In this document: positions 1 through 7,513 of the stretch, one piece after another
Layout: the number at the start of each line of letters is the position of its first letter
Position numbering within the stretch: position 1 is the stretch's first letter
DNA from: a virus
Taxonomy: Duplodnaviria > Heunggongvirae > Uroviricota > Caudoviricetes
DNA length: 7,513 nucleotides
IMG/VR virus record: IMGVR_UViG_2698536348_000008
Coordinates: 1 to 7,513 of that record
Direction: 5' to 3' (one strand)
Notes under the pieces: model-generated
What the model was told of the DNA's origin: nothing
The model's input: only the letters and a program-made list of their open reading frames with translations
The model's database searches: none
Translations under genes and position numbers: made by a program

Positions 1-496
1 CCCCCGACGTCATAACGGAACAGGGGATACGCCGAATGTTGATACAAATACAGAGATTACTACAGAGATTACTACAGAGATTACAACGGAGACTAAAAAC
101 ACTATTGGCGCATCCGCTGACGCGTCTGCACCAGCGCGTTCTGCCAGACAGGAATATTCACCGGAATTTGAACAGGCCTGGCAGGAATATCCCAAACGTG
201 CTGGTGGTAATTCAAAATCCGCCGCTTTTAAAGCCTGGAAAGCCCGAATCAGGGAAGGTGTGACACCCGAAACCATGCTCGACGGTGTGAAACGCTATGC
301 CGCCTGGGTGCGTGTCTCTGGAAATACCGGTACCCAGTTCGTGAAGCAGGCGTCGACGTTCTTTGGTCCGGATCGTCATTTCGAAGAATCCTGGGAAGTT
401 CCTGCGGTATCTGCAGCCAGACGCGAGGACCCGTACTTCAAAGCCAGTTACGACAACGTGGACTACAGCCAGATCCCGGAAGGATTCAGGGGGTGA
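1..496 (+). CDS. Phage replication protein, C-terminal portion with DnaT-like C-terminus; 5' end lies upstream of the window
   Basis: The frame beginning at nt 2 is open from the window edge to TGA 494-496 (the ORF track shows only the 260-496 part). The C-terminal ...DYSQIPEGFRG resembles the C-terminal end of E. coli primosomal protein DnaT as I recall it (memory, not a search). Position directly upstream of dam/rusA/Q fits a lambdoid replication module. Confidence 0.6.
   Translation, partial: PRRHNGTGDTPNVDTNTEITTEITTEITTETKNTIGASADASAPARSARQEYSPEFEQAWQEYPKRAGGNSKSAAFKAWKARIREGVTPETMLDGVKRYAAWVRVSGNTGTQFVKQASTFFGPDRHFEESWEVPAVSAARREDPYFKASYDNVDYSQIPEGFRG
49..84 (+). repeat. 12-bp tandem repeat, 3 copies (tacagagattac) plus a degenerate 4th unit, in frame within the replication gene, encoding (TEIT)3
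   Basis: Direct reading: units at 49-60, 61-72 and 73-84 are identical; 85-94 (aacggagact) is a decayed copy. Translation in the gene frame gives NTEITTEITTEITTETK. Confidence 0.85.
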
Positions 497-498
497 TC

Positions 499-591
499 AT
501 GAGTCTTTTGAATGAAGTTCAGAAATTCATTGAAGCCCATCCGGGGTGTACTTCCGGAGACATTGCGGATGCTTTTTACGTGGGGGCTTAA
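499..591 (+). CDS. Possible small ORF (30 aa, MSLLNEVQKFIEAHPGCTSGDIADAFYVGA) between the replication gene and dam; hypothetical
   Basis: ATG 499-501 lies 2 nt after the upstream stop and is preceded by a G-rich stretch (caggggg). Its stop TAA 589-591 shares a base with the dam ATG at 591 (TAATG). Below the ORF-track length cutoff; no homology recognised. Confidence 0.25.
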   Translation: MSLLNEVQKFIEAHPGCTSGDIADAFYVGA

Positions 592-1244
592 TGAGTAATA
601 AATATTGCCAGGCGCTGGTAGAACTGCGGAACAAACCAGCCCATGAACTGAAGGAAGTGGGCGATCAGTGGCGCACGCCGGACAACATTTTCTGGGGAAT
701 TAACACCTTGTTTGGTCCGTTTGTTCTGGATCTGTTCACTGACGGTGATAACGCCAAATGTGCCGCGTATTACACGGCGGAAGACAACGCGCTGGCGCAT
801 GACTGGTCAGAACGTCTTGCGGAGCTTAAAGGTGCTGCCTTTGGTAATCCCCCATACAGCCGCGCCAGTCAGCATGAGGGGCAATACATCACCGGCATGC
901 GTTACATCATGAAACATGCCAGTGCCATGCGTGATAAGGGCGGGCGCTATGTTTTCCTGATCAAAGCGGCCACCAGCGAAGTGTGGTGGCCGGAAGATGC
1001 AGATCATATTGCTTTTATTCGCGGGCGTATTGGTTTTGAACTGCCAGCCTGGTTTATCCCGAAAGACGAAAAGCAGGTGCCAACAGGTGCTTTCTTCGCT
1101 GGTGCTATTGCTGTTTTCGACAAGACCTGGAAGGGAGCGGCAATCAGCTACATCGGGCGCGATGAACTTGAGGCATGTGGTGAGGCGTTTCTGGCGCAGG
1201 TTCGCCAGCAGGCGGAAAAACTGGTCAGGGAGATGGCGGCATGA
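591..1244 (+). CDS. Phage DNA N6-adenine methyltransferase (Dam-family phage MTase)
   Basis: Translation contains the catalytic motif FGNPPYS (NPPY/DPPY motif IV) and an N-terminal WRTPDNIF segment typical of phage Dam-type MTases. ATG at 591 gives MSNKYCQ...; the ORF-track start at 546 is a GTG with no RBS, so 591 is preferred. Stop overlaps the next gene's start (ATGA at 1241-1244). Confidence 0.8.
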   Translation: MSNKYCQALVELRNKPAHELKEVGDQWRTPDNIFWGINTLFGPFVLDLFTDGDNAKCAAYYTAEDNALAHDWSERLAELKGAAFGNPPYSRASQHEGQYITGMRYIMKHASAMRDKGGRYVFLIKAATSEVWWPEDADHIAFIRGRIGFELPAWFIPKDEKQVPTGAFFAGAIAVFDKTWKGAAISYIGRDELEACGEAFLAQVRQQAEKLVREMAA

Positions 1245-1567
1245 CGACATTAACTCAATGCCAGCAGCAGGTGCTGGATATGCTGATTTCTTATCAGAAA
1301 GAACGTGGCTTCCCGCCAACCAATCAGGAGGTGGCAACCATGCTGGGATACCGTTCGGTGAATGCAGCGGTGGAGCATCTTCGCGCACTGGAGAAAAAAG
1401 GTGTCATCACGATAAAGCGTGGCGTGGCCCGGGGTATCACTCTTCATACCGCGGTGAAGGACGACGACAGCGAGGCGGTCGGGATTATCCGCGCCCTGCT
1501 TGCCGGTGAGGCAAACGCCAGGCTGCGTGCAGCCCACTGGTTACATGAGAGGGGCCTGAAAGTATGA
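1241..1567 (+). CDS. LexA N-terminal DNA-binding-domain-like protein (winged HTH only, no S24 peptidase domain), 108 aa
   Basis: LTQCQQQVLDMLISYQKERGFPPTNQEVATMLGYRSVNAAVEHLRALEKKGVITIKRGVARGITL aligns by eye almost residue-for-residue with E. coli LexA residues ~4-68 ([65 protein letters not shown], recalled from memory). No Ala-Gly cleavage site or Ser/Lys peptidase domain follows. Coupled to neighbours by ATGA overlaps at both ends. Confidence 0.75.
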   Translation: MTTLTQCQQQVLDMLISYQKERGFPPTNQEVATMLGYRSVNAAVEHLRALEKKGVITIKRGVARGITLHTAVKDDDSEAVGIIRALLAGEANARLRAAHWLHERGLKV

Positions 1568-1959
1568 AGCTAATACTGCCTTTTCCGCCCAGCGTGAACA
1601 CGTACTGGCGACACCCCAACAAAGGGGCGTTTGCTGGTAAGAGCCTGATAAGCGCGGCGGGGCGAAAATTCCAGAGCGCGGCGTGTGCAGCAATAGTTGA
1701 GCAGTTACGTCGTCTGCCGAAACCAACGTCGGCACCTGCTTCAGTGGAGATCGTGTTGTTTCCTCCGGATAACCGGATCCGCGATCTGGACAACTATAAC
1801 AAGGCGCTGTTTGACGCCCTGACCCACGCGGGTGTGTGGGAAGACGACAGACAGGTGAAAAGAATGCTGGTGGAGTGGGGACCGGTTATCCCGGAGGGGA
1901 AGGTCGAGATCACTATCAGTAAGTACGAAAAAGCGAGTTGCAAATTAGCAACTCGGTAA
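1564..1959 (+). CDS. rusA: RusA-family crossover junction endodeoxyribonuclease (Holliday junction resolvase)
   Basis: LPFPPSVNTYWRH ... RDLDNYNKALFDALTHAGVWEDDRQV matches the RusA pattern (LPWPPSNNRYYRH ... [26 protein letters not shown] in E. coli RusA, from memory). RBS GAGAGGGG precedes the ATG; typical nin-region position. Confidence 0.85.
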   Translation: MKLILPFPPSVNTYWRHPNKGAFAGKSLISAAGRKFQSAACAAIVEQLRRLPKPTSAPASVEIVLFPPDNRIRDLDNYNKALFDALTHAGVWEDDRQVKRMLVEWGPVIPEGKVEITISKYEKASCKLATR

Positions 1960-2004
1960 CGGAATTGAGCAACACCCTAAATTTGGGTATTACCTCGTTA
2001 AAGA

Positions 2005-2024
2005 TACTGTATTTATGAACAGTG
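2005..2024. promoter_or_regulatory. SOS-box-like (LexA operator-like) site TACTGTATTTATGAACAGTG
   Basis: Perfect CTGT-N8-ACAG core (CTGT 2007-2010, ACAG 2019-2022) with an AT-rich spacer; 16 of 20 positions match the TACTGTATATATATACAGTA consensus by hand. Lies in the 162-bp intergenic region upstream of the KilA-N gene. Confidence 0.4.
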
Positions 2025-2029
2025 TATCC

Positions 2030-2058
2030 TTGATAACTATTAAAAATCGCAGTAAGTT
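2030..2058 (+). promoter_or_regulatory. Candidate sigma70 promoter for the KilA-N/DUF968/Q genes (-35 TTGATA, 17-bp spacer, -10 TAAGTT)
   Basis: Hexamers read by eye: TTGATA at 2030-2035 and TAAGTT at 2053-2058. Weak -10; unverified. Confidence 0.2.
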
Positions 2059-2121
2059 CATCCTGCATCAACGAAAAGGGAGTGCAGTCCCGCTCGTGGA
2101 TAAAAATTTGTGGAGAAACCA

Positions 2122-2937
2122 ATGAATCAGTTGCTTGTAATTGATGGCGTTTCTGTGCGCCAGTACTTCGAATCTAACTACTGTCTTAACGACCTTCAGA
2201 AAGCTGCTCTTCTTGCCGCTGGTGAGAATCGCTCCTCCCGTTCGCTGGAAGTTCACGAGTTTATGCGTCGTCCTGAAACGAAGGCTCTTGTGGAATTATT
2301 GGAAGAAGAAACTACGGGAGATTCCCGTAGTATTCCTGTCATCACCATTCAGGGGCGCAATGGTGGGACGTATGTCTGTAAAGAGCTGGTCTATGCATAT
2401 GCAATGTGGATCAGCCCGGCATTCAGCTTAAAAGTGATACGTACTTTTGATGCGCTTCATAATTCATCACCAGAAGAAACCACATCCGACAAAATTAAAT
2501 CCGGGGTCATTCTGCTTGAATCAGCAGCAAAGACTCTAAATCTGTCAAACTCCTCGAAACTTGGTGCATACCAGAAATTATCAAAGGTAGCTGGTCTTCC
2601 TGAACTTATGCCGATCTATGCCATTGATGCACCTGCTGATGCGCCAGATGGTTCAAGCCGCCCTACGCTGTCGCTGAGTGCACTGCTGAAGCAGTATGGT
2701 ATCCGCCTGACGGCTAATCAGGCATATCACCAGATGGCGAAGCTGGGGATCGTTGAACAACGCGAACGATACAGCCGTACCGCGATTAACAACATCAAAA
2801 AATTCTGGTCGCTGACAGCGAAAGGTTGCATGTTCGGCAAGAACATCACCAGTCCCGCAAATCCGCGCGAGACGCAGCCGCATTTCTTCGAATCCCGATT
2901 CCCTGAGCTGTTAAAGCTGCTCGATACCGTTCATTGA
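2122..2937 (+). CDS. KilA-N domain protein (Roi-like phage DNA-binding protein)
   Basis: N-terminal region (GRNGGTYVCKELVYAYAMWISPAFSLKV) resembles KilA-N domains of phage Roi-type proteins found between nin genes and Q (family-level memory). ATG 2122 has RBS GGAG at 2112-2115; the ORF-track start at 2110 is a GTG inside that RBS. Confidence 0.7.
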   Translation: MNQLLVIDGVSVRQYFESNYCLNDLQKAALLAAGENRSSRSLEVHEFMRRPETKALVELLEEETTGDSRSIPVITIQGRNGGTYVCKELVYAYAMWISPAFSLKVIRTFDALHNSSPEETTSDKIKSGVILLESAAKTLNLSNSSKLGAYQKLSKVAGLPELMPIYAIDAPADAPDGSSRPTLSLSALLKQYGIRLTANQAYHQMAKLGIVEQRERYSRTAINNIKKFWSLTAKGCMFGKNITSPANPRETQPHFFESRFPELLKLLDTVH

Positions 2938-2938
2938 G

Positions 2939-3934
2939 GTGACCGTGAGAGCACTACTGACCCCTGAAATTGCCCCGCGTATGGGGATCGTATTGTTCAG
3001 ACCCGGTTCAGAGCTGATGCCCCTGTTTATGCAGGGGCGTGTCCTGCTGGAGCCTGAGCCGGAACGTTATTCATCTTTTGCCAGTGGTGCCGTTCCGGCA
3101 GCATCACAACCGCTGGCGGATGATCCTGCCGTTCGGGCCGTGTTCCGCAATGAGGCAGTGATCCGTCGTGCTGGTGGCGTGGAATGTCTTGAAAGCTGGT
3201 TACTTCGTGAAAAAGGTTGCCAGTGGCCTCATTCCGACTGGCACAGCGAGAACATGACCACAATGCGACACGCGCCGGGCGCAATCCGTCTGTGCTGGCA
3301 CTGCGATAACCAGCTGCGCGATCAGTTCACGGAACGGCTGGAATCAATGGCAACGGATAACTGTGCCCGCTGGGTGTTGTCTGTTGTGCGTCGGGATCTC
3401 GGTTTTGATGACAGTCACGTTGTGACAATGCCGGAACTGTGCTGGTGGCTGGTTCGTAATGATCTGGCGGATGCCTTACCGGAAAGTGCAGCCCGTAAGG
3501 CACTGAGATTACCGAAGCCTGTTGTGCCGTCTGTCACCCGGGAGAGTGACCTTGTGCCTTCGGTTCCGGCCACCAGCATCATCCAGAATAAAGCGAAAAA
3601 GGTGCTGGCGCTGAAAGTGGATCCGGAGTCGCCGGAGTCTTTTATGTTACGCCCAAAACGTCGCCGCTGGGTTAACGAAAAGTACACGCGCTGGGTTAAG
3701 ACGCAGCCGTGTGCATGTTGTGGAAAGCCTGCTGATGATCCCCACCACCTGATAGGCCACGGTCAGGGGGGAATGGGTACAAAAGCGCATGACCTCTTCG
3801 TGCTGCCTTTGTGCAGAAAGCATCACGACGAGCTGCATGCGGATACCGTGGCATTTGAAGAGAAGTATGGCTCCCAGCTGGAGCTGATATTTCGTTTTAT
3901 CGATCGTGCGCTGGCAATAGGCGTGCTGGCCTGA
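2939..3934 (+). CDS. DUF968-like prophage protein with C-terminal HNH-like Cys/His cluster
   Basis: C-terminal RWVNEKYTRWVKTQPCACCGKPADDPHHLIGHGQGGMGTKAHDLFVLPLCRKHHDELH resembles the conserved core of DUF968 proteins in E. coli prophages (e.g. YdfU-like; memory). Start is uncertain: GTG 2939 sits 1 nt after the upstream stop, and the first ATG is at 2981 with no clear RBS. Confidence 0.6.
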   Translation: MTVRALLTPEIAPRMGIVLFRPGSELMPLFMQGRVLLEPEPERYSSFASGAVPAASQPLADDPAVRAVFRNEAVIRRAGGVECLESWLLREKGCQWPHSDWHSENMTTMRHAPGAIRLCWHCDNQLRDQFTERLESMATDNCARWVLSVVRRDLGFDDSHVVTMPELCWWLVRNDLADALPESAARKALRLPKPVVPSVTRESDLVPSVPATSIIQNKAKKVLALKVDPESPESFMLRPKRRRWVNEKYTRWVKTQPCACCGKPADDPHHLIGHGQGGMGTKAHDLFVLPLCRKHHDELHADTVAFEEKYGSQLELIFRFIDRALAIGVLA

Positions 3935-3951
3935 TTTTGTGGAGAAAGTTG

Positions 3952-4323
3952 ATGCGTGATATTCAAATGGTTCTTGAACGTTGGGGGGCATGGGTGGCAA
4001 ATAATCACGAGGATGTGGAATGGTCATCTGTTGCTGCAGGTTTTAAGGGATTAATTCCTTCGAAAGTAAAATCCCGCCCGCAATGTAGCGATGACGATGG
4101 CCTGATCATTAGCTCTGCGATGACAGTTCTTAAGAAAAAGGAACCGTATCAATACGAATTACTGGAAATGTATTATGTGTATGGGGTTACATTACGGGTG
4201 TTGGGGGTAAAACTGGGGATATCACTTAATCAGGTTGTTATCAGACTGCAGAAAGCTGAAGGGTTTATTGACGGTTGTCTGGCAATGTTGGGGGTATCTT
4301 TAGAAATTGATTGTTACATATAG
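3952..4323 (+). CDS. Antitermination protein Q (QuuD-like short Q)
   Basis: MRDIQMVLERWGAWVANNHEDVEWSSVAAGFKGLIPSKVKSRPQC... closely resembles the DLP12 prophage Q homologue QuuD as I recall it. ATG 3952 has RBS GGAG at 3941-3944; the ORF-track start at 3937 is TTG. Confidence 0.75.
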   Translation: MRDIQMVLERWGAWVANNHEDVEWSSVAAGFKGLIPSKVKSRPQCSDDDGLIISSAMTVLKKKEPYQYELLEMYYVYGVTLRVLGVKLGISLNQVVIRLQKAEGFIDGCLAMLGVSLEIDCYI

Positions 4324-4398
4324 TAATAAATTCAATCAAAGTAAATAATCATATTTTATTATAACCTCCTGATGATACCTGTTCATTGGGAGGTTATT
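4324..4398 (+). promoter_or_regulatory. Q-distal intergenic region: candidate late-promoter (pR'/qut-like) position plus a leader hairpin that pairs with the RBS of the next ORF
   Basis: In lambdoid phages pR'/qut lie directly after Q (established); here 75 AT-rich bp follow the Q stop. ATAACCTCC (4361-4369) is the exact reverse complement of GGAGGTTAT (4389-4397), which contains the RBS of the ORF starting at 4399. Promoter hexamers were not confidently placed. Confidence 0.3.
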
Positions 4399-4632
4399 AT
4401 GGATAAAAATGTAGAGCATGTATTAGTTGATGCAATTGAAAATAAGCAATCTTTAACAGTCGTTTACTTAGGAGGGAGCCAGCCCGGAACATTAAGGAAT
4501 ATTTCTCCGATTAGTATAAATGGGGATAAATTGCGGGCAAGATGCCATAGTTCTGGAGCAGTAAAGGTTTTCAATCTTGGGAAAATACAGTTACCCAGTG
4601 ACTCCTGCGCGGTATCTATGCACTATGGAGAT

Positions 4633-4636
4633 TTAG
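4633..4636. repeat. IS5 target-site duplication, left copy (TTAG)
   Basis: TTAG immediately outside the IS5 left terminus; an identical TTAG flanks the right terminus. IS5 makes 4-bp duplications at YTAR-type targets (established). Confidence 0.85.
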
Positions 4637-4652
4637 GGAAGGTGCGAACAAG
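4637..4652. repeat. IS5 left terminal inverted repeat
   Basis: GGAAGGTGCGAACAAG; its partner at 5816-5831 reverse-complements to GGAAGGTGCGAATAAG. Confidence 0.9.
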
Positions 4653-4659
4653 TTCCTGA

Positions 4660-5685
<1,026 letters not shown>

Positions 5686-5815
5686 AAACTGGGGATAACG
5701 CCTTAAATGGCGAAGAAACGGTCTAAATAGGCTGATTCAAGGCATTTACGGGAGAAAAAATCGGCTCAAACATGAAGAAATGAAATGACTGAGTCAGCCG
5801 AGAAGAATTTCCCCG

Positions 5816-5831
5816 CTTATTCGCACCTTCC
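5816..5831. repeat. IS5 right terminal inverted repeat
   Basis: CTTATTCGCACCTTCC, inverted complement of the left terminus with one mismatch. Confidence 0.9.
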
Positions 5832-5835
5832 TTAG
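5832..5835. repeat. IS5 target-site duplication, right copy (TTAG)
   Basis: TTAG immediately outside the IS5 right terminus, identical to 4633-4636. Confidence 0.85.
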
Positions 5836-6344
5836 AAGTTAAAGCTTATGAGACGATGCAGAGCGTAAATGACAACTTTCATGCCCTTTATCCTGAAGGA
5901 CGATGGGGTGTTGATTTTAATGAGCATCGCTTTGCTTTATTTGATTTTTTTAAAAACGGGAAACGAAAAAAAACGGCATTTATGGCAATTGAGTTCAGGG
6001 AAAGAGATGAAGAGAAAATAATAACAGGTGTAACAATTGATATTGGTATATCTGGAACAGTGATTTCTGAGAAGTCCCGAATCCCAAAAAGACGACCATG
6101 GGTAGTGGTTGGTCCCGAACACGGAGAATACAGTACTTATTCAACTTTGGACAAGGCTGCTACAGCGTTTTTTGAGAGGCTTTCGTTGATAGCATCCGGC
6201 CTGGAAGATAATTGATTTTATGTTTGGTATTCAGAGTTCGCCGTGCTTAAGAAAGTCAAGATTCTAAAAATACTGAATGAGCTACTTGTGTTATAACAAA
6301 AATGCTATTAGTGTGTTAAGAGTGGTTACTTCGCCACACAACTT

Positions 6345-6369
6345 AAACCCGCCACTGAGCGGGTTTTTT
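6345..6369 (+). terminator. Rho-independent terminator (8-bp stem AAACCCGC/GCGGGTTT, 6-nt loop, T6 tract)
   Basis: Stem 6345-6352 pairs with 6359-6366 and is followed by TTTTTT 6364-6369. Lies about 130 bp after the cargo ORF stop. Confidence 0.6.
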
Positions 6370-6491
6370 GTACCTGTAAACTTGGTGCAGTACAGTAAAC
6401 ACGCTGGTGGTCGTGAATACTGACTTTTTATCTTGCTGGCTTTTTAGACAAGAGTTATTGGTATGTCATGTTAACCAGAAGGGAAAAAGAC

Positions 6492-6689
6492 ATGCTAAAA
6501 CAGCAAGATATGACCGAAACCGCCAGAGTGGTGTTTAATGAATTGAGCGTCACCGAACCGGCGACAGTCGGGGAGATTGCGCAGAATACTTACCTTTCAC
6601 GCGAACGCTGCCAGTTAATACTGACCCAGCTGGTTATGGCGGGTCTGGCAGACTATCAGTTCGGTTGTTACAGACGCCTTCCGCAGTGA
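6492..6689 (+). CDS. Small hypothetical protein (~65 aa) with HTH-like segment
   Basis: The ORF track gives 6468-6689. I prefer ATG 6492 because it is preceded by AAGGGA at a suitable spacing, whereas 6468 has no RBS. TVGEIAQNTYLSRERCQLILTQLVMAGL resembles a helix-turn-helix (pattern only). Ends inside a terminator-like hairpin. Confidence 0.4.
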   Translation: MLKQQDMTETARVVFNELSVTEPATVGEIAQNTYLSRERCQLILTQLVMAGLADYQFGCYRRLPQ

Positions 6690-6699
6690 AGGCTTTTTT
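6676..6699 (+). terminator. Candidate rho-independent terminator (6-bp stem GCCTTC/GAAGGC, 6-nt loop, T6 tract)
   Basis: GCCTTC 6676-6681 pairs with GAAGGC 6688-6693, followed by TTTTTT 6694-6699. The stop codon of the small ORF lies in the loop/stem. Confidence 0.45.
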
Positions 6700-6716
6700 A
6701 TTTGTGGTAAATGGGC

Positions 6717-6747
6717 GGCTGGTGGGTGTTAGGGGCACCCACCAGCC
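6717..6747. repeat. Perfect 12-bp inverted repeat (GGCTGGTGGGTG / CACCCACCAGCC) with 7-nt spacer; each arm contains a Chi octamer
   Basis: Left arm 6717-6728, right arm 6736-6747, exact reverse complements. GCTGGTGG is at 6718-6725 (+ strand) and its complement CCACCAGC at 6739-6746. Confidence 0.6.
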
Positions 6748-6839
6748 ATCTGCTCATGCGTTGGGTTCACAAGCAAACCTCAGGCCCACTGCTTTGCGCA
6801 AAAGCAGAATGAGCCTATCAGAGACAGGCTTAATGATCC

Positions 6840-7513
6840 ATGCTTAATACTGTAAAAATATCCAGTTGTGAGTTAATCAACGCCGACTGCCTGGAATTTA
6901 TCCGGTCGTTACCCGAAAATTCTGTTGACCTGATAGTCACGGACCCGCCGTACTTTAAAGTGAAGCCTGAGGGCTGGGATAACCAGTGGAAGGGCGACGA
7001 TGATTACCTGAAGTGGCTGGACCAGTGTCTGGCGCAGTTCTGGCGGGTGCTGAAACCTGCCGGAAGTCTTTACCTGTTCTGTGGTCATCGCCTGGCATCT
7101 GATATCGAAATCATGATGCGTGAACGCTTCAGTGTGCTGAACCATATTATCTGGGCGAAGCCGTCCGGACGCTGGAACGGATGCAACAAGGAAAGCCTGC
7201 GGGCGTATTTCCCCGCCACAGAGCGCATTCTGTTCGCGGAACATTATCAGGGGCCGTATCGTCCGAAAGATGCCGGGTATGAGGCGAAGGGCAGGGCACT
7301 GAAACAGCATGTGATGGCCCCGCTGATTGCTTACTTTCGTGATGCGCGCGCTGCCCTGGGGATAACGGCAAAACAGATTGCAGATGCCACAGGAAAGAAA
7401 AACATGGTGCCGCACTGGTTCAGTGCCAGTCAGTGGCAGCTACCGAACGAAAGCGATTATCTGAAATTACAGTCGCTGTTTGCCCGGGTGGCAGAAGAGA
7501 AACATCAGCGCGG
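6840..7513 (+). CDS. DNA methyltransferase (N6-adenine/N4-cytosine type, DPPY motif), 5' portion; continues past the window end
   Basis: Not in the ORF track (no stop in window). From ATG 6840 I translated 224 codons without a stop: MLNTVKISSCELINADCLEFIRSLPENSVDLIVTDPPYFKVKPEGWDNQWKGDDDYLKWLDQCLAQFWRVLKPAGSLYLFCGH... The TDPPY motif near the N-terminus and overall pattern resemble YhdJ/phage-type MTases. The minus-strand ORF 6909-7415 overlaps it and is rejected. Confidence 0.8.
   Translation, partial: MLNTVKISSCELINADCLEFIRSLPENSVDLIVTDPPYFKVKPEGWDNQWKGDDDYLKWLDQCLAQFWRVLKPAGSLYLFCGHRLASDIEIMMRERFSVLNHIIWAKPSGRWNGCNKESLRAYFPATERILFAEHYQGPYRPKDAGYEAKGRALKQHVMAPLIAYFRDARAALGITAKQIADATGKKNMVPHWFSASQWQLPNESDYLKLQSLFARVAEEKHQR

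What the first reader, a model, noticed from the sequence alone, without database searches (positions are those of the whole stretch)
1..7513. Strong over-representation of Chi octamers (GCTGGTGG), absent from IS5 and the AT-rich cargo ORF
By hand I find GCTGGTGG on the + strand at 200, 1866, 3170, 3441, 6403 and 6718, and its complement CCACCAGC at 970, 3570 and 6739. That is 9 sites against roughly 0.2 expected for a random 8-mer on both strands of 7.5 kb, and several-fold denser than the E. coli average of about one per 4.5 kb. None falls in IS5 or the cargo ORF, consistent with their foreign origin. A high Chi density would attenuate RecBCD degradation of this DNA, which matters for a phage lacking or not expressing a RecBCD inhibitor.
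Basis: partly seen in the sequence, partly recalled or inferred. Interest (0 to 1): 0.55.

Follow-up and report, generated by a model that had tools for sequence, protein, structure and literature searches.

The report
Chi-rich arm of Rec-less lambdoid prophage
The nine Chi octamers are real and far more than chance allows, but they are the already published signature of lambda-like phages that carry no recombination genes or RecBCD inhibitor of their own and instead use Chi sites to turn the host RecBCD nuclease from a destroyer into a helper.

Summary
Observation confirmed. GCTGGTGG occurs at exactly the nine stated positions (6 on +, 3 on -). [quoted passage not shown] The excess survives dinucleotide shuffles (mean 0.30) and codon-preserving shuffles (6 coding sites against 1.26 expected, never reached in 20,000).

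The window is the origin-to-Q (nin) region, plus post-Q accessory genes, of a lambdoid prophage. A 99.9%-identical sister contig and the closest complete relatives (E. coli SCU-172 and S88 prophages, phages SfV and PhiR49_1) have yfdR/yfdQ/yfdP or RdgC early-left operons. None has Exo, Bet, Gam, RecET, Erf or Abc2. Their Chi sites lie between cI and cos, mostly on the top strand, with none in about 20 kb of structural genes.

This is the "no Rec module, high Chi" class of Bobay et al. 2013 and Zheng et al. 2025, so it is already known.

Caveats:
- Sites 6718 and 6739 are two arms of one palindrome.
- Three sites are in the inactive orientation.
- Absence from IS5 and the "cargo ORF" is statistically uninformative. 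That ORF is the 3' half of an IS5-split gene.

Modest addition: top-strand sites in RusA and DUF968 persist at synonymous positions across deep divergence; bottom-strand sites do not.

The parts
200..207 (+). Chi octamer, top-strand (active for RecBCD coming from the right). Lies in the O-like replication gene (codons R-A-G-G), about 110 bp right of the iteron-like repeats.
   Evidence: Intact in S88, SCU-172, Stx2a_1447, SfV and Lys8385Vzw.
970..977 (-). Chi octamer, bottom strand, in the Dam-like methyltransferase gene (codons A-T-S-E).
   Evidence: Kept in close relatives. Lost through synonymous changes in homologues at 72-73% amino-acid identity.
1866..1873 (+). Chi octamer, top strand, in rusA (codons M-L-V-E).
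   Evidence: Intact in 5 of 6 protein clusters defined at 90% identity, including Klebsiella phage homologues at 66-83% amino-acid identity. P(Chi | amino acids) is 0.205 per lineage.
3170..3177 (+). Chi octamer, top strand, in the DUF968 gene (codons A-G-G).
   Evidence: Intact in 6 of 8 protein clusters. P(Chi | amino acids) is 0.061.
3441..3448 (+). Chi octamer, top strand, in the DUF968 gene (codons C-W-W). Largely dictated by the protein motif.
   Evidence: Intact in 8 of 8 clusters, but P(Chi | CWW) is 0.70.
3570..3577 (-). Chi octamer, bottom strand, in the DUF968 gene (codons A-T-S-I).
   Evidence: Intact in only 3 of 8 clusters.
6403..6410 (+). Chi octamer, top strand, intergenic, 34 nt after a terminator-like hairpin (6348-6363 plus T6).
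   Evidence: Intact in S88, SCU-172 and SfV. Reads GCTGGCGG in Stx2a_1447.
6718..6725 (+). Chi octamer, top strand, intergenic, forming the left arm of the inverted repeat.
   Evidence: Intact in S88, SCU-172, Stx2a_1447 and SfV.
6739..6746 (-). Chi octamer, bottom strand, forming the right arm of the same inverted repeat. A by-product of the palindrome being perfect in this sequence.
   Evidence: Absent in every relative examined: TCACCAGC, CTGCCAGC or CTGTCAGT.
6717..6747 (.). Perfect 12-bp inverted repeat GGCTGGTGGGTG-N7-CACCCACCAGCC between the small gene and the methylase gene. Function unknown.
   Evidence: sequence; the 86-nt region folds at -38.5 kcal/mol, z = -3.5. Conserved imperfectly in relatives.
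2..496 (+). 3' part of the O-like replication-initiator gene (frame 2, open from the contig end). Contains the tandem repeat TACAGAGATTAC x3.7 at 49-92, which is iteron-like.
   Evidence: The homologous full gene is annotated as replication protein O or HTH in relatives.
591..1244 (+). Dam-like N6-adenine DNA methyltransferase.
   Evidence: Pfam PF05869, 5.4e-45.
1241..1567 (+). Protein with a LexA DNA-binding domain.
   Evidence: Pfam PF01726, 2.9e-19.
1564..1959 (+). RusA Holliday-junction resolvase.
   Evidence: Pfam PF05866, 1.3e-14.
2122..2937 (+). KilA-N domain protein.
   Evidence: Pfam PF04383.
2945..3934 (+). DUF968 / HNH-like protein (YdfU family). Carries three of the nine Chi sites.
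   Evidence: Pfam PF06147, 1.4e-81..
3952..4323 (+). Q antiterminator.
   Evidence: Pfam PF06530, 1.3e-47.
4399..4636 (+). 5' part of the WYL-like accessory gene, interrupted by IS5.
   Evidence: Rejoined with 5836-6215 it is 618 of 618 nt identical to the S88 gene.
4637..5831 (+). IS5 (1195 bp), inverted ends GGAAGGTGCGAA...TTCGCACCTTCC, target duplication TTAG. Holds no Chi.
   Evidence: Transposase Pfam DDE_Tnp_1 / DUF772.
5836..6215 (+).
6492..6689 (+). Small hypothetical gene (weak winged-helix-like hit), followed by a terminator-like hairpin at 6676-6693 plus T6.
6840..7513 (+). 5' part of an N6/N4 (type II-like) DNA methyltransferase gene, running off the contig end.
   Evidence: PF01555. 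(PADLOC MTase_II, 3.3e-106).

Best explanation
The window is the right-hand early region of a lambdoid prophage: the origin-bearing O-like gene, Dam, a LexA-like gene, RusA, KilA-N, DUF968, Q, then post-Q accessory genes. The prophage belongs to the class that carries no recombination (Rec) module and no RecBCD inhibitor.

In this class Chi octamers have been enriched by selection, mainly on the top strand and mainly between the replication origin and cos.

Inferred mechanism, taken from lambda red gam chi+ genetics and from Zheng et al. 2025:
1. During lytic growth a free double-strand end arises to the right of this region. It comes from terminase cutting at cos, or is the tail of a rolling circle.
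2. RecBCD enters there and travels leftward.
3. Within a few kb it meets top-strand 5'-GCTGGTGG-3' from its 3' side.
4. RecBCD then stops acting as a destructive nuclease and loads RecA.
5. The result is limited degradation plus RecA/RecBCD recombination, which produces the concatemers needed for packaging.
6. The phage's own RusA can resolve the resulting junctions.

The six + strand sites fit this orientation. Of the three - strand sites, one is a by-product of a palindrome. The other two are not conserved in diverged homologues.

What is shown: the excess itself, its strand and position pattern in relatives, the absence of Rec or inhibitor genes in relatives, and site conservation.

What is inferred: that RecBCD acts on these sites in this phage, and that this IS5-bearing prophage is still functional.
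For: - **The excess is real.**
- **Region identity.** Pfam and annotated relatives.
- **Same prophage in a sister assembly.** L006 is 99.9% identical, including the IS5 junction. It extends left to yfdR-RdgC-cI and adds 3 more Chi sites (2 on +, 1 on -).
- **No Rec module in relatives.** The early-left operons of SCU-172, S88, SfV and PhiR49_1, and of ten genomic contexts carrying the identical Dam protein, hold only yfdP/Q/R/S/T, RdgC, Ead/Ea22 and small unknown genes. There are no Gam, Abc2, Exo, Bet, RecT or Erf hits.
- **Chi maps of relatives.**
  - SCU-172 prophage: 18 Chi (14+/4-), all between int and cos, and 0 in 21.7 kb of structural genes despite their higher G+C.
  - S88: the same pattern.
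  - SfV: 22 Chi (17+/5-), 18 of them in the rightmost 10 kb.
  - 80 IMG/VR relatives: 820+/218-, 0.72 per kb.
  - Klebsiella clade: 626+/2-.
- **Site-level conservation.**
  - Top-strand sites in rusA and DUF968 persist where synonymous codon identity elsewhere is only 0.40-0.50.
  - Chance probabilities given the amino acids are 0.205 and 0.061 per lineage.
  - Bottom-strand sites are lost.
- **Literature.**
  - PMC3784561 reports that Rec- Inh- lambdoids over-represent Chi, concentrated between ori (gene O) and cos.
  - PMC12315714 reports that 62 of 68 Rec-module-less lambdoid phages have at least 8 top-strand Chi clustered at the right end.
  - It also reports that phage LLS grows better with RecBCD and has yfdR/yfdQ/yfdP homologues in its early-left operon.
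Against: - **Left arm not retrieved.** The left arm of this very prophage beyond yfdR could not be retrieved, so a Rec module or inhibitor there is not excluded.
- **Weak strand bias.** The strand bias within the window alone is not significant (6:3, p = 0.25).
- **Bottom-strand excess.** Bottom-strand coding sites also exceed codon shuffles (2 against 0.11 expected). The one-directional model does not explain this.
- **Possibly defective prophage.**
  - The prophage carries an IS5.
  - The S88 and SCU-172 relatives have a frameshifted large-terminase gene.
  - This copy may therefore be defective and its Chi sites relics.
- **Related sequences.** The relatives share ancestry, so counts across loci are not independent.
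- **No experiment.** There are no experimental data on this element.
Confidence: 0.8

Rival explanations
1. Compositional by-product. Chi contains the commonest Leu codon CTG plus GTG and is G-rich. A coding strand with positive GC skew and E. coli-like codon usage would then throw up many copies without selection on Chi itself.
For: All genes are on the + strand, with positive GC skew throughout. Two sites read L-V (CTG GTG) and one reads C-W-W, which gives Chi with probability 0.70. Keeping the proteins raises the expectation from 0.44 to 1.26.
Against: Six coding sites were never reached in 20,000 permutations of either kind. The 21.7-kb structural region of the closest relative has higher G+C, the same strand and the same host, yet zero Chi. 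Zheng et al. show near-identical codon usage in lambda (0 Chi) and LLS (23 Chi) (PMC12315714).
Confidence: 0.03
2. Host amelioration. A long-resident cryptic prophage accumulates Chi for the same reasons as the rest of the chromosome (repair of broken replication forks), not for any phage purpose.
For: Zheng et al. raise this caveat for IS-bearing prophages. This prophage carries IS5, and relatives have a frameshifted terminase gene.
Against: The density is 5.5-6.5 times the chromosomal one. The same sites occur in isolated or induced phages: SfV, PhiR49_1, Lys8385Vzw and Stx2a phages. Enrichment is confined to the cI-to-cos segment and absent from the structural genes of the same prophage. 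The sites predate the E. coli / Klebsiella phage split.
Confidence: 0.05
3. Inherited relic. The sites were selected in ancestral active phages but have no present function in this IS5-disrupted, possibly defective prophage. The count here reflects descent of one module, not nine events.
For: All sites except 6739 are shared with relatives at 91-98% identity. IS5 sits in the post-Q region. The frameshifted terminase genes in S88 and SCU-172 point the same way.
Against: This is compatible with, rather than opposed to, the best explanation for the origin of the excess. IS5 interrupts only an accessory gene, not an essential phage function. The viability of this prophage is unknown.
Confidence: 0.25
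4. Shielding from CRISPR adaptation. In E. coli, RecBCD degradation products feed Cas1-Cas2 and spacer acquisition stops at Chi. Dense Chi near the DNA end would reduce spacer capture from the phage. (The Levy et al. 2015 model is cited from my own knowledge. It is discussed in PMC5041463 and in bioRxiv 10.1101/2021.07.08.451572.)
For: The required feature is the same as for the best explanation: properly oriented Chi close to the entry end. The Discussion of PMC5041463 links Chi and its flanks to spacer pick-up.
Against: It does not explain why Chi abundance tracks the absence of a Rec module or RecBCD inhibitor. It also does not explain why LLS growth is enhanced by RecBCD. Nothing in the window bears on it.
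Confidence: 0.08

Closest known systems
[quoted passage not shown]
   Same: - Lambdoid gene order.
- An early-left operon with yfdR/yfdQ/yfdP-type genes and no Exo, Bet or Gam (in relatives and, as far as it is visible, in the sister contig).
- Chi as the most frequent octamer.
- Top-strand predominance.
- Clustering in the right part of the map.
   Different: Only a 7.5-kb fragment of a prophage is available. The local density (1 site per 0.7-0.8 kb) is higher than the LLS genome average (1 per 1.86 kb), because the window is the densest segment. Closest relatives have no Chi at all in the structural genes. RecBCD dependence was not tested. The prophage carries IS5.
[quoted passage not shown]
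   Same: Over-representation of Chi in elements that lack RecBCD inhibitors. Chi is concentrated between the replication genes (ori in O) and the terminase/cos, nearer the origin in Rec- phages. This is the segment the window covers.
   Different: That study reports genome-level observed/expected ratios (median 2.5). It does not report site-level conservation, or orientation relative to cos.
Shigella phage SfV (NC_003444) and E. coli prophages of S88 / SCU-172, phage PhiR49_1
   Same: Homologous module at 91-98% nucleotide identity, with 6 to 8 of the same Chi positions in each relative (up to 8 of the 9).
   Different: The window lacks the PerC/yfdN gene, has IS5 in the WYL-like gene, and has a perfected palindrome that creates the extra bottom-strand site 6739. 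S88 and SCU-172 diverge from the window after position 6726.
[quoted passage not shown]
   Same: Chi in the top-strand orientation lets a phage without a RecBCD inhibitor grow by RecBCD/RecA recombination. P1 has about 1 Chi per 1.9 kb and needs RecBCD (as summarised in PMC12315714).
   Different: In those cases Chi action is demonstrated experimentally. Here it is inferred from sequence.

Membership tests
Chi-rich lambdoid phages without a Rec module (LLS class / Rec- Inh- class) | Lambdoid genome organisation (cI/cro - replication - nin - Q - lysis - cos) | tested here: met
   The window holds O-like, Dam, LexA-like, RusA, KilA-N, DUF968 and Q. The sister contig adds cI(S24)-cro-CP76-Rha to the left. 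Relatives continue into lysis genes, cos and terminase.
Chi-rich lambdoid phages without a Rec module (LLS class / Rec- Inh- class) | No recombinase, exonuclease or RecBCD inhibitor (Gam/Abc2) in the early-left operon of this prophage itself | tested here: inconclusive
   Only yfdR (N-terminus) and RdgC are visible left of cI in sister contig L006. The remaining 16 kb of that contig could not be fetched.
Chi-rich lambdoid phages without a Rec module (LLS class / Rec- Inh- class) | No Rec module or inhibitor in the closest complete relatives | tested here: met
   Annotation of S88, SfV, PhiR49_1 and SCU-172. PHROG and Pfam scans of all SCU-172 early-left ORFs gave only RdgC and the YfdR phosphatase as identifiable functions. 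Ten contexts of the identical Dam protein have no Gam, Abc2, RecT, Erf or YqaJ Pfam hits.
Chi-rich lambdoid phages without a Rec module (LLS class / Rec- Inh- class) | Abundant Chi (eight or more on the top strand per genome) | tested here: met
   Six top-strand sites in the window, plus two more in the 5.6 kb to its left on the sister contig, give 8 in about 12 kb.
Chi-rich lambdoid phages without a Rec module (LLS class / Rec- Inh- class) | Predominance of the orientation active for RecBCD entering from the right (cos) end | tested here: inconclusive
   The window is 6:3 (p = 0.25). With the sister contig it is 8:4. It is clear in relatives: 14:4, 17:5, 12:4 and 10:0, 820:218 and 626:2. The cos end of this prophage was not seen directly.
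Chi-rich lambdoid phages without a Rec module (LLS class / Rec- Inh- class) | Clustering of Chi toward the right end / between ori and cos | tested here: met
   The window is that segment. In SCU-172 the densities are 1.24/kb from cI to Q, 0.52/kb from Q to cos, and 0 in 21.7 kb of structural genes. In SfV, 18 of 22 sites are in the last 10 kb.
Chi-rich lambdoid phages without a Rec module (LLS class / Rec- Inh- class) | Growth enhanced by host RecBCD | not testable with these tools
   Needs plating or burst assays on recB, recC, recD and recA hosts.
Chi recombination hotspot (E. coli-type) | Exact octamer 5'-GCTGGTGG-3' | tested here: met
Chi recombination hotspot (E. coli-type) | Host whose RecBCD recognises this octamer (enteric bacteria) | tested here: met
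   The module is found at 91-98% identity in 3804 of 5426 complete E. coli genomes and in Shigella, E. coli and Stx phages. The organism name of the source assembly GCA_001285245.1 was not returned by the tools.
Chi recombination hotspot (E. coli-type) | RecBCD nicking and hotspot activity, including the influence of the 3' flank (PMC5041463) | not tested
   Flank rules are only partly defined in the paper.

The most novel reading that the evidence does not exclude
Individual top-strand Chi octamers are embedded in coding sequence at fixed positions: rusA M-L-V-E at 1866 and DUF968 A-G-G at 3170. They may be held by orientation-specific purifying selection on synonymous positions across E. coli and Klebsiella phage lineages that share only 66-83% amino-acid identity. 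Bottom-strand sites decay. This would mean that some phage Chi sites are ancient and hard-wired, rather than coming and going with module shuffling as Zheng et al. suggest. It would also give a direct evolutionary read-out of which Chi sites matter.
Probability: 0.35. Interest if true: 0.4.

Novelty: already known. Interest (0 to 1): 0.2.

Why it matters
The window is a clean, very dense local example of a published rule: lambdoid phages that do not bring their own recombination system or RecBCD inhibitor load the origin-to-cos part of their genome with correctly oriented Chi sites and rely on host RecBCD/RecA.

For annotation, a Chi density of about 1 per kb in a nin/Q region is a useful predictor that the prophage lacks Gam and Red.

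It adds no new principle. The only modestly new angle is the deep, strand-specific conservation of particular Chi positions inside rusA and DUF968. This could be used to test for selection on Chi directly.

Tried and rejected
1. **Mosaic junctions at Chi.** Homology with the S88 and SCU-172 prophages ends at 6726, one base after Chi 6718. This suggested Chi-initiated recombination at module borders. A survey of 31 distinct homology breakpoints against about 170 related loci found only that one within 10 bp of a Chi, against 1.2 expected (P = 0.71). Most breakpoints sit at gene boundaries. Rejected.

2. **Finding the source genome by the IS5 junction.** Zero hits in genome contigs, and no complete E. 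coli genome has the junction. The exact-protein look-up then showed that the window is a whole 7.5-kb contig, and gave a sister contig.

3. **Fetching the rest of the sister contig.**
   - A homology search returned only representatives at 90% identity or less.
   - A look-up of the identical Dam protein returned ten other contexts but not that contig.

4. **Wrong frames in early analyses.**
   - The first codon-shuffle run used a wrong frame for the second methylase gene. It was redone with almost the same result.
   - first assigned Chi 200 to a spurious ORF (36-263). Searches show it lies in the O-like frame as R-A-G-G.

5. **The palindrome as a terminator.** It is not followed by a T-run on either strand and is not listed by the terminator scan. 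Its function is left open.

6. **WYL-like gene as a defence gene.** Only sub-threshold WYL hits were found. Not pursued.

7. **Supplementary table of Zheng et al.** I wanted to check whether SfV is listed, but the table is not held.

Full report
**1. The observation**

An exact search finds GCTGGTGG on the + strand at 200, 1866, 3170, 3441, 6403 and 6718, and on the - strand at 970, 3570 and 6739.

- Dinucleotide-preserving shuffles give a mean of 0.30 sites and never more than 2.
[quoted passage not shown] It has 9 copies and the next best has 5. Two of the runners-up overlap Chi by seven bases.
- Against the E. coli density quoted by Zheng et al. (1008 per 4.6 Mb), the window holds 5.5 times the expected number (Poisson P = 5.6e-5). 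Without IS5 it holds 6.5 times.
Six sites fall in 4920 bp of coding sequence.
  - Permuting synonymous codons while keeping every protein gives a mean of 1.26 and a maximum of 5 in 20,000 trials.
  - Permuting codon order gives a mean of 0.44 and a maximum of 4.
- The excess is therefore real and not a codon-usage effect.

Two qualifications apply:
- Sites 6718(+) and 6739(-) are the two arms of one perfect inverted repeat, GGCTGGTGGGTG-N7-CACCCACCAGCC (6717-6747). They are one event, not two.
- All sites except 6739 are shared with relatives that are 91-98% identical. The nine sites were inherited as a block.

**2. What the DNA is**

The window is an entire 7513-bp contig: CYDI01000089.1 of assembly GCA_001285245.1. 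Its genes are listed below.

| Coordinates | Feature | Evidence |
|---|---|---|
| 2-496 | 3' part of an O-like replication gene, with an iteron-like 12-bp tandem repeat at 49-92 | |
| 591-1244 | Dam-like methyltransferase | |
| 1241-1567 | LexA-DNA-binding-domain protein | |
| 1564-1959 | RusA | |
| 2122-2937 | KilA-N protein | |
| 2945-3934 | DUF968/HNH-like protein | |
| 3952-4323 | Q antiterminator | |
| 4399-4636 + 5836-6215 | WYL-like accessory gene, split by IS5 | |
| 4637-5831 | IS5, with TTAG target duplication | |
| 6492-6689 | Small gene | |
| 6840 onward | Start of a type II-like N6/N4 methyltransferase gene | |

With IS5 and one TTAG copy removed, the WYL-like gene is 618 of 618 nt identical to the intact gene of the E. 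coli S88 prophage.

This is the origin-to-Q ("nin") region, plus the post-Q accessory region, of a lambdoid prophage. The module is very common: it matches in 3804 of 5426 complete E. coli genomes, and in SfV, Stx-converting phages, PhiR49_1 and others.

**3. Context: recombination genes and whole-genome Chi maps**

A contig from a sister assembly (L006) is 99.9% identical over window 1-4719, including the IS5 junction. It extends 5.6 kb to the left, in this order: YfdR (N-terminus), RdgC, the cI-like S24 repressor, cro-like, CP76, DUF4222, Rha/ASH, then the full O-like gene. It carries three further Chi sites, two on + and one on -. I could not fetch the rest of that contig.

The closest complete relatives carry early-left operons made only of yfdP/Q/R/S/T-type genes, RdgC, Ead/Ea22 and small unknown genes. 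These relatives are:
- the E. coli SCU-172 and S88 prophages;
- phages SfV and PhiR49_1;
- ten further genomic contexts that encode the identical Dam protein.

No Exo, Bet, Gam, RecE/T, Erf, Sak or Abc2 appears, either by annotation or by PHROG and Pfam scans.

Their Chi maps are striking.

| Element | Chi sites (+/-) | Distribution |
|---|---|---|
| SCU-172 prophage | 18 (14/4) | all between int and cos; 1.24/kb from cI to Q; none in 21.7 kb of structural genes despite their higher G+C |
| S88 prophage | 18 (13/5) | same pattern as SCU-172 |
| SfV | 22 (17/5) | 18 in the rightmost 10 kb |
| PhiR49_1 | 8 (6/2) | all between int and Q |
| Lys8385Vzw | 16 (12/4) | - |
| Klebsiella relative (ST147-VIM1phi7.2) | 10 (10/0) | - |
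| 80 IMG/VR contigs with a near-identical DUF968 gene | 1038 (820/218) | 0.72/kb |
| 61 Klebsiella-clade contigs | 628 (626/2) | - |

**4. Site-level conservation**

I collected diverged homologues from IMG/VR. I then asked whether each window Chi site is intact in protein clusters that differ by more than 10% in amino-acid sequence.

| Site | Strand | Gene and codons | Intact in clusters | Note |
|---|---|---|---|---|
| 1866 | + | rusA, M-L-V-E | 5 of 6 | - |
| 3170 | + | DUF968, A-G-G | 6 of 8 | - |
| 3441 | + | DUF968, C-W-W | 8 of 8 | largely protein-determined |
| 3570 | - | DUF968, A-T-S-I | 3 of 8 | - |
| 970 | - | Dam, A-T-S-E | 1 of 3 | amino acids unchanged in all three clusters |

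In the same genes, only 40-50% of degenerate codons at amino-acid-identical positions are unchanged.

Given the amino acids and the codon usage of these homologues, the chance of Chi is 0.205 for M-L-V-E, 0.061 for A-G-G and 0.70 for C-W-W. The first two sites are therefore kept more than expected; the third is largely dictated by the protein. The clusters share ancestry, so this is suggestive rather than a formal test. It does fit selection on the orientation that acts on RecBCD arriving from the right.

**5. Mechanism**

In the standard lambda map, + in this window is the top strand, because genes O to Q run left to right toward the lysis genes and cos.

Zheng et al. state that top-strand 5'-GCTGGTGG-3' is the orientation that activates RecBCD entering from the right end. 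The inferred sequence of events is as follows:
1. A free right-hand double-strand end arises, either from a cos cut or as a rolling-circle tail.
2. RecBCD enters at that end.
3. RecBCD soon meets correctly oriented Chi in the lysis, Q and nin region.
4. RecBCD switches to loading RecA.
5. The phage DNA is spared and is recombined into packageable concatemers.
6. RusA, encoded in the same module, can resolve the junctions.

None of this is shown for this element. It rests on lambda red gam chi+ genetics and on LLS growth data, as summarised in PMC12315714 and PMC3784561.

Some points are not explained by this model:
- The two bottom-strand coding sites also exceed codon shuffles (2 against 0.11 expected).
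- The palindrome at 6717-6747 has no assigned function. It folds strongly but lacks a T-run.

**6. Comparison with what is known**

Bobay et al. 2013 report three points:
- Lambdoid elements without RecBCD inhibitors over-represent Chi, with a median observed/expected ratio of 2.5.
- Rec- elements do so most strongly.
- The sites are concentrated between the replication genes (ori in O) and cos, and nearer the origin in Rec- phages.

Zheng et al. 2025 report the following:
- They describe phage LLS and 62 further Rec-module-less lambdoid phages, each with at least 8 top-strand Chi clustered at the right end.
- LLS grows better with RecBCD.
- Codon usage does not explain the pattern.
- LLS has yfdR/yfdQ/yfdP homologues in its early-left operon.

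The window is the densest segment of a member of this class. The phenomenon is therefore already known.

**7. What is not supported**

The remark that absence from IS5 and the cargo ORF is "consistent with foreign origin" has no statistical weight. The 1813 bp concerned would hold 0.40 sites at host density (P of zero = 0.67) and 2.9 at the local density (P of zero = 0.057). Several core phage genes also lack Chi.

I also tested whether mosaic junctions coincide with Chi, because homology to S88 stops one base after Chi 6718. Only that one of 31 distinct breakpoints lies within 10 bp of a Chi, against 1.2 expected.

**8. Verdict**

The feature is real but already explained by published work. 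Interest is low (0.2).

The most novel reading still open is deep, orientation-specific purifying selection on particular coding Chi positions. I put its probability at about 0.35, and it would be of moderate interest if true.

Noticed in passing
window 4399-6215: IS5 (4637-5831, TTAG target duplication) splits a 205-codon WYL-like accessory gene downstream of Q. With IS5 removed, the ORF is 100% identical to the intact gene in the E. coli S88 prophage. WYL hits are sub-threshold in Pfam and PADLOC, so its function is unknown.
   Followed up: yes
window 49-92: 12-bp tandem repeat TACAGAGATTAC x3.7 inside the O-like replication gene, encoding TEIT repeats. It is iteron-like and a candidate replication origin. 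The left contig end lies just before it, and Chi 200 is about 110 bp to its right.
   Followed up: partly
window 6717-6747: Perfect 12-bp inverted repeat (14 bp with G-U pairs as RNA) carrying Chi in both arms, between the small gene and the methylase gene. It is conserved imperfectly in SfV, Stx2a_1447 and S88. There is no T-run after it on either strand. Function unknown.
   Followed up: partly
window 6348-6369 and 6676-6699: Two intrinsic-terminator-like hairpins with T6 runs. One follows the WYL-like gene (Chi 6403 lies 34 nt downstream of it). The other overlaps the stop codon of the small gene at 6492-6689.
   Followed up: no
window 497-591: The PerC/yfdN gene, which sits between the O-like gene and Dam in most relatives, is absent here. 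A 30-codon ORF (499-591) occupies the gap. Locus L170 shows the same arrangement.
   Followed up: partly
window 591-1244 and 6840-7513: Two different DNA methyltransferase genes in 7.5 kb: a Dam-like PF05869 gene and an N6_N4 type II-like gene. Presumably these are anti-restriction functions of the phage.
   Followed up: no
L006 226-1143 (sister contig, left of the window): An RdgC homologue lies immediately left of the cI-like repressor, replacing yfdQ/yfdP of other relatives. RdgC is described as a modulator of RecA. That is curious in a phage thought to depend on RecBCD/RecA.
   Followed up: partly
L091-L151 (Klebsiella-clade IMG/VR contigs around DUF968 homologues): Extreme Chi strand bias: 626 on the gene strand against 2 on the other in 1.09 Mb. 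This is far stronger than in the E. coli clade (820:218). The loci are related, so the counts are not independent.
   Followed up: partly
window 970-977 and 3570-3577: Bottom-strand (supposedly inactive) coding Chi sites also exceed codon-preserving shuffles (2 against 0.11 expected, P = 0.003). Yet they are not conserved in diverged homologues. This is unexplained.
   Followed up: partly
L003 32214-34140 and L008 28791-30708: The large-terminase genes of the S88 and SCU-172 prophages are annotated as frameshifted. These close relatives may be defective, even though their Chi pattern is intact.
   Followed up: no

Follow-up and report, generated by a model that had tools for sequence, protein, structure and literature searches.

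A probable GATC methyltransferase and an M.EcoGI/GII-type methyltransferase in a lambdoid prophage segment

Introduction

Why should one lambdoid prophage carry two DNA methyltransferases (MTases) within 7.5 kb, are the two enzymes related, and what do they methylate? These questions are raised by the stretch of DNA analyzed here (the window), which has a length of 7,513 bp and is the whole contig CYDI01000089.1 of the draft assembly GCA_001285245.1. The original prediction, made from the letters alone, placed a Dam-family MTase with the motif FGNPPYS in the nin region and an unrelated MTase with the motif TDPPY past the late antiterminator gene Q. The present analysis recovers both in one prophage segment, the former (M1) as a member of PF05869 and the latter (M2) as a member of PF01555.

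Results and Discussion

Gene Order of the Segment

The contig belongs to a lambdoid prophage from E. coli or a near relative of this species and extends from the early-right (nin) region into the late leader; its annotated genes, all on the plus strand, read as the right arm of such a prophage (Table 1).

Table 1. Features of the window
Feature	Position	Strand	Remarks
O-like replication gene, 3' end	up to 496	+	
30-aa ORF, PerC-family remnant	499..591	+	stop overlaps M1 start (TAATG)
M1, phage N-6-adenine methyltransferase, 217 aa	591..1244	+	PF05869/TIGR01712; NPPY 846-857
LexA DNA-binding-domain-only protein, 108 aa	1241..1567	+	PF01726, E=3e-19; overlaps M1 stop (ATGA)
RusA	1564-1959	+	
KilA-N protein	2110-2937	+	
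DUF968/HNH protein	2939-3934	+	
Late antiterminator Q	3937..4323	+	PF06530, E=1.5e-47; end of early-right operon
WYL-domain gene, 205 aa, split by IS5	4399-4636 plus 5836-6215	+	
IS5, 1195 bp	4637..5831	+	16-bp terminal inverted repeats
GC-rich hairpin with T-run, candidate late terminator (tR'-like)	6347..6372	+	fold energy -13.8 kcal/mol
Small ORF, 73 aa (called as 65 aa from 6492)	6468..6689	+	phrog_331
Second hairpin with T-run	6676-6700		
M2, first 224 codons of an MTase of ~349 aa	6840..7513	+	PF01555; DPPY 6942-6953

The short ORF upstream of M1 is what an in-frame deletion has left of a PerC-family gene of about 162 aa, 132 codons having been lost. The PerC-family gene precedes M1 in related prophages and is intact in E. 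coli S88 and L004. Downstream of Q, the IS5 element is flanked by a target duplication, TTAG, at 4633-4636 and 5832-5835, and deletion in silico of the element together with one TTAG restores an intact WYL-domain ORF. The related prophages lack the IS5 insertion, and no exact match to the IS5/WYL junction was found in species-representative genomes.

In the interval between Q and M2, the first hairpin matches the position of the "putative rho-independent terminator" annotated in phage SfV between Q and orf47, and the small ORF that follows it stands before the MTase slot in related phages too. A promoter scan of this interval gave candidates no commoner than in shuffled sequence, and pR' was not located; an Rfam scan of the entire window returned no known RNA family. 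GATC sites are not depleted in this DNA; the window has 30 of them, and 29-39 are expected.

Identity of M1

M1 is a complete ORF of 654 bp encoding 217 aa, a length equal to that of the annotated homologues in the phages 1720a-02, Stx2a_1447, and SfV, and the boundaries originally given for it (591-1244) are exact. The protein matches the Pfam profile PF05869 ("Dam") with E=5e-45 and 153.5 bits (cutoff 28.1) over profile positions 3-167 of 169, the NCBIfam profile TIGR01712 with 254.4 bits (cutoff 97.05) over positions 1-165 of 165, and the PADLOC profile PDLC03263 (MTase_II) with 520 bits over 1-217 of 217. The NPPYS of its FGNPPYS motif constitutes residues 86-90 and comes after an N-terminal DxWxTP...LD segment. 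The exact M1 protein is present on at least 999 contigs under the name [quoted passage not shown].

A kinship with the alpha-class Dam enzymes of E. coli and T4 was considered and ruled out, as M1 gave no Pfam match to the alpha-class D12 profile (PF02086) and no match to PDB chains, Dam structures included, at E<=1 in the protein search or E<=10 in the profile search. The alpha-class enzymes are likewise N6-adenine MTases and target GATC, as is presumed of M1; PF05869 bears the name "Dam" on account of function and not of orthology. AlphaFold2 models of M1 had mean pLDDT values of 37.5 from the single sequence, which is too low for any structural reading, and of 39.1 from an alignment of 31 sequences (homologues at least 76% identical), which is likewise unusable.

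Another candidate identity was that of a rRNA-directed MT-A70 enzyme such as the M.EcoGV-like one described in PMC10810198. We rejected it, because that enzyme belongs to a different protein family and is not present in the window. M.EcoPA8orf6770P/M.EcoGV (PMC10810198) is a prophage "adenine methylase" found in the same phage group, but, unlike M1, it is of the MT-A70 type and has a DPPW motif. It shows that "adenine methylase" annotations can hide an RNA substrate.

Target of M1

Two members of PF05869 serve as references for the specificity of M1. Coliphage T1 Dam (ST20), which we take to be a GATC enzyme, scores 236 bits with the profile. The other is M.EcoVT2Dam of phage VT2-Sakai, which targets GATC (PMC6602927, citing Radlinska and Bujnicki 2001). 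We take it to be orf32, because no other PF05869 gene lies within the initial 30 kb of VT2-Sakai, the part examined; orf32 scores 218 bits and, like M1, sits in the nin region. M1 had also been considered as a near-identical copy of M.EcoVT2Dam, which was rejected in view of only 31% identity to orf32.

Both reference enzymes have the motif set DxWxTP, LD, NxxC, NPPYS, and GR in common with M1. The residues D25, W27, T29, P30, L46, D47, N54, C57, G145, and R146 are common to the three proteins, and M1 retains every invariant residue of a six-sequence alignment. It differs from orf32 in its length, 217 aa versus 175 aa, with extra residues inserted after NPPYS and a helical tail at its C-terminus; the insertions that flank the NPPYS catalytic loop are specific to the lineage of M1.

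M1 is 31% identical to orf32 and 24% identical to T1 Dam. Since T1 Dam and orf32 are themselves only 33% identical, GATC specificity appears to span such a distance within PF05869, and the target of M1 is most likely GATC. With an identity of only 24-31% to the characterized enzymes, this assignment is made at the level of the family. The low identity and the insertions beside NPPYS mean that the specificity could differ from GATC, and no specificity test of the 217-aa subtype of PF05869 was found in the literature. The original prediction, which held that the targets of the two enzymes cannot be inferred, was nevertheless too cautious here, because membership in a family whose characterized members recognize GATC makes this target probable for M1.

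Identity and Completeness of M2

M2 opens at an ATG at 6840, has its TDPPY motif at 6939-6953, and is still open where the window ends, at 7513. It matches PF01555 (N6_N4_Mtase) with E=2e-17. The part present amounts to 224 of about 349 codons. It contains DPPY at residues 35-38, while the SAM-binding FxGxG motif, which stands near the C-terminus in full-length alleles (about residue 310), lies past 7513. Because the window is the entire contig, we attribute the cut at 7513 to a break of the assembly rather than to a biological truncation. M2-type genes are present in several copies in many genomes, at up to 6 places per genome, which fits a repeat-induced contig break. The gene lies 2.5 kb 3' of Q, or 1.3 kb if IS5 is discounted.

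The M2 fragment is identical in 224 of 224 residues to P0150 (AFS73976.1, AKE83937.1, UniRef A0A0E0Y1D5_ECO1C), identifiers that we read, from the entry code and the accession series, as those of the O104:H4 outbreak clone. It is identical in 223 of 224 residues to the M.EcoGII sequence in the supplement of PMC11551740, a machine-read text with evident systematic misreads; once three machine-reading errors are corrected, P0150 equals the published M.EcoGII sequence exactly. Strain AREA_499 has a complete protein of 349 aa, WP_032221776.1, to which the fragment is likewise identical (224/224). This protein, the nearest complete allele found, covers the full PF01555 profile and is identical to the machine-read M.EcoGII at 335 of 348 positions, the approximately 13 differences lying in the C-terminal third. 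The missing part of M2 may accordingly be M.EcoGI-like or a mosaic variant.

Which part is missing matters for the specificity. In the model of M.EcoGII, the target-recognition region constitutes residues 160-237 (PMC11551740). The predicted target-recognition region of M2 is mostly inside the window (to residue 224) and is identical to that of M.EcoGII, an enzyme shown biochemically to methylate adenine whatever the surrounding sequence (PMC5778455). Judged by its sequence, M2 is a beta-class N6-adenine MTase of the M.EcoGI/GII type, to which the context-free activity is transferred by identity. The claim that targets cannot be inferred therefore fails for M2: with 224 of 224 residues identical to the M.EcoGII-matching P0150, and M.EcoGII being context-free (PMC5778455), M2 would, by identity, have no target motif at all.

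M.EcoGII and M.EcoGI of the prophages of E. coli O104:H4 C227-11 (Murray et al. 2018, PMC5778455) are, like M2, prophage-borne, beta-class, and equipped with an N-terminal DPPY; of the 349 codons, M2 in this contig has the first 224 only. The M.EcoGII paper names phage 1720a-02 as carrying "a very similar MTase" (PMC5778455). Indeed, a 352-aa "DNA methyl transferase" occupies the M2 slot of 1720a-02 and is identical to the M2 fragment in 219 of 224 residues (98%). SfV orf48 is found in the same slot, with approximately 81% identity to M2 over the region compared.

Relation between the Two Genes

No pairwise similarity between M1 and M2 is detectable (BLASTP E=2.1), and the placement of their catalytic motifs differs, NPPY being at residue 86 of 217 in M1 and DPPY at residue 35 in M2. 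On these sequence comparisons, their description as unrelated holds at the family level. The original prediction had also called both enzymes orphans. No partner restriction endonuclease is found among the window ORFs by Pfam, or by PADLOC applied to selected neighbors, and beyond M2 the complete relatives carry tRNAs, stx, or lysis genes. The orphan status of both MTases is thus supported within the extent of the contig.

Neither gene is rare. Among 5,426 complete E. coli genomes searched with megablast, M1-type DNA is present in 2,120 and M2-type DNA in 1,927, i.e., about 35-39% for each gene, and each is found on more than 600 IMG/VR viral contigs. The module consisting of M1, the LexA-like gene, RusA, KilA-N, DUF968, Q, the small ORF, and M2 is already present in published phages, namely SfV, 1720a-02, Stx2a_1447/WGPS2, and a series of Stx2c phages, and in all of these the nin-region module includes the 217-aa M1 gene. 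The window departs from SfV, 1720a-02, and the Stx2 phages in that Q and the MTase are separated by a further WYL-domain gene and by IS5, and in its Q, a protein of 128 aa of the PF06530 type.

The two genes are, moreover, frequently found apart. An M2-type match is located 3' of 19 of the 44 M1 loci that have at least 8 kb downstream; 16 of these matches are full length and belong for the most part to the SfV-like allele with 81% identity, 2 are remnants, and 1 is a distant match at 32%. Conversely, M1 is found upstream in only 1 of 42 loci of M2 (the 1720a-02-like allele), with about 10 kb available upstream. A prophage of E. coli S88 corresponds to window positions 102-6726 at 97.6% without IS5, and there an AraC-like regulator fills the M2 slot. 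In many Stx2a phages the MTase gene is reduced to its last 37 codons. The pairing of M1 and M2 is facultative, as is usual in lambdoid mosaics, and no functional coupling is indicated. The implication of the original prediction that such a pairing is unusual was overstated, given that it occurs in published phages, that each gene is in more than one-third of the complete E. coli genomes, and that the association is facultative.

Proposed Timing and Roles

We consider it probable that M1 and M2 are two independent N6-adenine MTases placed in separate temporal units, an early GATC enzyme and a late context-free one, both acting against restriction. The identities, completeness, positions, frequency, and facultative pairing of the genes are observed, and we infer from them the timing, the GATC target of M1, and the anti-restriction role.

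Because M1 is tightly packed in the nin region, overlapping its neighbors through TAATG and ATGA, its expression is expected to go with that of the early-right operon; such packing is typical of nin genes (PMC8022706). M1 would be made from this operon during lytic growth. The Dam of the host leaves the virion DNA of lambda and P22 under-methylated (PMC8022706), and GATC methylation by M1 may top up the Dam marks on the fast-replicating phage DNA. The lack of GATC depletion in the window is part of the rationale for such an enzyme.

M2, located in the leader of the late operon behind Q and terminator-like hairpins, would stay off in the lysogen and be expressed only after antitermination by Q. 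The order Q, small ORF, MTase, and then tRNAs/stx or lysis genes is the same in 1720a-02, Stx2a_1447, SfV, and AREA_499, and the genes from Q to the lysis cassette are under the control of pR' and Q (PMC6266700); this paper, which deals with the pR' region, makes no mention of a methylase. The placement behind Q and the hairpins fits the published behavior of M.EcoGI/GII-type genes, which under the conditions tested were not active in lysogens (PMC5778455, PMC4659465). In particular, M.EcoGII is not expressed from its resident prophage, and its constitutive expression harms the cell (PMC5778455, PMC7544214). In the present prophage, the IS5 between Q and M2 might be polar on M2.

Once made, M2 would lay a blanket of m6A on the progeny DNA just before packaging, which could shield it from many restriction systems sensitive to adenine methylation. 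Overall, the phage DNA would undergo a self-methylation in two stages, GATC first and context-free m6A second. The anti-restriction function put forward in the original prediction agrees with the literature, where this role is proposed for M.EcoGII-type enzymes, and we extend it here to the two genes of this segment as a likely function. No test of the timing or of the anti-restriction benefit for these phages, nor a demonstration in phage infection, was found in the literature.

Alternative Explanations

The assignment of GATC to M1 has to be weighed against the view that M1 is not a GATC DNA MTase but has another specificity or an RNA substrate, to which it is perhaps directed by an adjacent small nucleic-acid-binding partner. 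The identity of 24-31% to the characterized members and the insertions at the catalytic loop argue for such a divergence, but the residues common to both GATC enzymes are all conserved in M1. A precedent for a partner is the MT-A70-type "DNA adenine methylase" of Stx phages, which is bound to the product of an adjacent gene and prefers 16S rRNA (PMC10810198), although it belongs to a different protein family. The LexA-like ORF, which overlaps the M1 stop and is directly 3' of M1 in 80 of 80 close IMG/VR loci (a sample of near-identical modules), would be one candidate partner, and the PerC-family protein encoded upstream the other. However, in some O157 genomes it is RusA that is annotated beside M1, and the PerC-family gene on the other side is reduced here to a remnant of 30 aa, so that neither neighbor is obligatory. 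Fusions of PF05869 to PF01726 or PF06069 exist in the databases, yet they are singletons and could be frameshift errors. We therefore find it unlikely that M1 acts on anything other than GATC in DNA. The more specific proposal that the 217-aa subtype would be a two-part methyltransferase, with its DNA or RNA target set by the small partner, is very improbable; it draws on the LexA-type gene that overlaps M1 in close relatives, on the PerC-family gene that is usually upstream, and on the analogy with the MT-A70/PNB-2 rRNA methyltransferase of Stx phages.

A different question is whether the MTases, rather than acting in anti-restriction, chiefly exert epigenetic control over the phage life cycle or over host genes, affecting the stability of lysogeny, the frequency of induction, or virulence. 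The methyltransferase of phage VHML, 50% identical to the full-length M2 homologue of 1720a-02, has reportedly been discussed as a regulator of the life cycle. A prophage-borne methyltransferase alters the frequency of spontaneous induction and the virulence in STEC (PMC10810198), and M.EcoGIII, the methyltransferase of a Stx-phage restriction-modification system, reportedly changes how some 1,900 genes of the host are expressed, according to the summary in PMC6602927. Such a role is, however, difficult to reconcile with the silence of M.EcoGI/GII-type genes in the lysogens tested (PMC5778455, PMC4659465) and with the position of M2 behind Q-dependent terminator-like hairpins; furthermore, a context-free methylase is ill-suited to site-specific regulation, and its constitutive expression is harmful (PMC5778455). 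Regulation as the main function thus seems improbable to us. Lastly, the prophage could be decaying, and one or both genes would then be inactive relics in the source strain. IS5 within the WYL-domain gene between Q and M2, the in-frame deletion in the PerC-family gene, the fact that M2 cannot be read past codon 224, and the reduction of the MTase gene to its final 37 codons in many Stx2a phages would all be in line with decay. Against this, M1 and the other nin-region ORFs of the window are all intact, with identities of 97-100% to their counterparts in functional phages, and the M2 codons on the contig are free of defects and match full-length alleles exactly. Such decay is, on this evidence, unlikely.

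Conclusions

The two MTases of this segment are mosaic cargo and not a coupled system, with M1 most likely adding GATC methylation early and M2, by its identity to M.EcoGII, probably adding context-free m6A late. M1, M2, and their co-occurrence are already known from published phage genomes and methylome papers, so that the finding is ordinary as a discovery and its practical value is in annotation. The label "phosphoadenosine phosphosulfate reductase", which M1 homologues bear in some RefSeq phage records, is inappropriate for M1. M2 would be better labeled as an M.EcoGI/GII-type non-specific adenine methyltransferase than as a "site-specific" enzyme with an unknown motif.

The Module Around the First Methyltransferase

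The phage N-6-adenine methyltransferase M1 (591-1244) is flanked on both sides by genes for short proteins (see the table). In E. coli S88 and other prophages, M1 is preceded by a PerC-family gene, and the upstream 30-aa ORF of the window is what an in-frame deletion has left of this gene, 132 codons having been lost and the first 26 and the last 4 kept. The same deletion is seen at the DNA level in 3 of 80 M1 loci from IMG/VR. The product of the downstream gene consists of the N-terminal LexA DNA-binding domain alone, without the S24 self-cleavage domain, and the gene is a conserved member of the nin-region module in which M1 is carried.

Features next to M1 and in the late region (positions in the window)
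Feature	Position	Length	Remarks
PerC-family remnant ORF	499-591	30 aa	overlaps the M1 start
LexA DNA-binding domain protein	1241-1567	108 aa	gene after M1
IS5, complete	4637-5831	1195 bp	target duplication TTAG at 4633-4636 and 5832-5835

Both neighboring domains are also found joined to the M1 domain in some database entries (proteins P0033-P0049, P0061, P0107, and P0123), the PerC-family domain upstream giving proteins of about 380 aa and the LexA domain downstream giving proteins of 284-324 aa. The majority of the fusion entries are singletons, which may have arisen artificially where stop and start codons overlap, through frameshifts or errors in gene calling. One PerC-M1 fusion, P0041, is found on 12 contigs.

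In RefSeq phage re-annotations (e.g., NC_003444 SfVp41 and NC_049941), homologues of M1 are named phosphoadenosine phosphosulfate reductase. The name appears to derive from PHROG 33262; the proteins underlying this family are fusions of a PAPS-reductase-like domain and a Dam domain. The match of M1 is confined to positions 283-492 of this 495-position profile, and the reductase name is therefore a misannotation.

The Late Region and the Second Methyltransferase

Between Q and the late-operon leader, the IS5 element interrupts a 205-aa WYL-domain gene, the open reading frame of which is whole again once IS5 and one TTAG are removed. The insertion is absent from the close relatives E. coli S88, L140, and L100, and the same WYL-IS5 fusion ORF is encoded at a contig end of a second draft assembly, GCA_001285465.1.

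Both ends of the window (1 and 7513) are ends of the draft-assembly contig CYDI01000089.1, the left one lying inside a replication gene, near a 12-bp × 3.7 tandem repeat at 49-92 that encodes TEIT repeats, and the right one within the multi-copy M.EcoGII-type methyltransferase gene. Both look like repeat-induced assembly breaks.

Comparison of the window (6840 onwards) with the prophage loci of E. coli S88 (L173, 9922-10629) and L004 (10359-11072) reveals a variable cargo slot in the late-operon leader, directly after the small ORF, which is occupied by the M.EcoGII-type gene in some prophages and by an AraC-type HTH regulator in others; either cargo is followed by tRNA genes and then by stx or lysis genes. 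In many Stx2a-converting phages (records H123-H140, including phi191 and PA44), only the last 37 codons of the M.EcoGII-type gene (residues 316-352) are left, which suggests that this remnant is a deletion scar and that the ancestor had the full gene.

Follow-up and report, generated by a model that had tools for sequence, protein, structure and literature searches.

Chromosomal SOS boxes usually overlap the -35 region, the -10 region or the +1 position of the promoter. Placing a LexA box before a promoter is also an established means of linking prophage genes to the SOS response, and the antirepressors Tum of phage 186 and AntC of phage N15 are LexA-controlled cases of this kind. [quoted passage not shown] Phage GIL01 encodes gp6, a truncated LexA homologue that activates promoter P3 from position -43.5, this promoter being also under repression by host LexA (PMC6182141). 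Prophage promoter boxes have also been classified by their heterology index (HI) with PSOSP, the HI classes of which agreed with all 24 of the experimentally tested K-12 sites (PMC12527982). The locus described below carries a LexA-type box before a gene block for which such wiring had not been described.

The DNA analysed (referred to below as the window; 7513 nt) belongs to a lambdoid prophage of E. coli. Its closest match was E. coli TOE17 (99.3% identity over 3.2 kb), and the relatives of the phage include SfIV, PhiR49_1, SfII and the Stx2 phages. Parts of the wider gene block were matched in 3765 genomes. The coordinates of the relevant features are collected in Table 1. The gene coding for the KilA-N protein, which is also annotated in RefSeq relatives, is the first downstream of the box and is preceded by the Shine-Dalgarno sequence GGAGA (2112-2116). 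In the RefSeq relatives, Q starts at the position equivalent to 3952. The Pfam matches and these relatives bear out the block of KilA-N, DUF968 and Q genes that had been described in a sequence-only reading of the same DNA. Farther downstream, an IS5-type transposase (4705-5685) splits a phrog_8498/WYL-like gene into an N-terminal part (4372-4656) and a C-terminal part (5856-6212); relatives free of the IS have a single 618-bp gene at this place.

Table 1. Features of the window, in order of position (HI, heterology index)
Feature	Position	Strand	Score or basis
Dam methylase	546-1244	+	annotation
Phage LexA-like protein, 108 aa	1241-1567	+	Pfam PF01726, 2.9e-19
RusA	1564-1959	+	annotation
Inverted repeat CGAGTTGC-AAATTA-GCAACTCG, rusA 3′ end	1934-1955		terminator-like on minus strand only
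rusA/kilA-N intergenic region, 163 bp	between RusA and KilA-N genes		
Alternative promoter TTGGGT-16-TACTGT	1983-2010	+	6.3 bits, about 99.9th percentile of window
20-bp LexA (SOS) box TACTGTATTTATGAACAGTG	2005-2024		HI 7.26
Predicted sigma-70 promoter TTGATA-17-TAAGTT	2030-2035, 2053-2058	+	11.4 bits; predicted start near 2065
5′-UTR hairpin ACGA..GGGA-GTGCAG-TCCC..TCGT	2071-2097	+	inner stem/loop 2078-2091
KilA-N domain protein, 271 aa	2122-2937	+	Pfam PF04383, 1.3e-15; phrog_129 'transcriptional regulator'
DUF968/HNH-like protein (YdfU family)	2939/2945-3934	+	Pfam PF06147, 1.5e-81; phrog_96
Antiterminator Q	3937/3952-4323	+	Pfam PF06530, 1.5e-47
N6/N4 DNA methyltransferase gene	ATG 6840, runs beyond 7513		start within window
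Second LexA-type box TACTGTAAAAATATCCAGTT	6848-6867		HI 5.50, stronger than kilA-N box

The sequence-only reading had pointed to a palindrome with a CTGT-N8-ACAG core, and inspection of the sequence found it as stated, the core and its AT-rich spacer (CTGTATTTATGAACAG) occupying positions 2007-2022. This core is present once in the window, where 0.12 copies are expected by chance, and at least one copy appeared in 22 of 200 shuffles; the earlier hand estimate of about 0.1 chance cores per 7.5 kb was thus close to the computed value. The complete 20-bp box was scored by its HI, using a Lewis-type matrix regressed from 140 published sequence/HI pairs (PSOSP Table S1, PMC12527982). The fit was additive per position and palindromic, with a residual of 1e-4, and the recovered matrix reproduced the values for recA (4.31), umuDC (2.77), sulA (4.65) and polB (12.09). 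The table is uninformative for positions 3-5 and 16-18 (CTG and CAG); the maximal penalty was assumed for them when scanning other DNA, which leaves the score of the box unaffected. The LexA-binding range was taken as an HI below about 12.6-15, the binding class of PSOSP reaching up to 13.6.

The HI of the box lies between those of uvrA/ssb (6.98), yebG (7.04) and lexA-2 (8.32), and inside the LexA-binding cluster of the PSOSP table (Mean Shift class 0, up to 13.6). None of 3000 mononucleotide shuffles of the window contained a site scoring 7.26 or lower, and 0.7% contained one at HI ≤ 10. The box is the sole site at HI ≤ 12.5 in each of two complete phage genomes, SfIV (39.8 kb) and PhiR49_1 (45.3 kb); the SfIV copy is a G20A variant with a better score than that of the window (HI 4.93). 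The hosts, E. coli and Shigella, have a LexA that uses the CTGT-N8-ACAG motif. The matrix check proposed in the earlier reading therefore returned the score of a genuine SOS box, and the observation is statistically much stronger than the first estimate. The same 20-mer was also found in an unrelated GC-rich genome (L259), where it forms half of a tandem box by a P4-type integrase; this occurrence was set aside as coincidental. A search of the literature returned no LexA binding or expression data for the 2005-2024 site, and nothing linking LexA to KilA-N, DUF968, SfIV or this box; two candidate papers (PMC9879122 and PMC9928086) were discarded as they concern other genes.

A candidate -35 hexamer, TTGATA, had been noted just downstream of the palindrome. 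It turned out to be part of TTGATA-17-TAAGTT, the top-scoring + strand promoter candidate of the entire window in a log-odds model, albeit a rough one, the hexamer frequencies of which come from published compilations. A stricter consensus scan with a cut-off of nine matches out of 12 returned no intergenic promoter, TTGATA-17-TAAGTT having eight; the promoter call therefore rests on the log-odds model plus conservation. When six diverged intergenic regions were aligned (59% mean column identity), T2053, A2054 and T2058 (the TAnnnT of the -10 region) were invariant. The predicted promoter was therefore taken as real. In the same alignment, a palindrome ending in CAGTG lies 5 bp upstream of a TTGA -35 both in the window and in Raoultella (L085), while in a further locus (L042) the palindrome aligns and the -35 reads ATGCTC. 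The homologous palindromes of these two loci are only borderline LexA sites (HI 13.6-13.8).

The box ends 5 bp before the predicted -35 region and 98 bp upstream of the start codon. Relative to the predicted start it covers positions of about -60 to -41 and is centred near -50.5, and does not overlap the core promoter. This position would be unusual for repression by occlusion, and would suit an activator as well. LexA bound at the box could interfere with the upstream contacts of the alpha subunit or with sigma region 4; given the unusual upstream position, the mechanism is uncertain. The regulation at the kilA-N promoter would presumably be repression. The left arm of the box may, in addition, serve as the -10 region of the weaker promoter TTGGGT-16-TACTGT.

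The 5′-UTR of kilA-N includes a hairpin with an invariant TGCAG loop located 15-25 nt upstream of the Shine-Dalgarno sequence, with TACGG or TGCGG loops instead in Proteus, Morganella and Providencia. Nineteen distinct versions of it were found across genera, 15 of which have stems of at least 4 bp (versus 8.5% of flank-shuffled controls). The stems covary, and no T-run is present. The hairpin also occurs in an allele of the locus that lacks the box (see below), there falling within the end of rusA. In Rfam and tRNA scans of the window, this hairpin and an element upstream of the methylase gene (see below) both remained below threshold.

The Q gene lies 1.8 kb downstream of the box on the same strand. 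No strong terminator was found between kilA-N and Q, so read-through is possible and the kilA-N transcript might extend to Q. The Q alleles downstream of the box cassette range from 45 to 100% identity and vary independently of the cassette, while DUF968 and KilA-N are paired across Proteus, Morganella, Erwinia, Pantoea and other genera. The conserved unit is made up of the box, kilA-N and DUF968. The idea that host LexA, or the phage LexA-like protein, gates Q in response to DNA damage stands only in part: the SOS-box score, the promoter and the LexA-like gene favour it, whereas Q is variable and falls outside the conserved unit.

Pfam and phrog searches with the KilA-N protein gave no match to an antirepressor family (ANT; GfoA/GftA/Tum/AntC). 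Its C-terminal half had no Pfam match, and no relative was found among the PDB sequences. PADLOC placed KilA-N and DUF968 outside the catalogued defence systems, with only a weak PDC-S22 match to the KilA-N domain. To our knowledge, no antirepressor activity has been reported for this KilA-N protein. The repressors of the three box-bearing prophages checked (the TOE17 prophage, SfIV and PhiR49_1) all contain a Peptidase_S24 domain. Being of this type, they imply that SOS already induces these phages via cI cleavage, and with self-cleaving cognate repressors an antirepressor role of the Gifsy type is not required. An antirepressor module of the Gifsy/186/N15 type was rejected on the basis of the S24-type repressors and the missing antirepressor family match.

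The box is carried on a cassette that was found exclusively in the chromosomes and phages of E. coli and Shigella, and is present in 186 of 5426 complete E. coli genomes (about 3%). It begins at the inverted repeat that closes rusA, which is followed by a T-run on the minus strand. The second KilA-N allele, about 70% identical and located at the same position, has a 19-bp gap to rusA and lacks both the box and the whole intergenic region; it is the commoner of the two (carriers include Stx2a_1447, SfII, mEp460 and PhiR40_1), and it diverges from the window from about position 1932 onward. As to whether homologous prophages keep the site, the answer was thus divided: the box is intact in 96 of the 97 viral-contig copies of the cassette (94 identical and two improved; the remaining one has a broken CAG), while the commoner allele has none. 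Since the box-less allele works without box or promoter, regulation through the box is dispensable for this type of phage. The intergenic region is at least 99% identical in 178 of the 186 cassette-bearing E. coli genomes. Footprinting within the cassette was tried and given up as powerless, the 97 viral-contig copies and 204 E. coli places being near-identical throughout; with the whole intergenic region near-invariant, close relatives give no box-specific evidence of selection. In some box-bearing loci (L001-L003, L029, L032, L037, L040 and others) kilA-N and DUF968 are separated by an additional segment of about 536 bp, located at about 3814-4353 in locus coordinates, so that DUF968 starts at 4354 and not at 3818. 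In some, 11 bp are also missing between the UTR hairpin and the Shine-Dalgarno sequence, which places the box at -106 rather than -117.

More distant relatives were more informative. The regions upstream of KilA-N homologues (-170 to -30; 32 distinct regions) were surveyed for LexA-type sites, the expected numbers being obtained from random windows of the same loci. Four of the 32 contained a site at HI ≤ 10 (0.07 expected), and eight contained one at HI ≤ 14 (0.2 expected). As two of the four sites at HI ≤ 10 are indel variants of the box of the window, these represent three independent boxes. Only eight sites at HI ≤ 11 were present in 483 kb of loci from other genera, and two of them lie upstream of KilA-N homologues, at -83 in Edwardsiella (HI 8.5) and at -75 in Erwinia (HI 9.9). 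The Erwinia box overlaps the -10 region of a strong TTGCCA-17-TATATT promoter and has no phage LexA-like gene nearby; judging from its layout, this is the classical arrangement for repression by host LexA. The recurrence across genera is the best evidence for a selected LexA control of the KilA-N family.

The phage LexA-like protein invoked in the sequence-only reading is indeed encoded two genes upstream of kilA-N, with its recognition helix conserved. It consists of a LexA DNA-binding domain (PF01726, residues 1-65) and a conserved tail of about 40 amino acids, and aligns without gaps to residues 2-70 of E. coli LexA. The DNA-contact residues in helix III of LexA are Ser39, Asn41, Ala42, Glu44 and Glu45 (PMC3091678). 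The phage protein keeps four of these five base contacts (S39, N41, A42 and E45), and has V in place of E44. A Pfam search found no S24 peptidase domain, and the catalytic Ser119 and Lys156 of LexA are missing. HMMER aligned a stretch of the phage protein, LLAGE, with the cleavage-site motif VAAGE of LexA. The tail (…LLAGE(E/A)NARLRA..WLHERG.KV) is common to homologues of the LexA-like protein that are only 45-67% identical. An AlphaFold2 prediction from the single sequence had a mean pLDDT of 52, with values below 50 in the tail, and was uninformative on dimerisation.

The start and stop codons of the LexA-like gene overlap those of its neighbours; the protein is therefore probably made with the early genes, and absent from the lysogen. 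In the window, 440 bp separate the gene from the box downstream, and 78 of the 85 box-bearing loci with enough flanking sequence have it in this position. It was missing from the other seven, and it is also common beside the box-less allele (SfII, Stx2a and mEp460), which indicates that neither element needs the other. A comparison of recognition-helix variants (E, D, A, T or G at position 45) with the palindromes upstream of kilA-N found no clear co-variation, the lineages being too few.

The site at 2005-2024 is very likely a genuine LexA-family operator located at a real internal promoter. We favour, with moderate confidence, the reading that this box is a LexA operator that renders the kilA-N/DUF968 transcript, possibly including Q, responsive to SOS. 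The palindrome would be an operator for LexA-family proteins on an internal promoter of a lambdoid prophage. In the lysogen, where no LexA-type protein other than that of the host is expected, host LexA would occupy positions 2005-2024, where it would probably overlap the upstream contact zone of the TTGATA-17-TAAGTT promoter. This promoter would drive kilA-N, DUF968 and possibly Q. Upon DNA damage, self-cleavage of LexA would vacate the box, and the transcript would rise independently of the main early promoter. The binding of LexA, the transcription start and the read-through to Q are steps that we infer. Binding of LexA to the box, as such, seems more probable than repression by host LexA.

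Other readings of the box were considered. That it is a chance palindrome not bound by LexA in vivo is barely credible: while chance would supply 0.12 copies of the bare 16-bp core per window, the HI of 7.26 was not reached in any of the 3000 shuffles, the HI classes were right for the 24 tested K-12 sites (PMC12527982), no other such site occurs in the complete phage genomes, and similar sites are enriched across genera. It is quite unlikely that LexA binds with little or no consequence, the box being a decoy or a relic that travels with a recombining cassette, and the genes being expressed essentially by read-through from the early promoter, as for the box-less allele. The box-less allele does show that kilA-N, DUF968 and Q can function without a promoter of their own, the box lies outside the core promoter, and the self-cleaving S24 repressors already provide induction by SOS via cI. 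However, the independent boxes of Edwardsiella and Erwinia and the overall enrichment argue for selection; moreover, the -10 region is conserved, and of the three copies in which the box varies, two have a better one. We consider very improbable a control by the box of a short minus-strand RNA, an antisense or small RNA opposite to the end of rusA and terminating at the hairpin 1955-1934. Two candidate promoters for it, TTGATG(2071)-17-GATTTT(2048) and TTATCA(2036)-19-TACAGT(2011), scored 9.3 and 6.8 bits, and the hairpin, terminator-like and with its T-run on the minus strand only, is specific to the box cassette. Yet this hairpin was not kept in L085 or L042, the terminator-like matches (three, versus 1.0 ± 0.9 in shuffles) were not in excess, and neither a credible minus-strand gene nor an Rfam match was found.

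The uncleavable LexA-like protein of the phage could also be the main user of the box, either activating the promoter or repressing it anew after the loss of host LexA; this possibility is a tentative one, on the unlikely side. It would be compatible with host LexA binding in the lysogen, the phage protein being made from the early operon after induction or infection. A DNA-binding domain with four of the five helix III contacts and no cleavage domain fits such a role, as do the presence of its gene 440 bp upstream in 78 of 85 loci and the precedent of gp6, a truncated LexA homologue that activates P3 from -43.5 (PMC6182141). A centre at about -50.5, abutting the -35 region, is more activator-like than repressor-like, although it is out of helical phase with the classical activator positions -41.5 and -61.5. 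In very small numbers, the palindrome was found upstream of the -35 region in loci with the LexA-like gene (the window, L042 and L085), and over the -10 region in loci without it (L105 and L108); nevertheless, the gene is equally common by the box-less allele and is lacking at seven box loci, and no co-variation of helix and palindrome was found among the few lineages. Furthermore, LexA dimerises through its C-terminal domain, which is absent here, the tail of the phage protein being predicted with a pLDDT below 50, and, unlike that of gp6, the site would have to be shared with host LexA.

Other LexA-type boxes were detected in these phages. The second box of the window (TACTGTAAAAATATCCAGTT) lies within codons 3-9 (NTVKISS) of the N6/N4 DNA methyltransferase gene. 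Equivalent boxes (HI 6.84) are present in the same codons of the methyltransferase in Kluyvera (L083), Rosenbergiella (L091) and Providencia (L110), in which the flanking DNA and protein have diverged. The arrangement suggests that the phage methylase may be controlled by SOS. Immediately upstream of the methylase start, a non-coding element containing GCCCACTGCTTTGCGCAAAAGCAGAATGAGCCTATCAGAG (6780-6839) is kept across four genera while its surroundings have diverged. The element holds a small hairpin. Preceding it are a strong terminator (about 6675-6700) and, at 6716-6750, a long GC-rich hairpin. A further, very strong box (TACTGTTTTTACATACAGTA, HI 3.31) was found inside the cI-like repressor gene of the E. 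coli TOE17 prophage (L161, 1587-1606), which is of the same type as that of the window, at a place outside the window. The box falls in the stretch that encodes the HTH-S24 interdomain linker (peptide SNTVCKNSI), where its reading frame is that of the methylase box, and it recurs in 18 viral loci.

A relay of two LexA proteins could be envisaged, although we regard it as unlikely. In the lysogen, host LexA would sit on up to three phage boxes, namely the one in the cI stretch for the linker, the one before kilA-N and the one within codons 3-9 of the late-region methyltransferase gene. Once SOS has destroyed host LexA, the uncleavable LexA-domain protein of the phage, made from the early operon, would take over these boxes, at kilA-N from an activator-like position just upstream of the -35 region, and possibly act on the host SOS regulon too. 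If true, it would give GIL01 gp6 a counterpart in a lambdoid phage of a Gram-negative host, one sharing its operator with the host repressor.

Should the favoured reading, SOS-responsive control of kilA-N and DUF968 by host LexA, be correct, a subset of E. coli and Shigella prophages, together with the serotype-converting phage SfIV, would answer the SOS response of the host directly, beside the cleavage of cI. KilA-N, the HNH-like DUF968 protein and perhaps Q would be switched on by SOS, a new example of LexA wiring in a lambdoid phage. The alleles with and without the box provide a natural pair for asking what a direct SOS control of the widespread KilA-N/DUF968 pair achieves. Given the uncleavable LexA-domain protein encoded nearby, it is also conceivable that the phage itself manipulates SOS boxes. 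Since the Stx2 phages looked at carry the box-less allele, a direct link to the release of Shiga toxin is unsupported.

Compared with described systems, the site would fall in the LexA-binding class of PSOSP, which scores prophage promoter boxes by the same HI (PMC12527982); PSOSP is a generic classifier, and this box, its gene block and its geometry are not described there. The E. coli boxes of medium strength (uvrA/ssb, yebG and lexA-2) belong to the same palindrome class, TACTGT-(AT-rich 8)-ACAGTx, and have a comparable HI. Those boxes are located at repair genes and overlap the -35, -10 or +1 positions, whereas that of the window belongs to a mobile prophage cassette, with 5 bp between it and the predicted -35 region. 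With GIL01, the locus has in common a truncated LexA homologue, reduced to the DNA-binding domain, and a host-LexA box at an internal promoter directed toward late functions. However, gp6 binds its own palindrome (GaCACAC GTGTGaC) at -43.5, apart from the host dinBoxes, while the window has a single host-consensus site that is centred at about -50.5 and adjoins the predicted -35 region, not overlapping it. Unlike GIL01, the phage of the window is a lambdoid one of a Gram-negative host with a classical cI. With Gifsy, the locus shares its setting, a lambdoid prophage whose LexA box lies outside the immunity region and in the interval between the replication genes and Q, with a hairpin on its 5′ side and a small operon of its own. 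The operons differ, coding for KilA-N (271 aa) and DUF968/HNH in the window and for a small antirepressor and DinI in Gifsy, and so do the repressors, which contain Peptidase_S24 in the prophages of the window type and are not cleaved in Gifsy. The Gifsy model is therefore a good analogy for the position and logic of this box, rather than a sign of membership in the same family.

Follow-up and report, generated by a model that had tools for sequence, protein, structure and literature searches.

A predicted zinc-stabilised HNH (His-Me finger) nuclease core in the C-terminal third of a lambdoid prophage DUF968/YdfU protein

In this study, a compact cluster of cysteine and histidine residues was analysed in a lambdoid prophage protein belonging to DUF968/YdfU. 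The cluster likely makes up the active site of an HNH endonuclease domain (His-Me finger, beta-beta-alpha-metal) that is stabilised by zinc and situated in the C-terminal third of the protein. The first-pass annotation had proposed a metal-dependent nuclease in place of a protein of unknown function, and the proposal is supported as a prediction by a match to the Pfam family HNHc_6 above its cut-off, matches to HNH families in PHROG, a profile match to the solved structure of YbcO (E=0.008), structural models with a beta-beta-alpha unit and the retention of a His/Asp set across the family. The window, i.e. the whole stretch of 7,513 nucleotides that was analysed, is part of the early-right (nin-like) region of a lambdoid prophage of E. 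coli or Shigella. The DUF968 gene closes this early-right operon: the replication genes, Dam, RusA and KilA-N precede it, and the gene of the late antiterminator Q follows directly. The features of relevance are the following.

546..1244, Dam-type methyltransferase
1241..1567, LexA-like protein consisting of the DNA-binding domain only
1564..1959, + strand, RusA-family Holliday-junction resolvase, two genes upstream of the DUF968 gene (Pfam RusA E=1.3e-14, PHROG 34, RefSeq annotation)
2122..2937, + strand, KilA-N domain gene, directly upstream of the DUF968 gene (Pfam KilA-N E=1.3e-15, RefSeq CDS)
2939..3934, + strand, open reading frame of the DUF968 protein as called mechanically, 331 aa, with GTG 2939 two codons before GTG 2945
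2945..3934, + strand, coding sequence of the DUF968/YdfU-family protein, 329 aa, with GTG 2945 as the start, as in annotated relatives
3611..3931, + strand, C-terminal domain (aa 225-331), predicted HNH/His-Me-finger nuclease domain with flanking helices
3704..3838, + strand, HNH core motif Q256-H300 (the Cys/His cluster)
3952..4323, + strand, late antiterminator Q, directly downstream of the DUF968 gene (Pfam Phage_antitermQ E=1.5e-47, RefSeq CDS)

Residue numbers of the DUF968 protein are counted from GTG 2939 throughout. RefSeq relatives are annotated with 329 aa, which corresponds to GTG 2945; database proteins of this length are 98-99% identical to the window protein, and RefSeq lists a CDS for the gene in both E. 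coli S88 and phage SfII. The gene is tightly spaced on both sides, with the KilA-N stop 7 nt before GTG 2945 and the start of Q 18 nt after the DUF968 stop. The earlier suggestion that the gene lies next to RusA was partly correct: a RusA gene is present at 1564..1959, but the KilA-N gene (2122..2937) stands in between and RusA is hence two genes upstream.

Several further observations pertain to the surroundings of the gene. The LexA-type protein (1241-1567) comprises 108 aa without an S24 peptidase domain; its gene shares 1241-1244 with the end of Dam and 1564-1567 with the beginning of RusA, suggesting translational coupling. In the KilA-N protein (2122-2937), residues 67-122 match the PADLOC candidate defence model PDC-S22 (E=7.6e-10). 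After Q, the window carries a WYL-domain gene split by a copy of IS5, followed by the start of another DNA methyltransferase gene. The IS5 copy (4637-5831, 1195 bp, transposase ORF 4705..5685) is accompanied by a 4-bp TTAG target duplication and separates the N-terminal part of the WYL gene (4399..4636) from its C-terminal remainder, which extends to 6215; E. coli S88 has an uninterrupted version of 205 aa. The right end (~6700-7513) shows 100% identity to sequence that other E. coli genomes carry under the annotation 'DNA-methyltransferase'. It would be a second methyltransferase gene of the prophage and is cut off by the window edge. It also differs from the S88-type prophage, which matches the rest of the window. 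No tRNA genes were found within the window.

The Cys/His peptide quoted in the first-pass annotation is indeed encoded here, as the ORF 2939..3934 (+) reads ...QPCACCGKPADDPHHLIGHGQGGMGTKAHDLFVLPLCRKHHDELH... at residues 256-300 (nt 3704-3838), inside the interval 3650-3850 to which it had been assigned. These 45 residues, Q256-H300, hold 4 of the 10 cysteines and 7 of the 12 histidines of the protein, and on shuffling of the protein a 45-aa window with at least 11 Cys/His arose in 14 of 20,000 trials (p ~7e-4). Column conservation was assessed among 39 relatives of the DUF968 protein, down to 25% identity, and the positions of interest are given below with their predicted roles.

3710-3712, C258, predicted zinc ligand, 39/39 relatives
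3719-3721, C261, predicted zinc ligand, 31/39 relatives
3743-3748, H269-H270, predicted catalytic set, H269 in 35/39 and H270 in 36/39 relatives
3791-3793, D285, predicted catalytic set, 39/39 relatives
3812-3814, C292, predicted zinc ligand, 33/39 relatives
3821-3823, H295, predicted zinc ligand, His in 16 and Cys in 15, hence H or C in 31/39 relatives
3824-3826, H296, predicted catalytic set, 35/39 relatives
3836-3838, H300, predicted catalytic set, 35/39 relatives

It can be seen from these columns that the spacing, which had been read as that of an HNH core, is the canonical zinc-HNH pattern and is conserved among the relatives. The first knuckle had been described as C-x-CC; it is best read as C258-x2-C261 (CxxC), as C260 is conserved in only 15/39 relatives. 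Histidine (16) and cysteine (15) replace one another at position 295, as would be expected of a zinc ligand, and the CxxC ... CxxC/H pattern of the zinc subgroup is present in the sequence of the DUF968 protein as a predicted zinc site. D285 stands where asparagine is usual in HNH and His-Me finger proteins. The C-x2-H-H-x3-H spacing of the protein matches the C-x2-C-H-x3-H spacing of the classical HNH motif.

Family searches place the protein in Pfam DUF968 (PF06147) with 272.9 bits against a gathering threshold of 27.8 (E=1.5e-81; residues 162-328 on profile positions 2-171 of 171), and the C-terminal domain (aa 225-331) alone is recognised at 4e-60. The protein also matches HNHc_6 (PF16784), just above the cut-off of 26.6, scoring 26.8 bits with the full-length sequence and 29.9 bits with the isolated domain, and this match extends over residues 253-310 and covers only profile positions 123-184 of 204. 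PHROG 96, named "HNH endonuclease", matches the DUF968 protein end to end (E=2e-177), and the HNH PHROGs 131, 22514 and 7370 match the core with E-values of 3e-7 to 2e-4. With a profile built from 46 C-terminal domains, the sole solved structure matched among PDB sequences was YbcO (3g27, E=0.008), in an alignment that places H270, D285, C292, H295 and H296 on equivalent YbcO residues, H270 falling on the YbcO histidine. The PDB sequence search with the whole DUF968 protein was of no use, YbcO appearing at E=1.3, and the whole-protein profile gave no match.

Other families were less responsive. The C-terminal domain did not match canonical HNH (PF01844) even at E<=10, and NinG (PF05766) likewise gave no match at E<=10, so that membership of the protein in either family was rejected. 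RecA_dep_nuc (PF16786) scored 18.2 bits on the C-terminal domain, below its cut-off of 26.9 (E=0.0028), and NCBIfam contains no model for the DUF968 protein. PADLOC gave 0 families at E<=0.01 for this protein and a defence role was rejected on that account. A search of the protein database with the C-terminal profile retrieved only close relatives, without informative domain fusions.

AlphaFold2 models were obtained for the whole protein (pLDDT 86.9) and for residues 225-331 (pLDDT 94.9, pTM 0.83), and both contain a helix, the knuckle, a strand at 267-270, a strand at 288-291 and a helix at 293-301. In these models, the two strands and the helix have the beta-beta-alpha layout of the HNH/His-Me finger, with H270 closing strand 1 (267-270) and C292, H295, H296 and H300 lying at and in the helix. 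Structure prediction of the C-terminal ~100 residues had been put forward as the check on the nuclease claim, a non-nuclease zinc ribbon being the outcome to watch for; the modelled unit is a beta-beta-alpha one and the claim withstands this check. Foldseek comparison of the full-length and domain models against the PDB returned HNH proteins in all of the 14 best matches (McrA, Cas5-HNH, Cap5 and IscB) with a best E of 0.1 and TM of 0.3-0.5, none being significant, and YbcO itself was not among the PDB matches listed. We regard this outcome as consistent with the HNH reading and not as proof of it. Against the predicted viral structures of BFVD, significant matches were obtained to stand-alone phage DUF968 proteins of ~110 aa (E down to 7e-8), followed by weaker ones to Ref-like (E=0.03), HNH and endonuclease VII proteins.

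The assignment of DUF968 to the HNH group is already published and used in annotation and is not new, and as a finding from this window it adds little. Curtis 2014 (PMC4118853) and Jablonska 2017 (PMC5714182) count DUF968 among the zinc-containing HNH/His-Me fingers and describe RusA and Q as its neighbours. In the latter work, DUF968 and DUF1364 (YdfU, YbcO) constitute His-Me finger group 7, the RusA, Q and antirepressor neighbours are noted and a role in recombination/repair is proposed (PMC5714182). [quoted passage not shown] RefSeq phage records name the gene 'HNH endonuclease' and some UniRef clusters 'HNH nuclease domain-containing protein', and the NCBI PGAP label is only 'DUF968 domain-containing protein'. 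The 2024 y-ome paper lists YdfU as uncharacterised, and the searchable literature yielded no experimental study or biochemical data on any DUF968 protein.

Comparison with known systems helps to position the window protein. YdfU of the Qin prophage in E. coli K-12 belongs to the same PF06147 family and shares both the two-part architecture and the position before a Q gene. At the DNA level, the likeness to K-12 ydfU is confined to the 3' third of the window gene, i.e. the part encoding the HNH domain (~85% nt identical), and the N-terminal two thirds are too diverged for a match. YbcO of the DLP12 prophage (DUF1364, 3g27) is also found in a nin region next to RusA, but unlike the window protein it is a 96-aa stand-alone domain without the N-terminal part, and it carries Ala/His in place of H269/H270 and Asp in place of H300. 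With HNHc_6, represented by Orf-HNH fusions of Listeria and Staphylococcus phages, only the core is shared; the Orf-like N-terminal part is unmatched, and the N-terminal domain of the window protein is unrelated to any Pfam model.

Two recombination nucleases deserve particular mention. Ref of P1 (PF16786), an experimentally studied small phage HNH protein acting in recombination as a RecA-dependent nuclease, matches the core weakly and the window protein is not a member of its family. Rap/NinG of lambda (PF05766) is a structure-specific nuclease that acts on branched recombination intermediates and occupies an analogous nin-region slot before Q. Its architecture differs from that of the window protein and the likeness lies only in gene position and presumed role. 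Rap provides the best functional analogy; it has been classed in His-Me finger group 24 (PMC5714182).

The question of catalytic or structural function was approached with a core alignment of 77 representatives (50% clustering) covering the HNH core. In 47/77, neither the zinc ligands nor the His/Asp residues have been lost, and an incomplete set of cysteine ligands is seen in ~16/77 (e.g. C261 replaced by T/S/N and C292 by S/R/T/L/A), 2-3 of which look like truncations or frameshifts. All of these ~16 retain H269, H270, D285, H296 and H300, and H270, D285 and H300 are present together in the window protein and in 65/77 representatives. The persistence of the His/Asp set where the zinc cysteines have been lost argues for catalysis over a purely structural finger. 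We prefer an active nuclease for the window protein mainly because this set survives decay of the zinc site, and the window protein possesses both sets.

A family sub-branch that lacks two or three of the zinc cysteines and keeps the whole His/Asp set can be regarded as a zinc-less variant of the domain; it includes P0174, P0182, P0213, P0229, P0233, P0238, P0254, P0260, P0262, P0264, P0266 and others. At locus L006, the zinc-less member P0238 lies between lambda-type O/P and an antiterminator. In one further representative, P0258, every motif histidine is replaced by tyrosine (CCCYYYDYY), and this looks like an artefact of C-to-T sequencing error or damage and not like biology.

It could be argued that the cluster belongs to a non-catalytic treble-clef zinc finger, in which the HNH fold would be used only for contacts with DNA or with a protein partner, such as might occur in the regulation of late transcription, and we judge this reading unlikely. 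It would be in keeping with the lack of significance of the Foldseek matches to solved HNH nucleases, with the constant location of the DUF968 gene beside Q or an antiterminator and with the annotation of one member as a transcriptional regulator (PMC5714182). It also draws on PdcB of P1/P7, which forms a small branch in the core alignment, a distant full-length relative (~25-30% identity) of the same two-domain layout encoded just before the late-gene activator Lpa, which keeps the four zinc cysteines (CxxC...CxxC) and is without H269/H270, H296 and H300. Judged by these residues, PdcB is probably not a nuclease, and its possession of the cysteines without the histidine set implies that the fold can persist without the nuclease site. 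Against this reading, the window protein has H270, D285 and H300, like most representatives. D285 is invariant, and the retention of the His/Asp set in every relative lacking the zinc cysteines is the opposite of what a purely structural finger predicts. The place next to Q is simply the end of the early operon. As a side observation, PdcB was found at 6001-7044 of loci L007 and L008 and at 2501-3544 of L009 (phage RCS47), and some RefSeq records, those of P7 (NC_050152) and SJ46 (NC_031129), give it the name 'HNH endonuclease', probably an over-annotation.

Other kinds of HNH nuclease were weighed along with the possibility of a chance motif. A selfish homing endonuclease, transmitting its own gene from one phage to another related one, could be considered because free-standing HNH genes are common as mobile elements in phages, the nin region has a mosaic make-up and only some lambdoid phages possess the DUF968 gene. 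This is nevertheless very improbable, since the conserved N-terminal part of 220 aa and the same operon position are maintained down to 28-30% identity in distant hosts and the gene is packed tightly between its neighbours like an ordinary operon member. Pfam, moreover, reveals no homing family: the full length matches only DUF968 and HNHc_6 at E<=0.01, and RecA_dep_nuc is the one addition when segments are searched separately at E<=10, the N-terminal 160 aa giving none. Even less probable is a packaging-associated HNH nuclease assisting the terminase at cos/pac cleavage. Some phages do need an HNH protein for terminase cutting, and at locus L003 the Nu1/gpA terminase genes follow ~2.5 kb downstream of the gene. 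Known packaging HNH genes, however, directly adjoin terminase genes, whereas here Q and the lysis cassette separate the gene from the terminase and the gene belongs to the early operon; the lambda-type terminase of L003 also has a nuclease domain of its own, GpA_nuclease. The homing and packaging readings were both rejected. That the cluster is a chance feature of an unrelated protein has practically no probability, for nothing beyond the small size of the motif speaks for it and it is refuted by the shuffling result, by columns conserved in 39 relatives to 25% identity and by the strong family E-values.

The data themselves show the motif, its conservation, the family membership, the predicted fold and the constant gene position; zinc binding, catalysis, substrate and biological role are inferred from these, with HNH enzymes of solved structure as the analogy for the mechanism. 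C258, C261, C292 and H295 would coordinate a structural zinc by which the hairpin is pinned to the helix. As the last residue of strand 1, H270 would serve as the general base that activates water, and H300, probably with H296 and/or H269 or D267, would bind the catalytic divalent metal. D285 would replace the structural asparagine of the H-N-H motif. The DUF968 protein would most likely cleave or nick intermediates of phage replication or recombination, as lambda Rap/NinG or P1 Ref do, a role suggested by the position of the gene at the end of the early operon just before Q. The location between the replication genes and a late antiterminator is kept even in relatives of 28-30% identity from other hosts.

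Apart from the HNH core, the N-terminal domain contains another conserved Cys/His cluster, the only feature seen here that the literature consulted does not describe.

3218..3307, + strand, C94, H102 and C119-W-H121-C122-D123, predicted second zinc site, within a domain at ~3179-3409

Conservation is high for C94 (38/39), C119 (39/39), W120 (38/39) and D123 (35/39), with H20/C19 at position 102 and H25/C14 at position 122, and each of the four putative ligand sites is occupied by Cys or His in 38-39/39 relatives, with H/C interchange. In the AlphaFold2 model, the cluster is carried on its own hairpin and helix (strands 106-111 and 114-119, helix 120-126). The N-terminal domain had no Pfam match in any of 33 members and no PDB sequence match, and PHROG 11007, of unknown function, was its sole match.

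The N-terminal and C-terminal HNH profiles align collinearly but weakly in hhalign (P ~0.01, probability 3-4%), and a score as high was reached in 8 of 300 column shuffles; an ancient internal duplication may be hypothesised. As a tentative and rather doubtful extension, the protein may carry two related zinc beta-beta-alpha modules, of which the N-terminal one would be a degenerate, catalytically dead HNH duplicate, yielding a single-site pseudo-dimer that favours nicking of branched DNA over cutting of both strands, with the dead module acting as a reader of DNA structure.

The same gene is found at 96.8-98.3% DNA identity in phages cdtI, SfII, SfIV and mEp460 and in several Stx2 phages, and it is very common, occurring in 2363 of the 5426 complete E. 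coli genomes (~44%). If the prediction is true, about this proportion of complete E. coli genomes, together with many Stx-, cdt- and serotype-converting phages, would carry an uncharacterised nuclease, encoded in the operon ahead of Q and the genes for toxin and lysis. Identification of its substrate would fill a remaining gap in the lambdoid nin region and would take YdfU off the E. coli y-ome.

Follow-up and report, generated by a model that had tools for sequence, protein, structure and literature searches.

A leader hairpin predicted to mask the ribosome-binding site of a WYL-domain gene downstream of a Q21-family antiterminator gene in lambdoid Escherichia coli prophages

A hairpin between the antiterminator gene Q and a WYL-domain open reading frame (ORF) of a lambdoid Escherichia coli prophage is a real, strong, and lineage-conserved control element of a fairly ordinary, well-known kind, and it probably serves as a cis-repressed ribosome-binding site (RBS) in the leader of the WYL ORF. 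The analysis covered 7,513 nucleotides of viral DNA (IMGVR_UViG_2698536348_000008:1-7513), here called the window, which belongs to a lambdoid E. coli prophage near-identical to the prophage of strain S88. In the reading that we favor, a transcript would enter from upstream through Q and carry both hairpin arms; the anti-Shine-Dalgarno (anti-SD) sequence ACCUCCU of the 5′ arm, identical to the core of the 16S rRNA 3′ end, would pair with the Shine-Dalgarno (SD) sequence GGAGGU of the 3′ arm, a lower stem would cover the AUG, and the 30S subunit would be unable to bind, leaving the WYL ORF translationally repressed. The masking arm is expected on the WYL mRNA because there is no good promoter between Q and the hairpin and the late promoter appears to lie downstream. 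Occlusion of this kind would lower translation. The coordinates of all features are given in Table 1.

Table 1. Features of the Q-WYL region and of the downstream late-promoter region in the window
Feature	Position	Strand	Basis or remark
Q antiterminator gene, Q21 family	3952-4323	+	Pfam PF06530, E = 1.5e-47; RefSeq annotation of S88
A/U-rich spacer, largely unstructured	4324-4354	+	Sequence; possible 30S standby platform
Lower stem, 5′ side, UUUAU	4355-4359	+	Pairs with 4399-4403; RNAfold, RNAalifold consensus
Candidate -10 hexamer TATTAT	4357-4362	+	Consensus match; predicted start about 4369-4372, inside the 5′ arm
Promoter-like site ATGAAC/TGAACA, 16-17-nt spacer, TATAAT	4358-4386	-	Points into Q
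5′ arm of main stem	4361-4375	+	Holds anti-SD ACCUCCU (4364-4370)
Loop UACCUGU, 7 nt	4376-4382	+	UACACGU in the divergent lineage
3′ arm of main stem	4383-4397	+	Holds SD GGAGGU (4389-4394)
Lower stem, 3′ side	4399-4403	+	AUG (4399-4401) plus two more nucleotides
WYL-domain ORF, N-terminal fragment, 79 codons	4399-4636	+	phrog_8498; cut by IS5, reads to stop 4657-4659
IS5, 1195 bp	4637-5831	+	InsH ORF 4705-5685, 100% match to IS5 insH
WYL-domain ORF, C-terminal remainder	5836-6215	+	Stop TGA 6213-6215; compared with L001 5500-6117
Late-promoter region plus terminator (inferred)	6286-6369	+	Placement by comparison with relatives
pR′ (putative): TTGTGT, 17-nt spacer, TAGTGT	6286-6291, 6309-6314	+	PWM score 6.5
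Q-subfamily-specific block GTTAAGAGTGG...	6315-6346	+	Shared with WYL-less relatives
tR′	6347-6369	+	Stem 6347-6352/6359-6364 plus T-run; terminator score +24

The upstream gene encodes an antiterminator of PF06530, the Q21 family (PMC9388147), and its product also matches the Q21 chains of PDB entries 6P18/6JNX (E = 5.6e-10). Three successive in-frame stops, TAG TAA TAA (4321-4329), end the gene. The downstream ORF is real: its product has 205 aa in intact relatives (L001 5500-6117), starts at ATG 4399, and has an N terminus that aligns with its homologues. The region 5′ of this ATG is non-coding because the other lineage has a 1-nt indel there; an extension of the ORF from ATG 4372 was likewise rejected, having no SD and a frame broken by the 1-nt indel in the other lineage. 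In the window the ORF is interrupted after codon 79 by IS5, with the target sequence TTAG duplicated on either side (4633-4636 and 5832-5835), and the hairpin consequently precedes a pseudogene here. Relatives match the window only up to 4636, where IS5 begins, and among complete E. coli genomes with a match to at least 80% of the stretch's length, 73 in number, none has the IS5 junction.

A preliminary description of this DNA had reported a 9-bp inverted repeat, ATAACCTCC (4361-4369) and GGAGGTTAT (4389-4397), enclosing a 19-nt loop and followed by an ATG at 4399-4401. The arms and the start codon are where that description placed them and the repeat is real, but its size was understated. RNAfold adds six pairs, four Watson-Crick and two G·U, so that the main stem has 15 bp (4361-4375 paired with 4383-4397; 13 Watson-Crick and 2 G·U), contains no destabilizing internal mismatches, and closes a loop of 7 nt, not 19. 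A U·U mismatch (4360/4398) separates this stem from the five-pair lower stem. The folding energy of the entire hairpin (4355-4405; 51 nt, 33% GC) is -22.8 kcal/mol, a value that 200 dinucleotide shuffles never reached (shuffle mean, -8.6; sd, 2.4; z = -5.9). A comparison of 4976 sliding windows of 51 nt, taken from both strands, places it second in extremeness once GC is corrected for (z about -5); of the 666 windows with a GC content of ≤0.40, which average -5.4, none is more stable. The hairpin is not a chance feature. Nor does it belong to a known curated RNA family: searches of Rfam 15 at permissive and gathering thresholds returned nothing for the hairpin region, where no match reached the gathering score and the best sub-threshold chance match scored 22 bits against thresholds of 45 to 100.

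All of the SD, which lies five nucleotides before the AUG, is paired in the RNAfold structure, and the AUG sits inside the lower stem. Folded in a 161-nt context at 37°C, the SD has a computed probability of about 0.0001 of being unpaired, and forcing 4386-4411 open is computed to cost 17.8 kcal/mol. Across the variants of the WYL leader this cost ranges from 14.7 to 20.0 kcal/mol, compared with 8.8 ± 2.9 kcal/mol for 33 distant homologues of the WYL gene drawn from genomes, viral contigs, and metagenomes, and with a median of about 9 kcal/mol for the other genes of these phages. Similar computed costs do occur at a few phage genes (e.g., 21.2 at L001:383); these lie in translated, overlapping coding regions. 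Masking as a feature of the gene family was rejected, the 33 distant homologues having ordinary RBS accessibility; by these folding calculations, masking is a trait of the leader of one phage lineage and not of the gene family. The earlier suggestion that the leader hairpin could gate translation thus holds up in the folding models: the SD is predicted to be paired with an anti-SD, opening would cost about 18 kcal/mol, and the arrangement is kept in a lineage that is only about 75% identical.

That gating would take the form of a thermosensor, as the same description had proposed, did not survive the melting series. ROSE and fourU elements have their SD located in a hairpin, and an RNA thermometer opening the RBS at host temperature would share this geometry with the element studied here. 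Over the range of 20 to 75°C, however, the SD remained paired, with a probability of being unpaired of 0.0001 at 37 to 42°C and 0.0055 at 75°C (below 0.006 throughout), and the 15-bp stem is free of the internal mismatches that would destabilize it. A thermometer is therefore exceedingly improbable. Translational coupling to Q was also rejected, the Q stop being 32 to 38 nt upstream of the stem and judged too far away; the ribosome reach used in this judgment is our own estimate.

The hairpin is present in 74 of 5426 complete E. coli genomes. All copies lie between a Q21-family Q upstream and the 205-aa WYL-domain ORF downstream, and each of the 74 genomes has exactly one, which argues against a repeated or mobile palindromic element such as a REP or an IS end. 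Three SNPs segregate within the main lineage, two of which strengthen the stem. T4360A (13 loci, e.g., L004) closes the U·U mismatch to give 21 continuous bp and -26.9 kcal/mol, and U4387C (6 loci) turns a G·U pair into G-C; the third, G4393A (3 loci), costs the stem one pair and makes the SD weaker. A divergent lineage, about 75% identical, keeps the hairpin with five changes in the arms. Four of these preserve pairing (C-G to U·G, A-U to G·U, G·U to G-C, and U·G to U-A), with a gain of two G·U pairs that are again in the + sense, and the fifth breaks a pair (A-U to A·G). The CTCCTGATGATAC segment of the 5′ arm is unchanged across all variants.

RNAalifold independently gives the same consensus hairpin, and in-register pairing holds in 93.9% of cells versus 36 to 56% with the register slid. 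Covariation is not statistically significant (shuffles match the observed values in 344 of 500 trials) in a sample that effectively consists of two lineages with one double-sided change only. Between the lineages, identity is 78% in the hairpin, 80 to 85% in the flanking coding DNA, and 50% in the upstream spacer, which also has an 11-nt indel. Part of the conservation is explained by the RBS itself; at the level of sequence, the conservation is consistent with function without proving it. The nearest outgroup proteins, P0010 and P0012, gave no loci when searched in viral contigs, and hence no third leader lineage.

Two natural arrangements of the element are of note. In E. coli O113:H21 FWSEC0010 (L003, 2703-6223), an Stx2 prophage carries the divergent Q-hairpin-WYL module, with tRNA genes and stx2A downstream of it; the WYL ORF of this strain starts with GTG, which pairs with C across the lower stem. 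In one viral contig (L032, about 2215-2990), IS1 is inserted between the hairpin arms with a target duplication of roughly 9 to 11 bp. This shifts the anti-SD about 800 nt from the SD while the WYL ORF stays intact, and the insertion could be a natural de-repression allele.

An inverted repeat may act as DNA rather than as RNA. In this case the region would contain divergent -10 elements, one of a WYL promoter on the + strand and the other of a promoter for an anti-Q RNA on the - strand, overlapping in an AT-rich palindromic segment around 4357-4363, or else the repeat would be an operator. Some of the promoter-like matches are strong. The minus-strand site has 10 of 12 matches and a PWM score of 10.2 (99.99th percentile), making an anti-Q transcript possible from the sequence, and phage 21 has an annotated antisense promoter, paQ, though inside Q. 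On the + strand, the candidate promoter is a sigma-70 consensus match with a poor -35; its -10 occupies the same alignment columns in all variants, as TATTAT, TATAAT (T4360A), or TACAGT (divergent lineage, where TGAACA lies 16 nt upstream), with PWM scores of 4.9, 7.1, and 7.3, respectively, corresponding to the 99.5th to 99.9th percentile of the prophage background.

These are, however, consensus matches in DNA of 67% AT, and the minus-strand score falls to 5.2 in the divergent lineage. There is no CII-type site nearby (the TTGYN6TTGY motif is absent near Q, and a CII-dependent paQ-like site was rejected accordingly), and few operators would be expected to have arms as long as 15 bp around a 7-bp spacer. 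The differences between the arms, moreover, are exactly the positions of G·U pairs in the + sense, including the two new G·U pairs of the other lineage. As RNA, the + strand folds at -22.8 kcal/mol versus -15.5 kcal/mol for the - strand; the difference of about 7 kcal/mol in favor of the + strand arises from the wobble positions, which form G·U pairs in this sense alone. Such wobbles are more readily explained by structure in + strand RNA than by RNA of the - strand or by a symmetric operator in DNA, and a DNA-level role is accordingly quite improbable. The T4360A substitution that extends the stem also alters the hexamers: on the + strand TATTAT becomes a perfect TATAAT, and on the - strand TATAAT becomes TATTAT. 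A further promoter-like sequence on the + strand, ATGATA-17-TATTAT (4372-4400; PWM score, 9.3), is predicted to start transcription within the ORF; the divergent lineage does not keep it, and it probably arose by chance from the A/T richness of the RBS spacer.

The element could instead end or protect the Q transcript, as a weak intrinsic terminator or a 3′-end stabilizer that reduces read-through from Q into the cargo and/or shields the Q mRNA from 3′ exonucleases, the overlap with the RBS being incidental or secondary. Its GC-rich core, CCUCCUGAUGA...UCAUUGGGAGG, is followed by UUAUUAU, a tail in which 5 of 7 residues are U (6 of 8 in the divergent lineage). Two relatives with other cargo have a canonical terminator directly after Q, namely, GGGGAG..CUCCCC plus a U-run in L006 and GGGGGAAUUACCCCCC plus a U-run in L107, and no N-like antiterminator is annotated in the S88 prophage. 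The quantitative comparison nevertheless points the other way. With the stem counted from C4365 to G4393 and the tail as UUAUUAU, its best stem base, the discriminant (d'Aubenton-Carafa formula) is +2.5, and it is -1.9 in the divergent lineage (L002), whereas three strong terminators (tR′ here, phage 21 tR′, and L001 6580) score +24 to +30; the hairpin was not called by the consensus scan. In the predicted structure the U-rich tail itself pairs with A residues upstream, and at 13 loci it belongs to a continuous 21-bp helix; this works against U-tract release. The G-C pairs of the stem also coincide almost exactly with the SD:anti-SD pairing, as expected for RBS masking. A terminating or stabilizing function as the main role is thus unlikely; any such activity would be weak at best and compatible with RBS masking.

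The position of the hairpin immediately after Q, where phage 21 has its late-promoter elements, had also led to the proposal of a qut-like element. In annotated phage 21 (OL657228), pR′, QBE, SDPE, and tR′ begin 6 nt after the Q stop. In the phage group studied here, the corresponding block, GTTAAGAGTGGTTACTTCGCCACACAACTTAAACCCGCC..GAGCGGGTTTTTT, differs in position according to the cargo: it directly follows Q in L005, which has no WYL ORF, comes after other cargo in PhiR40_1 and mEp460_4F5 (L006 and L107), and is found downstream of the WYL ORF in the window and in the divergent lineage (L002). A TAAGAG motif within it resembles the phage 21 SDPE (TAAGCTG) and is followed by tR′. Phage Ayreon has a Q of very different length with no DNA match to the Q of the window, carries, in our own reading of its sequence, a lambda-like AACGAT pause motif, and shares sequence only from the terminator onward. 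The 5′ portion of the block therefore tracks the Q subfamily. From this sequence comparison we infer that pR′ lies at 6286-6314.

The block that follows Q in WYL-less relatives is thus located at 6286-6369 in the window, downstream of the WYL ORF, about 1.9 kb from the hairpin here and about 0.75 kb without IS5, and this contradicts the qut proposal. The hairpin resembles the phage 21 qut site in directly following a Q21-family Q gene and differs from it in having no promoter, QBE repeats, or pause element: the + strand upstream of the hairpin contains no promoter with at least 9 of 12 matches, and 4324-4400 has no adjacent 8-bp direct repeats like those of the phage 21 QBE. That the hairpin is part of a qut site or of a late-promoter leader is hence very improbable. 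Because the late promoter/tR′ block is downstream of the WYL ORF, the hairpin region presumably forms the far end of the early transcript that includes Q.

In related phages, the interval from Q to the late block is a hot spot for cargo insertion, with the WYL ORF, a reverse-strand phrog_3152 gene, and others as occupants. In Ayreon, tR′ is duplicated (L007, 1324-1350 and 2001-2027) around a two-gene insertion downstream of a lambda-like pR′, a second way of inserting cargo around the tR′ terminator.

To return to the cis-repressed RBS, a WYL gene kept permanently silent would not be retained, and some route of relief must therefore exist. We rank three candidates. The first is low, leaky expression via ribosome standby on the A/U-rich spacer, of which about 4337-4349 is unpaired in the MFE of 4300-4460. 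The second consists of transcripts from the -10-like hexamer at 4357-4362, which would lack the anti-SD; for RNAs starting at about 4369-4372 the computed opening cost is 2 to 3 versus 16 to 18 kcal/mol, and the same truncation in the divergent lineage gives 8 to 9 versus 13 to 15 kcal/mol. The third is cleavage by RNase III: the 15 bp, the U·U mismatch, and the 5 bp of the lower stem make up a helix of about 21 bp, the two turns that serve as the length criterion for this enzyme, which may cut it. As for activation in trans, the riboregulator style of gating raised in the preliminary description, the anatomy is suitable, but across 50 kb of the S88 prophage the sequences complementary to the 5′ arm and loop were limited to chance-level 11- to 12-mers.

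The second of these routes would, in its strongest form, make the element a switch on transcript origin, in which read-through RNA from the early operon is silent and RNA from the gene's own weak promoter, starting at about 4369-4372, e.g., in the lysogen, is translated. We regard this version as rather doubtful. It has a precedent in the T4 genes e, soc, 49, and I-TevI, whose translation initiation regions are covered by inhibitory hairpins, with a reported repression of about 100-fold for gene e (PMC3014915). The likeness, on the predicted structure, is that the SD and/or AUG would be held in a stable helix with the sequence just upstream, that transcripts entering from upstream would be silent, and that the DNA encoding the 5′ strand contains a promoter-like -10. 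In contrast to the T4 e-type elements, the internal promoter is here a consensus match only, the host element is a lambdoid prophage and not a T-even phage, and the logic would be lysogen versus lytic read-through, not early versus late. If true, the switch would bring the logic of T4 gene e and I-TevI into a lambdoid prophage and limit a WYL protein without an HTH to one state of the life cycle.

Engineered riboregulators of the kind reportedly described by Isaacs et al. in 2004 contain cis-repressed RNAs. As in the hairpin, their anti-SD and SD occupy one 5′ leader and are separated by a short loop; in contrast to them, the hairpin showed no trans-activating complement in a search of the 50-kb prophage. 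The tisB mRNA provides a natural example of a structured RBS served by ribosome standby (PMC6690012). As modeled, the WYL leader would resemble it in having a stably sequestered RBS preceded by a single-stranded A/U-rich stretch that could preload 30S; in contrast to tisB, it shows no sign of an antisense RNA, a processing step, or a toxin, and its product is a soluble-looking protein of 205 aa. Phage leaders processed by RNase III include the lambda N leader and the T7 early mRNAs. Sites of this enzyme in E. coli have been surveyed (PMC5371410). With the phage leaders, the hairpin shares a two-turn helix that lies between two cistrons and contains the RBS; it differs from them in the extra internal mismatch of the divergent lineage and is a candidate substrate by length only. 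Literature searches found nothing on a Q-WYL hairpin element, and a paper on pR′ of Stx prophages had no usable coordinates.

If the hairpin silences the WYL ORF, cargo located between Q and the late promoter would be uncoupled from strong lytic transcription. The presence of the Q-hairpin-WYL module upstream of stx2 in the O113:H21 Stx2 prophage lends some practical interest to the fate of RNA downstream of Q. On the folding models, the hairpin suggests that the dose of the WYL protein is tightly limited, in this phage lineage only, and the protein may be a more interesting target than the hairpin. It belongs to phrog_8498, which has no assigned function. Structural modeling of roughly its first 70 residues gives a WYL domain resembling the ones in the ssDNA sensors CapW, BrxR, and DriD (Foldseek E = 2e-4), and the protein showed no sign of a DNA-binding HTH. 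The family is widespread and uncharacterized and consists of stand-alone proteins of about 190 to 210 aa in 487 clusters at 50% identity. Judging from the structural model, the protein could bind single-stranded nucleic acid, perhaps as a decoy.

Other structured RNAs were noted in the same phages. The most stable hairpin of the window is not the one described above but GGCUGGUGGGUG...CACCCACCAGCC at 6717-6745 (about -33 kcal/mol, no U-tract), which sits between the terminator of a small TrmB-like gene and a DNA methyltransferase gene (ATG 6841). In S88, Rfam matches to STnc100 (L001 7789-7997; 131.7 bits) and to the anti-stx2 small RNA AsxR (8000-8052; 63 bits) lie downstream of the prophage tRNA genes; this prophage lacks stx at the equivalent position.

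Follow-up and report, generated by a model that had tools for sequence, protein, structure and literature searches.

The M.EcoGII gene of temperate phages lies between Q and the lysis genes, behind a conserved structured leader and a small winged-helix protein gene

What governs the methyltransferase gene at the end of a 7,513-nucleotide stretch of Caudoviricetes DNA (IMG/VR record IMGVR_UViG_2698536348_000008, positions 1 to 7,513; hereafter the window)? A preliminary description, made from the letters alone, had noted a small helix-turn-helix-like ORF, a terminator and palindromes in front of this gene and had likened the layout to a modification module under a controller protein. We analysed the enzyme, the small ORF and the DNA between them by comparison with related loci. 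The features referred to below are listed in Table 1.

The methyltransferase ORF had been proposed to start at position 6840, to carry a TDPPY motif and to have no stop codon in the window. Such an ORF is indeed present: the ATG at 6840 opens a 224-codon frame that runs to the window end, with TDPPY at residues 34–38 (VTDPPYF, residues 33–39), and it matches Pfam N6_N4_Mtase (E=2e-17) and PADLOC MTase_II (E=2.5e-166). BLASTP over all residues encoded in the window showed 223 of 224 to be identical to those of M.EcoGII, the reference being the sequence as printed in the supplement of PMC11551740. At the sole mismatch, residue 103, I stands against H, probably through mistranscription in the machine-read supplement. 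The full-length enzyme of relatives (e.g. L001) has 349 residues, of which the C-terminal 125 lie outside the window. The motif order is that of the beta class, with DPPY N-terminal in the window and the AdoMet-binding FFMGSGS (FxGxG) at around residue 310, the latter read from L001, beyond the window end. The ORF is M.EcoGII, an already characterised enzyme; class, N-terminal DPPY, length in relatives and prophage location are all the same, with no difference between the enzymes. According to the available text of Murray et al. (2018; PMC5778455), M.EcoGII and M.EcoGI are prophage methyltransferases of E. coli O104:H4 C227-11, and M.EcoGII methylates adenine sequence-independently and, when purified alone, is non-specific on DNA and RNA. 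That text further states that it is silent in the lysogen and slows growth on expression, the silencing route being merely presumed by the authors, and in it we found no description of an upstream small gene, terminators or leader. A search of 5,426 complete E. coli genomes found the M.EcoGII family in 2,994, more than half of them, and many Stx phages also carry it, immediately 5′ of their toxin genes. An IS5 junction present in the window was found in none of the complete E. coli genomes.

We then considered the surroundings of the gene. At about 180 related loci, the methyltransferase gene lies between the gene for the Q antiterminator and tRNA, stx or lysis genes; the order Q, cassette, then tRNAs, stx, holin or lysin holds in E. 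coli, SfV, phiP27 and mEp460, and the Q gene of the window matches in position the annotated Q of relatives. A methyltransferase-based scan of viral contigs returned near-identical E. coli phages only, and the wider diversity of loci came from a metagenome scan ordered on the Plesiomonas enzyme. Immediately after the methyltransferase gene come holin and lysin genes in SfV and mEp460, tRNAs, stx or lysis genes in phiP27 and E. coli prophages, and holin, endolysin and spanin-like ORFs in Salmonella, Proteus, Plesiomonas, Mixta and metagenomic loci. No restriction gene was found 3′ of the methyltransferase gene at any locus examined (annotated relatives and 12 diverse loci), where the downstream genes were tRNAs, stx, holin, lysozyme or spanin. 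Thus, downstream extension through relatives supplied the full-length enzyme and its lysis, tRNA and stx neighbours but no restriction partner. The preliminary description had set against its own reading the case of a solitary methyltransferase followed by lysis genes, and this is the case seen in SfV and mEp460. The methyltransferase is an orphan, outside any restriction system.

Table 1. Features of the cassette and its upstream regulator in the window
Feature	Position	Strand	Basis or remarks
Q antiterminator gene of the prophage (upstream late regulator)	3937..4323	+	Pfam PF06530 Phage_antitermQ, E=1.5e-47
Upstream intrinsic terminator, AAACCCGC-N6-GCGGGTTT and T-run	6345..6372	+	Inverted repeat I4; 5′ boundary of the cassette
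Conserved promoter-like block	6433..6467	+	TTGCTG 6433-6438, 17-nt spacer, TATTGG 6456-6461, -10-like TATGTC 6462-6467
Gene for the small winged-helix protein (65 aa; phrog_331, of unknown function)	6492..6689	+	RefSeq CDS in relatives, dN/dS, AlphaFold, Foldseek
Terminator/attenuator hairpin P0	6676..6703	+	Terminator scan; U-rich tract running into the leader
Conserved structured leader, ~140 nt, 5′ of the methyltransferase start	6702..6839	+	Covariance model, pair counts, nucleotide identity
Leader segment S1, AUGGGC	6711-6716	+	
Leader hairpin P3	6717-6747	+	Perfect 12-bp inverted repeat 6717-6728/6736-6747
Leader ALT1 arms	6749-6754/6772-6777	+	
Leader segment S2, GCUCAU	6752-6757	+	
Leader segment S4, GGCCCAC	6783-6789	+	
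Leader near-palindrome hairpin P5	6789-6807	+	Arms CTGCTTT 6789-6795 and AAAGCAG 6801-6807
Leader segment S5, GAGCCU	6811-6816	+	
Leader segment S6, AGGCU	6826-6830	+	
M.EcoGII-type beta-class N6-adenine methyltransferase, N-terminal 224 codons	6840..7513	+	M.EcoGII identity, Pfam, PADLOC

The small ORF had been delimited by program as 6468-6689; its conserved start is the ATG at 6492, preceded by an AGGG Shine-Dalgarno sequence 8 nt 5′, and RefSeq annotates the same 198-nt coding sequence in relatives. We found 334 homologues, and dN/dS values of 0–0.1, where dS was unsaturated, indicate purifying selection; the ORF does not, therefore, lack conservation or coding signal. A profile search matched the protein to phrog_331 (E=1.4e-37), and Pfam returned sub-threshold winged-helix matches only (TrmB, MarR_2, DprA_WH and HTH_24). 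The AlphaFold model (pLDDT 87.5) has an H-S-H-H-S-S topology, and Foldseek searched with it returned winged-helix domains only, the predicted fold being that of MarR/TrmB/IclR-like winged helices; HTH_3/Xre matches were absent from the Pfam results. Thus, the helix-turn-helix-like ORF of the preliminary description proved to be real and conserved but of winged-helix rather than Xre type. The small-protein gene lies no more than 800 nt upstream of the methyltransferase gene at 161 of 182 loci, with order and spacing conserved at 32 of 34 genome loci; at the other 21 of the 182 loci, the leader and methyltransferase are kept without a recognisable small-protein gene nearby. The motif RCQLILTQL of the recognition helix is invariant across clades that differ at the centre of P5. 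Judged from sequence comparison, the small ORF is a real, conserved protein of nucleic-acid-binding type that is genetically coupled to the methyltransferase.

These properties bear on the controller-protein reading, in which the small ORF would bind the palindrome as a C-box and time the expression of the methyltransferase and of a downstream restriction enzyme. What had made this idea attractive was a small ORF of DNA-binding type 5′ of a methyltransferase gene whose start follows a near-palindrome at a distance of 32 nt. It fails because no restriction gene follows the methyltransferase at the loci examined; moreover, the fold is not that of Xre proteins, the palindrome is found 3′ of both the small gene and its terminator, whereas a C-box would precede the gene, and the non-specific M.EcoGII has no cognate restriction specificity. 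We therefore regard a controller-regulated restriction-modification module as hardly conceivable and, for practical purposes, already refuted.

The terminator, the additional palindromes and the near-palindrome of the preliminary description are all present between the two genes, the terminator as hairpin P0 (stem GCCTTC/GAAGGC at 6676-6693, followed by TTTTTTATTT and overlapping the stop codon of the small ORF), the palindromes as the perfect inverted repeat of P3, and the near-palindrome as P5, which ends 32 nt before the methyltransferase ATG. As our main result, P0, the 12-bp repeat of P3 and P5 all prove to be parts of one element of ~140 nt (6702-6839). This leader is present before 180 of 182 EcoGII-type genes. 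Covariance model R1 matches the window at 6702-6845 with 124.6 bits; it gives one match per locus at 136 loci and none elsewhere in 817 kb, and the matches are always on the sense strand, with the 3′ end fixed at the methyltransferase start codon. From E. coli to Plesiomonas the leader can be aligned at 67–92% nucleotide identity, while identity falls to 47% for the small ORF and 57% for the methyltransferase, showing that the leader is more conserved than both flanking genes. Its features are kept, with compensatory changes, from Escherichia to Proteus, Providencia, Plesiomonas and metagenomic contigs. Searches of Rfam 15 with the whole window, and with 6640-6860 at relaxed E-values, found no family at threshold; the best match in 6640-6860, to P26 on the minus strand, scored 24.2 bits where the gathering score is 36, and the others were below 16 bits. 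AgvB, AsxR, EcOnc, Pas and STnc100, known prophage small RNAs of the pR′ moron site, lie elsewhere and have no match to the leader. The ~140-nt leader is a previously uncatalogued element, absent from Rfam.

To evaluate the structure of the leader quantitatively, we compared its pairing with controls. The + strand of 6702-6850 folds with z=-4.2 relative to dinucleotide shuffles. The stem of P3 varies freely in sequence and yet stays paired in 92.8% of cells, with changes on both sides in 10 of 12 pairs, and one ALT1 pair appears as U-A, A-U, C-G and U.G within the enteric clade. The P0 stem also covaries (GCCTTC/GAAGGC, GCCTCC/GGAGGC, GCTGCC/GGCAG, CGCCTCCGC/GCGGAG and others); the hairpin is absent in Proteus and Providencia. 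Over the whole structure, 80–86% of cells are paired versus 31–47% in slid controls, and none of 500 shuffles reached the observed covariation score. A MAFFT alignment made without fitting to the proposed structure (A5) gave similar values, namely 79.9–81.4% of cells paired versus 31.7–47.5% in slid controls, 19–21 pairs with changes on both sides, and a covariation score of 0.20–0.23 against at most 0.13 in controls. The leader thus has the generic marks of a conserved structured RNA, its pairs being kept beyond both shuffled and slid controls. Several independent changes support P3, P0 and the one ALT1 pair; much of the covariation outside them represents a single split between two deep clades. 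We accordingly discounted clade-level ‘compensatory’ pairs, such as 147–182 of alignment A2, a scan of all column pairs being dominated by the split between enteric and Proteus/Providencia sequences. A helix P7, formed by GGUCA with UGAUC just before the AUG, looks attractive in enteric sequences, but we rejected it as a conserved helix, since the L118/L127 clades lack it and, among E. coli variants, its two sides are freely exchanged by recombination.

In all 65 sequences, segment S1 can pair either with S2 (95% of cells paired) or with S4 (100%), and each of these pairings excludes the other. The leader is thus predicted to have a choice of two incompatible folds near the start codon. Prediction favours fold I over fold II, by a median of 7.7 kcal/mol, so that a true two-state switch is no more than a candidate. 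Canonical Shine-Dalgarno sequences are absent at -5 to -10 of the methyltransferase AUG, and the nearest AGG lies 11–15 nt from it in most clades. In the predicted minimum-energy fold of the window leader the AUG is paired, and in the alternative fold the sole upstream AGG is paired. We dropped the labels ON and OFF for the two folds, since the P2+P4 fold, the predicted ground state, also hides the AUG in constrained folding.

Is the element read as mRNA at all? The complementary strand folds equally well (z=-4.6), and the balance of G.U against A.C pairs is ambiguous: in fold II the counts are 116 and 122, which do not single out the sense strand, P2, P4′ and P3 favouring it and ALT1 and P5 not. 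A transcript of the complementary strand, or for some helices a function in the DNA itself, is therefore conceivable. These observations, together with the small RNAs known from prophage regions past pR′ (PMC4104026), would be compatible with an independent small RNA processed from the late transcript, or with a cis-antisense RNA, instead of an mRNA leader. However, the element invariably adjoins the start codon and has a single orientation, its 3′ end being fixed at the AUG; a terminator scan found no terminator after it on either strand; and it matches neither AgvB, AsxR and STnc100 nor any other Rfam family. We consider either kind of separate RNA very unlikely and treat the element as the leader of the methyltransferase mRNA.

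The centre of P5 raises a different question. It is self-complementary in most clades (GCGC, AGCGCT, AACGTT, GTGCAC or TGCGCA), a property that an RNA hairpin loop does not require and that fits, by its sequence, a dimeric DNA-binding site; in L013, AGCGCT has undergone a double change to AACGTT that would be of no use to an RNA hairpin. The small protein, with the fold of classical DNA-binding winged-helix regulators, might then be a transcription regulator (a late activator, a Q-like antiterminator or a repressor) acting at the cassette promoter or at the palindrome, with 6789-6807 as its operator. A second set of contigs, type B, lends some weight to this idea. They carry distant homologues of the small protein (hhalign 93.7%; same PHROG), encoded upstream of a separate promoter and terminator. 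The small gene is followed by a perfect 14–18-bp palindrome (GGGACCATGGTCCC / GCGACCACGGTCGC) and then by a good sigma-70 promoter, past which the initial transcribed sequence is conserved and includes a -10-like TAAGTT; a terminator follows ~40 nt on, and strong terminators occupy the P0 position. Gene, promoter and terminator follow one another here as do Q, pR′ and tR′. On the other hand, RCQLILTQL does not vary while the P5 centre shifts from AGCGCT to GTGCAC, the P5 loop of some clades is non-palindromic (CGAA, CUAUGAA), and the covarying P3 and ALT1 hairpins would be left unexplained. In addition, type-A loci, including the window, have no conserved dyad near the promoter-like block, as judged from inspection of a 31-locus alignment over the interval from the upstream terminator to the small ORF. 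A role confined to DNA-level regulation thus seems doubtful.

The small protein could, alternatively, be a subunit or targeting factor that gives the methyltransferase a substrate preference, and not a regulator of expression. The conserved gene order and spacing and the non-specificity of M.EcoGII purified alone would suit such a partnership, for which there is a precedent: PA8 gp5, another Stx-phage methyltransferase, is reported to be non-specific alone and to gain a preference for 16S rRNA with its small, co-purifying partner PNB-2 (preprint 10.1101/2023.09.20.558713). When PNB-2 was aligned locally with the small ORF, it showed a winged-helix-like motif, although the alignment was not significant. 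The small ORF is not PNB-2 itself; PA8 gp5 and gp6 lie at the other end of the phage, and BLASTP gave no significant similarity. The PA8 pair is, moreover, not homologous to the cassette pair. The cassette genes, separated by a terminator and 150 nt, are not translationally coupled, the small gene of type-B contigs precedes a promoter and terminator of its own, and at 21 of 182 loci the methyltransferase and leader occur with no recognisable small gene nearby. We judge a subunit role unlikely.

The reading that we favour is based on the two terminators and the leader. The upstream terminator has a counterpart in phage SfV that is annotated as a putative rho-independent terminator, and a GC hairpin with a T-run occurs at its position in nearly all of the 34 genome loci, with differing stem sequences. 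The promoter-like block downstream of it is kept as CTTGCTG-N17-TAYCTG/TACATG-TATGTCA, with a variable spacer, in all aligned loci; a promoter consensus scan made no call at 6433..6467. We infer from the conserved letters that the block may act as a promoter; standing upstream of the small ORF, it could permit Q-independent expression, which would speak against the gating proposed below.

We consider it rather probable that the locus is a late-operon anti-restriction cassette with M.EcoGII as its payload, gated by terminators and leader RNA, with the small protein as a putative key. The region would be the front end of this cassette, a self-contained unit that many temperate phages of Enterobacterales have between Q and their lysis genes. 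Adenine methylation in any context presumably shields progeny phage DNA from many restriction enzymes, and ill-timed M.EcoGII would harm the host. At a first level of control, the methyltransferase gene lies behind two intrinsic terminators, so transcripts should reach it only with the terminator-resistant RNA polymerase of the lytic cycle. At a second level, the leader would fold into its conserved hairpins before an AUG that has no properly spaced Shine-Dalgarno sequence. Because either this AUG or the sole upstream AGG would be base-paired, depending on the pairing scheme, the leader may act as a translational lock that needs a key, and it probably keeps the toxic enzyme silent until the phage goes lytic. 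The best candidate for the key, or for a co-regulator, would be the 65-aa winged-helix protein, with leader RNA or palindromic DNA as its target. More tentatively, the leader may represent a new cis-regulatory RNA family dedicated to EcoGII-type methyltransferases, with the phrog_331 protein as its trans partner, RNA-binding or Q-like, that opens the leader or overrides the terminator.

A gate made of terminators, leader RNA and a small protein would answer the question of control left by Murray et al. for an enzyme that is a commercial reagent in chromatin and RNA footprinting methods. If this is true, the silence of the enzyme in lysogens is explained, a phage cis-regulatory RNA family absent from Rfam is added, and phrog_331, a large PHROG of unknown function, gains a function as a winged-helix counterpart of Mu Com. 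In many Stx2 phages the cassette lies between Q/pR′ and stx, and its terminators and structure could for that reason affect the late transcription that reaches the toxin genes.

Comparison with known systems places the cassette as follows. It resembles the controller proteins of type II restriction-modification systems in having a small regulatory-type ORF beside a methyltransferase gene and a palindrome nearby; it differs in having no endonuclease, a non-Xre fold, a non-specific methyltransferase and its only conserved palindrome downstream of the small gene. With M.ECPA8_3172P and PNB-2 (10.1101/2023.09.20.558713), it shares a non-specific phage methyltransferase and a small adjacent gene, whose product is said there to confer RNA recognition, whereas the PA8 genes (gp5, 208 aa; gp6, 143 aa) overlap and lie at the early left end of the phage. 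Like the lambdoid late-operon ‘morons’ inserted past Q/pR′ (stx, tRNA genes and anti-sRNAs; PMC4104026), it occupies a terminator-bounded slot of mosaic exchange; unlike them, it brings a conserved promoter-like block of its own, together with a dedicated small protein and a conserved structured leader, and its payload acts on phage DNA and not on the host or on virulence. Another parallel is the com-mom operon of Mu. In Mu, Com binds the mom mRNA and thereby activates its translation, and Com-like genes precede the non-specific adenine methyltransferase genes of Mu-like prophages, Hin1523, Hia5 and Nme1821 (PMC3299994; PMC6483171). Both systems have a toxic broad-spectrum DNA-modification gene with late expression, presumed in the case of the cassette, and ahead of it a very small gene whose product is of nucleic-acid-binding type; the cassette is also predicted to share with Mu an mRNA structure at a weak translation start. 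The differences are that the cassette encodes, in place of a zinc ribbon, a 65-aa winged-helix protein without CxxC pairs, that the two genes lie 150 nt apart with a terminator between them and do not overlap, that the leader is larger and has several hairpins, and that the enzymes are of the beta-class EcoGII type, in contrast to Mom and the alpha-class Hin1523 group. Contigs L132 and L147, and only these, have a Com-family ORF in the equivalent place; that of L132, between the leader and the methyltransferase gene, matches PF10122 (Zn_ribbon_Com) with 24.6 bits against a cutoff of 22.9. Since a Com-type zinc ribbon thus occurs at the same place in some relatives, the cassette is best read, by analogy, as a functional counterpart of the Mu com-mom operon, with activation by the small protein as a putative feature.

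The reading frame that begins at ATG 6840, proposed in the preliminary description to encode a methyltransferase, indeed stays open to the end of the window, contains the motif VTDPPYF and matches Pfam N6_N4_Mtase. Its 224 encoded residues agree at 223 positions with M.EcoGII as listed in the supplement of PMC11551740; since every aligned relative has I at the sole mismatch (I versus H), the H probably stems from faulty transcription in the machine-read supplement. By sequence, the methyltransferase is M.EcoGII, an enzyme already known. PMC5778455 describes M.EcoGII as a characterised, non-specific adenine methyltransferase of 349 aa, borne on a prophage of E. coli O104:H4 C227-11, which the lysogen does not express and whose over-expression is harmful, and mentions a very similar gene in phage 1720a-02. 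The latter was also our best phage match, and 2,994 of 5,426 complete E. coli genomes carry similar DNA.

Features of the window (window coordinates)
Feature	Position	Remarks
Second methyltransferase-like ORF	546-1244	NPPY motif
Q antiterminator	3937-4323	PF06530, E=1.5e-47
IS5 copy	4637-5831	1195 bp; transposase ORF 4705-5685
STnc130 match	6337-6473 (-)	30.1 bits, gathering score 55, E=0.2
Second terminator	6345-6372	
Promoter-like block	6433-6467	CTTGCTG-N17-TAYCTG-TATGTCA
Small ORF	6492-6689 (+)	conserved start ATG 6492 after AGGG; same CDS annotated by RefSeq in relatives
Terminator-like hairpin (P0)	6676-6693	followed by TTTTTTATTT
Leader	6702-6839 (+)	
S1	6711-6716	AUGGGC
P3, perfect 12-bp inverted repeat	6717-6728/6736-6747	
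ALT1	6749-6754:6772-6777	
S2	6752-6757	
S4	6784-6788	
P5, near-palindrome arms	6789-6795 and 6801-6807	
S5	6811-6816	
S6	6826-6830	AGGCU
GATC (Dam site) directly 5′ of ATG	6834-6839	CTGATCT-ATG or TGATCC-ATG

The window represents the late-regulatory region of a lambdoid prophage, with Dam-like, RusA-type and DUF968 genes and the Q antiterminator gene, and the cassette lies downstream of them. In the closest genome, Q is followed by a hypothetical gene and then by the small ORF and the methyltransferase; three tRNAs come next, ahead of the holin, lysozyme, spanin and terminase genes. In SfV and mEp460 a holin gene directly follows the methyltransferase, in phiP27 tRNAs and stx2e follow it, and holin-, endolysin- and spanin-like ORFs come next in twelve diverse loci (Salmonella, Proteus, Providencia, Plesiomonas, Mixta and metagenomic contigs). 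No restriction gene was found near the methyltransferase in any of these loci. The methyltransferase is thus an orphan within the late operon. The second methyltransferase-like ORF of the window is unrelated to the M.EcoGII-type gene; in position and gene order (a small ORF and a RusA-type gene next) it corresponds to the annotated dam of phage SfV. The IS5 copy interrupts a phrog_8498 gene (weak WYL-like matches) between Q and the cassette; an uninterrupted relative aligns to the window on both sides of it with a 4-bp overlap, and the junction occurs in none of the 5,426 complete E. coli genomes.

The small ORF upstream is a genuine gene that accompanies the methyltransferase as a conserved partner. 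Its dN/dS was 0.03 against SfV (dS 0.68), 0.07-0.11 in other unsaturated comparisons and 0.37-0.39 in the two most diverged computable ones (L034 and L035), and the phiP27 protein is identical though the nucleotides differ by 4%. When genomes were searched with the protein, 34 loci were recovered; an EcoGII-type gene begins 134-153 nt past the small-ORF stop in 32 of them, and the remaining two are a contig end and a decayed copy. The family, assigned to phrog_331 (function unknown), is narrow, as the 334 homologues in a large protein collection fall into only 61 cluster representatives at E ≤0.001. AlphaFold predicts a minimal winged helix (pLDDT 87.5), for which the Foldseek matches are winged-helix domains only, among them IclR/MarR regulators, the winged-helix domain of small-molecule O-methyltransferases and the RNA-binding winged helices of SelB. 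The helix-turn-helix-like character first ascribed to this protein holds in the form of a nucleic-acid-binding-type winged helix, not the Xre-type fold of C proteins. All the elements of the preliminary description (the hairpin, the near-palindrome arms and both ORFs) are in place, and the methyltransferase is indeed accompanied by a conserved palindromic region and by a small protein of nucleic-acid-binding type; the interpretation of these elements as a controller-protein-regulated restriction-modification module was wrong in kind, failing on its defining features because no restriction gene follows in the loci examined and the Xre-type fold is lacking.

The spacer between the two genes is more conserved than either of them: between the window and Plesiomonas, nucleotide identity is 72.5% in the spacer, 47% in the small ORF and 60% in the methyltransferase. 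The sequence of P3 is wholly different between clades with pairing always kept, as seen in its arms from the window (GGCTGGTGGGTG/CACCCACCAGCC), Proteus (GACTGTAAAAGTG/CACCTTTACAGTC), L024 (GACAGTGAGGATG/CATCCCCGCTGTC) and metagenomic contigs (GCTGCAGCATG/CATGCTACAGC, GCGGGACGAG/CTCATCCCGC and GGCGTACATAATG/CATCGTGTACGCC). When 65 distinct leaders were aligned with MAFFT alone, 80-81% of the cells were paired under two structural models, as compared with 32-47% in controls in which the 3′ partner was slid by 1-3 columns, and the observed covariation score was reached by none of 500 shuffles. On a model-guided alignment, pairing in P3 reached 92.8%, and 10 of its 12 pairs had changes in both arms. 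A covariance model built from the leader alignment, searched against both strands of 817 kb, matched exactly once per locus in 132 loci, always on the sense strand and ending at the start codon, with no other match at E ≤1; the four loci among L100-L197 without a match represent a contig end or a GC-rich clade with a different leader. Overall, the leader is present in 180 of the 182 loci with enough upstream sequence, and no Rfam family matched it at threshold.

In an unbiased covariation scan, many apparent compensatory pairs reflected the single split between enteric and Proteus/Providencia sequences. We regard P3, the stop-codon hairpin P0 and one ALT1 pair, which occurs as U-A, A-U, C-G and U.G within the enteric clade, as independently supported; the remaining helices are supported mainly by invariance or wobble-keeping changes. 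S1:S2, for instance, keeps canonical pairs at five of its six positions in every one of the 65 sequences despite the variation of S2. Counts of G.U versus A.C left the selected strand ambiguous. Judged from these comparisons, the intergenic 'palindromes' are parts of one conserved structured element. The leader of L116 (2328-2500) has a 29-nt insertion within P3. The GATC preceding the ATG is near-invariant in the enteric and Proteus/Providencia clades (homologous positions in L002-L037) and missing in the L118 and L127 clades.

Several of the pairings are mutually exclusive. S1 is able to pair with S2 or S4, S5 with S4 or S6, and ALT1 is incompatible with S1:S2. Fold I (P2+P4), the predicted minimum-energy state, is favoured over fold II (ALT1+P2′+P4′) by a predicted median of 7.7 kcal/mol. 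The window's AUG is paired in fold I, the sole AGG upstream of it is predicted to be paired in fold II, and in most clades the nearest AGG lies 11-15 nt from the AUG; for these reasons we read the leader as a candidate translational lock.

The small protein could be the RNA-binding key for this leader. Alternatively, it could be a DNA-binding regulator, consistent with the centre of P5 still being self-complementary in most clades. It could also be a partner subunit of the methyltransferase, for which a preprint provides a precedent in the two-subunit Stx-phage methyltransferase with PNB-2 (10.1101/2023.09.20.558713), but the gp5/gp6 pair of phage PA8 is not homologous to our pair, and an obligatory subunit is disfavoured by the terminator between the genes and by the 21 loci without the small gene (it lies within 800 nt in 161 of 182). 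In PNB-2 (PA8, L200, 2228-3282, minus strand), the stretch PVTGSEIAEKFGVS resembles the helix-turn-helix part of the small protein, with non-significant overall similarity (E=0.14).

In most clades a GC hairpin with a U-rich tail directly precedes the leader; the window, SfV and type-B contigs (the L118-L139 kind) have a strong form of it and the Kluyvera/Salmonella type a weak one, and Proteus/Providencia lack it. Nearly every locus has a further terminator 5′ of the small ORF, and the conserved promoter-like block comes after it in all aligned loci. These elements delimit the cassette, and the block may supply a promoter of its own; a consensus scan called none there. Rfam also gives a full-length match below threshold to STnc130, a small RNA of Salmonella; this match overlaps the upstream terminator and the block and probably reflects chance or distant prophage homology.

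In loci L118-L139 the small protein has a homologue of 75-97 aa (hhalign 93.7%, E=1.9e-7; same PHROG). Its gene is succeeded, in this order, by a perfect palindrome (GGGACCATGGTCCC or GCGACCACGGTCGC, e.g. L127:2230-2370; two copies in L120), a good sigma-70 promoter (TTGGCA-17-TATCTT or TTGCCA-17-TACTAT), a conserved initial transcribed sequence (TTCTAAGTTGGGA) and a strong terminator, after which come the leader, the methyltransferase and lysis genes. This layout is like that of Q, pR′ and tR′, and no recognisable Q gene is among the listed upstream ORFs of L120 and L127, raising the possibility that proteins of phrog_331 themselves act as late regulators. In the GC-rich EcoGII-type clade without the leader (L128 and L130), the region about 150 nt 5′ of the methyltransferase start presents an alternative with the same logic, comprising a strong promoter (TTGACT-17-TAGTAT) with a conserved initial transcribed sequence, as well as a terminator and a spacer that looks structured but differs from the leader. 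Decayed or rearranged copies include L020 (4169-4305, methyltransferase lost past the leader), L026 (4339-5376, internal stop in the methyltransferase), L030 (4001-4069, small-ORF frameshift) and phiSTEC1575-Stx2k (L199, 3029-4100), where the small ORF and the initial portion of the leader are succeeded by a helix-turn-helix gene in place of the methyltransferase.

Two loci (L132:2360-2470 and L147:2362-2478) have, between the leader and the EcoGII-type gene, a 36-45-aa ORF for a CxxC...CxxC zinc ribbon of the Com family (PF10122; above threshold for L132), and their leader adjoins the com start codon, not that of the methyltransferase. To judge from Rfam and the searchable literature, this regulatory architecture was not known before; it combines two terminators with a conserved structured leader that Rfam lacks and a phrog_331 winged-helix partner, and has Com-containing variants. 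By analogy, its closest functional counterpart is com-mom of phage Mu, in which Com binds the mom mRNA and activates translation of the toxic mom; Com-like genes also lie 5′ of non-specific adenine methyltransferases in Mu-like prophages (PMC3299994).

Follow-up and report, generated by a model that had tools for sequence, protein, structure and literature searches.

Genes and features of the locus

The window, i.e., the whole stretch of DNA that was analysed (7,513 nucleotides), is a segment of a lambdoid prophage. Its gene content includes a Dam-type methylase, a LexA-like protein, RusA, a KilA-N protein, a DUF968/HNH protein and the antiterminator Q (3937-4323), and a WYL-type gene is interrupted by a copy of IS5 (4637-5831; target duplication TTAG). 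Downstream of IS5, the order of features is a terminator (~6349-6369), a winged-helix ORF, a second terminator, the inverted repeat that is the subject of this study (6717-6747), and a methyltransferase gene. The winged-helix ORF (73 aa, TrmB-like, phrog_331) occupies positions 6468-6689 of the + strand and ends 28 nt upstream of the repeat. The second terminator, an intrinsic-terminator-like element identified by a terminator scan on the + strand (6676-6700), consists of a hairpin (6676-6693) and the T-run TTTTTTATTT; it overlaps the stop codon of the winged-helix ORF and lies 17 nt upstream of the repeat. Most other genera also have a hairpin with a T-rich run at this position, differing in sequence.

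The methyltransferase gene starts with the ATG at 6840, and its 5' part (6840-7513, + strand; Pfam N6_N4_Mtase) runs off the window. It encodes an N6-adenine DNA methyltransferase of the M.EcoGII family. Enzymes of this type methylate every adenine and are thought to give phages blanket protection against restriction; their mis-expression harms the host, and they have found wide use as laboratory reagents. The fragment in the window is 97.8% identical in amino-acid sequence to the enzyme of phage 1720a-02. The latter is very similar to M.EcoGII, a non-specific adenine methylase that is reported to be unexpressed in the lysogen and deleterious when expressed constitutively (Murray et al., PMC5778455).

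This region of the window shares 93-95% identity with phiP27, 1720a-02 and many Stx2 phages, and 85% with SfV. In phiP27, the order onward is methylase, tRNAs, stx2e, lysis genes and cos; by synteny with phiP27, cos is located ~5.9 kb to the right of the repeat, on the same strand. Because the window is colinear with phiP27, the + strand is taken to be the strand of late transcription, with cos to the right. A search of 5600-7513 for sigma-70-like promoters found none, in keeping with transcription that reads through from the late promoter.

The inverted repeat

The repeat has a 12+7+12 layout: the left arm GGCTGGTGGGTG (6717-6728), the loop TTAGGGG (6729-6735) and the right arm CACCCACCAGCC (6736-6747), all read directly from the + strand, with the arms complementary at 12 of 12 positions. 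Each arm contains an exact copy of the Chi octamer GCTGGTGG, on the + strand at 6718-6725 and on the - strand at 6739-6746. No other perfect hairpin in the window combines arms of 12 nt or more with a loop of 3-12 nt, and a perfect arm of 12 nt was reached in only 2 of 300 dinucleotide-preserving shuffles. Folded as RNA, the segment 6712-6752 has an energy of -29.9 kcal/mol (z = -5.2).

The repeat resembles a Rho-independent terminator in being a G+C-rich stem-loop in an intergenic region; it differs in that no T-run (U-tract in the RNA) follows on the 3' side of the repeat, where the stem gives way to ATCTGCTCATG, and the terminator scan calls the hairpin 6676-6693, not the repeat. Thus, the preliminary description, which had pointed to a perfect 12-bp inverted repeat carrying Chi on both strands, placed between a terminator and the methyltransferase gene and unlike a classic terminator, holds on all of these points, and the repeat exceeds chance expectation.

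Variation of the repeat among homologues

The first scan for homologues was keyed on the left arm, so that conservation of this arm was forced by the search pattern. Therefore, conservation was assessed in unbiased surveys that used anchors upstream and downstream of the repeat and, subsequently, the methyltransferase protein, with the repeat not required. For the methyltransferase anchor, six full-length proteins were aligned, and loci were fetched from one genome per species. The resulting species-level set comprises 41 distinct leaders from Escherichia, Salmonella, Citrobacter, Klebsiella, Enterobacter, Kosakonia, Kluyvera, Mixta, Buttiauxella, Mangrovibacter, Erwinia, Serratia and others, all of which share a conserved block of ~145 nt that ends at the start codon.

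In the samples anchored outside the repeat, the left arm is near-invariant, with rare singleton changes only. The right arm is variable: the common alleles are CACCCACCAGCC, which gives the perfect repeat, CACCTGCCAGCC, found in phiP27 and SfV, and CACTCACCAGCC, and there are further alleles beginning with CACCTGCC, CACTCACC, CACCTACC and CACTTACC, as well as bulged forms of 13 nt. Indeed, the 3' arm of most genera is of the bulged kind, CACCC(G/A/T)(A/G)CCAGCC (for example, CACCCGACCAGCC). G.U pairs or a bulge of one base allow every common right-arm allele to fold as + strand RNA, at -25 to -30 kcal/mol. The loop varies as well (TTAGCGG, TTGGTAG, TTGTAG and TTAGCG among homologues). Copies of the Serratia type have a hairpin at the same place built from unrelated stems, for example GGCGGTTAGTGTG/CGCACTAACCGCC, GGCGATTAAGA/TCTTAATCACC and GGCGGAGAGGGTG/CACCCCGTCCGCC, and contain no Chi. 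The symmetry of half-sites at fixed spacing that characterizes operators was not seen, the right arm being substituted and a one-base central insertion being present in most genera.

The preliminary description had proposed to search other prophages for the 31-mer as a conserved unit, and had held that absence or degeneracy in close homologues would indicate chance occurrence. The exact 31-mer is present in 70 of the 314 fetched loci and is common in prophages of the E. coli type, so it is a common allele and not a singleton, yet only one allele of several. The perfect double-Chi form does degenerate in close homologues, whereas the hairpin itself is conserved and, as described below, covaries.

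Linkage of the leader to the methyltransferase gene

Among the methyltransferase-anchored loci, the motif lies directly upstream of the methyltransferase start codon in 43 (in Aeromonas, upstream of the start of a com-like ORF), and three methyltransferase homologues in this set (L281, L293 and L308) have no motif. Five different upstream contexts join the motif at 6691-6709, and homology runs on from there into the methyltransferase gene, with 67-82% identity. The winged-helix ORF is found within 1.5 kb upstream in 26 of the 43 motif-bearing loci and is missing from this interval in the other 17. The variety of upstream contexts, together with the partial co-occurrence of the winged-helix ORF, implies that the leader travels with the methyltransferase gene. 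At locus L306, from Aeromonas, an ORF for a Com-like zinc-finger protein lies between the motif and the methyltransferase gene; a gammaproteobacterial locus (L309) has the same arrangement, but its match to the motif is weak (24.6 bits).

Covariation supports a multi-helix RNA fold

RNAalifold, applied to the 41 leaders (again with the repeat not required), recovered three helices, here denoted P1, P2 and P3. P1 is formed by UGGGC (6712-6716) and GCCCA (6784-6788) and closes the other two; P2 is the inverted repeat, with the left arm as its 5' strand and the right arm as its 3' strand; P3 (6751-6775) pairs UGCU..UG (6751-6758) with CA..AGCA (6768-6775). A further hairpin, P4 (6789-6807, CUGCUUU-GCGCA-AAAGCAG), was added to the RNAalifold helices. 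All helices are on the + strand. A covariance model (R1) was built from the 41 methyltransferase-anchored leaders; it delimits the whole conserved motif in the window as 6705-6851, approximately from UGUGRAAAU to just past the methyltransferase start codon, with a score of 139 bits (E ~1e-34).

We compared the pairing in these helices to that obtained after sliding the 3' partners by 1-3 columns. In the MAFFT alignment, 96.0% of the cells pair, compared to 27-46% in the slid controls, and 10 pairs (35 cells) are changed on both sides, compared to at most 4 pairs (6 cells) in the controls. None of 500 shuffles reached the observed pairing values; it should be noted that the leader sequences are related, so that shuffle controls overstate the significance. 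In the model-fitted alignment A5 (47 sequences), 96.9% of the cells pair, versus 31-42% in the slid controls, and compensatory changes are found in 13 pairs (49 cells). The A5 alignment leans towards the model; the effect is already evident from the MAFFT counts.

The individual helices contribute in different ways. On A5, 99.6% of the P1 cells pair, and three of its pairs show changes on both sides, each a single-sequence event (G-C to A-U in L269; U-A to G-C and G-C to U-A in the Aeromonas locus L306). Six pairs of P2 have compensatory changes. The closing pair of P3 covaries strongly (CG in 23 sequences, AU in 10, UA in 6 and UG in 6), and in two loci (L289 and L118) internal mismatches of P3 are turned into Watson-Crick pairs. 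In Serratia-type sequences, P4 has GCUG..CAGC instead, with U-A replaced by G-C in five sequences. The Aeromonas copy is matched by R1 with 33 bits (E ~3e-6): P1 is kept by the two double changes, and P2 is kept through double changes as well, with another stem sequence and no Chi. Finally, P2 contains 33 G.U cells versus 11 A.C cells, and this excess indicates that the + strand is the strand that folds.

Two other pairings involve the strands of P1. The helix between GCCCA (6784-6788) and UGAGC (6810-6814) has three pairs with compensatory changes and a conserved C.A mismatch; the helix between UGGGC and the conserved GCUCA just after P2 pairs in 97% of the cells, with one-sided changes only. 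P1 and these two pairings are mutually exclusive, and the alternatives fit the data about equally well. A three-way junction in which P1 closes P2 and P3 is possible, and so is a switch from this fold to one with two hairpins. A further candidate helix, P5 (AUCAG/CUGAU), immediately precedes the start codon; it pairs in 85% of the cells with almost no covariation, and the start-codon region is not clearly sequestered.

These comparisons show that the predicted fold is conserved through compensatory changes from Enterobacterales into Aeromonas. A cmscan of 5800-7513 against Rfam 15, at E-values up to 10, gave no family match beyond chance-level hits; the only hits over the repeat were to the Pseudomonas sRNA P26 (24 and 15 bits, compared to a gathering score of 36). 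Papers retrieved by a literature search for the arm sequence were all unrelated. On the comparative sequence evidence, then, the repeat is helix P2 of a conserved structured RNA outside the curated Rfam library, and a leader RNA in front of an M.EcoGII-family methylase gene is apparently undescribed. That the leader functions as RNA is suggested jointly by the covariation, the G.U bias and the orientation relative to the gene.

Chi sites in and around the repeat

Chi is abundant in the window, with nine copies versus 0.3 expected, six of which are on the + strand and three on the - strand. No + strand octamer is more frequent in phiP27 than Chi (12 copies on the + strand and five on the - strand), and in 161 kb of methyltransferase-anchored loci there are 143 Chi on the + strand versus 33 on the - strand. 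Palindromes, among them CCACCAGCTGGTGG in the methyltransferase gene, account for many of the bottom-strand copies in these loci. [quoted passage not shown] 2025, PMC12315714). Combining the synteny with phiP27 with the orientation rule for RecBCD entry (PMC12315714), RecBCD that entered at cos would meet the + strand Chi of the repeat (6718-6725) from its 3' side, i.e., in the active orientation, and the - strand Chi (6739-6746) in the inactive orientation. Thus, the Chi of the 5' arm fits the right-end pattern of lambdoid phages, with its activity predicted from orientation.

The two octamers of the repeat differ sharply in conservation. The + strand Chi is present in 31 of the 41 species-level homologues, whereas the - strand Chi is present in only 3 of the 41, and is missing in phiP27 and SfV. 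It should be noted that transitions in the G/U-rich 5' arm break pairs and those in the C/A-rich 3' arm give wobbles; therefore, an asymmetry between the arms is expected from pairing alone, and selection for Chi and selection for pairing are not separable in the 5' arm. Judged from the distribution of alleles, the second, bottom-strand Chi is an allele-specific by-product of perfect pairing and not part of a selected bidirectional site.

Interpretation and alternative explanations

We consider it probable that the repeat is the DNA image of P2 in a cis-acting RNA leader of ~145 nt, the stem of which doubles as one Chi site. The leader would be transcribed from the + strand in the late operon of lambdoid prophages, right after a terminator and right before the methyltransferase gene, and would consist of P2 and P3, in a junction closed by P1, and then the hairpin P4. 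It may switch between exclusive helices, GCCCA pairing either with the upstream UGGGC or with the downstream UGAGC. Acting in cis on the methyltransferase message, at the level of translation initiation, stability or read-through, it would keep a harmful, promiscuous methylase off except in lytic growth; we infer this cis-regulatory role from the position and conservation of the leader and from the known harmfulness of the enzyme. In Enterobacteriaceae, the G-rich 5' arm of P2 also spells a top-strand Chi, superimposed at the DNA level. This Chi is one of many in active orientation between Q and cos, which presumably turn RecBCD entering at cos from degradation to recombination. Tentatively, the leader (6705-6851) might further be seen as an undescribed class of regulatory RNA, riboswitch-like or protein-binding, that alternates between junction and two-hairpin folds, gates the M.EcoGII-type methylase, and has had one stem recoded as an active Chi in Enterobacteriaceae.

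Of the roles envisaged in the preliminary description, the comparative data favour that of an RNA structure in the leader of the methyltransferase gene. Such a structure could also be a stand-alone hairpin for stability or processing, with the rest of the leader having no role, either as a 5' stem-loop that guards the message once RNase E has cut in the AU-rich spacer, or as a block to 3' exonucleases on read-through transcripts. The hairpin is indeed very stable (-26 to -30 kcal/mol), directly follows a U/A-rich single-stranded stretch, and is kept without the rest of the motif in phages of the S88/STEC1575 type, where the downstream gene is different. However, P2 is conserved jointly with P1, P3 and P4, which covary, and the truncated copies look like remnants of recombination, with a degenerate right arm or, in the PhiR5_1 type, with the left arm only; we regard a hairpin acting on its own as unlikely. 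The helices around P2 likewise weigh against a protein-binding DNA palindrome, another of the roles that had been proposed, since the nesting of the repeat in covarying P1 and P3 would make no sense for a DNA operator. The adjacent winged-helix ORF, with its stop 28 nt upstream and its co-occurrence in 26 of 43 loci, would be the candidate source of a protein binding there, if not another dimeric regulator of the methyltransferase gene, and palindromic operators can also change both arms together; but the ORF is not found within 1.5 kb in the remaining 17 motif-bearing loci, and the arms evolve asymmetrically, the left one being near-invariant and the right one accumulating substitutions, with one-base central insertions (bulges in the RNA) tolerated. 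Moreover, the departures from perfect complementarity are mostly of the G.U type on the + strand, outnumbering the A.C type 33 to 11. An operator is, in our view, quite unlikely.

The remaining role was that of a unit carrying Chi in both directions. Under this explanation, the palindrome would be selected as a whole, giving an active Chi for RecBCD arriving from either side and a two-way hotspot that protects both flanks. Both octamers are exact in the window, the perfect 31-mer occurs in 70 of 314 loci, many homologues have a second back-to-back Chi palindrome, CCACCAGCTGGTGG, in the methyltransferase gene, and this family of phages is under general selection for Chi (PMC12315714). Nevertheless, the scarcity of the bottom-strand copy (3 of 41 loci, compared to 31 of 41 for the top-strand copy) and its absence from phiP27 and SfV contradict conservation as a unit; bottom-strand Chi are disfavoured in these loci generally (33 versus 143), the hairpin persists free of Chi in the Serratia- and Aeromonas-type copies, and the wobble and bulge variation fits pairing in RNA, not conservation of an octamer. 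Selection for a bidirectional Chi element therefore appears very unlikely. A leader peptide or upstream ORF was also considered, with translation starting either at the ATG at 6711 (MGGWWV..., the Trp-Trp codons coinciding with Chi) or, in a short ORF coupled to the methyltransferase start, at the conserved ATG at 6756. Conservation is high both for the 6711 ATG and for the one in GCTCATG, and in some genera the end of the second ORF overlaps the start of the methyltransferase gene in an ATGA (as read by eye). Against this, the second ATG is followed by a spacer of either 7 or 8 nt, so that the frame is not conserved, and in both the window and SfV the second ORF comes to a stop ~28 nt short of the methyltransferase ATG. 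Furthermore, both ATGs lack a Shine-Dalgarno sequence, and only 6 nt separate the first from a stem of -30 kcal/mol, all of which makes an upstream ORF extremely improbable. The specific peptide MGGWWV... from the ATG at 6711 was rejected, the TTGTAG loop introducing a stop at codon 8 in most genera. As for a functionless palindrome that arose by chance or drifted neutrally, an arm of this length does turn up in 2 of 300 shuffles, but the hairpin is conserved across genera with compensatory changes, and we give practically no credence to this explanation.

Relation to known systems

The Chi of the 5' arm can be compared to the known Chi of lambdoid phages (PMC3784561, 2013; PMC12315714). As there, it is an exact octamer on the active strand, in the right-end region from Q to cos, and the density and orientation bias are alike in the window (nine copies in 7.5 kb), in phiP27 and in the related loci. 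Unlike there, the octamer lies inside the 5' arm of a conserved RNA stem, so that its bases are doubly constrained, and in this allele its mirror copy is on the inactive strand. The comparison to the class of lambdoid phages that have no Rec module was made on the 7.5-kb window. The case indicates that a Chi octamer can ride inside an RNA structural element. It also indicates that double-Chi palindromes can be side-effects of pairing, as here, or of codon choice, as for CCACCAGCTGGTGG, which calls for caution towards readings of such palindromes as designed bidirectional hotspots.

The mRNA of the com-mom operon of phage Mu, in which a stem inhibits translation, is an example of a structured cis-regulatory leader of a phage DNA-modification gene. 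The leader described here resembles it in being a predicted folded RNA right upstream of a DNA-modification gene that is harmful if expressed at the wrong time, in a late operon, and the likeness extends to the L306 and L309 loci, with their ORF for a Com-like zinc-finger protein between the motif and the methyltransferase gene. The differences are that there is no similarity in sequence or structure, that the window has no Com gene, and that the fold is a multi-helix one that may include a three-way junction. Compared to the riboswitch-like and orphan motifs of Rfam, the leader has a multi-helix junction, covarying stems, a fixed place before one gene family and candidate exclusive helices, as well as strongly conserved unpaired nucleotides (AACC, GCUCAUG and UCACAAGC); in contrast to riboswitch-like motifs, neither a ligand nor an expression platform, such as a terminator or a sequestered Shine-Dalgarno sequence, was found for the leader. 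How prophages silence M.EcoGII-type enzymes has not been described, and the covarying leader is a candidate for this control.

In Stx phages, the leader sits between the late promoter and the stx genes. The reading as a regulatory RNA places it at the head of the late operon in many Enterobacterales prophages, including Stx phages, where it is just upstream of stx.

Module junctions at the Chi-bearing arm

According to the modular theory, linker sequences mark the boundaries of modules in the mosaic genomes of lambdoid phages. The element resembles such linkers in that homology between phage types starts or stops there. In phages of the PhiR5_1 type, the upstream module and the left arm are kept, and the divergence begins at 6729. 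This junction matches a deletion from the left-arm Chi to a second top-strand Chi ~2 kb downstream (GTGCTGGTGGCGGGTGTGGTGGTTG), which lies past the methylase, the tRNAs and cargo; the crossover is in GGGTGT, immediately 3' of Chi. Prophages of the S88/STEC1575 type match the rest of the window best (97.6%); their divergence begins at 6726 or 6763, and they have a different gene downstream of the hairpin. These junctions are suggestive of Chi-associated exchange at the arm; it should be noted that breakpoints near the terminator at 6349-6369 are at least as frequent as those at the Chi arm, and that each type of downstream junction may be a single inherited event. Module junctions that coincide with the Chi arm make up a small natural dataset on whether Chi shapes the mosaicism of phage genomes.

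Chi sites and rearrangements around the inverted repeat

The window contains nine Chi octamers in 7.5 kb, compared to the 0.3 expected, and six of the nine are on the late-transcription strand (positions 200, 1866, 3170, 3441, 6403 and 6718, with 970, 3570 and 6739 on the minus strand). In the related phage phiP27, Chi is the top-ranked octamer of the plus strand by frequency, with 12 occurrences on that strand and 5 on the minus strand.

Rearrangements in two viral contigs suggest recombination inside the element that holds the 12-bp inverted repeat (6717-6747). Contig L069 carries the block of terminator plus left arm in duplicate, the copies being 3 kb apart (404-421 and 3390-3407, minus strand). 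Contig L183 has a hybrid, in which a right arm of the STEC1575 prophage type is followed, 20 nt on, by a partial second right arm (TCACCAGCC).

A further top-strand Chi (GTGCTGGTGGCGGGKGTGGTGGTTG) is located ~2 kb 3' of the repeat, and the methylase gene, two tRNA genes and a cargo ORF lie between the two. This entire cassette is missing from PhiR5_1-type phages, in which the junction falls in GGGTGT, directly 3' of Chi (downstream Chi and junction sites: ~6853-6880 in homologous locus L007 and ~3263-3300 in the PhiR5_1 locus, L002). Within the methyltransferase coding sequence, many homologues contain the 14-nt palindrome CCACCAGCTGGTGG, which encodes HQLV and consists of two overlapping, back-to-back Chi octamers (2193-2206 in homologous locus L262, equivalent to ~7532-7545, ~19 nt beyond the window end); many bottom-strand Chi of the methyltransferase-anchored loci are explained by this palindrome.

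The methyltransferase genes and a Com-like ORF

In two distant loci, paired CxxC motifs (..RCGNCSRKL..KCPRCK..) occur in a small ORF that separates the putative RNA leader motif from the methyltransferase gene (L306 of Aeromonas popoffii, ~1330-1500; L309, an unclassified gammaproteobacterial locus, ~1360-1500). The ORF resembles Com of phage Mu, an analogy that hints at regulation of translation in the M.EcoGII-type methylase family. The window itself encodes two distinct adenine methyltransferases on one segment, a Dam-type gene (PF05869) in the early-right region (546-1244) and the M.EcoGII-type gene where the late region begins (6840-7513).

Other features of the window

An IS5 copy (4637-5831; terminal repeats beginning GGAAGGTGCGAA; transposase ORF 4705-5685), flanked by the target duplication TTAG (4633-4636 and 5832-5835), interrupts the gene immediately 3' of the antiterminator gene Q. 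The halves of the split gene are ORFs 4400-4636 and 5856-6215, and the 3' half has its match in phrog_8498 (positions 87-205), annotated as a WYL-domain gene in E. coli S88. The insertion is absent from the best-matching E. coli genomes.

The region 6215-6370 comprises an AT-rich stretch and then a strong terminator (CCCGCCACTGAGCGGGTTTTTTG, ~6349-6369). Rfam returned only sub-threshold matches for this region, which could be the late promoter, a short leader RNA and tR'. Homology to the window is gained or lost precisely here in many phage types, with 60 unique segments starting at 6343-6348. Close to its left end, the window has the 12-nt unit TACAGAGATTAC repeated four times in tandem (37-95), which may be an iteron-like or a coding repeat.
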